Source: Vermamoeba vermiformis | Taxonomy: Eukaryota | Direction of reading: 5' to 3' | DNA length: 64,000 bases | NCBI GenBank assembly: GCA_045837725.1 | Contig: JBEWZL010000027.1 | Location: forward strand, 1 to 64,000 | In this document: in pieces, positions 1 to 64,000 of the stretch | Numbering within the stretch: the first letter of the stretch is position 1 | Layout: every line of letters starts with the position of its first letter | Translations under genes and position numbers: made by a program | Notes under the pieces: generated by a model | Database searches by the model: none | Told to the model about the DNA's origin: nothing | The model's input: only the letters and a program-made list of their open reading frames with translations

Positions 1-599
1 ATTCGTCGTAATCTTCGCCTACTCTCCAACGACAATTTTGTTGCACAATATTTATTTACTAATTGCAATGTATTTTTAAAACGAACTATTGTATTAATGA
101 CTTTCCTTCAGGCTGGCTTCTTACGGATGTACAGGTTTGGCGCCAAATTTAATGCAGCTCAGTTTGCGGTACCGCATCAGCTGATGAAAAGCACGAGTGT
201 TTTAATGAGCTGGATTGTCCACTGCTTGCCGGCTTTCAAATCAGATCGAATAAAAACTGCTACAAATCCCAAAAAAAGTAAGTATCAACGGAATTCGTTT
301 AGTCCGCGCGCAACATAGCGGGTATTTGATTCCTTGAAGCACAAATATTCGTGCAAAGAAAACTAAGTACTGGCGTACATTACCCATCAAATTAGTCGAA
401 ATTTCTAAATGTTTTCTTCGCCAAATCTAGTTTAGTCAGTGCACCAAATTACCGAACTTTTCTGTGAGAAGTAGTGTATCACCTGATAATTTAAACGGGT
501 ATAAATAACGTTCAAAAGCTCAATGTTTTGACCCATCGAACAACATCCACAACAAAACGTTTTACTACAACATCTCATAGCGTTTATTCAACACTCTTA

Positions 600-2368
600 A
601 TGTCTTCGAGACGTCGTACTACTATAGCAGTCTTATTAGGACTGCTCGTTCAACTCATCGCTGCTCAAACTTCATCATGGGCCGTAAAAAACAGGCAGAT
701 CACGAAGGACGGCGAAGTCTTCATGATTAAGGGAGTCAACTATGCTCCTATGCCTCCTGGTGCTGGTGTAGGCGAAGCTACTCAATGGGGAGATCTGTTC
801 CACTCTCAATGGGCTCACTTGCACGACCGCGACATTCCTCTAATGCGCGAGGCTGGAGTCAACTCGATCCGCATCTACCAACTTCAATTGAAGGATCCTG
901 TCTCTAAGGCCGACTTGTAAGTGGTAGTTTTTATTTAGGACGTTGTAAATCTGGTTGAAATTACGACTTCTACAACTCGATCTGAAATTTCAGTACGCGG
1001 AATTCAAATTTCTTTTTTTTTTGATAACACAAGATACGAGGTCTGAAATAGCTTCATAAATGATGTATATTAACATATATCTTCCTTAGGGACCACAAGT
1101 CATTCTTCGACAAGTTGTACAACAATGGCAACAATCCGATCTACATTTTGATCACCTACGCCATTAGCACTCCTTTCACTTACTTGGGTCCCTTCGACAC
1201 TCAACCTGCTACTGGTGAATCTTGGCAAGCTGACGGCAAGTGGTACCAGATCGATCAATCTAAGGAGAACGATAACGCTCTTCAACGCGAGATCGAATCC
1301 AACATTGTCGCGGAAATCGCACAAGAATACGGCTCTCACCCTGCTGTCATGGGCTTTGTCATCGGTAACGAACAAAACAACGCCGTTACTCGTGGTAACT
1401 GCCAGTTCTGGGCGTGGATCAACAGCATCGCTGCACGTGTCAAACAAGCTGCTCCGAACAAATTGGCAGCCACGACCATCGTCGACGACAACTTCCTTAC
1501 TGTCAAGGCCGCCATTGCTTGCAATGTCTTGAACGATTTGGACGTGTGGGGCATCAACGCTTATCGTGGCCGAGTCGACGTTGGCTTCGACAACTTGTTC
1601 ACTGACTTTGCTGCCAATGCTCCTCAAGCTCTGTTGATCACTGAATTCGGTTGCCCTTCAAGCACTCGTGACGCTTCTAACAACTACATTATGATGCCTC
1701 AAAACTCGAAATCTCAAGGTGACTACTTGAAGGTGCATTGGGACGACATTGTTGCGCACAACACGATCTGCTCTGGTGGCTACGCGTTCAGTTGGGTCGA
1801 TGAATGGTGGAAGCTCGGCAACCCTAGCACTCAGGACCAAGACGACGCCAGAAACGGCGCTTTTCCTGGTACTTATGCTGACGAAGAGTCATACGGTCTC
1901 GTTGCTTTGAACGTTGACTGCGACAAAATCAATGACTGGGCAACTCGTGTCGATCAAGCCTTGCCTCGTGCTGTGTACTTCACCATGGGCCAGATGTTCG
2001 GTGCTTGGACTGAAGTTCCCGCTCAAGCCTATCAACCCATCAACTACCCTCGTTGCAATGGCAAATGGGTCGGTGATTCTGGTAGTCCCAATGCTGTCAC
2101 TCCAGTGGATCCGCAACAACCTGTCGCTGCTGTACCGACTACTACGACCACCCCTGAAACTACGACCACCCCCGAAACTCAGACCACTCCGACCACGGTG
2201 GATCCGCAAGAACCAACCACAGTGACCACTCCTGTTGACAACACCAACCCTCCTTCCGTCATTGCTGCTCCTATTGACGGTACTGGCAATCAAAATGCCA
2301 ACTCTGCTTCCGGTGTGGCCTGCAGTGTCGCTGTTATGGGCTTGTCTATCATCGCACTCGTTTTATAA
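600..2368 (+). CDS. Secreted, probably GPI-anchored clan GH-A glycoside hydrolase (GH2 TIM-barrel/GH72/GH158-like), 2 exons
   Basis: ATG at 600 with a signal peptide. GT-AG intron 917-1089 joins KADL to DHKSFF. Motifs IKGVNY, GVNSIRIY, GNEQN (acid/base), ITEFG (nucleophile) and FSWVDEWWK, then a Pro/Thr-rich linker and a hydrophobic C-terminal tail. Confidence 0.85.
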
Positions 2369-2668
2369 TTTTGAGGTGGCACCTGCCGCTAACTTTTAGT
2401 TGTTTATAGAATAGAAAAACCGCGATAATATTTAAATTGCTGTAACTTTAATAAAAACGATTTTTTCGTTCAATCTTTCGGCTTGATCTTGAATACTTTC
2501 ATTATGAATCGCTTTGTTTTTAGTACTGAATGTTACGCTGCGTGTGAAATGACCGAAATTCCTTTGGTTCCGAAATTTCAGGCCTTTTTGGCCACGTGAT
2601 CGAACATTCTACGCCGCAATTTAAATAGAAGCGGACCAGAACTGCGTTATTTTCGAATATTGTGCAAG

Positions 2669-3460
2669 ATGAATACTTCTTCATATTTGCAACTAAACGG
2701 CAGAAAGGCGCTTGTTACCGGCGGAACAAAAGGCATCGGACAGGCTGTCGCTAAAGCACTGATGGATCAAGGCGTGCAAGTTCTTGTAGCAGCAAGATCA
2801 AGACCAGAGCATCCCTTAGAAGAGCCACATATGTTTGTTGCAGCGGACGTATCGACATCAACTGGCTGCGCGCTGGTTGTACGAGCCGTCGAAGAGCACT
2901 TCAAAGGTGTTGACATCATAGTCCATGTAGCCGGTGGATCATCAGCGCCTTCTGGAGGATATGCAGTACTCGGTGATGATGAGTGGCAAAGAACAATGGA
3001 TCTCAATTTAATGTCCGCTGTGCGGATAGACAGAGCCTTACTTCCGAATATGGTAAGGCGAGGTTCAGGAGTCATAATCCACGTTACATCGATTCAAAGC
3101 AAGTCCCCGTTGTACGAAGCCACAATAGCCTATGCCGCCTCCAAAGCAGCATTGTCAAACTACAGCAAAGCCTTGTCCAAAGAAGTCAGTCCGAAAGGCA
3201 TTCGCGTCGTTCGAGTTTCACCTGGTTGGGTTGAAACTGAAGCCGCAGTTGGACTAGTAGAAACTATTGCGACAGAAACGAAGATATCAGTTGACGTTGC
3301 CAAGCAATTGCTCATGAATTCACTTGGAGGTATTCCTATTGGTCGTCCAGCCAAACCAAAAGAAGTAGCGGACTTGATCTGTTTTCTCTCATCTCCTCTC
3401 GCGGCTTCAATTACTGGTACGGAATACGTTATTGATGGAGGCACTATCAACACTGTATGA
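2669..3460 (+). CDS. Short-chain dehydrogenase/reductase, intronless, bacterial-like
   Basis: TGGTKGIG Rossmann motif, YAASK catalytic motif, VSPGWVET, and C-terminal ITGTEYVIDGG. Confidence 0.92.
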   Translation: MNTSSYLQLNGRKALVTGGTKGIGQAVAKALMDQGVQVLVAARSRPEHPLEEPHMFVAADVSTSTGCALVVRAVEEHFKGVDIIVHVAGGSSAPSGGYAVLGDDEWQRTMDLNLMSAVRIDRALLPNMVRRGSGVIIHVTSIQSKSPLYEATIAYAASKAALSNYSKALSKEVSPKGIRVVRVSPGWVETEAAVGLVETIATETKISVDVAKQLLMNSLGGIPIGRPAKPKEVADLICFLSSPLAASITGTEYVIDGGTINTV

Positions 3461-3733
3461 GCACACAACTGGACCCTCCAACGGAAAATGGAGATCGCGA
3501 TCGATGTTCATTTCTCCGACTACGACTCCACCGTGGTTTTAAACCCTACTGATTGTCGAATAAATTGATTGGAATCAATATAATTGTATTACAATACCAG
3601 AACTGTTGTCCCTTTGGCAAAAAAAAATATCTATCGAGATCTCGTAGTTCGGCATTTTCCTTGGTCGGCAATTTGAATTTAAATAATGTAACTACATAAA
3701 CACAAGGCGAGCCACGGAAGCGACGAGTGCGAA

Positions 3734-5211
3734 ATGACGGAACCGGTGGCTATCCCTGTAACCGAACCAACCACATCTGTGGACAAGGTTAATGATAATA
3801 CTGAAGCAATTTTAGCGATCAAAATTGTCTCTTTATTCGTCGTACCGGCTATTGGATTTGGTGGAGTGTAAGTAATCAATACAGCAGGCTACTGTCGGTT
3901 TTTTTGATCCAGATTAGATCACAAACTCCCTATTGTCAAATTCTATACGGCGATTTACCTTCAAAAATTCGATCAGATAATGTATTAAGAATAAATTTAC
4001 TAATAGTTCATTTTTAGATTGCTTCCAATGTTCGTTAAAAAGATCAGGGAAAATGAAAAAATCCTCTCATATTGCAACGTTATTTCTGGCGCGCTTTTGC
4101 TTGGATTTGGCTTTTTATCAATGTAAGAGACCTAAAAATAATAACAGCCCGTTTAATTTAATGCAATTCAAAAATCGTAAAAACTCACTCCTTGGCCTTT
4201 GAAAATCACATTTCTATAATCTACAGCCTAAGATCTAAATATCTACTATACTTTAGAATAGTTATACTACTTTTTCAATCGAACTTCAGTTCCCTGGAAC
4301 CTTCCCGAAGAAAATTGTTTTTGACATGCGTGTCAACATGTCACTTTCCTAACGAACCTCTATTATTAGGCTGCCTGAGGCACAGTCAGAATTTGCACCG
4401 TTCAAAGAATCAGCTAGCGGATTTCCTATTATAGAAGCGCTCGTCTTCTTGAGCTTCTTTTTGGTGCTCACTCTGGAACATTTCATGAACGGCCTCGTCG
4501 CTAAAGCCGATGCAAAGATCGGTCACGAGGTTTCAGTGAACGACGACAGCGATACGAGAAAGATGCCGCTGTTGGGTGCTGCTCATAACTCCGTGGAAAA
4601 TGGAAATACAACCATTTACGATGTCGATGCTTACGTGCTTCACAGTGACAACCACAAGCACAAAAAGAAAAACAATCAAATATTGCCGTACCTGCTCGTC
4701 GCCGGCTTGGGCTTCCACTCCGTTTTTGAAGGCTTGGTGCTCGGCTTAGGAAACAATTTTCACAGTAAGTGACTCGATGACACGTGTCAAAATGTCATTT
4801 TATTTGCAGATCTGAGACTCACTATCACTTTCAGGCGTGTTGATTTTGTTCATTGCGATTGCTGTATCAATGTTCGGCGAAGGTTTTGCTATGGGCGTTA
4901 GTTTTGTCAAAGCTGAAATGACGCGCAAGAAGTCGCTCATTATCACAGCCATTTTTGTCGTGTTATTGCCATTAGGAACGATCATTGGCATTATATTAGA
5001 GCACTCGCCTGACGTAGACGAGACTACTAGTGCTTTAGTCTCCGCTATTGCTAGCGCCATTGCTGTCGGAATCTTTTTGTACACCGCGACAGTTAGTGTC
5101 TTCAGCGAAGAATTTGCCAAGCCAGACGGTCACGTGTACATCAAAATCTTGGTTGCTGTTGTCGTATTTATTGCGATGGGCTGTCTCAAATTGTTGGAAG
5201 AAAGCGCGTAA
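3734..5211 (+). CDS. ZIP-family (Zrt/Irt-like) metal transporter, multi-exon
   Basis: Spliced exons read MTEPVAIP...KIVSLFVVPAIG / LLPMFVK...CNVISGALLLG / LPEAQSE...LEHF, then a His-rich loop (HSDNHKHK), GFHSVFEGLVLG, and the TM-rich last exon ending at 5211. Confidence 0.85.
4778..4797. promoter_or_regulatory. Recurrent palindrome TGACACGTGTCA, often followed by nnnTGTCA (representative copy)
   Basis: Perfect copies at 4778, 37751, 54272, 63220 and 63598. Near copies at 4322, 43381 and 55689. Function unknown. Confidence 0.5.
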
Positions 5212-5741
5212 AAAATCAAACGGGCCTTCAATACCTAAAACCTTCGAAACTTGTTCTTGTACATAAAACTCTCAATCATTTTTGACCATTTTTTTTAAGC
5301 AGCACGTTTTATCTTGTCTTTTTTGGCGTACATACAACGGATTATTGATACTAAATGTAGCAGCAGCCAATATTTTTATAGATTGCAAGATCCGTTTGGT
5401 GATTCACACAGGACAAATGCGTCAAACCATTACTTAAAGCTGCCTAATCGCAAGCTAAGACTGCTAGCGTCATGAATAGACGGCCAAAGATCCAATTATG
5501 ATATGATACTGTCGGCCCAGTTCACATGGTACTCGTACACAGGCTAAAAATGCAACGCGACAAGTTCCTGATCCAAAGTTACAAACGGACATGAAATAGG
5601 TCCACTAATGTTCCTAAAAGACGTGACAGCAGTGTTTCAGTGAAGCGAGAGTTTATTTCATGAACGAATAGCTCTCTAACAAAAATACATTCGAGTCAAT
5701 AAGCTAAAACTCGAATGAGGCTGAAGAACCTCTAGAGTATT

Positions 5742-7316
5742 TTAGTTGGAAGTGATTTGGAAGCCAGTCTCACGTTCAGCCAAAGTGAAGGAGTGAGAGT
5801 GAGTGGATCCGCAAGAACCTTCGCAAACAGCGGCGATGACTTGGTAGCCACCAGCAACGAAGGGTTGATCTTGAGAAGGCTCAGCTTGGAATTGGAATTG
5901 GTATCTGTAGAGACCAGGAGCCAAGTTAAGAACCAAACCACCATCACCTACAGGCAATTTGTTAGTATTTGAAACGAGCGGATCCGATAATTGAAATGAT
6001 TTAAAATTTGACATGTCCGTTGATCCGCAACTAACTGATTTGCTTCGGTACAATGAAATATTAAAGCTTTCGATAATAATATTGACGCAAAAATTGTTTG
6101 GCGGAGTTTTGGGGAGGATTTGGGATCACATCCTTGAAAAAGCAATAAATGAAAGATATTCTAACTTACCGAAGGGGTCACCTTGAGGAGGGTTGACCTC
6201 GAAGACGATTTCACCAGTGCCGATGGCGTTGGTGACTTGAAGAGTAACGAAGACGTTGAAAGTGTCGCCTACATCCCGCGTTAGAATTGAAATTTGACGG
6301 AGAACACGAGCTTTATAATCGATATTTACCTTGTTGACCAGACTTGGGGGAGACAGTCAAAGCAGTCATGTTGGCCTTGGCGTTGTCATTGATGGTGCAG
6401 AGGCTGAGCTCTTCGCAAATCCAGATGGGATCGGGATCAGCACTAAAACGCGAGTTTGGTAATTACTAGCTATTTTATAGGTGATAGTAGATATTTTGTT
6501 AATAATTTTTAATGATTTGAGTGGATGGGACGCAATTGTCTCCCCTTTTGAAGTTTCGATCAACCTTTCCAACAATTTAAAGACGTCTTTTAGACAAATA
6601 AAAGAGATTTACAGATTTTTAAGTATAAAGGCACGATAAATATAAAGATAAATCAAATATCACGTAACCGCATCCACAAAATAATGAGATGGAACTAAAA
6701 ATAGTCGGCAATGCAATCTTCATCGCTAACGCCGTATTAATCAAGAAATAACGAGCGACTTACTCATCAACGAGCTTAACGAACTCCTCAATACCAACAA
6801 CGTCGCAGAGCATGTTGCAGCCAGCAGACAAGATTTGGTTGGGCAAGTAAGAGCAGAGACCAGCGCAGCCACCAACAACACCAACGTTGGCAATGATGTT
6901 CAAGAGTTGGTCAATGGCTTGGTCCATGAAGGAAACCTAAATTGCAGTGGATCGTTAGTCATTGTCGTGGATTTGGTTTGCCGAGGCTATTTCCGAAGTG
7001 CGCTAATCGATGAAATCAAGTATCTAGCGATTATGATGCTAAAGAGAATACAGGACAAAAAAATCCCACGCAGTATTGGCATGGGACCGGTTCAGATGAG
7101 CATTAATTTATCGATAAAACTAACTTCAGTTAATCAGATTCGGTTAATTTCCGAATCAAAACTTACGCAGAAACCGCAAAGCTCGATCTTAGGCTTGGGG
7201 GAAACCTTGGAGTGCTCCTTGACGCGCTCAACGGAGACGAGCTTGACCTTGGCGGCGAAAACTTCTTGGCTTGCGAACAAGCAGATCAACAAAATGGCGA
7301 GGGTAGCCTTCAACAT
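5742..7316 (-). CDS. Countin-like secreted saposin-domain protein
   Basis: Signal peptide, then spliced ELCGFCVSFMDQAIDQLLNIIANVGVVGGCAGLCSYLPNQ...CNMLCDVVGIEEFVKLV..DPDPIWICEELSLC and C-terminal VCEGSCGSTHSHS. This matches the Dictyostelium countin pattern. Confidence 0.8.
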
Positions 7317-7587
7317 TGTTGTTATTCGATAAAGAATATGAATAAAACAGATTTTTAGCGGAGGGTTTTTATGTCCTGTTATCTTGTCTCGATTTGACAG
7401 GTCGTGGCTTAACTGAAATTTAATTAAGTCATGATTCGCTGGATCCCGCTGACATTTTTTAGGCTTTAGATTATTCTAAAGCAAAATGTCGCCTATATTA
7501 TGACAATGATTGTGTATTGCAGATCCGGGTAAAATCGAAGCGCAGTTTTAATATTACAAAATTTTGCTATTTTTGGAAGCAGATCTG

Positions 7588-9130
7588 TCATATTAATCCT
7601 TTCTGCTTCATCTTCGTATTGACTTTATCTGATAGCAGCTTAATTTGATTGCTTAAACTTGTCACTGACTGCTCCAATTTCAAGCGCACGTTAATTTCCT
7701 CATCTATCAAACTGTATAGGAAGTCTATATATTCGACTATGGCCTCGCGTGAATACCGGCTTAAATCTATATGCAAATCCAACGGCATTTCATCAACCGC
7801 TAATAACTGAAACAAAGCGAATCAGATCTCATTTGGACTCTAAAAATAGGAAAAATGACATTGACTTACGTGCGGCGCTTTTAATTGCTGAACTGCTCGC
7901 ATTAAATTTCTTTGTTCGCTTTGATGCGTTTTGAGTATTTGATGCACTTCTCGCATGGCCATTTCCACTTTTCCTTGTTCTCCTTGCTGAAAATCCAATC
8001 GTTGCGTCATGCCCTTTACAGCGTTTTGTGCTTGACTTTGAAGCGTTATCAAGCCTTTCTGAACCTCGTCAATCGATAGTTCCCGAGTAGCCGTGTCATT
8101 TGCACGTGTGTTTGTTGAGTCTAAATGCTTTACAGCGTCGTTGATAAGAGCTGGATCTGGTGCTTTGGCTTGAAAATTATTCGACTCTGGCGGACTACAC
8201 AAACGAATAGTATTAGCTCAAAAAGCCTATTGATACGTATTATATATCACTTACCTTGTTGTAGGACTCTTTGTAGGCTTGCCTAAGAAAGGCCTGAGAA
8301 AAATTTTGGCGTAAGTGTCACGCGCACTTGTCACAATAAAATTGATATAATACGCACTTATTGTCTCTTGTCCTCGGTCTAATTCGCAGCACGTTGTCGA
8401 GCACTAACGATCCAATCAGTTCTGATTGATGGTCGACGTCATACATCTTATAAATAGCTCCGTATTCTATCTCTGTGTTCTTCAACTAAAAACACCAGAT
8501 CCGCGTTAGTTCATTCAATCCATGATTATATTATTATAGACAATACATACGGTGATTTTTCCTAATGGTCTTAGTTGCATTCTCAATCGCTCATAGACCG
8601 TAAATGTCAATACTGCGGTGTCTTGATATTTGTACCAGTCATCGAGGATAAACGGCTCCCAAGATACATCGTAGCCTTAGTATAGTAATAATAATAATAT
8701 ATTAATGCTAATTAAGCCACTTACCGCTTTTCTTTTTGTCTTCTGATTTGTATAACAATTCAGATCCGTTATTGGTGACTTCTAAGTAATCTAACAAGAC
8801 AGTCAATATGATAATAATTAACGATATATACGAGACTCTTACATAATGATTCTCTAGAGGTCGTAGTGGCAGTTGTTACGAGCAGCGTGTTGTAACAGAT
8901 TTGAAGTCGTAACTTCTTTATTAGATCTGGACGATTAAAGAATTGCAGTTGAACATCTGGAGGTAGCTATAAAATAATACGATGTTATTTTTCGTTAATT
9001 TATTTTGCGAATTAATTGAATTTTTGGATCAGATGGAAAATATCCGGTAAATAGTTATAATGCTTCATTTACTTACGTCTTCAATATATGATATTTTTTG
9101 ATCATTTATACTTGGCGGGGGCGAAGAAGA
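7588..9130 (-). CDS. Hypothetical multi-exon protein with a coiled-coil C-terminus (5' end uncertain)
   Basis: Series of exons bounded by GT-AG sites (e.g. LPPDVQLQFFNRPDLIKKLRLQIC) plus ORFs 7840-8202 and 7588-7815. No family recognised. Confidence 0.45.
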
Positions 9131-9552
9131 AGCACTGTTGGGCTTTGACTTTGATTTATCTTTTTTCTTGCCGCTTCAAATTTCATTAAATTAATTGATT
9201 ATTAATAATTCGTCCTATATTATTTCTTACAACATATGGCTCTTCTATTATTACCGTCTGAAATGTTCGAACAAAGAAATACATTCCGTTTTCGCTGGAA
9301 ATGTCAAAGTTACGCACTCACGTGCCAATAATTCCGACTCACTTGACAGACTTGAACATAATATATAGTAATAGTAGAACTCTTATATAACCGCTATTTA
9401 TTATTTAAAGAACTTGTAGGTCCACATGGAAAAGCGAATTTTGTTTTATTATAAACAATTCCAGTGCTTGATCTGCGGGTCCGACATTTATTTTCTTATT
9501 ACTGTTATGCATTTACTACTAATAGTACTGTAAATTTATTGTTACCAACTCG

Positions 9553-11544
9553 TCATTGATTCTTTGGGCAGGTGGATCTGATCGGAAGATGGTTACACGA
9601 GATCAAAATTCTGCTTCGTAAGAGCTTTCGGTTCCTTAATAAAGTCATCAAAGTTCCATCCAACAGGTGCAGTAATAAGTTTGATGTTCCTATTCGATAA
9701 ACTCTGCGGCAATTTCCAGGTAACATCTTCCACGATGAGTTTTCGTAACTTGCTACATCCGCTGAGTAAAGCTTCAAAATTGGCTAGTACCGTAGAATTC
9801 TTGATATATAGCCACTCGAGGTTATGTAGACCAGAAAATAGGTTCACCCAGAACTCCAGTTCTGGTTCAGCCACATCCAGTACGAGATGCGTCAAGTTTT
9901 TACATTTGGAAATTTCAACCAGGATTTGTGGCTCATAAGGAACGCTCTTTAATATTAGCTTGCGTAATGTTGGTGCATTGGCTTCGATTAAATATGCACA
10001 AGAAACATTCGGGGCTCTAACATTAAAAAAGTTAGTAAGCGGATCTGGTTTTGAGCTTGGTTTCCAAATAAGGAAATATTATGTATTAACTTACTGCCTA
10101 AATGCAAATAAATACAATTCTTCAAGCTTATTTTGACTCTCGTGTAATGTTCGAAATCCTTCGTCGTTAATACCGGACGCAGGATAATGCATGACAAGTT
10201 TCTAAATATAGGTCGATTAGTACGATAGATATTATATTCATTAATATAATCACGTGCTTTCAGTGAACGATCATATCTTCCAAGCATTTTCAAGGCTGAA
10301 TTAGTGTTGCCTTGTAACGACCAATTAAACTCTTCTAATTCTTTGCAATTTTCCAGTAAATTTTTGATTGCTTCATCCCTATAGTATAATAGAAAAGACA
10401 TATTATTAGCATTAATGCGATTTAAAATCTTTTTAAGCGAGATCCGGATCCTTACGAAATTTTTGCTCCAAAAAAGTCGACAATCTTGAGCTTGGGGCAT
10501 TGCTGGCTAATAGCAGTGATATGTCTCGTATCAATTTCAACAACGTTTTGTAAATTTAACTCGGTTAGAGTCTTAGGCATATTTTGAACTGCTGCATCCG
10601 TCAAGTAATTGTAACCAGGCAACAAAAATGTTTCTAGCTGCGGAAAAATAGAGCCAGAATACTTTAATATCTCATTATCGAGATATTTAGGCAATTGAAG
10701 CCTATTAAAAATTGCATTAGTACAAACGTAACGGAAATCTCTTTTCGAAATATTATTGCATAATAGATACGTATTAAACTGTTAATATTATATACGTACC
10801 TCTTTAAGGGTATTTTATAAGGTCGTTTGCTTATTTCTTCGAATGGCGTCGTTTCTGTCGATAACTGGGTGCACCCTTTTAAGTTGAGCTCTCGTAAATG
10901 CTTCAATTCAAATATGAAGTTAAGATCTAATATAAAGGTAATTAGTATACAATTAATATCGATGTTTGAGGTACTTACGCTCAATATGAACGAGTTCTAT
11001 GGAGAGTACTTCCAACAGCGGACAAAACTCCGGAATATTTTGCGCAATTCCGTCCGATAGCTCGAAAGAACGTTTGAATTTTAGTACTTTAAGATTGGGC
11101 AACGATTTTAATATGGTTTGGTAGGCCCCAACAGGCATTTTTGACAGATTCGACAAGTTGAGTTTGACAACTCGCTTGCCATCGACTTGATCCAATAAAC
11201 CAAAGACTTTGGTAGCACTAAAAATAAAATAAAATTAATTTATGCTAATTGTTGATATGGAAAGTATTAAATAAGGCCATTAGCTTCATAGCAAAAAAAA
11301 ATAAAACAAAAAGATTTACCAAACAAATATATATACCGCGTTTGCCATATTATATTACATACCTTGAGAGTGAAAATCGATTACTTGCTTTTATAGAAAA
11401 ATCTGCAGCAATAGGAAACGGGATCGGAGGATTGTAGATCAAAGCTCGAAACTCCGAGTTAATCAATGAGCACCGCCCAAACAATAGCTTAAATGGCACA
11501 CGTTTTAATATATCTACAATAATTTCTCTTGGTAGTGTGTTCAT
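9553..11544 (-). CDS. F-box/LRR protein, multi-exon
   Basis: N-terminal F-box MNTLPREIIVDILKRVP...CSLINSEF, followed by LRR exons (LRELNLKGCTQLS, CPKLKIVDF, CKELEEF, CSKLRKLIV). The 3' end is approximate. Confidence 0.7.
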
Positions 11545-11650
11545 CTTGCAAAATAACTTCAAAAAAAGCCCGCCTAATCATTCATTGCTAAATTTACAAT
11601 ACCAACGTCCTTAATGCAACCACACATCAGGATACAGCACTAAATATATT

Positions 11651-13300
11651 ATGTCACAAGTATCAATTGACATTCTACCGGAAGACGTATGGCCAGCGAT
11701 TGTTGGGTTTATGGATGACAAATCAAAACGGCAGATGCGGTTGGCCAACACAAAATGGTTTAATTATATTAAATACAACAAATTTACATTATATTTCACC
11801 AAATACGAGCAGCTACCAGCAATTACAGAGCGATTATCAAAATATTCGTGGCCGATCGAACTTACTTTCGATAAAATACAAATAACTGACATGCAAAATG
11901 TTACTAAATATTTATGCAAGCTTACAAACCTCACGAAAATGCACGAGAACAAGTATGCAAATAATTGTATCAGTAGCAACGTAGATCATTGGATGCAGCT
12001 CACAACTTTGACCAATATTGAAAACTGGAGGTTTCAATTTGACAAGTTACCGCTTGAATTATGGAAACACTTCACAAAAATAACAAATTGGACTGTTATG
12101 GGCCATAGAACGGAAGAAGTTGCGCCGATCTTGAAACGGATGGTGAATCTCGAGTGGCTTTTTTACAATTGTAATTCTGTGGCGCCTCCGTTCGTATATT
12201 TAAGTCACCCCGAGAAATTGACCTCGTTGCGGATGTTTTTGAAGAACGGAATGGAAGATTATAAGCAGGAATGGAGTAAATTAACGAACCTTAAAGATCT
12301 GACTTGTCTTGGAAATTCAGGCGTTCAAGCGGATATAGTAGACTTGTCATATTTAACAGCGTTAGAAAAATTCGCGGCCCTTAATATTTATTCAAGTCCG
12401 TCTTTCGAAACAAATACGAATCTGACTTCCTTGTGGCTAACTTGCAATAACTGGTCACCCAGCCACTTACAAACAATAACAAAATTAAAGAAGCTACAAC
12501 ACATATCAATCAATCATAACGCAGCCGAGCAATGCAATTTATTCGCTGGATTGGATCACATCCGAAGACTTGCTTTGAACTCAAACTCATTCGATGACGA
12601 AGCTGCAGCATCGTTACTTTGCATTACGAATTTGACAAATTTGGAAGGATTGGAGTTAGAATGTTCAGTCAGCGATTTTGGCTATTTATCTCAACTTTAT
12701 CAGCTGAAGAATTTAAAAATCAGATCTGCACCTGGAGATATCAAGAATTTAGAGTACATCAGTACGTTAACTGCATTAACGCAACTTGACTTGTTATTAT
12801 GGGCCGACACAAAATTTTCAGCAGACATAGTATCGAATTTAACGAACTTAATAATTTTCCGATCGGTAATGCCGGCGGATGCGATGGATGAACTAAAATA
12901 TTTAACGAATTTGGAGCACTTACAAGTACCACCATTTATTCAACACTACGATTTTCTAAGTCATCTAACAAAATTGACTTGCTTGTCGGCGGATTATAGA
13001 TCTCGCCAACCAAACGATACAAACGAATCATTTTGGAGAAATTTGGTACAATTGACTAATATGCAAGAGATGTATATTGCTATAGACAACGATGCAAGAA
13101 TTAACGAATTAACTGCCTTCAAAAAATTGACGACGCTATCGATCAATGCAGCGCCACGAGAATTTACTGGAATTCATTTTACCGCATTGCAGTCATTACA
13201 AACACTCGTATTTCGTGGCGAAAAATCTCAGTTGATGTACCAAGACTTCAACGAACTTTTGCAACGGATGCCGAATTTGTACTATTACCATGCTTATTAG
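11651..13300 (+). CDS. F-box-like/LRR protein, intronless
   Basis: LPEDVWPAIVGFM F-box-like start and many LTNLxxL repeats in a 549-aa ORF. Confidence 0.85.
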   Translation: MSQVSIDILPEDVWPAIVGFMDDKSKRQMRLANTKWFNYIKYNKFTLYFTKYEQLPAITERLSKYSWPIELTFDKIQITDMQNVTKYLCKLTNLTKMHENKYANNCISSNVDHWMQLTTLTNIENWRFQFDKLPLELWKHFTKITNWTVMGHRTEEVAPILKRMVNLEWLFYNCNSVAPPFVYLSHPEKLTSLRMFLKNGMEDYKQEWSKLTNLKDLTCLGNSGVQADIVDLSYLTALEKFAALNIYSSPSFETNTNLTSLWLTCNNWSPSHLQTITKLKKLQHISINHNAAEQCNLFAGLDHIRRLALNSNSFDDEAAASLLCITNLTNLEGLELECSVSDFGYLSQLYQLKNLKIRSAPGDIKNLEYISTLTALTQLDLLLWADTKFSADIVSNLTNLIIFRSVMPADAMDELKYLTNLEHLQVPPFIQHYDFLSHLTKLTCLSADYRSRQPNDTNESFWRNLVQLTNMQEMYIAIDNDARINELTAFKKLTTLSINAAPREFTGIHFTALQSLQTLVFRGEKSQLMYQDFNELLQRMPNLYYYHAY

Positions 13301-13520
13301 TAAAGTAAATTCTACTAATTTTAGATTGCTCGCAATAAAATTGTTAAACACACTAAGGCTGAAATTTATCGCTAAAAGAAATTATTATATTTAATAAATC
13401 GGAGAATACGATGCGCATACATAGCGCGAATCATTCTCCGTACAATAAATCGCTCACTGCAATTCGATACTGATAGTCGGCATTGCTATCAATATTCTAG
13501 GTTCGACGCTTTTCCTTCAT

Positions 13521-15482
13521 CTACTTGTTCGTTATTTCTTGAGCTGGATAATGCTTCCTTGCCCACGCAATGAAACGATCACGATCGTTGAATCTAGGCT
13601 TAAAATCGCGTGCACACCAATTAGCTCCGAGAGAAAATGTCAGTAAAGATCGTAATTTAAATTTTTGAAAATGAAATTTACCTCCGTTCTTGATCGCGTA
13701 TATTGCGCTAGCAATATTGTCATAAAGCATTGCATCGTAAACAACAGAGTTTCCAAAAGGACCTGTTTAAATCTCATGTGAGGATGTCTTATCTTACTTC
13801 CTGCAATTTGGCTTACATCCGTGTTCATGTGCGTACTGCAACATGTCAACGTGTCTCACAAGATCTTTCATGGCTCCCTTCGGCCAAGGACCTGTCATAT
13901 CTTATTAATAAGCATAATAAGAAAGATCACTGCAAGCACTAACATCCGTGTTCGTGGCCAAACTTCATTAGTTCAAAGTGCTCCTTAGCGATTGCAATCT
14001 TCATGAATTTGTGCCCTAATTTAACTGCGTAGAACTGTTAAACTGTCTATCAATAGGCATCCCTTACGTCCGCAATCCAAAGCAAACTGAGCGACTTCCA
14101 ATGCACCACTTTCCGCTGCAACGTCCGTCACCGAAGGGAGCAACGGACAGCCGTATTTGAACGCAAGTTTCAAGCCTTCAATTTCACATGCCCGTGTCAA
14201 TGCATGGCACACTTGTTTCGACTTGACCCTGGATGATGTCCACGTGAAGCCCTTTGACAGCAAGTACTTGATGGCTTGTTCGTCGCGCTCAAATGCCGCG
14301 GTCTCGAGAATGGACTCGGGTACATGGGCACCGTTCTCAACAGCGTAGACGAGGCACTCAAAGTTGTGAGAGTAAAGTGCACTGATGGTTGTAGCGTCGC
14401 TGAATTGACAACCGTTCTCGTGTGCGTACTTCAAGCATTGGATTGCGCCACGAATCGCTGCTGCATCGCATACTTCACTGGTCCACGAGCAGCCATTCTC
14501 GTGTGCATATTGAAGGCACGAGAGTTGATTGCAACAAGCAGCAGCGAGGCATATCTGTGCGTCCCAACCAAGCCCTGTTAACGAAACAACACGTCAATAA
14601 AAGCGAACGTTACACCGTCATGTTCGTACCTTGTTCATGAACATACTTGAGACACTCAATGCTCGACATTGCTGCATTGACGCATGTTTTTGAGCTCCAA
14701 GGACCGCCGTTCTCGTGGATGTACTTGAGTCGTTCGAGTGAGCCACTCACTGCTGCTGTTTCGGAAGCAATCCTATTCCACGGACACCCGTTCTCGTGCA
14801 GGTAGATCATGCACTCGGTGCTTTTCAACGACGCAATGGCCATCGTTGTTTCGTCCCACTCGCCTGAAGGAACATTAGTACTGAGACTAATCAAGACTCG
14901 TTTTTTTCTAAGGTTACAATAGCACTTACAACCGCATTGACGAGCATACTTCAAGCAATCAAGATGCGCTCCATATGCAGCATTGTCCATCGTGTCCTTG
15001 TCCATCCAATAGCCCCGTTCAATCGCTTCTTTGAGAAGTGACAACCATCCATTCAGCGCCAAATAGCTGCATACCTCTTCTTGACTACACTTTCGAACAA
15101 TGTTGCGTTCTTTTATCTTGACCAATCGTGTGTTACAAGCACGTTGAAGCTCTTTGAGACGCAAGCGAGATTGAGAAGAGGAATGAGATGTTCGGATCTG
15201 ATCACTGCTTCTTTTCTGAGGTACCTCGGGCATAGAACGTCCATAATTACGTCCCATACATCTCCGAGTATCGTCTGTAATAGTTAGTAGTTGTTCTCGA
15301 GACCGCGTAACTGGATGTAACGGCGAAAATAAAACTTTCGATTTGATTTCAAGCTGAATTGCCAACAAATATAAGGTTGGATGATTGAATATAATAGTAT
15401 TGTATTAATGTAACTCTGAAGATTTATTCTCAGCTCTTAGGTTCTTGTAGTCAGTACGTACCAAATCCGTGTTAGTCTCCAT
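13521..15482 (-). CDS. F-box-like + ankyrin-repeat protein of the ENGCPW type, with an apparent frameshift near 15130 (pseudogene or sequencing error)
   Basis: Exon 1 METNTDL. Exon 2 starts TILGDVWDVIMDVL...LNLACVSKSF, then changes frame into repeats such as YLHENGCPW, YIHENGGPW and YAHENGC. Confidence 0.7.
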
Positions 15483-16002
15483 TATTTAAGTTGATCCTGT
15501 CGGCTTGGCTACTAACAAATAGTACTTCTTAAAGTAATCTTCGTAAGCTTAGCTTGACTCGTGGTGTTCAAACGAAGTGGAGACAGAAAAATGGCTAAAT
15601 TTTTAGCGCCACTTTTTGGACTTGTACAACATCCTGTATTTTAAAAATATTAATATTATATTACATTCATATTGGAACTTTGCGATTTGGTTGAAATAAG
15701 GGTTATTATTGACCCAGAAATAAGCGTATTTCCAAAAAGTAATCGAAGAAAGAAATTATCGGTTTGATCCGTACGTCGTTAACTAGGTAATCTCATGGAA
15801 CATCGCCTTATTTAATCGACCTTGATGCTAAGCGCATGGCTTAAGATCACCTGATCCACGGCGCTGAAAATTCCTGCCTGCCTGTCACTTTTCGCCGCGC
15901 GTGTAACAGAAATTGCCTGCTGAACACAATTATTAGAAAATCAATAGGCATATAATTCACCAGCACAAGGCAAGCTAGATTTATTGTATTAATAAACTGG
16001 CA

Positions 16003-17417
16003 ATGACTCGTGTTCGGTTATTCATTACCTTGATGCTGCTGCTGTGCATCTGCGCTGCGTATAGTCAATTCGTATGCGTCAGTGGCGTTAGTAATTGCTT
16101 AAATATACGAGAGGGCCCGAGCAATCGCGCACGAGTGGTAACTTGCGCCAACTTAGGAACCAGATTGGAAGATCTCAGCACGCTGATTGTGGATGATGGA
16201 ATAACCTGGAGAAATATAAGGTAAAATATATTAGTACATCAGGAACAATAAGGCAATTTAGATTTGCTTCGTTCGAGTGAAAAACAAATAATTATTAATT
16301 ATTTGAATGTTGACGTCAATTTCAACGTTTAATAGTATCGTTTTTCTCAGATAATATTCAATTAATAATTTTATTTGAATATTTATATTGCCTTAATAAT
16401 CGATAAGAAGCGATAGCATTTTTTTTGGATTTTGATCGCGGTGGATCTAATTCTCTCTGCTAGATATAATGGACAAGTTGGTTGGGCAGCCAATTTTTAC
16501 CTTAGTCCTTGTGCGACGGCTGGTAATGAGGCTAATTGGACCGTGCTCGCTATTCCATTGACTTCAGATCAACTCAGATGGCTCAATTATACCGCTGTTA
16601 ACGTCGTACCTCGCTTAAAAAGCTACTACAATAATGACGCAGAGCTGGCATTAAATAATACGGCCTATGTTGCTTGGTGGTCCTTGAAGGTAAACAATTA
16701 ATTCTAATTTTTCTGATTGTACGGCTTTAACAAATTAATGCTACGTCAATTCAAGCGTTTTATTATATTGATATATATAAAGTATATTTTGAGTCGTTCA
16801 CATTTTTTGAGCAACAAATTTTTTAACAAGATCTGTTGTAGGAAGGGATCTTCGACACAACGAATCCGTTACGCCATTCAGTCTGCGAGCCGAATTCAGT
16901 CGTAATATCAGATGACTGGGCAGCTACTTGTTCAAGCCCTCGGTTTGGAGCTTGGCGAGTTGGTCTGGCCGGCGTTCAAGCTCCTCGAAATGACGAGGCT
17001 GCAGCACGCAGAACCGATGCCTTGGGCGACACCGCAGTCAAAATGTATCCTGAACTCACTGGCAGAATATTATCTGCATTCGCTACTGAAGCTGGATTAG
17101 CTGGGGCTGCAAGTTCTATTCAAAGCTCAAAAGGAATGGTGCGTGCTTCGTGGCTGCTTCGCGTACCAGGAGTAGGATTTGCCGAACAAGCACCATTCGT
17201 GGCGTTGTTTTGCGTTAATTCAAACACCGTTCACTCGGTAAGCTAAAAAATTAGCGAAGTTTATACCGCATCCGATCTGACTGAAATGATTTAGAGTTGC
17301 TATTCTCGGGCTTGGTACCCATCACTCGCGTACGCTCCAACCGCACAGTCGGTTAGACAAGCAATTGAAGACGTTAGAACCATTTTGAAGGCCTTGGTTG
17401 ATGCATCAAAGTCTTAG
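16003..17417 (+). CDS. Secreted protein with a bacterial SH3b-like domain and an uncharacterised C-terminal domain, 4 exons
   Basis: Signal peptide, then CLNIREGPS...GITWRNIR|YNGQVGWAA (SH3b pattern), then VAWWSLK|EGIF...WRVGLAGVQ. Stop TAG at 17415-17417. Confidence 0.7.
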
Positions 17418-17560
17418 TCGCGTACTGAGGACTTGATCTGAAATCAGTAAAATGTATTATAGTTGAAAAGTGTTTATCAATGCTTACAATATCGCGGAAA
17501 ATATGCTATATAATAATATTACTTTAGTCTATAGTACACGAGGGCGATCCAAGAGACGTA

Positions 17561-18656
17561 TTAAAGAAGATTGCATGATCTACGTCTGTTTGCCTTCTTA
17601 GGCTGTTGAGGATCGTTCTTACGAATATCTTTATAGAAAATTAGTCGATGATTCGATCAAAATAAGCCAAGGTAAGTTCCAGGTAGAAAACGTACCGCGA
17701 ATGAGCGTAATGAAAACCTCCTCTATATTAGTGTTCGACTTTGCAGAGGTTTCAACAAAAGGAATATTCCATGCATTTGCAATAGCCTCGCCTTCCTGAT
17801 AACCAGCAACTCGTTAGATCGCGTTTTTTGTAACGAAATTTCCGCTTACCTCGGTTGTTACTTGTCGTGGTAAATCGATTTTGTTACCAACTAGAATCAT
17901 AGGAAATGATTCTTTTTCTTTTGTTTGCAAAATTGCGGAGTGGAATTCATTCAGTACTAGATTTGTAACGGAATTATTTCAGAATTGATTAAAATCGAAC
18001 TTAATACTTACGATTAAGAGTCTTCTTGTCAGTAACACTGAATACGAGAACGAAACCATCGCCGGCCACTAAATGTTGATCGATGAGACCGCGGAACTCT
18101 TCTTGACCTACGATAAAATCAAATTAGTTACTGCATTAATTAAACAATAAATCAGTGCTATTAGTGATACTATGCGCAAAGTCCGGCTAATGAATGAAGG
18201 TGGAGTGCTTACCAGCAGTGTCCAAGATTTCGAGAATAACGAACCTTGCGTCGACATTCAGCTGCTTTCGATAATTGTTCTCTGTATCGTCATATTAAAC
18301 GGCATATCTTTATTAACGTTATTTTCAAGCGTACCAATTCTGTAAGATAAAATTTATCAGATCACCGACACTGAACGAGACTTTATTAGTGACTTACGTT
18401 GGGTCATAACCAGGCATAAATTGCTTCATACAAAACTAAACAAAATCATGTCAGTCACGCATATCCGAGCCCTCATTCAGCTGTCGATACTTCAAGAACC
18501 AAATCTACAGCCGGTACAATAATTAAATAATAATATCGATAGTCTCGAGCAAACGTGACATTATGAAAAATATATATATGTGCTTACTTGAATAGTAATG
18601 CAGGATTTGCCGACACCTCCGTCACCAAAGAGTACGATCTTGTACTTGTCCGCCAT
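17561..18656 (-). CDS. Ras-subfamily small GTPase, multi-exon (absent from the ORF track)
   Basis: Spliced translation gives MADKYKIVLFGDGGVGKS, YDPTIENNY, DTAGQEE, NKID, ETSAK and the C-terminal CaaX box CNLL. Confidence 0.92.
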
Positions 18657-18973
18657 TGCGTCTGCCTGTTTAATGGGATATTATATTTTGCCTGTGGTGT
18701 TGTCCGTCAAACATTAAGCTATAAATACACTAAGTTGATTCTTGACCTATTCTGGACCTAAGACAAAAAGAGACGAAACACGTGATTTCATTCTTGTCTA
18801 TTTCTGCTGCTCGGGCCCGAAAAAAAGTCGCTTGCGGGAATTAGATATATATAGTGCTGCTACTTGTGTATGATTATTAAAGAAATAAGTGCCCACCTAG
18901 TGCGATGCGAAAATGAGTTTTTTAGATTCGGATCGCGTGCTATCTACAAGTAAAGTTTGAAATGTTAAACATC

Positions 18974-21802
18974 TTATTCAGACTTGGGCTCGTCTTCTTG
19001 GGTACCAGTGGCAGCCTGCTTACGTTCCCAAGGCTAAAAAACACGTTAGTTCCCGAAACAGAATCAGATCGAGGCACGCAGTTCTTACCTTTGGCTTCTT
19101 GCTCAATTCACCCTGAACGTCGAAAGGCTTCTCAGGGTCTTCAGGCTTGTCAACAATATCCGTGCGGACATTAGGAGGAGTCTGGCCGTTTTGAACCATC
19201 TTCACAATATCCATGAAGTTTTGCGAGTAAGGAATGTTTTCAGATCCATCTAGAATAATTGAAACATTTAGTCTCCTTCGTTTATTTACATTAGTATGGT
19301 AGTATTGGGGTGATATATTATATGATATGGTGATACACAGATTTGGAAATAAAGTTCCGATTAGATCTGATCTAAATATCATATTGCATTTGTTTATAGC
19401 CGTCATAAGTACCTGAACTAGTGAAGTTGTTCATATGATTGCCATTGTTCTCGCTATCGTTCAAATTGCTGTTGCTGTTGTTATTGTTGGTGTTCAATGG
19501 GCTGCTCGATGATGGGCTTCCGTTGCTGGATGTGGGTCCAGATCCGTTTTGTTGAGCAGTGCTAGCGTTATTTCCTGAAGTACCCGTTCGTTGCCACTCA
19601 GGGATGGAGGGACCAGTAGAGTTCGTGAGCCAGTCAGGCAATCTCTTTTTATCTGCGTTGGCATTAGCGTTAGGAACAGGCACGGGTGCGCTGCTGCTCT
19701 GTGTTGCACGGAAGTCGAAGATGAGTTTCTCAACCAGGGCATTGTGGGCTCTTTAGCGGCACCAGTGTTGCCTCCAGGTCCGACGTTCGATGATCCATAT
19801 CGATATTGGTCGTACTTGTCTTTGCCGTTAGTGCTCGATCGGTGAAGTTGTTGCTTGAGTCCGTTCATTTCTGATTTGATATCGCCATATTCGTCCAAAA
19901 ATTCAGAGTGGAATTCCTGCACTGAAACTGATGGCAGCATTTTCTATACAAAAAACAAAATATTAAAACTTGGAACTAGATCTCCTTCGGAATCGAATTA
20001 AAAAACAATATAGAGCTATGGGCATATAATAGTTCGTAATTATTAATATATATAAAGAATGCTTTCAGACCAAAAGTTTGAATAGCAAGTTTTAAACGTA
20101 CCTTGATGTAATCAATGTCTCGTCGCAGATCTGACACTTTAGCGCTCTCTTGTCGCTTTTGAAGCTCCATAACTCGCTTCTTATTCTCTTCATTCTCAAC
20201 AGATGTCTCCAAATAAGTCTTCAACACATCCATCGCATCTGGCGCGAGCGATAAAATTAGATTTTGTTCGCTAATTAAAATTTGTATAATAAATATATTT
20301 ACCCTTAACGTCCTTCTCTTGGCTGTTAATCTTTTCAACGACAAATTCCATATTTTGTTTCAATTTTTCGAGCTGATCTTCCTTGTTGATCTGTGGCTTG
20401 CCAAAGAATCGTCTCCAGAGGCGCTAAACAATGCAACATTATTATCTTCATCGAGTATATAATATTCATTATCAAGACATCGCTATGAGACGCATTTTAT
20501 ACGAGATCTACTTACGCGCAAGAAGTACACGAGAGCGTTGCCAAGACCAGTGCATAATAGAGCTACGAATACAATAGTCTTCCATGGCGTAACGACTTGG
20601 ATCTGTTGTGGAGGAGGTGGTGGCAATTGAGGTGGAGGAGCTATTATTAAAAAAAAACGACTTAGAAGTAGCGAGTTACAACTTATTTTATTTTTTTTTT
20701 TTTTTTTTTCCTTGTTTTTTTTTTTTTTTTTTTTCTTTAATTTGTTTCGTTACAAAAGCGGATCTGACGCAAAAAAAATTATTGAAACAAATAAGACTTA
20801 CCGTATGGGCCTGGTTGTTGATATCTAACCATAGTGTTAGGTTGTTGATAGGCTTGTTGTTGGTATTGTTGTTGAGCTACAGGACGAGCGGCTGATTGAG
20901 CTTGACCGCCACGAGAAGCGGCTAGAAAAAATAATTAGAATATTAGTAAATCATCTTTAATCGATAATAATGAGATTATTTATAAGATGGCATTATAATT
21001 TTAATATAGAGGTGATTAATTGATTTGAATTCGAGCGGGAGACGGAAACGAAAAAAAGAACTGCTTCAAAAAAATTGAAGAATTTCCAATTTGCCTTAAA
21101 TAAAGGATATTATTGATATTATTAATAATTAAGGCGGTATTATTATTATTGATAATTAAAGAAAAAGATCTCGTTATCTTTTTTCAACTTACGTGTTTGA
21201 CCGGCTCTAATCATAGCCTCGTCGATTTCCGCGTCAGTAAGGCCTTTAAATTGCAAGAATTTTCGTTTGCGGTCTTCAGGTGAATTGACGACACGCGGAT
21301 TTGTCAAGAAAGGGATCGCGTTGGCGATCAAGTCCTCCCGCAATTGGGCAGGTTGAGCGTCATATTCAGGGGCAGCATATTGTTGAGCGGGAGCTTGTTG
21401 AGCTAAAGGCTTAACCACCGGCAAGCCCTAATGATTTGTCAGCATTTATTGCTCCATCAGCAAAAAAAATACTTAATTTCGAATTTTAATGCGATATTGG
21501 CTTATTTGCACGCGCATAAATTTAATTATATTATCTGTGATATATTTTAATTGGGAAAATAACGTGTTCTTTTCGGGATGTGGCATATTTACCTCTTTAG
21601 TTTTCAATCCAGTTTCAACACTCGATTTTTGTCTTAATTCTTCGCGCCTCTTTTGGACTTGCTCTTTGCGCTTCAATTTTTCGAGCTCAACGCGTCGGCG
21701 CACTTCGGCTTCTTCCTCAGCAGTCAGATTTTCTCCCTGATCTGCATCCCCTTCAGCCGGATTCATATTATTGTTTAACGAATCGTCGTAAGGGTCAGTC
21801 AT
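18974..21802 (-). CDS. PEX14: Peroxisomal docking protein PEX14 with a C-terminal KPWE domain
   Basis: Pex14_N domain LREDLIANAIPFLTNPRVVNSPEDRKRKFLQFKGLTDAEIDEAM, a single TM segment at about 20520-20590, a coiled coil, and C-terminal FMDIVKMVQNGQTPPNVR...KPK|PWE. Confidence 0.88.
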
Positions 21803-22002
21803 TTTGGCTGTGCTGTTCGTTAAGTAAAAATGGACGATAAAGACCGAAAAAAACTGTTCGGTAAGCAACAAGATCCCAAGCCAACCTAAAATTGATAAAT
21901 CGTCAAAAAGTGCGACGAGTGGCGTGGGTTCGTGTATTTTACCTCATTACGTAGCGTACAACTACCCCTTTGTATATTTTTGTTTATTAGTATATTTTCA
22001 GA

Positions 22003-25000
22003 ATGGATTTGCGGCAGTTTGTTGGGCCTGGTGGTGAGAAGGGCAGCGAGTCCCGATCAGCCAATCCCATCTTAAATATGGTTGATATGTTTACTTCTGA
22101 TAAAGCACAGCATATGGTACGGTTATTTGACGTTAACAGATGACTATTTTTATTTCATAAACAATTAGATCTGTTTTGTGAAATTTGAAAAATGCCCAAT
22201 TACTCCGAATAATATGACTCTCGTGTGCATTTATTTTTACTTATATATTATGCGTATTAATGGATATTTAATCGTGTAGGAAAAATGGGATCAAGGACCT
22301 CCACCAGAAATGATGTTACGCAATAGCAACAATAATATTAACGATAGAAATCAACAACAGGTAAATAATTTTTATTCGTAATAACGAAATTACGCGTCAC
22401 AGCACTTTTTTAACTTGCCAATCTGACGCTTCAGATCCCAACTTATTTTATTTCCGTTTCTTTTCCAAATTTCTGCCTAAAAAGAGTACTACTATATTTC
22501 TATAATTATACTAGCGGATTCGCATAAGTCAGTAATTTTTCTAATGAAGCAATGTCATTAGGTTCGAAATTTTATGAACCCGCGTGAACTCGACAGATTT
22601 GATGAATTAGACATTCCTGGCGTAGGACCTCATGAATACGACCCTTTGCATATGCCTGGTACGTATTGCAAATATTTCTGTGCCAAAATTTGTGTCGAAA
22701 AATACGCGCGTGACACGCAGTTATAAAACATGTGGTATTGTTGCTAAATTAGGAAATTTGATTAGGACCCGGCCCAATGATGCACCAGCCGGGACCAATG
22801 GGAATGTATCGACCTCAAGGACCTCGCGGTTATGGACCCGTAAGTAGAGTTTGTCCAAAAGACACGCACTCAAAATGCCAAATTTACATTTCTACCGCAA
22901 GAAATTAGCTAAAAAATTAATTTAAAATTAATGATAGATTAAAGGACACAATTTTTGAGCGGTTTAATGAATTAAACAACGATTTTAATGAACATTTTTT
23001 GCTAGGACGTGATGGGTCCCATGAATATGCCTCATGGCGAAAAGCAAATGGGCGGTCGACCTTATATGCCTAGTACGTACATTATACCTTAATGTGGTCC
23101 AGTAGCTAATTATTAATGCGATTTTCAGATCCACAATTTTTGGATTCGCAAATGGCCAACATGATGGGCAAAATGCGTATTGCGGACGAGCATAAAGGAT
23201 GGATCGATGAATACGATAAAATAGCGCATGAAGAACGAATGCCTAAAGAGTTTGAGGAGTTTGAACGAATTTACCAAGAACGACCAATGCACCGACCTCC
23301 GCCAATGAATAATAATATGATGATGCATCGACCACCGCCACAAGGATGGCTCGAAGAATTTGAGAACAGAGAGTTTGATGAGATTTATGAGAAAGGAGGT
23401 GAGTTTAGAATTCGCATTGCCTTTTTAGGAAATTATGATTTGAAGCTCGTAGCTGTTACACGAGCTTTGAACACATTACGAAATCATATCATAGCAAATT
23501 TATATCGTGTAATACGATGCTTTATTAAATTACATTATCTCTTTTGCGAAAAATTATGCTTGAAGCTGGATCTGGTATTGGAACGTACTAAATTTGGTTT
23601 GTAGCACAAGGCAAACAATGGGTCGAAGAATTCCACGATGAAAGACGAGCACCTATGTGGAACCAAGATATTAGAGGCATGACTGCTCGTGCTGTGAGCC
23701 AACTTAATGACCCGAAGATGCGCAATTCAAACTTTGTCCAGTTGTTGAATAAGATCAGGTAAATACGATTAATATATCAAAATAAATACGGTGGGTACTA
23801 ATTGGTAATATTTAGCACTGGTGAAGTTCAAATTGACGAGAATAAGCAAACTATTGTAGAGACCCCTCAAAGTGAGCGATGGGCCAATGAATTCGATACT
23901 TTTGAGTACGTAAATGCATAATATGTAAATATATTACTCGTATACTCAAACTGTATATTGTTTAGCGGTGGCAACAACAACAAGGCGGATGGGTTAACGA
24001 GTTTGAAAATTTCGATGAGCCAAAGCAATGGGTCGAAGATTTTGAGAAATTCGATATGAACGATCCTCAATGGGTCAACGACTTCACTGGCTCAGCGACT
24101 GAAGAGTGGATCAAGCAGTACCAAGAAATTATGAAAAATAATGGATTCTTAGAGCAGCCTGAGTATCAATTCCAGCAAGAAAATCCGTTTATGAACCATC
24201 CTGCACCATTTGAGAAGGGCATGGAATTGTTTAAGTAAGTCTTACTAAGTTTGAGTAATTTGTAACGGATCCGATCGGGCATTCGAATCGTTCTATCTTA
24301 TTTAATGCTCTGCTTAACGATAGAAAATACTGCGAAAATAGCCGCATATATAGTACTAATATTTGATATTATTTTAGCCGAGGAGACATTCCTGAAGCGA
24401 TCTTGTGTTTCGAAGCAGCAGTTCAACGTGACGAGAAGCACGTGCGAGCATGGCAGTTCTTGGGCCGAGCGCAAGCTGAAAATGATAAGGACGACTTGGC
24501 TATTGCTGCTTTGAACGGTGCTATCAAAGCCGATCCTGGAAACTTGGATGCGCTACTGAATCTGTCCGTTTCTTATACCAACGACTTCCATAAGGACAAA
24601 GCATTGGATACATTGGTACAATGGATGCAATATAATCCTCAATACCGCGAAGTATTTTTGAAGTTCCCTCCGTTCGATCTCAACGAAGACTTTGAAGCCA
24701 ACCACCGCTTGGTTACTGATATGTTTATTGAGGTAAGAAAATAATATAATACCAAATATAATATATAATATATAGAAGCACGACTAATCCTTAATTTGAA
24801 TATTAGGCTGCAAGATTGCGACCTCAAGATCCCGATCCAGATGTTCAAACTGGTTTGGGCTTGTTGTTCAATTTGAGCGCTGATTATGACCGCGCGATCG
24901 ATTGCTTCAAAGCTGCATTGATCAAGCACCCTGATGATTACCTGTTGTGGAACAAGCTTGGTGCTACACAAGTAAGTTAAGAATTTTTTCGAACTCGGTC

Positions 25001-25440
25001 TTACTTTTGTTTATTTTCTACTTAATTAATCGGTGGGCCAATATAATTTGATATATTTTGATTGTTAACTGGAATTAAATCTTGTTGGTTTTTTGTTTTG
25101 GATGCGGATGATGAATTTTGCTCGAAGAAATTTCAGCTACTAACGATTACTTTATTAGGCTAATAGCGCTAAGAGTGCCGAAGCAGTCGAGGCATACTTC
25201 AGAGCCTTAGAAATCAAGCCTACGTACACACGAGCCCGCGCTAACTTGGGCATTGCTTATTTGTCGCTGAAAGACTATGTAGAGGCTGCTAAAAGCTTCT
25301 TAGGCGCAGTGAGCATTAATCCAGCGAAGCATTTGTGGGATAATCTTCGAACAGTATTCTCGATGATGAGCAGACCTGATCTCGTCGAACTATGTAATTT
25401 ACAAGACGTGGATATGTTTAGAGGCGAGTTTGCGTTCTAG
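22003..25440 (+). CDS. PEX5: PTS1 receptor PEX5, multi-exon
   Basis: About 8 WxxxF/Y motifs (WIDEY, WLEEF, WVEEF, WANEF, WVNEF, WVEDF, WVNDF, WIKQY), a PEX7-binding-like segment [30 protein letters not shown], and a TPR domain containing [12 protein letters not shown]. Confidence 0.95.
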
Positions 25441-25528
25441 CGCTATCATTTTGTTAATAATAAATGCTATTGAAGCAGCTAAATATCATGAAACTTTATT
25501 TGTAGTTACTTCATTAAGTTAATTGTGG

Positions 25529-26750
25529 TTATCCCTTTGGCGCGTACGAATTGTCCTCAGCTACCTTAAGCTCTCTAGCGACAAAATCTTTCAACGCTCT
25601 GTTCTGTCTAAGATTTAAGTTCCAATAGTAGACTGGGCTATTGATAGGCTTTCCTTTCTCGGGAGATAATTGATACGGGTAGTAGAGGGCATAATTGTCA
25701 ACTTTGACCAGCGCGTATGACATGTGCAAGGGGCACAGCATAATCGTCGCTCCAGTTAGAGATTGAGCAATCTTCAGACAACTGCGCATTGCCTTTTCGG
25801 CGTCTGTTTCTTCTGTCCATTCTTTTCGTCTTTTCAGTCGGTCATAAACTACTAGACGCTGCAACGCGTTATCGGGATCGGCCAAAATGAGTTTAACCTT
25901 GCCACCTGCCTTGATGACGTTTTGAAGATCTGGTAGCATATCCAATAGCCAGCTTTTTCCGTAGTCAAGATAAACAATAACTTCCTGTCTATCACGGATA
26001 AAATCGCTCCAAATCAAATCTTGAAACTGGTGAAAAATGTGGGTTTCTGATAAAGCTGGTTAGTTAAAGCACTTCTGAATGTTAATCCTCGTACCTATAT
26101 TGTCCCATGATCGAGGATGGTGCTCAGAAAGATCAAAGGCTACTTGAATCTTTTCCATTAGTTTGTCCCAGTCAATAGGTGACGCAGGATCGTTGCCATC
26201 GCTGTTAACCCACCAGGTGCGGTCCACTAACTGTGAAAAATTTGAGACATTACAAAACTGATTTGGTAACACGCAAAACCACGAAAATGCTTTCGATTTT
26301 GGCCACAAGCTTTAAAACTTTTCTTATTGACAGCATAAGAAGCAGATACAAGCAGAAAACCTTGAGGTAGCCTACGTTCGGTTTTCGGTGCCCGCACAGC
26401 CGCTGGAATTCTTTGTCAACAGTGGTTGAGCTGTTGTTGAAGAATTTTCCAACAGCATCACTGTATGTATATGTTTCTGACCCAGTGCAGTCGCGATCCA
26501 AGCGCCATCTCTTCACCAACTCGCTGCACGGCGGAATACCTGACGAGATGCTGCAACCTGCTCCGAGGAAAAACGTGTATGTGGGAGGGTTCTTCTTATT
26601 CTCCATGTTTACAAGCTCCTGAACGAAGTCGTCCACGGACATTTTCTTTTCTTTCGGCCAGACGGTGCCATTTTTTCTGGATGTCGTGCTATACAACTTC
26701 CGTTGTGGAAGCTGCAGTATCGCTACAGCTTGTCGCAGCGTACGATGCAT
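25529..26750 (-). CDS. Truncated SIR2-like domain fused to a PLD-fold-like (DUF5919-like) domain, 3 exons
   Basis: FFLGAGCSISSGIP and PNVGY resemble prokaryotic SIR2_2-type domains. The C-terminal KVKLILADPD...YALVKVDNYALYYPY...SPV resembles PLD-fold DUF5919. Exons join GYLK|LVDRTW...WDNI|ALSETH. Confidence 0.55.
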
Positions 26751-27219
26751 GTTAAGGAAATAGAATAAAATAATGGATGTTTTCGGTTTTGTCGTCGTTT
26801 CGTGGTGGAAAAACTCATCAACAATCTTTATGACTTTGAGATTTAATGGCCTGCTAAGGTGTCAATCGAGAATGTGCGGAGATAATTGAACGATGCAATT
26901 TTATTTTCTGACGTTAAGCTTGTTGAATGGATACATCAAACATTAGTATCAGGCAAAAAAAAGTGTATCCGTCGACGAAAAAAAACAGATGAGGAGGATA
27001 CACTTATTTTCATAAACATGTTCAAGCCATCATGATTTGATATGACTCCATTTTGCGTACATACTCCCTCAAACGGGCGTAAAAATTCTGCGACGAATTT
27101 CGAATTTATGTTTTTTCGCTTTCGCCAACTTTTTTGGCTATTGTAAAATCTGGATAATCGATGCAATGCAATACAGCGACAACGAAAACGTATTTCCTTC
27201 CAACAAACCATTGCTTGAT

Positions 27220-29227
27220 ATGTCCTCAACAAGCGAGGTGCGTAAAATGAAAATTGGATGCGTTTCATTTCAAAATCTTTTATTTTAAATACCGCACGCG
27301 TTTATACGTAATTTTATTCACGTCAAATTAGGATTAAATAATTGGTTTGGTCTGTTCATTTTTTTGAAAAGGAACTTCAAGTGCTGGATCACACGAACGT
27401 GGAATGCGAAGAAAAGAGTGAAGATCAAGAGGAATATTTTGATCCTAAATTAATACCAGTGAATCATACATTAGATAACGAATACAACAAAAATTTATCG
27501 TTACGCAGCGGATTAAGAAGATGCAACCACCCGCACAGACCTGATTTCGATCAAATAATAATTGAAGATGGCTTGACATACAATATGGACGATAAAGGCA
27601 ATCCTTATTGGGGCGAAGGCATTTATTATCAGCTCAGCGAACCGTTAATGAAAAATATCAAAGAAGCCACGCAGGAACTTCATAATTTATGCATGAAAGC
27701 ACTCGATAGTATTGTGGCTAAGGATGAATATTTAACAGCGTTGCGGATCCCTAGCAAATTTTGGCCTTTGTTGAGAAAATCTTGGAACCGAAAAGATCCA
27801 CATTTGTACGGTAGATTTGACTTGGGCTTATCACCAGACATCAATATACCACCTAAACTATTCGAATATAACGCCGATACACCTACTGCGTTGTTAGAAA
27901 GCTCGGATATTCAAGAACGGTGGATGAAGGGCGTGATCGGACCGAACCGCAAACAATTCAACGAACTGAAGCAGAATTTGGTCAGCAGATGGGCAGAAAT
28001 TAAGCCTATATTGTTAAAGAGGCTAGGAGGATGGTTCAGATGGAACGTCAAAGTTCACTTTACTGGAGTGCCCGATCCAGAAGATCTCGCAACGATCAAC
28101 GTTTTAAAATCTACCGCAGAGACTGCAGGTAACGTTAACATACTAATGAGTGTTCATAACCCTATCTTAGAGAATAATTCGGAATTACGTCGATGCGCAT
28201 TAATTTATTTTGTATTTTGAACCATGTCGACGCATTTTTTTCATTAGTTCGTCAATTATTATTAGTTTGTTAAAGCTGCGCTACGCGTTGGAAATTTCGC
28301 GTTTTTTGGCAGAATAAAGTTGATAATTTTTTTTTTGTCCTTGTCGCGTACTGACTTGCCGTGCAGTTAGCATAAGATAACTACTAACCTCATATTATTA
28401 TTTAGGTATTCAAACAGACTTCTTGGCGATATCGGACCTCGGTTGGAACGACCATTATTTTGTGGACTTGAACGACAAGAAGATCGAGGTACTGTTCAAG
28501 TTGTATCCGTGGGAATGGCTCGTTATCGAAGAATTCTCTGATTTCTTGTTAGAAGATACTACTATACTCATCGTAAGTACTACCTACAGCCGCCGAATGA
28601 TTGAAATTTGGATGCGATCCGGATTGCGATTAACCGTAAATTGTCTTCGTAGGAGCCAATCTGGAAAATGATACTAAGTAACAAAGCGGTGTTACCTATA
28701 TTATGGGAGCTATTTCCTAACCATCCGAACTTATTGCCCGCGTACTTTAATGAAGAAGACGCGAAGAAGCATCTGTCTGCGCAGGGCTACGTGAAGAAGC
28801 CTATTTTCGGTAAATATGATGTATTCATAAACGATGGTATATTAATGGTTCATCTATATAGGTCGTGAGGGCGCAAACGTTACAATCGTAACGGATGGAA
28901 AAGAGGAGTACTCATCCGAAGGTAAATTTGTGTAACACGGAACAATAGAAAATTTATATTAATGCCAATAATTATAATATAGGACAATACGGAGAAGAAG
29001 GATTCATTTACCAAGAATTCTTGCAAGTCCCGCAATTCGAGACGGAGAAAGGAAAATGGAGCGTGGTCGTTGGATCTTGGGTTATTGGCGACAAACCCTC
29101 GGGAATATGCCTAAGAGAAAGTAGTACTGCAGTTACGACTAATACGAGCGTATTCTGTTGTCATGTGATTCAATCTAAAGCTCCATCTGATTCTGAAAAC
29201 AAAACGAATGAACATTTACCCGTTTGA
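27220..29227 (+). CDS. Glutathionylspermidine synthase-like (YgiC/YjfC) ATP-grasp ligase, multi-exon
   Basis: [73 protein letters not shown] and CLRES. Confidence 0.9.
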
Positions 29228-29599
29228 TTCAGTTTACTATTCTCTCTTCGGATTGAAAGGTAAGCAATAAGGAACCTTAATATTCATGCCAAATTAATAA
29301 ATTTAACAGTTTTCGTAACGACATCCATCGGATCCATGAATCAAGCAATTGTCTCGAAAATGGGTTAAAAGGAAGATCTTAGTGTTGCTAGTCGTTTGAA
29401 GGTGAATATAAATATTTGGCACTTCAGCGAAGACTCTAGAATGCATTTTTACCAAAAAAGGAAAACGTTCGGTCTTTTTCATGTCGATAAAACGGAGGCA
29501 AAAAATCGAGGACGTATCTGGCGACAATCACGTGAATGCACGTCAGTTCCCTCTCTATCGTAAATAAGAAGACCACATCTCATTATTTATTTCAAACAG

Positions 29600-31321
29600 A
29601 TGTGCAACGAAACGATCTCGTGTTATGGCGGACTGTGCCAAAATGGCGCGTGCAACTGTTTTCCAATCTGGACTGGCGAATTATGCGACACGAACGTATT
29701 AACAACAGACGAGACGATGTACAAATTTTTCTGGGGCTACTTGTGGTCGATCCTTATCATTTTTGCACTGATCACGATTGCCGCACTTTTGCAACTGGCG
29801 TTACTTATTGTGGACTCTGTTAAGTATGGCAGACGCATTAATAACGTGAAGATTGTGCTATTTGCATTAATAGCTGCTATCGGCATTAGTAAGTCAACGA
29901 TATTTTTGAAATTCGAAATTCGAATTTACACGAAAATCAATACGCATTATATTTAACTAGATACGTAGATAATAATGACATCTCCTGATTTCGATTTTAT
30001 GCATTTTGAAGTCCTTTTTATTTGAGTTTACAAGGATCTACGACCGTTTTTACGAGCCGTTCGTTTTAACTATTGCAAATTCTTTTAAAATACGGTGAAT
30101 ATATCGTTAGTTATTTAATTAATAAATTGCTTCCCGAACCTCGAACTTGCAGAAGGGATCCCTTTCACAAGATTTACTTTTTATTTTATAGTTAGAATAA
30201 TTTGGGCGAGCTTAGACCCTCATAAGTACTACATGAGTATCCCTCTAGGTATGAGCGATTGTTGTTTTTGACAGACATGTCAAATAATTCCCTTTTTTAA
30301 CTTCTCTCTTTTAGTTGCCGAAGGATTGCTCAATCAATTCACTTATTGGGGAATAGTAACTTTATACGCCGTTATTTTACTACTATGGTAAGCAATGTTC
30401 ACTTAATTAATTACTAAAAGGAAACGATTTGCTGCTCTCGGATCCAAATTGTCTATTTTTGGCTCGATCTCGGATCTAATTCGCGAATTGAATTGAATAG
30501 GTTTAGAGTGTATCTGGCCTCTAGATTTTCCAACAAAAATGTCGCGCGATTCAGAATGGCCACAATAGCGCTAGTCGTCTACTTCTTCTGCGTTTACGTT
30601 GTTTTTGAATGCGCACAAGTTTACTTTACGAACAGATCTGCAGAGTAAGTCGATTTTAACGTTAATGGACTTCAGATCGCGTATTAATAAGCAATAATAT
30701 GGTAGATTAGCGATTGCCGGAGTTTATGCGGTATCGTTGATAGTCATGACAATCGGTGGCTCGATCTGGTTCCTCGTGTTTGGCGGAAGAATCTTAAAGA
30801 CTATGAAGGTTCATAAGGATCTGCCTAAGAGAGATAAGGCAGTACGCAAGGTACGTCAGCATGCAATATAATACGAATTCAGAGACATTTTTTTGTCGTG
30901 GATCAAGTTCCCTGAATTTTATTTGGATTGTGTACTTAAAAGCCACTTAAAATAATTATATATAGACTAAGACATATATAGTAATATTTTTTGAATTTTG
31001 CAGGTCTCCGTATTTGTGCGTGGAGTTAGTATTTCGACGATTGTTACTTTCACCATTCTGGCAATTCTGATCCCGCTCAACTTCCTCCAGTTTCAGAGTA
31101 CTGTCTTAGTATTCATAATATCCAATCTATTACAACGCTTGGTGCAAGCTGGATTTTGCATCTTTATACTCCTTTTTTACCGATCGAAATACCTACGATC
31201 AGGTTCAGATGCGAGTGGTTCATCGCTCAAGACCTCAAATTCAGTGCCTTTTACAGCTAGTGTTGGTAGTCGGCAAAGTGCACGATCAGCACAAAGCGAG
31301 AAGGATGATGAAGTCGCTTGA
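29600..31321 (+). CDS. EGF-like domain + 7-TM (GPCR-like) membrane protein, paralog A
   Basis: N-terminal CYGGLCQNGACNCFPIWTGELCD followed by about seven hydrophobic segments across GT-AG exons and a Ser-rich tail. Confidence 0.75.
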
Positions 31322-31953
31322 ACAAACGAGCATCCGAGATCAATGTTGGCTATTGGATCGGCCATAGTCAAACCCGTTATTAAGTACGTATTTTAGTTAT
31401 AATTTTGCTTCGGATAAAATCTATGGCAAATCTATAATCTAGATTATATTCCAAATATGGTAAAGGCGCTGCATTTGTCTAATAAACTTTTCATAGGGAT
31501 CCTGCCCGGAAGCAAAGCAATTGAAACCAAGTCTAATATCGAGGCGAGATTAAAGAGGATTACGCTCTTTAGTATCGTTCGAAGTAGTGGGTTCCACCTT
31601 ACACGTGCAGCTGGATGTATCTCGAATGTATCTCGCTTGAAATCTGCAGTAAATACGTGATGTAATTTAACCGCGTATTGTTCGACTTCAGAGAAGTGCA
31701 TTATCGCACGTAGGTAACTTGAAAATCGCAAGATCTGATCGCGAACGATTTCGAATCATCGTTGTGAGTTAAGATAATGACATGACGACTATTACTTCTA
31801 TGTTGAGTACCAATATTACGTTTGCCAACGTTGCGCTATTCTCGTCTTTCAAACTTTGGATCGTAATCGTTCCACATTCCAAATATGGAATAGACCTGCA
31901 ACAGCACCTATGTTTTTTCCGGTCCAGTGAATTATTGCGTTGCAATTAACAAG

Positions 31954-33636
31954 ATGAACACGACTGCGGTGTGCAGCGATGCTGTACCTTGTTTTGGAGG
32001 CACGTGCGTTGGTGGATCGTGCGTCTGTTTCAGCTTATGGAGTGGCGAATTATGCGAAGATAATGTATTGCAAAACGACACAGCGATGTATGATTATTTT
32101 TGGGCCTATTTGTGGATGACGCTGGTTGTTTTTGCCTTGATCGCAGTTGCTGCAATTATCCAGCTCGTGTTTGTAATCGTAGAAAGTCAACGACAGGCTA
32201 GACGACCCAACTCAGTCAAAATATTGCTATTCTCGTTAATAGCTCTCATTGGAATAAGTAAGTGCCCGCGTTAATTAAATTGATCTGAAGACTTATCAAA
32301 ATATACTCATTTAGCAGCAATACCAATTCTAATTAATTGAATGCAAAGATCGCAAGTTTTATAATTCATCATTATTAACTATCTTCGTCCTACCTTTTCG
32401 AAATGAATTTCGGATTCAATGGATTCAAAAACATTCCTCATTTATTTAACAATACCTCATAATTGCTTCCTAAAATTAATCCATAATAATGATTTGTTCA
32501 CGAATATTTTGTTACACTGTCAACCGGCGAAATTGTGCACAAAAAAATCTACGACAAAACTGATCTCTAACCAATTTCTATTAGTTCGAGTCATTTGGGC
32601 CAGTCTAGATCCTCATAGATACTATATGTCTATTCCTCCAGGTAATTAATACCGTTCGCCTATTCGTAACAACTTTCTTTGCACGATCCGATCGAAAAAT
32701 CTGAAATTCCATTTATTGCAGCATTAGAAGGAGTTCTCAACGGCTTTACATATTGGGGCGTTTTAGCGCTTTATGCCATAGTTCTGTTACTTTGGTAAGT
32801 TAACATTTCGTTGCGCAATTTTTACCATAAAAGGAAAGATTAACTTTACTAACCGGATTCGCTCCTCTATGTAGGTTTAGAGTCTATATGGCCTCTAGAT
32901 TTGCCAAGAAGAAGGTCATCAGAGTACGCAGTGCTATTATTGCAATGACTGCTTATTTCTTCTGCGTCTACATCGTTTTTGAATTATCCGTACCTCTGTT
33001 TCATTCAAGACCAGCTCAGTAAGTACAATTGTACTATAGTATTGTTAATATAATGTTTTAAAACGCTTGATTCAATTTCAACCATGCGAATTGCGTTTTT
33101 ATTTTTGGATGTCGGCAACAAGTCAGTAACTTTTGCTTTAAATAGACTTGCAATGGCTGGAATCTATGCGTCATCTTTCATCATATTAACCATAGGTGGT
33201 TCTATTTGGTTCTTAGTGTTTGGTGGCAAGATCTTGAAGACGATGAAAGTTCACAAAGATCTGCCCAGGCGAGATAAAGCCGTTCGACGAGTAAGCATGA
33301 ATGGACAACATAATACCAGTACTAATATATATTTTTCTGTAGTTATCGAGATTTGTCCGCGGTGCGAGCATTTCGATAATTGTAACGGTCGTGATCTTGA
33401 CTATTATGATTGCTATCAACTTTGTTTCATCATTTGGCGGTACAGTACTGTTTATTACCTCGAATTTAATCCAAAGAATGGTACAAGCTGGATTTTGCAT
33501 CTTTTTGTTGGCTTGGTACCGAAGCAAGTTGATCCGATCCAAGTCTGAAGGCAGCTCTTCGTTTAAGACATCAACATCTGTTCCTAACATGAATAGCACT
33601 AATTCATTACAAATGTCGCCGAGAGAAGATGCTTAA
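31954..33636 (+). CDS. EGF-like domain + 7-TM membrane protein, paralog B
   Basis: CFGGTCVGGSCVCFSLWSGELCE. Shares WASLDPHxYYMSIP, GGSIWFLVFGG, KTMKVHKDLP and QAGFCIF, and the same intron positions, with paralog A. Confidence 0.75.
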
Positions 33637-33849
33637 AACCGAAGCACATCCGGTCGAAGCTTCGAAAGGCGAAAACAATTTTGAACGTTATCTGCAAGAT
33701 AATCAGCTTTATGTATTTGTAAATATTAAATGTTTTTTCAATTTATCCGGCGCGTCGAATTTCTTCGTCCGCCAGCCGGATTCAAAAACAAGGTACGTCC
33801 AGACGCATCGGATATACCGCACTATAGCTTTAATGTGCTTTTATTGTTA

Positions 33850-36800
33850 TTATAGAGGTATTTGATCGAGCTTTTCAAGAACTTTCTCGATAGTAAGGCG
33901 ATAACTTGGATCGACTACGCAGCATTGGTTCAGCAACGACGAGAAGTCACTGAAGCACTCTAACGACGATGGCAATTCAGGCGTAAGTCCTTCATCTCTG
34001 ATTTTTCGACCGACTTCGATCGGATCTTCATTTACGTGCGGTTCTTGCTGCGCCAGAATTTCGTACATGAGAATACCGAATGACCAGACATCTGGATAAT
34101 TGGAAAAATCAGTTAAATAACCCCAATAATATTATATCGTTCTTTTTTGGCTATTGTCAAATTTGTTTCGTAAAGTTTAATTAAACTAAGCTGAAAAATT
34201 CTGAGATCTTGATCTGGATCAGCAATGGTACACGTAAGAAGTTATGGGTGTATCGACTTATGTCTTACCTGACTTGGTGGAGTACTCTTTAGCCCTTAGC
34301 GACTCAGGTGCCATCCAACGAATAGGTCCTAATTCAGACTTGGTCGTGCCACGTTGCTGCTCTTCATCGACCAATCGCGTCATGCCAAAGTCAGTCAATT
34401 TAGGCTCGCCTTGATGCAACAAAACATTTCTAGCTGCAATGTCGCGGTGCACCAAGTTATTCGCGTGTAAATGACTGATGCCTTTACAAATACTCTTCAG
34501 CCAATAGAGCTTTGTGCTCGGGTTAATAGCGCTATTTTGGTCGTATAATAGCGCGTCTAATGATCCGCCATTGCAATATTCGAGAATTAATATGATGCTA
34601 TTTGTTTCGGGATGTACGCTGAATCCGAATAACTGAACGACGTTCGGATGAGGTCTCATATTGATCATTAATGTTAATTCTGAAGCGATACTTTGACTAG
34701 CTTGCGTCATGCTGGTTTTGAGTGCCACATCCGTGTTCTTCCACTTGCCTTTGAAAACTTGGCCGTTCGCGCCTTGTCCGAGCTGAGTTCCAAATTGAAG
34801 ATCATTAAACGGCACGAACCACTGTCCAAATTGCTGTTCTAATCCGACTGCTATAACCTTTGCACTTCTTTTTCGTTGATTTTTTCTTCGAATTAAAATA
34901 AACGCGAGAATGCCTCCTGCGATTGCAACAGCTCCAATTGGCACTACTACAGCGATAATAATTATGTTTGAATCATTTCCGTTGTTAGGTTGATCAGTTG
35001 GTGCTAGAAGGGTGCTTTGAGGCTGCTCGATTTCCGTTACATTCGGTAAAGGCAAGTCCAGCGTTAAAATTAAAACCTCGTCAGTGTAATATCCGCCTAA
35101 TCTATGATATCCTCCAGCGATGACTAATCTAGTTTGATTTGTAGCTGATCGTGTACTCAGTACGAAAATTGATGCCGGTACAAATGAATTATTGAACGGC
35201 TGTTGCGCCCAATGCAGTTCTGAAATATCCATATAGCTGAAATAGTCCATATTATCTCCAAATGCTAAGATCCAATTGTCGTACATCGCCAGAGAGACCA
35301 TCTTGTCATGTGTTTGGAATGATGGGCCGGTCCAAGTGCCGCTCGCAATGTCGTAAATAGCGACATCAGTGAATAAGAGACTTTTCGTCACAGGCAATAT
35401 GATTTTGTTATCGCTAGCAAGAGTTTGTAGAGGCTGGCCTAATACTTGCGTTGTACTTGTTTGTACGGAAAAAGTTGACGGAATAATTTTAATTCCGATA
35501 TTTGTACGGAGGCCAGAATAAGCCACATTATTGATAACAGGCAACGGTGTGTATGTAGGATGAGTCAATGGTGCAAGTCCGTTTAATGTGTACGTTGTCC
35601 AGCCACCAGTATTATTCGGTTGAATAACGCCTGTTGTACCACCAGTAAGGTAAATACTAAGTGTTTCGTTGAGTACGAATGTGGCGTAATATTGATGTGG
35701 GACATATGTTGACTCTGGCAATAGTATTGGCTGCTCCCATGTGTTATTCACGTAGTTATATACGTCTATTGCGTTGTATGAATTGAAGTCAACTGGATTT
35801 TCGTTTAACGGCGCAGTATTCAGTACGAAGCAAACGTCGCCTTGCTGGACCCAAAGCGGTTGCTGTTTGGACATTGATACTATTTGATGAGTCGTATATT
35901 GTACATCGACTGCCAATCCACGTTCGAAGTTGAAGAAAAAATTCTCGATGAGCACATCCGGGATCCAAACTAGTTTTTGTGTGTAAGGGATTCCAGCTGC
36001 ATCTACAGAAATTGCATATTGATCTGTTCCGTTATATAATCCGGCAATATATACTGAATTGTTGCTACGAAATATTCTGACTGGCGTGAATAGATTCGGA
36101 TCTGATATTAGAACTAACTTCTTCGTGTTTGAGTTGTAGCCAAATATGCCACCAGTAGTATTCGCTATGAAGTACATTGATGAATTAAATGCAATGGATA
36201 GTGCTGCAGGTCCGACATCGACAGTTTGAGTTTCGGATGTGGCCGGTGTCAAGATTGACATTTCATTCGCTGCAGAATAGACCAGTTGATCGCCAATAGT
36301 GAATGCGAAGTTGATTTGAGTGCGCGGTGTCCATGTCTCGTTCATGAACTGCCAATCGATCGTCCAAAAGCCATCTGAAAAGAATACTATGGTGCTGTTT
36401 TGATAGTGCACGGATGTAACGGATCTACCAGTTGTCGTTCTTTGACGCCACTTTTGCGATGAAGTATGGTAGACGAGACATATACTATCAAAATTAACTA
36501 CTACTGCTCCATGGTCTTCGTCAAACCAAGATCCAACGAATGAACCAGATGTAGGTGGCAAAACGTTTTGAAATTCAAATGGCTCGGCTGAGGTTGAATT
36601 GATCATCCAAATGCTCGTTGACGGTAGTTGAGTCGTAATATTAACGCCACCAATAACGAACACAAAGTTGTGGTGCGCAATGGTTGTCATATTGAAAAGT
36701 TGGAGCATGACATCCGTCGTTAATTTTTCATTGTGAGTCCAGCGCTTCGTATTCGTGTCCATAAAATCAACTGAGAAATAGCCAATGACTGTAAGCGTCG

Positions 36801-37233
36801 AATTATGAAGCGATAATCGGATTGGACGTCGGACTGTCGGTCCGGAAGTAAATCCGACAGATGTAAAATCCTTTTGGGCGGTTGAATATTCTGAGGGAAT
36901 GCTAGTGTATTCATGACCACCGACCATATATATTCTATCACCAATGACAGTGGTTGAAATGCGGCCTCGAGCTGTAGTTAAGTTGATCGCAAGATCTGAC
37001 CAATTTCCAGTAACCAAATCAAAGACGTCTATAGCGTTAGAGGCAATAAAATCATTATTCTCATAGCCTCCAACAAAATAGATCTTCTTATCCACTTCAA
37101 TCGTTGAGAAATAAGCTCGCTTGGAGGACATCCGAAATTTTTCCTCGATCTGAACAGTTGCCACCACGATTTCCGCCATCGCCAATATTAAAATCAATAT
37201 TTTAATATTACTAAGCACAGATGGATGTCGCAT
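33850..37233 (-). CDS. Receptor-type TKL protein kinase with a kelch/beta-propeller-like ectodomain, 2 exons
   Basis: Signal peptide, kelch-like repeats (IYFVGG, IYMVGG, VFVIGG, LVIAGG) and a TM helix. Kinase motifs GQGANG, VALK, HRDIAARN, DFG and PIRWMAPE. Last exon is 33850-34090. Confidence 0.9.
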
Positions 37234-37786
37234 CTTGATTCATCCTGAAAAAACCGAAATTAGATCGAGGTGACAAATTGCCAACGGAAAATATAATCAA
37301 CGCTGCGAATGAATATTACCAATAATGCAACTATGATTTCATTCAACTCTTCGTGGTGCTCTTTTGCTTTGCGTCGAGTTAATGTGATCTTCGGGACCGA
37401 AAAGACTCCGGACGCAACGGCTGAAATAGATCTTAAACTTTTATGACTATTTGAGTTCAGCTGATATTTTAGCTAAAATAAATAGTGCCATATCATTATG
37501 ATCGTAGTCTACGAGGAACAATTAATTACTTGCCGACGAGGGATTCTCGAAGAAGACCACTTCGGATGTGGATGTACGAAAAAGTTAAAAGCAAACCAAA
37601 TCTAAATATAAAAAAGATATTAAGCCTTGTGATAAGTTCAATAGCGCAATATAATACTTACTAATAGAGCGACCATGGCATATAAAAGCAACCGAAACCA
37701 AGATCTCAAGAGTACCAAAGCGTGCAGTCCAGCCATTAAAGTACAAAGTATGACACGTGTCAAAGTGTCATTTTATTTCGTTTTTT

Positions 37787-39333
37787 TCAGTTAGCAGTAG
37801 CTTCAGTGCTCGAAGTTTTGACCGCGTTAAACTGCTGAGTATTGTTCCTTTTCAGCTGCTTAGTAATTCTTTTGCTGTCGCGGCAAGGGTACCAAGATAT
37901 TATTCTCGGGTTCTTCTGTAATAAACTCTTCACTTCTTTGCGTAACTCGGTCGACAAGCGCATGTCGCCCACATCCAAAGTGACACCTGTCAAACTTTGA
38001 TTTTCACCAAAAACGTCCATAGCTGCTTTGAACGTGCTTTTATCAACGCTGATCGCTACTTGTTTGAGCGTATTATTGACTTTCAATGATTGCAATAAAT
38101 TTTCGCAAAGGTTATCGCGGATGTCGAGCGCGGTCAAAGTTGAATTGTTTTTGAGTACAGTTGAAAGCTTTAAACGATCTTCAATAACATCTTGTTGTCT
38201 ATATGACCTTATTGATAGTGTTTTAATCGACTTATTATTCAAAATCACGTTGCTGATCTGTTCCTCGTTGATCTTATTTTGACTTAAATCCAGATTCGTA
38301 ATGGTATTGTTCTTGATTAATGCTCGTTCGAGGACTATAAAAGACGATATCATTTGACAGTTGGCGAGCGATAGTGTCGTTATTGAGCTATTTGTTTTTA
38401 ATAAATTGCTGAGAGCTTCAATTTCGTCAGATCTAAGTGGAGTTCCATCCAAAATAAGTTCTTTCAGCTTATTTTTCTTCTTAATAGCATTAAAGAACGG
38501 ATCGAAGCCGATTGTATTATTTACTCGCACTTTTAAGCTTTCAATTGAATCTGTTTTTGCGATGCTAGCCAAATCTAGATCCACCATTGACTGGTCAACA
38601 GCTTCGAGTGTTAAATGCTTAATTCTTGGATTATCGTGCAATAAAATTGATAAATTGTCGTTTGCAAAGTCATTTTTGATGATAGCCAATCGTTCGATTT
38701 TCTTATTGTCTTTCAGGATCTTGAATAAATCGTTGAAAAAATCAGCGCTCGGTCCAAACTGTGATATTTGCAAGCTCTTAATATGATTGTTGTCTTTTAA
38801 TGCAGAATAAAATATTTGAAGCGCTGTTGAGCTGATCTGGATCGATTGATCTTGCGCGGTCAGAATTAAATGCTCAATGCTCGTATTATTCGTCAACAAT
38901 TCGCAGAATTTCTTCATCTTTGATTCGCCAATTGAAGAGGTAATATAGGCAACTAAGCAATTGATTTTGGCATTGAAGATTTCGGATGTGAGCTGATCCC
39001 AATAAAATATCTTCGTGTTCTTTTGCGTATCCATGAGCTCCGTCATATTAAATGCACCACTTCCATATTGGTAATTAATATGATGCAGTACCGCGTCTGC
39101 TAAATTAGCGGCTTTTTGCGAATACGGATGTGGAAATGTTGAAGAGCCTTTCAAAAAATCAAAACTCTGCTTATTTGTAGTTTCATATAATATTTCGTCA
39201 TCGGTGGCAATAAGGATATCAACCTAGTAATAATAATAAATTAATTAATAATAAATTATTAATTAATAATGATTATTGGCGCAAAATCAGATCGAGCTGT
39301 AGAGTTTCGGCTTACTGGAACTAATGAATCCAT
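37787..39333 (-). CDS. RNI-like leucine-rich repeat protein, 2 exons
   Basis: Exon 1 MDSLVP, then LKxNxTLTxLDL-type repeats (LKTNSSITTLSL, KNNTITNLDLSQN, KNNSTLTALDIRDN). Confidence 0.8.
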
Positions 39334-39803
39334 GATTGCTATTACTATTATACTAATACTTCAAGAGTAGCGTGGTAGTATGCAATTAAATTTCGGCAAT
39401 AGTGCCCTGAAAACGATCACAAAATCTCCTTCATTTTTGTCGGGTGGATGTGTGAACAAATCAGTTCAATTCGCAACAAGGGCCAAGCAAGATATTCCTT
39501 CAAAAATACTGCTTGATGGCGTCCGTATTCACTGCGATTTGCAACGAATCTTGTTCAAGACTTTCTGCGTATTTCTCAACATGCTTTATAATCTTGAAGA
39601 CATTCCTGGCTTTAAATATGTAAGAATTACTTCTATCATGATTCATTGGGTATTTTGCACAGTTTCAGCTGTAATTTGTTCGTTATTTTCTTGAATTACG
39701 GTGCACTAATTTCTTTTGAATTCAAGAGTTAAACTCGCGATCGCATACTTGTCCATTTTAATATCTCCATGTTTTTTTTACAGGAAACACAAATAACCAC
39801 ATT

Positions 39804-42239
39804 ATGAATCAAAGCCAAGCAAAGACACCGCGATCTACCAGTTCATCTTCTCAATCTCCGTCTTACCACGATTCATCTCCTCGATCTCCCGCTCGCCACA
39901 GTTCATCTTCTCGATCTCCCTCTCACCACGATTCACCTCCTCGATCCTCTCACCACGATTCAACTCCTGCAAGCTTTTCTTCTTTCTGCCTATTTTACAT
40001 TGTTTTCAGCGGCTGCCTGTGAAGAACCAAATCGTCACGTGCCTTGCACAAGCATAGCGCAGTATGTGACTGCAGTGGGATTTTCCCTGTGCATGATCCA
40101 CTTCATTGGCACTCTGCCGATGTGGCTGGCTATCGGTAAAATTGATCACTTGGCCAATAAGAATGCGCGAAAGAAGCACGAGAAACGAAAGCTATTGGCA
40201 CCGCACTGGGACGACAACAATTTTTCGTTCACGATGTGGGTGTTTCACTTCACACCTATGACCATTCCGTTCTTTTTCATCGCGCTATGGTGGAAACTGT
40301 TTTCTTTCTTCTAGCGCTACTTGTGCACTGCGAGTCACGAATAAATTAATTATTATTTTTCTTTCTGCTTTTTTTCTGACAGCGTAATTGATTAACGACG
40401 AACCATGAACCGATAGCATTAATAATATTAATTAATGTGACGCACGAGGTTGATTTATCGCTATAACGGCAACAATATTGATTTGGATGGAGCTGAGATC
40501 TTTGTTCCCATACTCGTTTGCTTTCTTGCAGATATTATGGATATTAGCTATTGCTGCTGCTTTGTATAAAGGCTATGGCTATTTTAAGCGCTATCGAATC
40601 GCTCGAAAACTCAATAGCGTGGCTGCATCTGATTCAATATTTAATTATCCACTTCCGCCGGTAAGAAAAACTCAATATACAGCTTTCCTAGCCTTAGTTA
40701 TAATATTTAGACGTATTTCAAATTTATTTCATTATTTTAGGAAATAATTGAAGAGATTTTTAGTTATTTGGATCCTGCCTCCCTGTTGGCTGCAGCTCAA
40801 GTCAATCGATCTTGGCAGCGATACTCATGCCTAGACTCATTACGAGTACCTTTGTTTGAGCGAGAGTAATACTTCGATTTTTACCTTCGATCTAACGAAC
40901 AAAAACTAAGAATGTTTTTTAGAAGTGCAAAGCAGATGAGCTTAAGCGAAATTGAGAAAGAATTGGATTTAGTATTCAACAACCATTTACCTGTGAATAA
41001 GGTCCCTAATTCAAGTGTAAGTCCGTTTATTTTTATCGTGTCCCTAGATCTGATCAACTTTTGGTCGTAGCCTAGGCAACCTAAACTATGGCCCATTGAA
41101 GATAATATGTTATCTAAGCGATTGAACAAGAAAATCATCGATGTAACGTTATTATCTGCCGAACATATTGCTATGATGAGACCTGCCAATCTCGACAAGT
41201 AATTATTTTTTGTTATTCAGTATCAATAGCACTATTTTTAATAATATGCTAGATATTTATTGAAAACGAGGTTAAAACCTATTGCCGAGGGTGATGAATT
41301 CATCGATTTTGTGGGTGTTGATACCCCACCGAATTTAGCGTTCAAACGAATATCAAAAAATTTGCTTGCTAATTGGGAGAATATAGGCGAAGAATACGAG
41401 ATAATAGTAGACTTTGATAAGATTGTGAGGATCAATACACTAAGAGATACGGAAATTCACCGATTCCGAGTAACAAAAGTGTTGAATCCGATCAAAGGTA
41501 AAAAAACTTCTTACATAGCTTAATAACCTATTAATATCAATATTAGGATTATTAATGATATTAACGCTGATATACCCGCCTATTCTGCTCAACGATATCG
41601 CTACAATTCTTCGCGCAGAAAATTCCGAGAATTTCAGTCATTACATCGCACGACTAGCAGGAGTGGCTGTGATGCTCTACCTCGATGGAATATTCTTCTT
41701 TGATATATTTACTGCAGTAGCAGCTATCAAACAACGAGCAAGAGTTTTTGGAAGTCTTAGGAAGATCTATTGCGGAATATTTTTTATATTGCTATTCTAC
41801 GTCGAGTTTGCGCGGAGGAATTTTATAGTTTGGTGCAATATTGGAATATGTTGGATTATAGGAATAGCTTTATATGCATATATCAAGTTCGTGCATGGCA
41901 GTTTGGTCGAAACGCCGGTATCAGATCGGTCTCAAACTTTTATCTTCAGCGATTATAGAGACCATAATATTATTCATATGCGCCGTAGATTGGAGCCTAT
42001 TATTTGAAGCTATTGCAACCGGCAGAATATGGCGAACATTGATGATTAATATGGCGTACAGTTTATCCATCATGCTGACGATTAATTTTGAAAAAATAGT
42101 TATTCAGTCGTTATATGCATTCAAATTTATGTGGAGTAGCTTGGATGCGCCGTTAGCGGAATGGATTCGAGGAATTTCCGCCCAGATCTTCATAGTTGTT
42201 TTGTTTAGCGCTTACGCTCCAGCTGGATTCGATCATTAA
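39804..42239 (+). CDS. Multi-pass membrane protein(s) containing an F-box. Boundaries are uncertain and frameshifts are apparent
   Basis: Hydrophobic segments in ORFs 40000-40314, 40478-40660 and 41555-42239. Spliced F-box YPLPP|EIIEEIFSYLDPASLLAAAQVNRSW. This may be two genes. Confidence 0.5.
39839..39962 (+). repeat. Imperfect coding tandem repeat (CACGATTCA/CAGTTCATCTTCTCGATCTCC units; HDSSPRSP-like peptide)
   Basis: About five related units are visible directly in the sequence. Confidence 0.7.
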
Positions 42240-42421
42240 TAAAAATTTCCACCAGTTATTGATTGGTTGATAGGCTGCGATTAGCCAAGCTGAAGAGGTT
42301 ATTTAACAATTCGCGAATTTGAGTCGCCATCGCATCCACTCAGCGGATGAGGGTTACAATGGTACACCACGCGATGAATGCACTTAATTTAATATGAACA
42401 TAATTACAACAGGTGATCTAT

Positions 42422-43291
42422 CTAATCAAGAGACATGCACAAGAACTTTCTCTTCGCGAAGCACATCCACCACTTGTCTTGTCTGGTCGCATCCTTGTAC
42501 ACGAGAGGAACAAGACGCACACCGAGCTCTTGAAGGCACTGCACGAGGTATTGGCGCAACACTTCAGCCTCTTGACGGGTAGCAGCCTGAAGGACAAGAC
42601 CTCCCAAGACGAACTTCTTGTCACCGGGGACGGGGAATTTTTCGAGGGCCAAAGTGTAGAGCAATTTCTCAGCATCAGCCTTGGGCTTGCCTGCAATCGT
42701 GCGCAAGCATTGAGCAACATAGAGACTCAAATAGATGAGCAAGAGATCTCCAGCACCCTTCACTTCAAAGTTACGGAAGAACACGTTGGGCTTGAACAAC
42801 CGGAGTGCCTCGTCAACAATATCTTCCTCTGCATCTGCATATGGTGTATAAATAATTAGAAATTATTGTGCTACGTGAAATAAAGGGAAAGATTTTTTTG
42901 CTAAAGCGAAATCTTGGGAAAGATCCAAATTAACGAAAGGGCGGATGTGACCGCGTGTGTACGGAAAATACGCTTAGTTTTTTTCACTCAAAACAAGCAA
43001 GTTTAAGAAGCACGAGCACGATAATCGGTGCTGAAAACAATTTCACCTTCTTAATTCGTGCAGATTTTCTAGTGAATGTGACGAAATAGCACCGGTAGTA
43101 GATATGCAATGGTTAGTAATTAAATATACCTGTGCCTGGGGGAGCAGGGCCGTTAAACTTGGTTTTAAGAGGCAAGATCGGCAGTTTAAAACTGATGCGC
43201 ACTTGAGCGTTATTAAATTGGGAGTGTTGAGCCTGAAAATATTTAATATTAATATACTATACTTACTGTAATATCGTGTACTTACTGGCAT
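42422..43291 (-). CDS. ARPC3: Arp2/3 complex subunit 3 (p21-Arc), 3 exons
   Basis: MP|AQHSQFN...LPLKTKFNGPAP|...DIVDEALRLFKPNVFFRNFEVKGAGD...KWWMCFAKRKF. Confidence 0.93.
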
Positions 43292-43579
43292 GATGACTAT
43301 CCTATGCTCTAGCGCTAGCACTAATGATTACATTTCAAAATAGCCGAACACAACACCGTTCTCAGAACAGCGCCCTGGTCGACACGTGTCAACTTGTCCG
43401 TGCACACTCATTGCGAGCTGCACGCCTTAAATCACGTTGCGAATGAATTCGTGACTGTCTTCTTGCCGGCCCAGACAGAAGTGTTTCGCCGATCCGCCTG
43501 CGTGTAACTGTGCACGCTCATAGTTCTAGGTGTTGCACTAGCGAGGGAGTGCCTTGTAGATTTCATCACGAAATTTTTG

Positions 43580-43716
43580 CTGTCCAATGATATCATCTTT
43601 TATAGTACTCGAACGAGCATTAATCAAGAACAACACCATAACGAATCTGGATTTAAGTCAAATAAAATCAACGAGGAACAGATCAGCAACGTGATTTTGA
43701 ATAATAAGTCGATTAA
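43580..43716 (+). pseudogene. Inverted, frameshifted copy of about 135 bp from the LRR gene (38223-38360)
   Basis: Near-identical reverse complement (CTCGAACGAGCATTAATCAAGAACAA...AACGAGGAACAGATCAGCAACGTGATTTTGAATAATAAGTCGATTAA) with a few substitutions and a 1-nt deletion. Confidence 0.85.
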
Positions 43717-44098
43717 TGTAACAAAGAACGGCCTCCTAAAAAGAAGTTTAAACAGATTTGGATTCTAGAATTGACTTACCAGCTGAACCAGAAAATCCTG
43801 GCCCAATTTTTCCATAATTATTATAAAATTATTTCATAATAATTCATGACAACGTGGTAAGAAAGCGACTTGAACATAAAAATTATAATGGTAATAAAAT
43901 TAATTCCGATCTGTCTCGAAAGCCTTGGTACCGCGCACTGTGCGCCCATGTATAATAATACTTCATTAATGAAGTATTCGTTGGATAACGCGGTGTCCGT
44001 GTCCAGTTATGTGCACGTGCATCCAAAAAAAACAATTTTTATTTTGCTTGCGGAGTTTGTTCCTTTTTCTTTGCTAGACACATTAATCCACAACAAAT

Positions 44099-46471
<2,373 letters not shown>

Positions 46472-46685
46472 CACCTTTGTAATATTGTAAATTAAACCAA
46501 ACCTCCATTAAAACGATTAGATATGCCCCTTATTATTATCTTTATTGATATCTTTCGAAATGCTCGTTTCTTAAGGTAAAAACTTGCAAGATCTCTTCGG
46601 TACGCGATCGCAAGTACATTGGTTAAAAAGTTATTTATTCAAATGGAATAGTCATGCGAACAGTTCGAAGGGTATAGTAATTTAA

Positions 46686-47508
46686 TTACTGCTTGTTTAC
46701 GGCATCAACGTAGCTAAACTTAGACTGGAATTCGTTGGGATCCATGTGCTCGAATTGATTGAAGAATTCAGTCAAGCGTTTGTTAAGCACTAAATAATAC
46801 CGATTAACATTGTTAACGTTAAGTAGTATTTAATAAGATAAACTTGATTGATTCGTGCTTTGAGGAGGATCAGATTTGTTTCGTACCCGACAATTTGACA
46901 GGCTCAGTTGTTTGCAATGAATAGTGATCGGAGTGTTCATGGAATAAAATGAGATTATCGGGCAATTTAGTGCCTAATATGCATTATTAGTAATTACGAG
47001 ATTAATAGAAGTGAATTTACCTTTCGGGATGCGGTAGATGCGGGCGTCCTTGCCTCTCCAATGAGAAACGACTTCAAAAATTACGGGGCCAAGAGGTCTC
47101 AATGAAGCTCCGTTGGGACCTATTATTGTAGATGAAAATTAGAATTAGATCCGGATTAGATGCGTAATTAATTTTCTTCATTCTCCTCTAAAAAATGTCA
47201 TTTTATTTTTAAAAATTATATTAATATTGATAACGCTTACCTTCGAAGAATTCAGAGGTTTTTGGGTGGATTAAGCCATCAGGTTGAGCGACAAGATCGT
47301 ACGACTTGCTATTTTTCTTTTGTTGCGCAGCAAATTCTCGTAATTTTGTTGGCGCGCCATTTTGAATTCTAAACAACTCAATTTCAGTCGTTTTGTATTT
47401 GCCGATCAGCTTCTGTTGAGCATAAAATCTTTTGCACACAGTAGGCGCCGATTGATGGGCTTGTGAGGCCTTATATATATTGCGTGTAATCTTAGTGAGT
47501 GCTTGCAT
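46686..47508 (-). CDS. Tse2-like ADP-ribosyltransferase-fold protein, 4 exons
   Basis: Spliced translation ELFRIQNG..KLRE...YDL..GLIHP...FEG|PNGASLRP...IYRIPKG|TKLPDNLILFHEHSDHYSLQT...LNKRLTEFF matches the pattern I recall for eukaryotic Tse2-like ARTs. Confidence 0.72.
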
Positions 47509-47824
47509 GGTTATTAATTGATGGATTTGGTAAAAAAACAAATCGAAGAAATTCTCGCGCCGCCAACCAACGGCGACGTTTCTCAGTGGCTAAATTACCT
47601 GCACTTTTTACTAATATATGGCATTGATTTGCACAAGGCTTAATGTATGCTGCGTGCGATGCTTGTAAGGCAATAGAAATTCGTCTCCTTTTGTGTTGGA
47701 TCAAAAAAAACGGCTAGAAATTCATTTTGTATTTTTTAAAGAGCATGCATAACGACTGCACAAGAGGATGAATTGTATTAAGATGTCGATTGATTAGTTA
47801 AAAATAGCGAAATGAAGAAAAATC

Positions 47825-48987
47825 GGTACGAACTAATAACAGGAGACAACGTGGAACAACGTAGTTGGTCTAAACTTTTGCAAAACTTTTGCGTTTTTGG
47901 CCCATCATTGTCAAATGTTTTGCAATGCCTCAAAGACCATATTTTTCGCGCGTTCATGATCTCTTCAGAGATCGTGCCGATCTGGCCACCACATGACCTG
48001 AAAGTAGCCAATGACTGCGCCAACTATGTTTGTCATTGGAAAAACGATTGGACGGCTAGTTTAACTCACAGTTGAGTGACCGTAAGCAATGGGGGGGGGT
48101 AAGATCGGATTTGCTATTTTGAGATTAGGCCTGGTGCTAGGCGTTTTTTTCCTCGTGCCCTTAATTTGCCCATGCCACACTGTCTTTTACACGGTAGAAT
48201 TGTTAATATTTTCGAATATTTAAGTGAGATCCGTAATTTCATTATCCCGATCTGCCCTGGCCTTTGCAGCGAAGCAATGCAATAATTAAAGCTTAATTTA
48301 AAGAAAATATATGTATTTTATTAATATTACGAGCCAACCAGAGCATAATTTCACAAAACGGATGAATTTATTCTGATCGGTCACAAATCTGATCGAAAAA
48401 GCTAATCCTGTAAAAATATCAAGGCAAGAGTGCGCACTGCCTAGATCATACAAATTATACCAGAATTAATTTAAATTCATTAGAAAGTGAACGGGGGCTT
48501 ACAAAGTCGAAATTAAAAATAATTAAATCTGACACGAGCTCGATGGGTCGCGGATGAGGGTAGAAAATGCTCAATATTAACAAAAATAATTTTAAATATT
48601 TATACGGACCTCTGTGTACAGCGTCCATCGTTTGGATTGTGTACACGAAGCAGAATAATCGTCAGTGTTCGATGCGACATCCAGTCCTCATCGGCAATTT
48701 TAATAGATCTCTGAATCTAAGTGGCTGAGTGACTTAATATAAGCTACGTATTGAAAAATTGTGTGTGGTAATCGTTTCACGTGTGTGGAATAACAATTGC
48801 GAGGGCAGCAAGTGAATTTTTTGACCGGCGAAAAACACCACACACGAAATTTTGCCGCAAAAAGTTTAGCAAACGAATTGCAAAAGATTTGACGAACTTT
48901 GGCCAATGATTTTCAACTTGCAAAAGTTTTGCAAAAGTTTAGACCAACTACGTTGTTCCACGTTGTCTCCTGTTATTAGTTCGTACC
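47825..48987. mobile_element. Non-autonomous DNA transposon (Merlin/IS1016-like): 68-bp perfect TIRs and 8-bp TSD GAAAAATC
   Basis: TIR GGTACGAACTAATAACAGGAGACAACGTGG...CTTTTGC at 47825-47892 and its reverse complement at 48920-48987. GAAAAATC flanks it at 47817-47824 and 48988-48995. No transposase ORF inside. Confidence 0.9.
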
Positions 48988-49367
48988 GAAAAATCTGGCT
49001 TAGTTAGATCTTCGCACCCGAACAATGTGATTAAAAATAATTTCACATAATACACAATGAATACTAGAAGCGTTTCCTAATGGAATAGGTAAGATTCTTT
49101 AGTGGTGGATCTTTGTTTGGTTGTTAATTTTTCTAGCTTTCTTAAATATGTAACGCTGATATTCTCGTAACAGTAGTTTAAACGTACCAACTGTCAACAA
49201 TTAGAATTATATTAAACATTGAAATTCACAATCTATTCAATTTTGATCTGGCACGTTTGTTGATTTTGATCTTTTATCCTCCTCAATTTGTTAGGGAGGC
49301 ACTAAATATATAAAACATAGTATTTTGTATTTAATTGTAATTAACGGCCATCAACAACGCAGATCTA

Positions 49368-50545
49368 ATGGGTAATACTCAACTTTTCAACCGAGATCGT
49401 GCCAACAGCAAGGGCAAGAAGAACGATCGTCTGCGCAAAGATGAAGAAGCAGGCAAGGGCAATAATAACAACCAAGAGCAAGAGGATAAAGGACCTCTTG
49501 CGAAATATGATCCTCAAATCCGCCTTGTTTATGCAAATTTTCAACATGGCCGTCGCTGCAGCTGGTCTTGGCGTCGGCGCTGCTGTATTAAGCAATGCAT
49601 ATTCTGCTCCTTATAGCGTTCGTAAGTATATTTTCATATTATACCTCCATTAAAGAAAAAAAGATTCTTAGAGCACAGCAAATCCATAAAAATTCAAATT
49701 TCATTACAAATTTTAATACTAATAAAGCATCATATTTTAGAGCACATCTACACACCTACAGATTGTATAGTATTGGCTGTTGGTAACTACATTGTCAACG
49801 ACACTGATGGAACAAGAGCGATCGCAAACGGCTGGATCGGCAACACGTGTGGTTATGCAGTCAACGCGGACCTATTAGTGCGTTATACTAATATATCTAG
49901 TGGTGATGTTAATGTAACTGTAGCAAGCTTTACAAATGGTAAGTTGCAAAAAACGCATCCAGATTAGTTTTTGTTCTTTACAAAACAGCCACAAATTCCG
50001 TTTAGTTTTTCTACGTTATTCTTATTATATAATTCATACCGAGTAATTCCTTGGTTAATTACAAGCAAGTGTCATTTCCATACGAATTTCTAAAATTAGA
50101 AATTGTGCCGTTACTTCAACAATAATAATAATTCAAAAATAGCCTATAAATTGTATAATTATACGTATTTCTTTATTTATTTGTATTGAAATCATTTCTA
50201 AAGTTAATAACGTACTTATTTATTTTTTTAGTAACTACGCCGCAACAATTGCTGTACAGCAGTTTCGACACCAATGTTGCCATTAGCGTGCAATTGTTGG
50301 GCCAATCACAATCCGTCATTGACAAACAAACTTCGCGCAGCGCAGTGCAGTGTTTGAACTCGGTGGATCTCGGCATGCAAGGCACATTCGTCCGAAATAA
50401 TTGTTACGGTGCTGTACGGTTGTCTTATTATTGCAACGATAAGGCCTATTTTCAATTACAAGAAGTTGTTCTAGATCGGACGTGGATGCTGAATTCTTTC
50501 AATAGAACTTGTACTAATAATATTTTTACTGCACTTCAGCTATAA
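49368..50545 (+). CDS. Hypothetical membrane-anchored or secreted protein, multi-exon (start uncertain, possible frameshift)
   Basis: Hydrophobic MAVAAAGLGVGAAVL segment spliced to QHIYTPTDCIVLAVGNY... and TTPQQLLYSSF... exons, with several Cys and N-glycosylation sequons. Confidence 0.45.
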
Positions 50546-50727
50546 TAAATTATTCTAATGTTATGAGCAGAACGTTGACTCGGTAGGTCAAAAGGTTTTC
50601 CGCATCCACAAATCCAAAAATATTAGAATGTACTGGATCGTCACTAAGAACAGGGGAGGCGTTTGTTTCTTATTATCCAAAAGGCATATATAGTTTCAAG
50701 AGACTCGAGTTTGTAAGACTAAGTCAA

Positions 50728-52221
50728 TTACAGGTGATAGATAAAGTTGTGTTGGAGGTGGATGTCGCAGTAAGCATGCCACGTGTCATGCGATTTCAAC
50801 ACTACTGGGGCGTTGACTGTAGCAGCTTCAACACAGACAAAGGTCTAATATAATATAGTAGTATTGTTAGTAATGGTTGGGCAAGTTTGTTGAGTTCGGA
50901 TGTGCTATCGTACCTTCCAATCATCGGCACCCATATCAGCGATTGTTGCAGCCTTTTCTTTGTAAGGATTCCACACGACGTAATCAGCGAAGTTGTGTTT
51001 AGTAATAGAGATCTTATTCTCGCCATCAACCAGAGTAACGTGATCCGGTGCGCTGTGGTAAACCGAATCCGTTTCAGAACTGATCTTAACTTCATCGCGA
51101 TGTTCTTTTTCCTTCTTTTGCGTCACTTTATCGAGGTACTCGAGATTCTACGTAAAATACAGCGTTAAATAAGCCACAAAATGTTTTTAAATCTTTCGAG
51201 GAAATTTCGTGGCAGCGCAAAACGCTTTCAAACTCTATTAGGCTTAACAAAAGCATAATGTCTATGAATTGGTACCTTCAAGGATCTGATTGCAATCTTA
51301 TCGACGTCATCGACTTTGAAGTAAGTATGAAGAGCGGATGTGAATGTAATGGCGTCGTTGGACTTGTTGGTAACGTCCATAGACAAGCGTAGCTTGCTCT
51401 CTGCGATAATAGACCGTTAGTTGATGCGTAATTGTACGATACACATCATAAATAAGATAGGAGATCCAACAACGAAATACAGTGTCTTCGATAATTGTTG
51501 AGGCTAATATTATAATATTATAATATTAGATATATGATCGTACTTAATTGAGGATGGAAGGACAGTTCAGCAGTAATTTTCAATTCAAACGCATGGTTCC
51601 AGACTTTTCGCGTAGATTCGTTGTCGTGCAACACGAGAACCACCTTAGCTGTGCTCGGAATTAAAGATTAATCGCATATTACTCATTAATACTAATATTA
51701 TTAGTAGGATTGTATTATTACCTGAGTTTGAATCACCCGTGGCTGAAGTTTCTAGAAGATCGAACTTTGAGTTTCGACCAAATCCGTGTTGCGGCAATGG
51801 GCCTCCACCAAATTGAGGGAAAATAACTGGTACACCTCCTCTTATAGCTTTTTCTTCCTTAAATATCGCTTTGGAACTGAGATTTTGATTCAAAAAATCA
51901 GAAAAGTTTTTTGAAAATCAAATTGCAATATTACACGTCAAAACAAATTACTAAAATATTATAATAATTACTGTACCTCATGAATATTAATTCTTTGCCT
52001 TCTTCGGTCTTAAAAGAAGTCAAGTGAGCTCCGTAAAGGTAGATCTCAGCACTCGTGCCAGATTCCAAAGTCATGCGGACTAGTGATAATAAGATAATTA
52101 ATAATATGTATCATATTAATATTAATGGTTATTTACCTTTCGGAAATCCATTGACGCCTTCTTCGACGACAATGCGATCTTTAATGCCGTACTTCTCGTT
52201 TAATTCTTTGATTGAAGACAT
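50728..52221 (-). CDS. Glucose-6-phosphate 1-epimerase (aldose 1-epimerase family), multi-exon
   Basis: AEIYLYGAHLTSF, KAIRGGVPVIFPQFG, QHGFGRN, FTSALHTYF, VVWNP and FVCVEAA. Confidence 0.9.
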
Positions 52222-52667
52222 TATAATGATAGCAATATTAAATGTGTTGTTGATTCTAAATTAGATATTAGAAAAAGGGCCGGGGACGGATGGATATTTT
52301 TACTTTCTCGCGATGAAATCTCTGCGATAAGTCGTCTTGGCGAACTCGGCGAGATTTTTTTGACAAGAGTTCATAGTCTCAAGGACCATGACTATGCTAT
52401 TTGATGCTTTAAACGAGCTTTACGGATCTGGAACATTTGGTTACGAGTAAATTGGTCGTAGATCACAAAAAAATTTATTTCCAATCTTGTTCTTACAGTT
52501 GAACCGAATGAACTCGTGAATTTGTTCAATGTACTACGATGAGAAAGTTGATGGCAAACTTCCAATCTGTTCCATAAACGGAGCCACGGTTAGGCAAAAA
52601 TCATTCTTCGAATTTATGCCTTTGTTCGACTTCGTAGTCTGCAAAACACCACATCGCGAGCACTATA

Positions 52668-53842
52668 ATGAGATCAACGTTGGTAGTTTTGTTATCGTTA
52701 GTTCTCTGCGGCATCTGCTACGCTAAAATTTGCCGTGAATCTGCTGACTGCCCTAACGGCGCTTTCTGCTTGACTCCGACTGGCATGTGCGGCGGAGATG
52801 GACACTGTGCTTATATTCCTTCAGCTTGCTCCACTGAAATTACGTACGGTAAGATTTTCGTCTCGATCCGGTACAAAAATCGGTTAACTGTAGAAAATCC
52901 CGGCTGCTGTTAAATATTAATATATTCGACATAAACACTATTTTGGTAATTTTTTAACGCTACGATCAACATTTTTTATTTTAAAAATAAAAATATTCTA
53001 ATTTTACCTACAACTAGTTTGCGGTTGCGATGGCAAGACTTACCCTAATGCCTGCTACGCCTTTGCTCGTAACGTTTCAATCTATGAAGACGAAGGATGC
53101 TCTGGTAAGTCAGATCGACGAAGTCGTATAAGCGCGTAACTTACCTTTTATTCGGTCAGATATTAAGATATGCACTTCTAATAAGGATTGCCCTTCTGTT
53201 CCCGATGGTAGACCTCAATACTGCCAGCTTCCAAATGTAAGTGCCGCTTAGCCCTAGATCCGAATTTACGAACGGATCGTCTGGTCTTAAACTCATTCTC
53301 ATCGCCTCTTGATGCTTAAGATTATTAAATAATGTATACTAGGGTCAATGCAGTGGTCGTGGTCGATGCGCCGATTTGCCTGACAATTGCGAAGGCGTTG
53401 TTCGTGAAGTCTGCGGATGCGATGGAATTACTTACCTCAATGACTGCGATGCCGCTCAATCAGGCGTTAATGTTAAGACCCGTAGCCATTGCATCAGTAA
53501 GTATTATATAATCATTACCTTAGCCTCATCAGTACTAACGTAAGCCGAATCCAGATCCTGCGTGCCGCCAAAACTCGGATTGCACTCAACCCAACACTTA
53601 CTGCAGCAAGCCCGAGAATAACTGCAACGCAAGTAAGTCATCTTAGCCATATATTACTAAGCGTACTGTTACTAACGAGTGTTGGATCAGGTGGTGAATG
53701 TGTTGCGCGTCCCTTGACTTGCACGACAGAATTCAACCCCGTGTGTGGCTGCGACGGTCGTTATTACGGCAATGCTTGCTATGCTGCCGTCGATGGTACT
53801 TCAGTGCACAATGTAGGCTCGTGCTCGTCGAAGCAAATTTAA
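52668..53842 (+). CDS. Secreted Cys-rich protein with three Kazal-like domains
   Basis: Signal peptide, then VCGCDGKTYPNAC, VCGCDGITYLNDC and PVCGCDGRYYGNAC in successive exons. Confidence 0.85.
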
Positions 53843-53974
53843 TAAACCTTCGCAAAGTCGGGGTATCCGATTCTGAGCTAAATCTGCAATCACATCACTT
53901 TTACCTCAAAATTCAGTGAACGGTCACTCTGTTGCTACACTTTTACTGTTAACCATCGCAGCGGTGCGCAACTA

Positions 53975-54573
53975 ACTATGTATCGATTCGTTGGCAAAGT
54001 CAGAATTCCATTTGGCTTCAAGTGCTTGGCAAATCGTATCCATATCCTACGGACAGTATCTCTTAGATTGACCGCGTGAAATTTTTATATATAAAAGACT
54101 TACTGGTCTCATTGAAGGCTCTTTGTTCCAGCACTGCGTCATCAGTTCGGCGATCGCTCGATCACAATCAGATGGAATGCGAGGTGAGTACCCTTGGTCC
54201 CTATTGTAATACGATCTATTAGCACTAGGAACTGAATAGTAGGCAAGGTGGATTCGGCGATGTTGTTCAATTGACACGTGTCATTTTTTGACATGTTGTT
54301 TACATTACCTGATCTTCAAGCCAACAAACAACGTGTCTTCTTCAACATGAGGTTCACTTTGCGTCATCACTTCGTACATGACAATGCCAAACGTCCAAAT
54401 ATCAGTTTTCGAACTGTAAACTCCTCGCAATGCTTCGGGTGACTACAACGCTCGTTAATTATGCATCTAATTAATCAGAAATGAAGTTATTACCATCCAT
54501 CGAATTGGACCAGTGGTGTCAACTGTTGTGTTTGGTTCGTTGATGTCATCGACTTTTTTCGAGAGACCAAAGT
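53975..54573 (-). pseudogene. Orphan C-terminal fragment of a TKL kinase
   Basis: Exons read DFGLSKK...GPIRWM|SPEALRGVYSSKTDIWTFG...|DQGYSP...CWNKEPSMRP|DMDTIC. I found no HRD, VAxK or Gly-loop exons upstream before the next gene. Confidence 0.65.
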
Positions 54574-55054
54574 CCTACAAACAGAGCGATTAAATTAAGT
54601 AAGATACCGTTTAAATAGCAACAATTTTCTATTGTTTATAACATAATATTTATTTAATTGGCGGAGGGCATGATGCCAAGATAATTAATTTAATTGCTTA
54701 ATTTTCAATTTTAGAAAAGTAATCACGCAAAAAAATTTGCATACCATTCTATACACTTGTAGGTGTTTCATTGGTTGCTACATTGTACGCTTCAAATTCT
54801 TAATTGGATGGAGTTCACTGGCCGATCGATCCAGAAATTCTCATTGGTTGCGTTGCATTTAAGCAATCTTATTATAGAATATAATACCAAGCTAGTATTC
54901 ACTTCCTAATCGCAAGTCATTTGTTGGGATCTTGTCCACGTTTCTATTTCATGAACGAATCACAATCTAATCGTATTTTGCCGGATTTTAAATGATTCTG
55001 TTTATTCATTGAACAGTTACTACGAGCTCAGCAGAAGTAAGATCGAGGCATCGA

Positions 55055-57156
55055 ATGAAACAACAGTTTTCTCACTTGCATCGAGCAGAGAGCGGCCTTT
55101 TTGCTGCGTTGCCAAACTCTCAACGAGGTACATCTGCCGCTGATGGAACAAGGTGCGTAGTATGCTATGGATATGATTATTTTAGCGATATACGCTCGTT
55201 ATAGAGAGCCGTATCAAATTCCTGTTCCATTCGGTAGATCGCAAGTGTCGTTTTCACTGACATTCCTATTTTATTCAGTTCCTTCTCGATATTCATCACT
55301 ACAATTAAGGGATATGTAGGCGTGGGTATATTATCTATACCTTTTTCATTTTATCAAGGCGGTTTGGCGGTAAGAATACTATTTCCGAAATATTTCAAAA
55401 ATGGATCTGAATCCGTTATTCAGTTTTCTCTGGCTGCCTACCTGTTGATTGGGTTCCTATCTCTTCATACAATGCTCCTTCTAGTAGACTGCAAAAATGC
55501 TCTATTGACACGCGGCAGATCTGTTTCAACGTTTTCGGATCTTGTAAGCATTCAGCGAACAATTTTTTATTTGTCATTCAGCATATTAATAATCAATATG
55601 CAGGGAGGAGAGCTATTAGGGCGCTACGGGACTCATTTAATTGATATACTGCTTTTGGGTTCACAAGTACGAAATGAAATTACGCCAGCGTGTCAAAGTG
55701 TCAAAACTCATCGAGCATTTCAATAGATAGCTTATGCGACTTCAGTGGTCATTTTTGTGAGCACTAATTTGGCTTCACTATTTGACTGGCCAAGCGGCGT
55801 TTCCGAGCTCGGCCAGAGGTGGATCTGGATGTCGCTCATTTTGCCGATCTTGATCCTGCTTTCGCTGCTCCGAAGTATCAAATGGCTTACCCCTATTAAT
55901 GTCGTAGCCTTATTCATATTCATGTTTGGATTCATCGTTGTGTGTTATTTCGGTATGTAACCAGGGCAATGAGATTTTGTGGTTCATTTTGCTGATCTTG
56001 TCCCATTAAGGAATGTCTTATCGCATGTCCATCCCCGGAGATACCTCCGATGATATAGGTCGCGTAGAGATGTTGCACACGAATATTTTCGATTGCACTT
56101 CTACGATAGCTTTGGCAATTTACAGTTTTGCTGCAATTGGAATGGTGTTGCCTATGGAAGAGTCAGCTAAAGATAAGCACAGTTGTAAGTCATATAACTC
56201 ACTCTATTTAATACCATATGATTTCTTATCTTTCGCTTCCATACAATAGTTCCCATTGTGTTCGCTGCTGGCACTTGGATCATGGTTGCTGGTTTGATAA
56301 TGTTCGGTGCTATTGGATACGTTTGTTTTGGCGATCAGATTGAATCTAGTGAGTACATCTATATAATAATAATTGCTTAAATAGTGTTGTGCATTTCACA
56401 CAATTGTTACGTAATTCTAACAGACTTGCCTTTTATAGTAATATTAATGAATCTCGACGACACCTTGCACCAAACAGTCATGTTGCATGCGTTGAAGAAA
56501 ACAATTCAAATCGGATTCATCATTGGAGCGTTGTTCGGATACCCCATGTGCTTGTGGCCAGTGATCCAACGATTGGAAAATATGATTTTCTTCAAACAAC
56601 CACCCGCTATCGCTCAAAGCATTAATTATGTGACATCTGACGAAGAGGCACCAGCAGATTTAACACCGCGACACTCGATCCAAGAGACCGAATCCGTGAA
56701 CAGCGAAACTTCTGAGCCTGAACCAGACGTTAAAGTGATTAAGACTCCTTTTCCATTGAAGTTCAACTTTGGCTTGGAAATGAAGCGAAATTTCTTGCGC
56801 ATTGGTCTCGTGTTCGGCACTGTCATTCTCGCCGTCGTAGTGCCGTCATTTGATCTGTTCATTTCAATCATTGGCGCTACTTTTGGTACTTCCCTAATGC
56901 TCATCGTAAGTATAATATTACCATTACTAAAATTAAATCGGTGGATATTGACTTACTTCGTAAAAAGGTTCCTCCGGTCTTGCACATCCAAGTCCAAAAA
57001 TTGATGATGAACGAGCCTGAACAATCTCGCTATAAGATCAAAGCAGTTATTATTAAGGACATTATTTTAGCTGTTTTTGGCGGCTTTGCGTTGTTCCTCT
57101 GCACTTCAGTCACCGTTCGAAACATTATTTTGCATTACGTCAAGCATACTGAGTAA
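55055..57156 (+). CDS. Amino-acid transporter (Aa_trans/SLC36-like), multi-exon
   Basis: IKGYVGVGILSIPFSFYQGG, AIYSFAAIGMVLPME, GYVCFG, YPMCLWP and VVPSFDLFISIIGA. The start may lie further upstream. Confidence 0.88.
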
Positions 57157-57261
57157 TGTTCATATAATGTTCCGTTTCCTCTTATTTATTCTTGTAAATA
57201 GTACCGCATATTATGTTAATAAATTGTTTTTGAACTTACGGACCGTTTATTATTTTTTGGT

Positions 57262-60200
57262 TCATTCGTCTTGATCCGCTTCTTCGGCACCATCAACCGG
57301 CAAAATTTGTTCAATATTGTTCTTGATAATCTCGTCGATGTTATATTCGCTGTCTTGTAAGGTATACGCCATTTTAGGATCGCCTTTGACGAACACTAGA
57401 ACGTTTTGATGATTTCTTGCAATTTTCTTGCTGCTATTGTACATCTTCTGCACGGTGAATCTTTTGCTGCCGAGGTGATTGACTAATATCAATTCATTAT
57501 AATACTGCATGCCTGCATTTTCAAAGGCTCTAATTGTATCGGCAACGAATGGAATGCTTTGTCCGATGCCTTGTCGATCACGGAAATCGCACACGACGAA
57601 TACAGCAAATCGATTTTCTTTCAATAGTGCCACCGTTTGTTGAATAATTTTCTAAGAAATAAATTAGGTTATTTTTGTTTCCTAAAATTCAGTAATTACC
57701 GAATAATCATTGAAAAATTCTTCGTATGACGGCAATCGACTCAAATCATAAGGATCATTGCTGTATACTTCCAAGTCTGTAATAATCATTAGATGATTGC
57801 TTAAAATGAGTTAGATCCGTACCATAGAAAGGTGGACACGAGAAAATGAAGTCAAATTTGTCTTCCTCTTTGATGTTGTTCGGATCTAGGTTATAATGGC
57901 CGGCAATAAGGTTTGTTATATTTCTGCTGTCGCCTTCAATCCATGTCGCAGGAATTTTGGTGCGGATGCGTTGAAGTTGGTACTTGTTTTGAGTAATTTG
58001 GTCTTTTCTTAGTTCGACACCAGTATACTAAAAAATAATTAGCTTAGTTTCAGCAATAGTTATATTATTTGCTTACTTCTAGTCCAAGACAGCTAGCAAC
58101 AATGCCTCGAATAGATCCGGCGAATGGATCCAGGACCCTAATAACACCATCAGAATAGTGATACCATATTAATGATGAGCGAATATTACCTGCCACTTGG
58201 CGGACAAAACCATCTAAACGATATTTCGGCCAATGTCGGATCGAACACACTCACATCCGCGAACGTGAGGACTTTATCCCAATACTGCTCTTTAAACTCT
58301 TTTGTCGTTAATTTTCTACCGAGCTCGGCCTCTTTTTTGCTCTTTTTCTGGTAAAACTGCGCATCTCGCAGATGAGCCGCATGGATCGTGTTGCTGGTTT
58401 TGTGCATCTCAATACCACGACTCCCTTGAAGCAAAAATCATTAATAAGACACCCATTATATAGTAGGACATACTGTTAATGCCAAGACTATGCCACATCT
58501 TATTTCGTTGCCGCCAGTTTCCTTGTCTGGTGTCCAAAAATGACTGCGGAACAACGAGAAATCGCTCAGCCAAAGAGCCCTTTAATTTCTCGTGCTCGGT
58601 GACTTTGATTTTCTGTCTTTTGTTTCGAATAGCCTTCGTCTTTTTCTTCGCCAAATCAACAACCTCGCCGGTCTCCAAGTCATAAAAATATTTATAGAAA
58701 AACTCTTTGACCTTCGGTTCAGCGTCTTCTCCATTTTTAGCAGCTAGTTCTCGTTTTCTTAGAACGGATTTATACTCTTCTAAATGATAAATAGCGCATT
58801 TTTCGAGAATTGTGTCCTCTAAAGAAAAGTCAAAAATATTTCCAAATATGGTAATATTAATTCAAATTACCGTAGTTCTCGTCAAAGTGATTAGAAGAGA
58901 CTAATTCATTCGGCTGAAATTCTTCTAAGTCATCGTCTTCCCATTTGAAATGCTTGGCAGGTTCATAGAACCATCGAACAACAAGCTTTCGCTCATCTGT
59001 TTCGTCGTCAGAACTCAACTTAATTTTTCATTAATATTAACGTACCGTCCTCAATTTTAATGTCTTCAATTCGGCAAAACCAATTTTCATCACCGCCGTT
59101 GAGAATAACGTAATCTCCTTGTTTGTACTCGACTCCTTCGAGCATGAAGGATTTACTGCTCGATAACTGAGCCATGAATGCTGAATAGCTAAATAAAATA
59201 TTAATAACATGTCTACGAATTATTAATATTATTTACCTTTTAACTGGCACGTCTTCATCGTTTGTTTCGTAGAGTTGTCTGTCATCAATAAATTCTTCTT
59301 CCTTCTCGCCGTTGGTATTATTATTATTAACGTTCGTATTATTTATATTAATATTGTTTCGTGGCTTGTAAATCGTTGTCAACGGCTCTTTTGGCTTTGA
59401 ATAAGGTATTTTTTGAACGGATCCGTTTTGCTTTGTACCTTTTGCTCTTGGTTTTGGCTTTTGCTCTTCCTCGTCGGGAGGCGGGATTTCTTCTAATTCG
59501 TCGTCGAGTTCTTCAATAATTATTTCTTTCTTTTTGCCCGCTTTAATTCTGCGAATTGCTTCTTGGATCGGCGACATCTTGGTGCGTGGCTCGTCGTCAC
59601 TAATTTCTTCGATTTCATCTGCTCCATCCAATGAATTTCGTTTCAATCTTCTTAATTTCTTCGATTTTGGCTTCTTCTCGAGTATTTCGTTCACGTCAAT
59701 GTCGTCAGACACGTACTCGGGTGTTTCTAGCGTAAATTTTGTTTGTTCAGTCGAGGCTTGAACTTCGACAGAATTATCCACTTCAATAACTTCTTTAGTC
59801 TCCTCTATAACTTCTTCTTTTGCTACGATCTCTTGAGGCTCTTCGACAACATCCATTTTTGCTGTGGTTTCTTTAGTCTCTTCGACAACATCTTCTTTTG
59901 CTATGATTTCTCGAGGCTCTTCGACATTAGCTCTTGTTTTTTCGTCGAGCTTTTGTACAGACTCTTCAACAACATTTTCTTTTGTTTTGGTTTCTTGAGG
60001 CTCTTCGCCATTAGTTTTAGTTTGTTCGACTTGGGGTTTTTGTACACGCTTTTCAACAAGCGATGCAGGGACCTCTGTAACCTCTTCAGCGCTTTGCTGC
60101 TTTGCACCAACAAAAAGTCGACCAAATAGTCCTTTGCTTGGAGGACTCTTTTCTTCCACTTTCTCATCCGGAACTTTTGGATGCAGCTCCTCAACGGCTT

Positions 60201-60918
60201 CTTCGATATTACTATCGGTAATGATATCCTCAACACCATTTTCATACATTTCAGGCTCGATTTCCTGCACGTCTTCAATAAGGTCTTCAGTTTTCTTCGG
60301 TTTCGCACGTGGATGAGCTGCAGATCTGTTGACTCGTGGTGCTTTAGCCTTGACTTTTCCTGGAAACAGTTCCTTCTCTCGTAAAGGAGGTGGCGGTGAT
60401 GACTTTGCACGATACTTTTGAACGACGCTGCTCGTGGTTGTCAAGTTTGGAAGATCGCCAAGATCCTCCTCTTTCTTTTTTTGAAAAGCTAAATTCTTTT
60501 TATTCTGATTTGAATTTGCTTGGTTGTAAATCATTTTTTTTCCATTTGGAGAATTTGTTTTAGCCATTTTACCAGGAGGCGACATTTCAATAAGATCCTC
60601 ATCTGCAAAATTATTATGTTTATTAATACTTCGAAGGAAAACGCAATAATATGCATAAATTAAGCATTTTATATGATTTTTTTTGCAAATAAATTAAACT
60701 TAAAAATCAAAAAAAGAAGATATTTATTTACCTTCTCGTTTTCGCTTTTTAGTGTCTGATCCGGAGTCTTGATCGCTATCTGCACTGCCATTGTTATTAT
60801 TAAGACCGGGTTCTTCGTTAGAATCGTCAGATATCTCTATTTGAGAGCGCTCATCTCTACGAGCCCGTTGATCGCCATCCGGCAGAACCGCAGAGAGCAG
60901 CCTCCGAAACGAAAACAT
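57262..60918 (-). CDS. BAH-domain + phage/bacterial-type DNA amino-methyltransferase (N4C/N6A) fusion protein with a long acidic N-terminal region, multi-exon
   Basis: Exons splice in frame. BAH: YKQGDYVILN...WFCRIEDI...VVRWFYEP...NELVSSNHFD...ILEKCAI. MTase: SLAERFLVVP.SFLDTRQG.W, SVFDPTLAEISFRWFCP, motif I VLDPFAG, YTGVELR, WIEGDS, motif IV FDFIFSCPPFYDLEVYS, LKENRFAVFVVCDFRD, HQNVLVFVKGDPK. Confidence 0.85.
59780..60010 (-). repeat. Imperfect 39-nt (13-aa) coding repeats EE(P/T)xExxAKExVV in the methyltransferase N-terminal region
   Basis: EEPREIIAKEDVV / EETKETTAKMDVV / EEPQEIVAKEEVI / EEPQETKTKENVV. Confidence 0.7.
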
Positions 60919-61460
60919 TTTAAACATAAATAACACACAATATTTAAAATGCTCGGCGACTTGAAACTCGTGGTGGAGGTGCCTGAAGCGAAGGAACAAA
61001 GCAACAAAAAACTTTTCAGTCAGAAATCAATCAAATCAGCAAATGCAACAACAATGATAATACTTATTAAACAAAATGCCCAATGATAAACAAAACCGAA
61101 GCCTACCTTCGCTTAAAAGGCTGGATGAAGTAATTTAGGGCGAGATTTGGTTGCTTATGTTTGGCTCTTTTATTTCCGAAATATTTCAATTAATTTTGCG
61201 CAATTAATTTTATAGAAGATGAAGCTGTAGCAATTCAAATTTTACAAGTCCGTCATAAAAAAATCGGATGTGCCTTTGTCACAAGGTAAGTTGTTTAACT
61301 TGGCAATAATTATTTTATTTTGCTAACTAACTATTTCGGTGTTAACGAATTTTATTAATTCTAAATTTAGGTTTGTCCGCTTGGTCGAATCTCAAGATCA
61401 GTTCACCATTTATCCGTTTGACCGGTCACCACTCAAGTTGCCCTCGTTATACTAAGAATT

Positions 61461-64000
61461 ATGTCGCTTACTCGAGTGATAGCCGTTCTACTTGCTTTAA
61501 GTGTTTGGCTGCCGCTCCTCGAAACAAAAGGTAAGCGCCCAAACGGCTTTGCTGATTACTATTAATGGCAGATATATCGTCGTTAGGCCGCAAAATTATA
61601 TATAGTGACCCTTTCAATATTTTAACAACGGATAGTTGCTGTTTATAGTGTTGGGAATAACCTCCCAAAAATTCAAAAATAATATCTATCAGGGCAAAGA
61701 GCTGGACCCGAAATGAGTTTCGGGAAAAAACGGCTAGTTGCAAGGAGCGGCACTTTTATCGTCACTCGATAAAAGATAGCTCCTCAGCACGTCTACACAT
61801 CTCAATTACATATTAAATATCAATATTGAATATATTTTATCTTGCCCTGTGCTCTGTTTTGTTGCGAAGAGTGAGCAAACGGAGAACGAAGCAGGAGAAG
61901 TTGGGCATGGATTCGCATCCGTACCAACAATCAACCCTACTATCTCTCCTCAAATAACAATCATATATTACTATTATCCTCAAATAATTATTAATCACGT
62001 TATCGGACGATAAATCAAAAAATTCGGGTCATAAATTCAAAATGTTCGGGAAAAATCGCCCAAAATGTATGGCGAGCCCAAATGACGATATATCCAGTCC
62101 GACGATATACCTGTCAATGACAGTATTATGAATTACGAACCGAATTTATTCATTTTAATCGTGCCTTGGTATTAAGCTGTGAAGCGCCAATCCGCTCAGC
62201 ATTCTTAAGCTTTTTCGCTAAAATTTAAAGCCAGATCCAAGTTTGATTTATTTTGTTAATTTGTGACAGTTTTTTGATTTAAATTAATTGCTTGATCTAG
62301 CATATTCATGCAAAAACTAACTATTTTTTTGGCAGGCAGCGTAATTGAATTTGTCACGACCACTAAAATTATAGATGCATCCGTGGCACACAATTTCAGT
62401 GAATTAGAAACGCGAGTATATAAGAATCCTAGCGCGGCAAACAATACTTATATCATATGCAACTTGATGTTATCTACGTCTGGCGAAGTGATATTCGCTG
62501 AACGCAGTTTTCTTTCGGGAAGTGGATTGAGCGGAGACACGATCCAAAACTTCCCTAATGACACCTATATCGACATCGACGTTGTAGATGGTATAGATGC
62601 GTGTCGTTATGTTGCACTAACCAATTCAGTAAGTTAAATTAATAACAATAAGCAAGATCTAATTGTTTAGGTATATTGGATCATGCCGGATCAGCAGTCC
62701 GTCCCTGCAACAAATTTTTCAATTATAGAAGCTACTACTTCTGGAAATAATGACACCATCGCTATCATGTGCAAGCCGGTGAGTACTGCAATATTCGAGA
62801 ATTACTACGTTAATTAACGTTACGTAAACATAGGACACCACGATTGTCTTCCCTTCACCGCCGTTTAACTGGCCCGCGTTATATAACTGCAAGACATTAG
62901 ACGCCGTATATAACCGTAAGTAAAAATGAAACGTATCTTGAAATCGAGATTTCCTTTTATGGCATTGTGAGTTTTCGGATCCGAATTATGTTAACGACTT
63001 CGTTTACAGCGTTTGATGACGTAGTTTATACCGCCCGTCACGACGGATTGATGGACGCACCAGATCCGGTGATAGTTGGGCTATCCAATGGCACGGCTTT
63101 TATCGCCATGCAAGGACTCGTGGGTGCTTTTTCTGGAGGTGGTGCGAACCCTAGCTTCGCTATATGGCCAAACGGAAACTACATGTTATGTGGAGAAGGC
63201 AAAGGTCTAACAGTAAGCTTGACACGTGTCATCAGATCTGCTTTCTAACAATGGATCCATCATTTAGATTATTTGTAGCAATCAACATTCATACGCTGAA
63301 GTGCTTTGGCTTAATAGCACTGCTGAATATTACTACTCAAGGCCAGTCATTTCAGCGCTTGACGATTCACTGTTCGCTTTGAGTGCGCTCAAGACGTACT
63401 ACAATGGCACCGCAGGCGAATACACCGTGCTCGTAATGAATCAACTATTCGGAGTGATTAACACATACACGAAGCAAAATGTTACTATTGTGACACAACG
63501 AGCAATGGACGGCTACATTTTTGTCACCTACTTCACAAACGAAGCGCTCTCAATAGACGTACTTCAATATAAAACGGTAAGTGTTTCGTGCTGAAGTTGA
63601 CACGTGTCAATCTAATTGCACTCTCAGACTGCACCTGCCGCACCTGTTACAGCACCAGTGGCAGCTTCACCAGTTGTTCAGGCCCCCTCAGTAACGCCGA
63701 GCGAACTGCCAACCCCGTCGTTAAACTCACCACAATCGTCTGTAGTTGCTCCTGAAGGCTTATCTCAAGACGCTACGATCGCTGTAGCAGTCGTAGTGTC
63801 GGTCGTTGGAGCAGGCTTGGTGGCATTTTTCATCGTGTTTTTCGTGAAGAGAAACAACAAAGAAAAGAACAAGAAAGAGCAAATTGAAGACGAAGACAAG
63901 ACCAAGTACGAGCCAATTCAACTCAACAATCCCGTGGCACTCACCAATACCACGAGCTCGTCTTCTGGAACGTTTGACGCGGAGTCCATTGACAAGCGCT
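61461..64000 (+). CDS. Single-pass type I membrane protein (receptor-like), running off the end of the window
   Basis: Signal-peptide exon MSLTRVIAVLLALSVWLPLLETK, several extracellular exons, a Pro/Ala/Ser stalk, then TM IAVAVVVSVVGAGLVAFFIVFFV followed by KRNNK. Confidence 0.7.
61559..62123. mobile_element. Possible degenerate MITE in intron 1 of the last gene (imperfect TIRs, TA flanks)
   Basis: Left end TA|CTATTAATGGCAGATATATCGTCG versus the reverse complement of the right end TA|CTGTCATTGACAGGTATATCGTCG (20/26 match). It accounts for an unusually long intron of about 800 bp. Confidence 0.45.

Follow-up and report, generated by a model that had tools for sequence, protein, structure and literature searches.

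The 64-kb stretch of DNA analysed here (the window) contains a single copy of a gene that joins a BAH domain to an amino-methyltransferase (MTase) module. This BAH-MTase gene lies on the minus strand between positions 60918 and 57262, and its 10 exons are spliced in translation to one frame of 1044 aa with no internal stop. The nine introns measure, from 1 to 9, 129, 48, 49, 52, 49, 52, 49, 46 and 48 nt, and every one of them has GT and AG at its ends. The open frame was obtained with the GT-AG model only, and at the acceptor of intron 3 it stays open with 58996 alone among the four candidates tried. It had been proposed from the letters of the sequence that GT-AG exons splice into one frame at this locus, and our reconstruction agrees, with all elements found where they had been placed, on the minus strand. 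The gene model comprises the following parts.

60918-60732, minus strand: exon 1
60918-60916, minus strand: start codon ATG of the spliced frame
60731-60603, minus strand: intron 1, which splits the N-terminal region
60602-59237, minus strand: exon 2
59188-59046, minus strand: exon 3
58996-58871, minus strand: exon 4
58818-58474, minus strand: exon 5, where the C-terminal end of BAH is followed by a basic linker (aa 641-684) and by SLAERF..., the first of the conserved MTase blocks
58424-58190, minus strand: exon 6
58137-58077, minus strand: exon 7
58027-57823, minus strand: exon 8
57776-57700, minus strand: exon 9
57651-57262, minus strand: exon 10
57264-57262, minus strand: stop codon TGA of the spliced frame
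57246..57251, minus strand: AATAAA, a poly(A)-signal-like hexamer 11 nt past the stop codon (direct reading)

An alternative in-frame ATG is present at 60927 and would give three extra residues.

The junction between BAH and MTase falls within the single exon 5. Since this exon runs from the end of the BAH domain through the linker into the first part of the MTase module, the fusion is independent of splicing. All transcript evidence for the gene comes from sequencing runs of relatives. In run X1, a contig set that may be RNA, contigs that are 95-99% alike skip five of the nine introns exactly (57652-57699, 58424-58472, 58819-58870, 58997-59045 and 59189-59236), and these bridged introns include both introns inside the BAH domain (59045-58997 and 58870-58819). 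No record bridged the remaining four introns. One RNA read in X7 skips the intron 58819-58870 as well, and RNA-seq reads of the relatives X6-X8 lie on the exons at low depth. Among the read differences listed for X1, X6 and X8, 30 of 34 are synonymous (synonymous to non-synonymous 9:3, 6:0 and 15:1, respectively), and in exon 10 as well as in the other MTase exons synonymous changes strongly exceed the others. The BAH-MTase gene is evidently under purifying selection.

A 990-aa orthologue from another organism (P0001) aligns to the window protein from end to end with 66% identity and is colinear over every junction. Eight of the nine junctions are free of gaps in this alignment, and a single K/R indel lies shortly ahead of the first junction. 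BAH and the MTase module are far better conserved than the N-terminus. The MTase domain reaches about 87-89% identity (89% over 307 columns) and the BAH stretch about 87%. Because a protein from another organism aligns over the full length, a gene model that arose by chance can be discounted. The same cluster includes two more 990-aa ORFs, whose contigs are 4930 and 4460 nt long. These uninterrupted ORFs on contigs of 4.4-4.9 kb, together with the junction inside exon 5, support the earlier suggestion that one gene carries both BAH and MTase.

Moreover, we found a second BAH-MTase lineage, represented by the 617-aa protein P0505, in which BAH, linker and MTase are colinear with the window protein at 41% identity and the BAH-to-MTase junction is shared. 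Pfam scores for this protein were measured on its 535-aa form (P0368), where BAH was matched with E=8.8e-19 (68 bits) and PF01555 with 29.2 bits. In trees calculated from the MTase columns only, the eukaryotic rows form one clade (SH-like support 97 with 208 rows, SH-aLRT 91 with 59 rows). The common junction and the single eukaryotic MTase clade were counted toward one single fusion event. Scans of metagenome DNA for P0001 and for P0505 found no encoding contig.

The recurrence of the same architecture in an independent orthologue and in a second lineage also makes it very hard to regard the locus as an artefact, be it contamination with bacterial or phage DNA, an assembly chimera, a pseudogene or a pair of separate genes mistaken for one. 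Such an origin could be suspected from the prokaryotic type of the MTase module and from further bacteria-like genes in the window, e.g. an SDR at 2600-3460 that is 67-72% identical to bacterial proteins. However, five spliceosomal-type introns of 46-52 nt are found within or between exons of the MTase, and the flanking genes are eukaryotic (Aa_trans, Kelch-kinase and LRR proteins). Given also the junction within one exon, the lack of internal stops and the purifying selection, we consider an artefact extremely improbable. A bdelloid rotifer as the source, which the introns of roughly 50 nt and the bacteria-like neighbours had brought to mind, is not supported, as no named rotifer protein occurred among the rows listed in the protein searches; the kinase ORF was assigned to Eukaryota at large, and Rfam and tRNA scans returned nothing.

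The first half of the protein has no resemblance to a known family in Pfam, as far as exon 2 is concerned, and is characterised by its composition.

59237..60918, minus strand: N-terminal region, aa 1-517, exons 1-2 (assigned by composition)
59791..60007, minus strand: imperfect acidic tandem repeat of 39 nt (13 aa) in 3.5-5.4 copies, inside exon 2

Residues 1-517 are acidic (pI 4.84, D+E 22%, K+R 17%) but contain basic patches (aa 57-61 and 372-383), and in the AF2 model of the orthologue pLDDT stays below 50 across this region. The N-terminus of the BAH-MTase is long, disordered, acidic as well as basic, and equipped with NLS-like patches. Both NLS-like strings named in the sequence-only reading, KKRKRE and KKPKSKKLRRLKR, are found in the spliced translation.

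The BAH domain follows, at a position close to the one first estimated (about 58700-59160).

58667..59130, minus strand: BAH domain, aa 538-658, exons 3, 4 and 5 (PF01426 match on P0001, mapped through the alignment)

The assignment is based on residues 480-601 of the orthologue, which match the Pfam family PF01426 with E=8.9e-12 and 45.4 bits (cut-off 30.8). When the window exons were compared one by one with Pfam, BAH was not matched, the domain being split over exons 3, 4 and 5. The closest solved relatives by sequence are the BAH domains of BAHCC1, an Arabidopsis BAH-domain protein (7cce), SHL, EBS, PBRM1 and RSC2. In pairwise HMMER and BLAST alignments of the window protein, P0001 and P0505, the cage residues W/W/Y and an H/D pair are matched to their counterparts in BAHCC1 and SHL. 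It has been shown for PtSHL that Tyr41, Trp63 and Tyr65 form the aromatic cage, while His88 and Asp90 hold H3S28 and P30 (PMC6013494). These positions correspond to Trp/Trp/Tyr and His/Asp in the window BAH, in which the predicted methyl-lysine cage and the His/Asp pair known from BAH readers of H3K27me3 are accordingly retained. The cage geometry is taken from the pairwise alignments only, as the AF2 model is of low confidence over the BAH part (pLDDT 30-63).

Behind the linker, exons 5-10 encode the MTase module.

57367..58588, minus strand: amino-methyltransferase module, aa 685-1010, exons 5-10 (phrog matches on P0124 and conserved columns)
58104..58136, minus strand: motif I, the SAM-binding loop, aa 802-812, reading VLDPFAGSIRG, with one Gly fewer than DPFAGGSVRG of the bacteria
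57824..57844, minus strand: motif IV, FSCPPFY at aa 883-889, forming the catalytic loop, with CPPY in the bacterial relatives

Residues 222-990 of the orthologue (P0124) match phrog_12517 from position 44 to 307 of its 316-position profile (E=1.3e-83) and phrog_498, named 'DNA methyltransferase', with E=3.1e-60. The AF2 model of this piece has a pLDDT mostly above 90 over the MTase module. The order of the two motifs, with VLDPFAGS (aa 802-809) ahead of FSCPPFY, is as first described. On Pfam, the family PF01555 (N6_N4_Mtase) gave 17.1 bits on window exon 10, below the cut-off of 26.7, and no match to P0001 at E<=0.1, while the bacterial relatives score 41-72 bits in two permuted stretches. 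The low scores of the family can be explained by the Pfam model, which follows the permuted motif order. In NCBIfam, no family came near its threshold for the MTase module. Surveys based on Pfam can overlook enzymes of this sort, and catalogues of eukaryotic N6A/N4C methylases that were built on PF01555 may be incomplete, given that P0001 is not matched by it.

The two motif deviations had already been raised as caveats, and they are stronger than was stated. The Gly deletion in motif I occurs in none of 370 bacterial rows, 360 of which have GG, and the last position of motif IV is Tyr in all 371 bacterial rows (Phe in 0/371), where 365 rows begin the motif with Cys and 6 with Ser. In addition, an Arg that is invariant in 204 long bacterial rows is replaced by Lys in the window protein. 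Together with the failure to reach the PF01555 threshold, these changes would fit an MTase module that is dead or weakened in the window lineage and serves as a scaffold binding SAM, DNA or a methylated base, so that the protein would act as an adaptor on chromatin and not as a writer. We regard this as rather unlikely, since of 80 columns with a conservation of 85% or more in 204 bacterial and phage domains the module retains 70, among them D, P and P in motif IV, DPF in motif I and further E, Q, N and H residues outside these motifs, and since synonymous changes prevail so strongly in the MTase exons. Moreover, the loop with a single Gly has the spacing of a solved methylase, aligning without gap to motif I of 2zie, and Phe belongs to the residues accepted at the last position of the amino-MTase motif [DNSH]PP[YFW], as given in the main text of a survey (PMC4738411). 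The sister lineage P0505 has retained the canonical FAGG and CPPY. Motif IV does not tell the target base, because its first residue, Cys, falls outside [DNSH].

The relationship of the module to phage enzymes is pronounced. Thirty phage records match P0124; among the 25 listed, identities range from 31 to 50%, all matches start at residue 395 or later and none reaches the BAH domain. Of the pattern matches in bacterial genomes, 408 of 424 are relatives, and the 80 bacterial relatives that were kept are 38-48% identical, all starting at residue 391 onward. In both loci examined, the bacterial homologue is a fusion of ParB and MTase, and terminase genes follow directly downstream of it.

L031:3566-4978: bacterial ParB-MTase in a ParB-terminase (Tls) locus
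L002:3611-5044: bacterial ParB-MTase in a ParB-terminase (Tls) locus

The homology to the prophage ParB-MTases extends from the SLAERF...RQG.W block over motifs X-I and motif IV to HQNVLVF.KG. The flanking signatures that had been associated with phage and prophage methylases (SLAERF..P.S.LD.RQG.W, S.FDP.L.E...RWFCP and HQNVLVF.KGDPK) are all present in the translation, and the phrog matches support their attribution. The window gene differs from the prophage genes in having BAH in place of ParB_N, which Pfam did not find in the window exons or P0001. Furthermore, it possesses introns, lies in a eukaryotic setting without a terminase neighbour, and shows the shortened motif I and CPPF where the prophage enzymes have DPFAGGS and CPPY. 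The MTase module is thus of prophage ParB-methyltransferase origin, and the window protein is a derivative of the phage ParB-terminase-locus MTase family, not a member of it in context. The top non-eukaryotic matches, P0130 and P0131, were considered as closer kin and rejected, as two tandem MTase modules sum the score in these proteins.

With regard to function, a B. cereus prophage ParB-MTase has been reported to produce m6dA in the DNA of E. coli, detected by LC-MS (PMC3459991), and another report (PMC3592412) places its gene next to the small terminase gene. The B. cereus protein BCE_0392 is a possible member of the MTase family of the window protein. Indirect support for DNA as the substrate comes from the name of phrog_498 (DNA methyltransferase), from the DNA-packaging loci in which the relatives reside and from the m6dA made by the B. 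cereus ParB-MTase. A role in silencing transposons or viral DNA, which had also been suggested from the sequence alone, gained no support from the analyses.

It had been noted as an objection that the C-terminal domain might group with RNA or protein MTases. At the level of the fold this is in part the case, since the best solved folds for the Rossmann core are the tRNA m2G methyltransferases Trm11, TrmN and Trm14 (16-19% identity to four m2G enzymes), whereas by sequence the domain groups with phage DNA-methyltransferase families instead. The tRNA enzymes share the Rossmann core and the unpermuted motif order with the window MTase. In contrast to them, with their THUMP domain and [DN]PPY motif, the window protein has CPPF. 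The module could accordingly methylate RNA, at guanine N2 or adenine N6 of tRNA, rRNA or chromatin-associated RNA, with BAH only localising the enzyme to chromatin. We consider this unlikely, as the fold matches extend to the Rossmann core only, the nearest sequence families are the phage phrog_12517 and phrog_498, and Pfam found neither THUMP nor another RNA-binding domain in the window exons or P0001.

DNA amino-methylation in eukaryotes is contested, and few writers are established. The domestication of a prokaryotic methylase by fusion to a histone reader is rare, with bdelloid N4CMT as the reference example. N4CMT is a captured prokaryotic amino-MTase with introns, of the permuted beta-class, with SPPY and a C-terminal chromodomain, for which the writing of a bacterial-type DNA mark has been shown (PMC8885841). 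It resembles the window protein in the capture, the introns and the fusion to a methyl-lysine reader, while the writing of a mark is only proposed for the latter. In N4CMT the catalytic motif precedes the SAM motif and reads SPPY, whereas the window protein has the unpermuted order and CPPF; likewise, the C-terminal chromodomain of N4CMT stands against an N-terminal BAH, and no chromodomain was found in the window exons or P0001. These three differences support the view, already expressed in the sequence-only reading, that the domestication is separate from that of N4CMT. Sequence searches of the PDB returned no listed chain with a molecule name identifying N4CMT.

Combining BAH with a DNA methyltransferase in one polypeptide is known from DNMT1 and the chromomethylases, where histone reading is coupled to DNA methylation, and a relationship in sequence between the BAH domains of DNMT1 and P0505 can be detected (E about 5e-4). 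However, these enzymes are C5-MTases (PF00145) of unrelated mechanism, while the window protein is an amino-MTase with PP[YF]. That published surveys might list a related clade proved correct in one respect: the main text of Iyer et al. describes haptophyte MTases fused to FHA ('group-1 clade 6'), for which it gives MTases of phage ParB-terminase loci as the source, but no BAH fusion occurs in that text (PMC4738411). Compared by the description in this text only, they share the kind of prokaryotic source with the window MTase. Our literature search found no paper with a BAH and amino-MTase architecture; supplementary domain tables, e.g. those of PMC4738411, may list one. A retrotransposon-DAM preprint and a Xiphinema preprint were considered as precedents and concern different enzymes. 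A domesticated prokaryotic amino-MTase with a chromatin reader is of a known kind, and the combination of BAH with a phage ParB-type MTase appears to be new.

Taken together, we regard the locus, with moderate confidence, as a functional nuclear gene of a short-intron eukaryote, in which a captured prophage MTase module received BAH in place of ParB and which would encode a predicted chromatin-targeted DNA amino-MTase. The amino-methyltransferase module of a prophage ParB-MTase would have been captured and would then have gained introns, and the ParB domain would have been swapped for a eukaryotic BAH and the long disordered N-terminus with its NLS-like patches. BAH may dock on nucleosomes with a methylated lysine, as its H3K27me3-type cage with His/Asp suggests, and the tethered Rossmann module, using SAM, could methylate the exocyclic amino group of a nearby DNA base, adenine N6 being a more likely target than cytosine N4. 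In this way, a defined state of chromatin would receive a DNA mark of bacterial type, following the logic of DNMT1/CMT and bdelloid N4CMT with a different enzyme family.

The BAH-MTase appears to be a good candidate for a new enzyme placing a bacterial-type mark on chromatin, concrete and clonable, in which a cage of the H3K27me3-reader type is combined with a methylase from phage packaging loci. Provided that the protein is active, histone state would be linked directly to a bacterial-type DNA mark, and the base specificity of the large and biochemically little-studied CPPY phage methylase family would become testable. A more far-reaching proposal, which we put forward tentatively as possible but doubtful, is that the BAH-MTase is a dedicated 6mA/4mC writer on H3K27me3-like, Polycomb-type chromatin in a small-eukaryote lineage, and the second independent 'bacterial mark' system after N4CMT. 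If true, this system would derive from a methylase of phage DNA packaging and would have existed long enough to split into at least two lineages that are about 41% identical. These lineages offer two natural versions for comparison, P0505 with canonical catalytic motifs and the window lineage with derived ones.

The 1044-aa window protein (BAH-MTase) is encoded in a eukaryotic genome by a spliced gene under selection, and unites in a single polypeptide a BAH domain and an amino-methyltransferase module of prophage origin. The gene model was built from stop-to-stop frames and the testing of GT..AG junctions, and has the following features:

ATG 60918 to TGA 57262, minus strand: BAH-MTase gene, ten exons in one 1044-aa frame
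Within the gene, minus strand: nine GT..AG introns of 129, 48, 49, 52, 49, 52, 49, 46 and 48 nt
aa 1-517, minus strand: N-terminus, acidic with basic patches
59310-59351 (21-nt, Asn-rich) and 59791-60007 (39-nt, acidic), minus strand: in-frame tandem repeats in exon 2
58818-58474, minus strand: exon 5, encoding the BAH end, the linker and the first conserved methyltransferase block
aa 685-1010, minus strand: MTase module, with matches to phage-family profiles
11 nt beyond the stop, minus strand: AATAAA hexamer, read from the sequence

One of four candidate acceptors of the third intron leaves the frame open, and an in-frame ATG at 60927 offers a possible three-residue extension. All strings quoted in the sequence-only reading were found in the translated model, which has a single copy in the 64-kb window (tblastn). 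The window is characterized by introns of ~50 nt, 39% G+C, eukaryotic neighbours and several bacteria-like genes.

Public runs were mapped over 57100-61100. Contigs of the near-identical relative X1, presumed to be RNA (a guess), are 95-99% identical to the window and exactly skip 57652-57699, 58424-58472, 58819-58870, 58997-59045 and 59189-59236. These are five of the nine predicted introns, and the bridging records cover those five only; they take in both BAH-internal introns as well as the one separating the N-terminal exon from the BAH domain. The 58819-58870 skip was also present in one RNA read of X7, one of the runs of a more distant relative (X6-X8), which reach a depth of few reads, most of them less than 90% alike to the window. 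Since exon 5 alone spans the BAH end to the MTase start, the domains are joined in the DNA and not by splicing alone. The proposed fusion in one gene is confirmed, with its junction inside exon 5 and five introns skipped in X1.

Searching with the last exon, we found P0001, a 990-aa 'hypothetical protein' with a Pfam BAH match that aligns to the window model from first to last residue (66% identity). Eight of the nine junctions are gap-free in this alignment, and one K/R indel lies just ahead of the first. The 90% cluster of P0001 has ten members. Among them, two more 990-aa ORFs come from contigs of 4930 and 4460 nt, whereas long contigs bear several short fragments, as would fit spliced transcripts and intron-bearing genomic copies side by side. 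Among the differences listed in the model's frame, synonymous to non-synonymous changes were 9:3 in X1, 6:0 in X6 and 15:1 in X8. In the alignment to P0001 the N-terminal half is far less conserved than the BAH and MTase module, with 89% identity in the MTase domain over 307 columns. The gene is under purifying selection, concentrated on the BAH and MTase domains.

No Pfam family was found in aa 1-517, a part with a pLDDT below 50 in the model of the orthologue. At 59311 and 59345 the X1 contigs break into dissimilar sequence, so the repeat part of exon 2 differs between close relatives. The BAH domain noticed in the sequence is borne out by PF01426, with 45.4 bits on P0001 and 68 bits on a second lineage. 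Its nearest solved relatives by sequence are BAHCC1, an Arabidopsis BAH-domain protein (7cce), SHL, EBS, PBRM1 and RSC2. In PtSHL, Tyr41, Trp63 and Tyr65 form the H3K27me3 cage, while His88 and Asp90 hold H3S28/P30 (PMC6013494); this pattern is also summarised in PMC13068663. P0001, the window protein and P0505, the 617-aa representative of the second lineage, all have Trp, Trp, Tyr, His and Asp at the five equivalent positions. We infer that the window BAH matches the H3K27me3-reader residue pattern, an assignment made on sequence alone, as the structure model is of low quality over the BAH domain (pLDDT 30-63).

The MTase module is of phage type, as had been suspected. P0124 (residues 222-990 of P0001) matched the profiles phrog_12517 (E=1.3e-83) and phrog_498, 'DNA methyltransferase' (E=3.1e-60). 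By tblastn against 50,697 phage records, 30 matched P0124; the 25 listed show 31-50% identity, and with no start before P0124 residue 395 these 25 all fall short of the BAH domain. Of 424 pattern matches in bacterial genomes, 408 are relatives; the 80 that were kept span many phyla (38-48% identity). Both loci examined, in Vibrio algivorus and Breznakibacter xylanolyticus, encode a ParB-MTase fusion with terminase genes directly after it, in one case followed by a portal gene too. The family is the 'ParB-terminase locus' methylase of Iyer et al., who predicted that it modifies the DNA of phages during packaging (PMC4738411). Aligned to the solved methylase 2zie, its catalytic-motif and SAM-motif regions match in swapped order. 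The family is thus unpermuted, whereas PF01555 is modelled on the beta-class, which is permuted; this is why PF01555 is weak or absent. The MTase module of the predicted structure mostly exceeds a pLDDT of 90.

Many prokaryotic relatives carry a fused PLP-dependent enzyme domain (PF00291) or Asp/Arg hydroxylase domain (PF05118), besides or instead of ParB; the chemistry of DNA modification at phage packaging loci may thus be more complex. P0130 and P0131 (716 and 719 aa) are an unusual duplicated form of the family, with two tandem CPPY modules and a Cys/His-rich tail, and without ParB.

Scored against 1.84 billion representatives, P0001 gave 3259 matches with E<=1e-3. Of the top 150, P0001-type fragments aside, P0368 (a 535-aa form of P0505) alone covers BAH and MTase. 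P0505 consists of a short acidic/basic N-terminus, BAH, MTase module and acidic tail, and is 41% identical to the window protein over 491 columns that run from BAH across the linker into the MTase. On the MTase columns alone, the eukaryotic rows group together in FastTree (208 rows, SH-like 97) and in an IQ-TREE mixture model of 59 rows (SH-aLRT 91, under the tool's star level of 95). The 59 rows comprise 22 of the 23 rows in the FastTree clade to which the eukaryotic rows belong (P0368 dropped) and 37 randomly picked from the 185 others; both trees were made without near-identical members and fragments. No particular bacterial donor stands out. Together, the shared junction and the grouping suggest that capture and fusion each happened once, before the split of the lineages. 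The architecture and phage origin first proposed are supported by the orthologue, the second lineage and the phage homologues. An artefact is excluded by the translation of the gene model, the X1 intron skips, the colinear P0001 and the shared architecture of P0505.

A local profile alignment of 368 proteins gave 622 domain rows of bacterial or phage origin, of which 204 with at least 250 aligned residues were kept for column statistics and 418 dropped. The window protein retains 70 of the 80 columns that are at least 85% conserved. Three of the ten differing columns matter. Motif I has lost one Gly (bacterial DPFAGGS; of the 370 rows that cover the site, 360 have GG), a deletion present in none of the 370; motif IV has Phe where all 371 bacterial rows have Tyr; and an Arg invariant in 204 of 204 rows is Lys. 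The caution raised earlier over CPPF and FAGS was therefore justified, both states being absent from the bacterial rows. These changes are fixed in both the window protein and P0001. The motif IV consensus is given as [DNSH]PP[YFW] (PMC4738411). Phe falls inside the last-position set, and the one-Gly loop aligns gap-free with motif I of 2zie, so the active-site changes are compatible with the predicted activity, yet unique. A rival reading suggested by these unique changes is a catalytically weakened scaffold.

In the proposed mechanism, the BAH domain would tether the enzyme to nucleosomes with a methyl-lysine mark of the H3K27me3 kind, and the module would methylate DNA close by, at an exocyclic amino group. 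Motif IV opens with Cys in 365 of 371 rows and with Ser in six; as Cys lies outside [DNSH], the motif does not tell the target base. Adenine N6 would be the more likely target by analogy with BCE_0392, a characterised and possibly related prophage ParB-MTase beside the small terminase gene, which yields m6dA in E. coli DNA by LC-MS (PMC3459991, PMC3592412). From the six SPPY rows, the family may include N4C enzymes as well. An RNA substrate is a rival reading, suggested by the fold neighbours.

Domestication of a prokaryotic methylase through fusion to a chromatin reader is a known principle, with several published examples: bdelloid N4CMT joins a beta-class SPPY enzyme to a chromodomain (PMC8885841), Dam enzymes of chlorophytes have PWWP/PHD domains as fusion partners, FHA-fused MTases of haptophytes derive from ParB-terminase loci (both PMC4738411), and DNMT1/CMT enzymes combine BAH with a C5-MTase. 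The window protein lacks the defining features of N4CMT, in line with the separate domestication proposed, and its genomic context places it outside the phage ParB-MTases, as a derivative with a new partner domain. We found no paper pairing BAH with this methylase type; such a pairing might be listed in supplementary files. The word BAH is absent from the main text of the Iyer survey (PMC4738411). The concept has precedents. Few enzymes of this field have been verified, and BAH-MTase adds a clean candidate writer that can be tested; the canonical motifs of P0505 (FAGG, CPPY) and the derived ones of the window protein and P0001 are a natural pair for comparison.

Neither a tRNA gene nor an Rfam family at the gathering threshold was found in the 64-kb window. 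Its other features are:

2600-3460, plus strand: SDR, single ORF, 67-72% identical to many 260-aa bacterial SDRs
27342-28220, plus strand: exon-sized ORF, glutathionylspermidine synthase preATP-grasp (Pfam E=6.9e-51)
34258-37239, minus strand: Kelch-kinase, uninterrupted 993-aa ORF, N-terminal Kelch repeats and C-terminal tyrosine-kinase-like domain
55238-57156, plus strand: Aa_trans amino-acid transporter, convergent with the BAH-MTase gene

The SDR looks like another horizontally acquired gene, and an 83%-identical copy occurs in a relative that carries a record of the BAH-MTase-orthologue type. Glutathionylspermidine synthase is mostly bacterial and kinetoplastid. A further exon is probable for the Kelch-kinase, since its kinase domain reaches the ORF end. 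About 105 nt separate the stop codons of Aa_trans and BAH-MTase, and both genes have an AATAAA of their own after the stop, so their 3' ends almost touch; most X6-X8 RNA reads over 57100-61100 lie on the Aa_trans 3' end.
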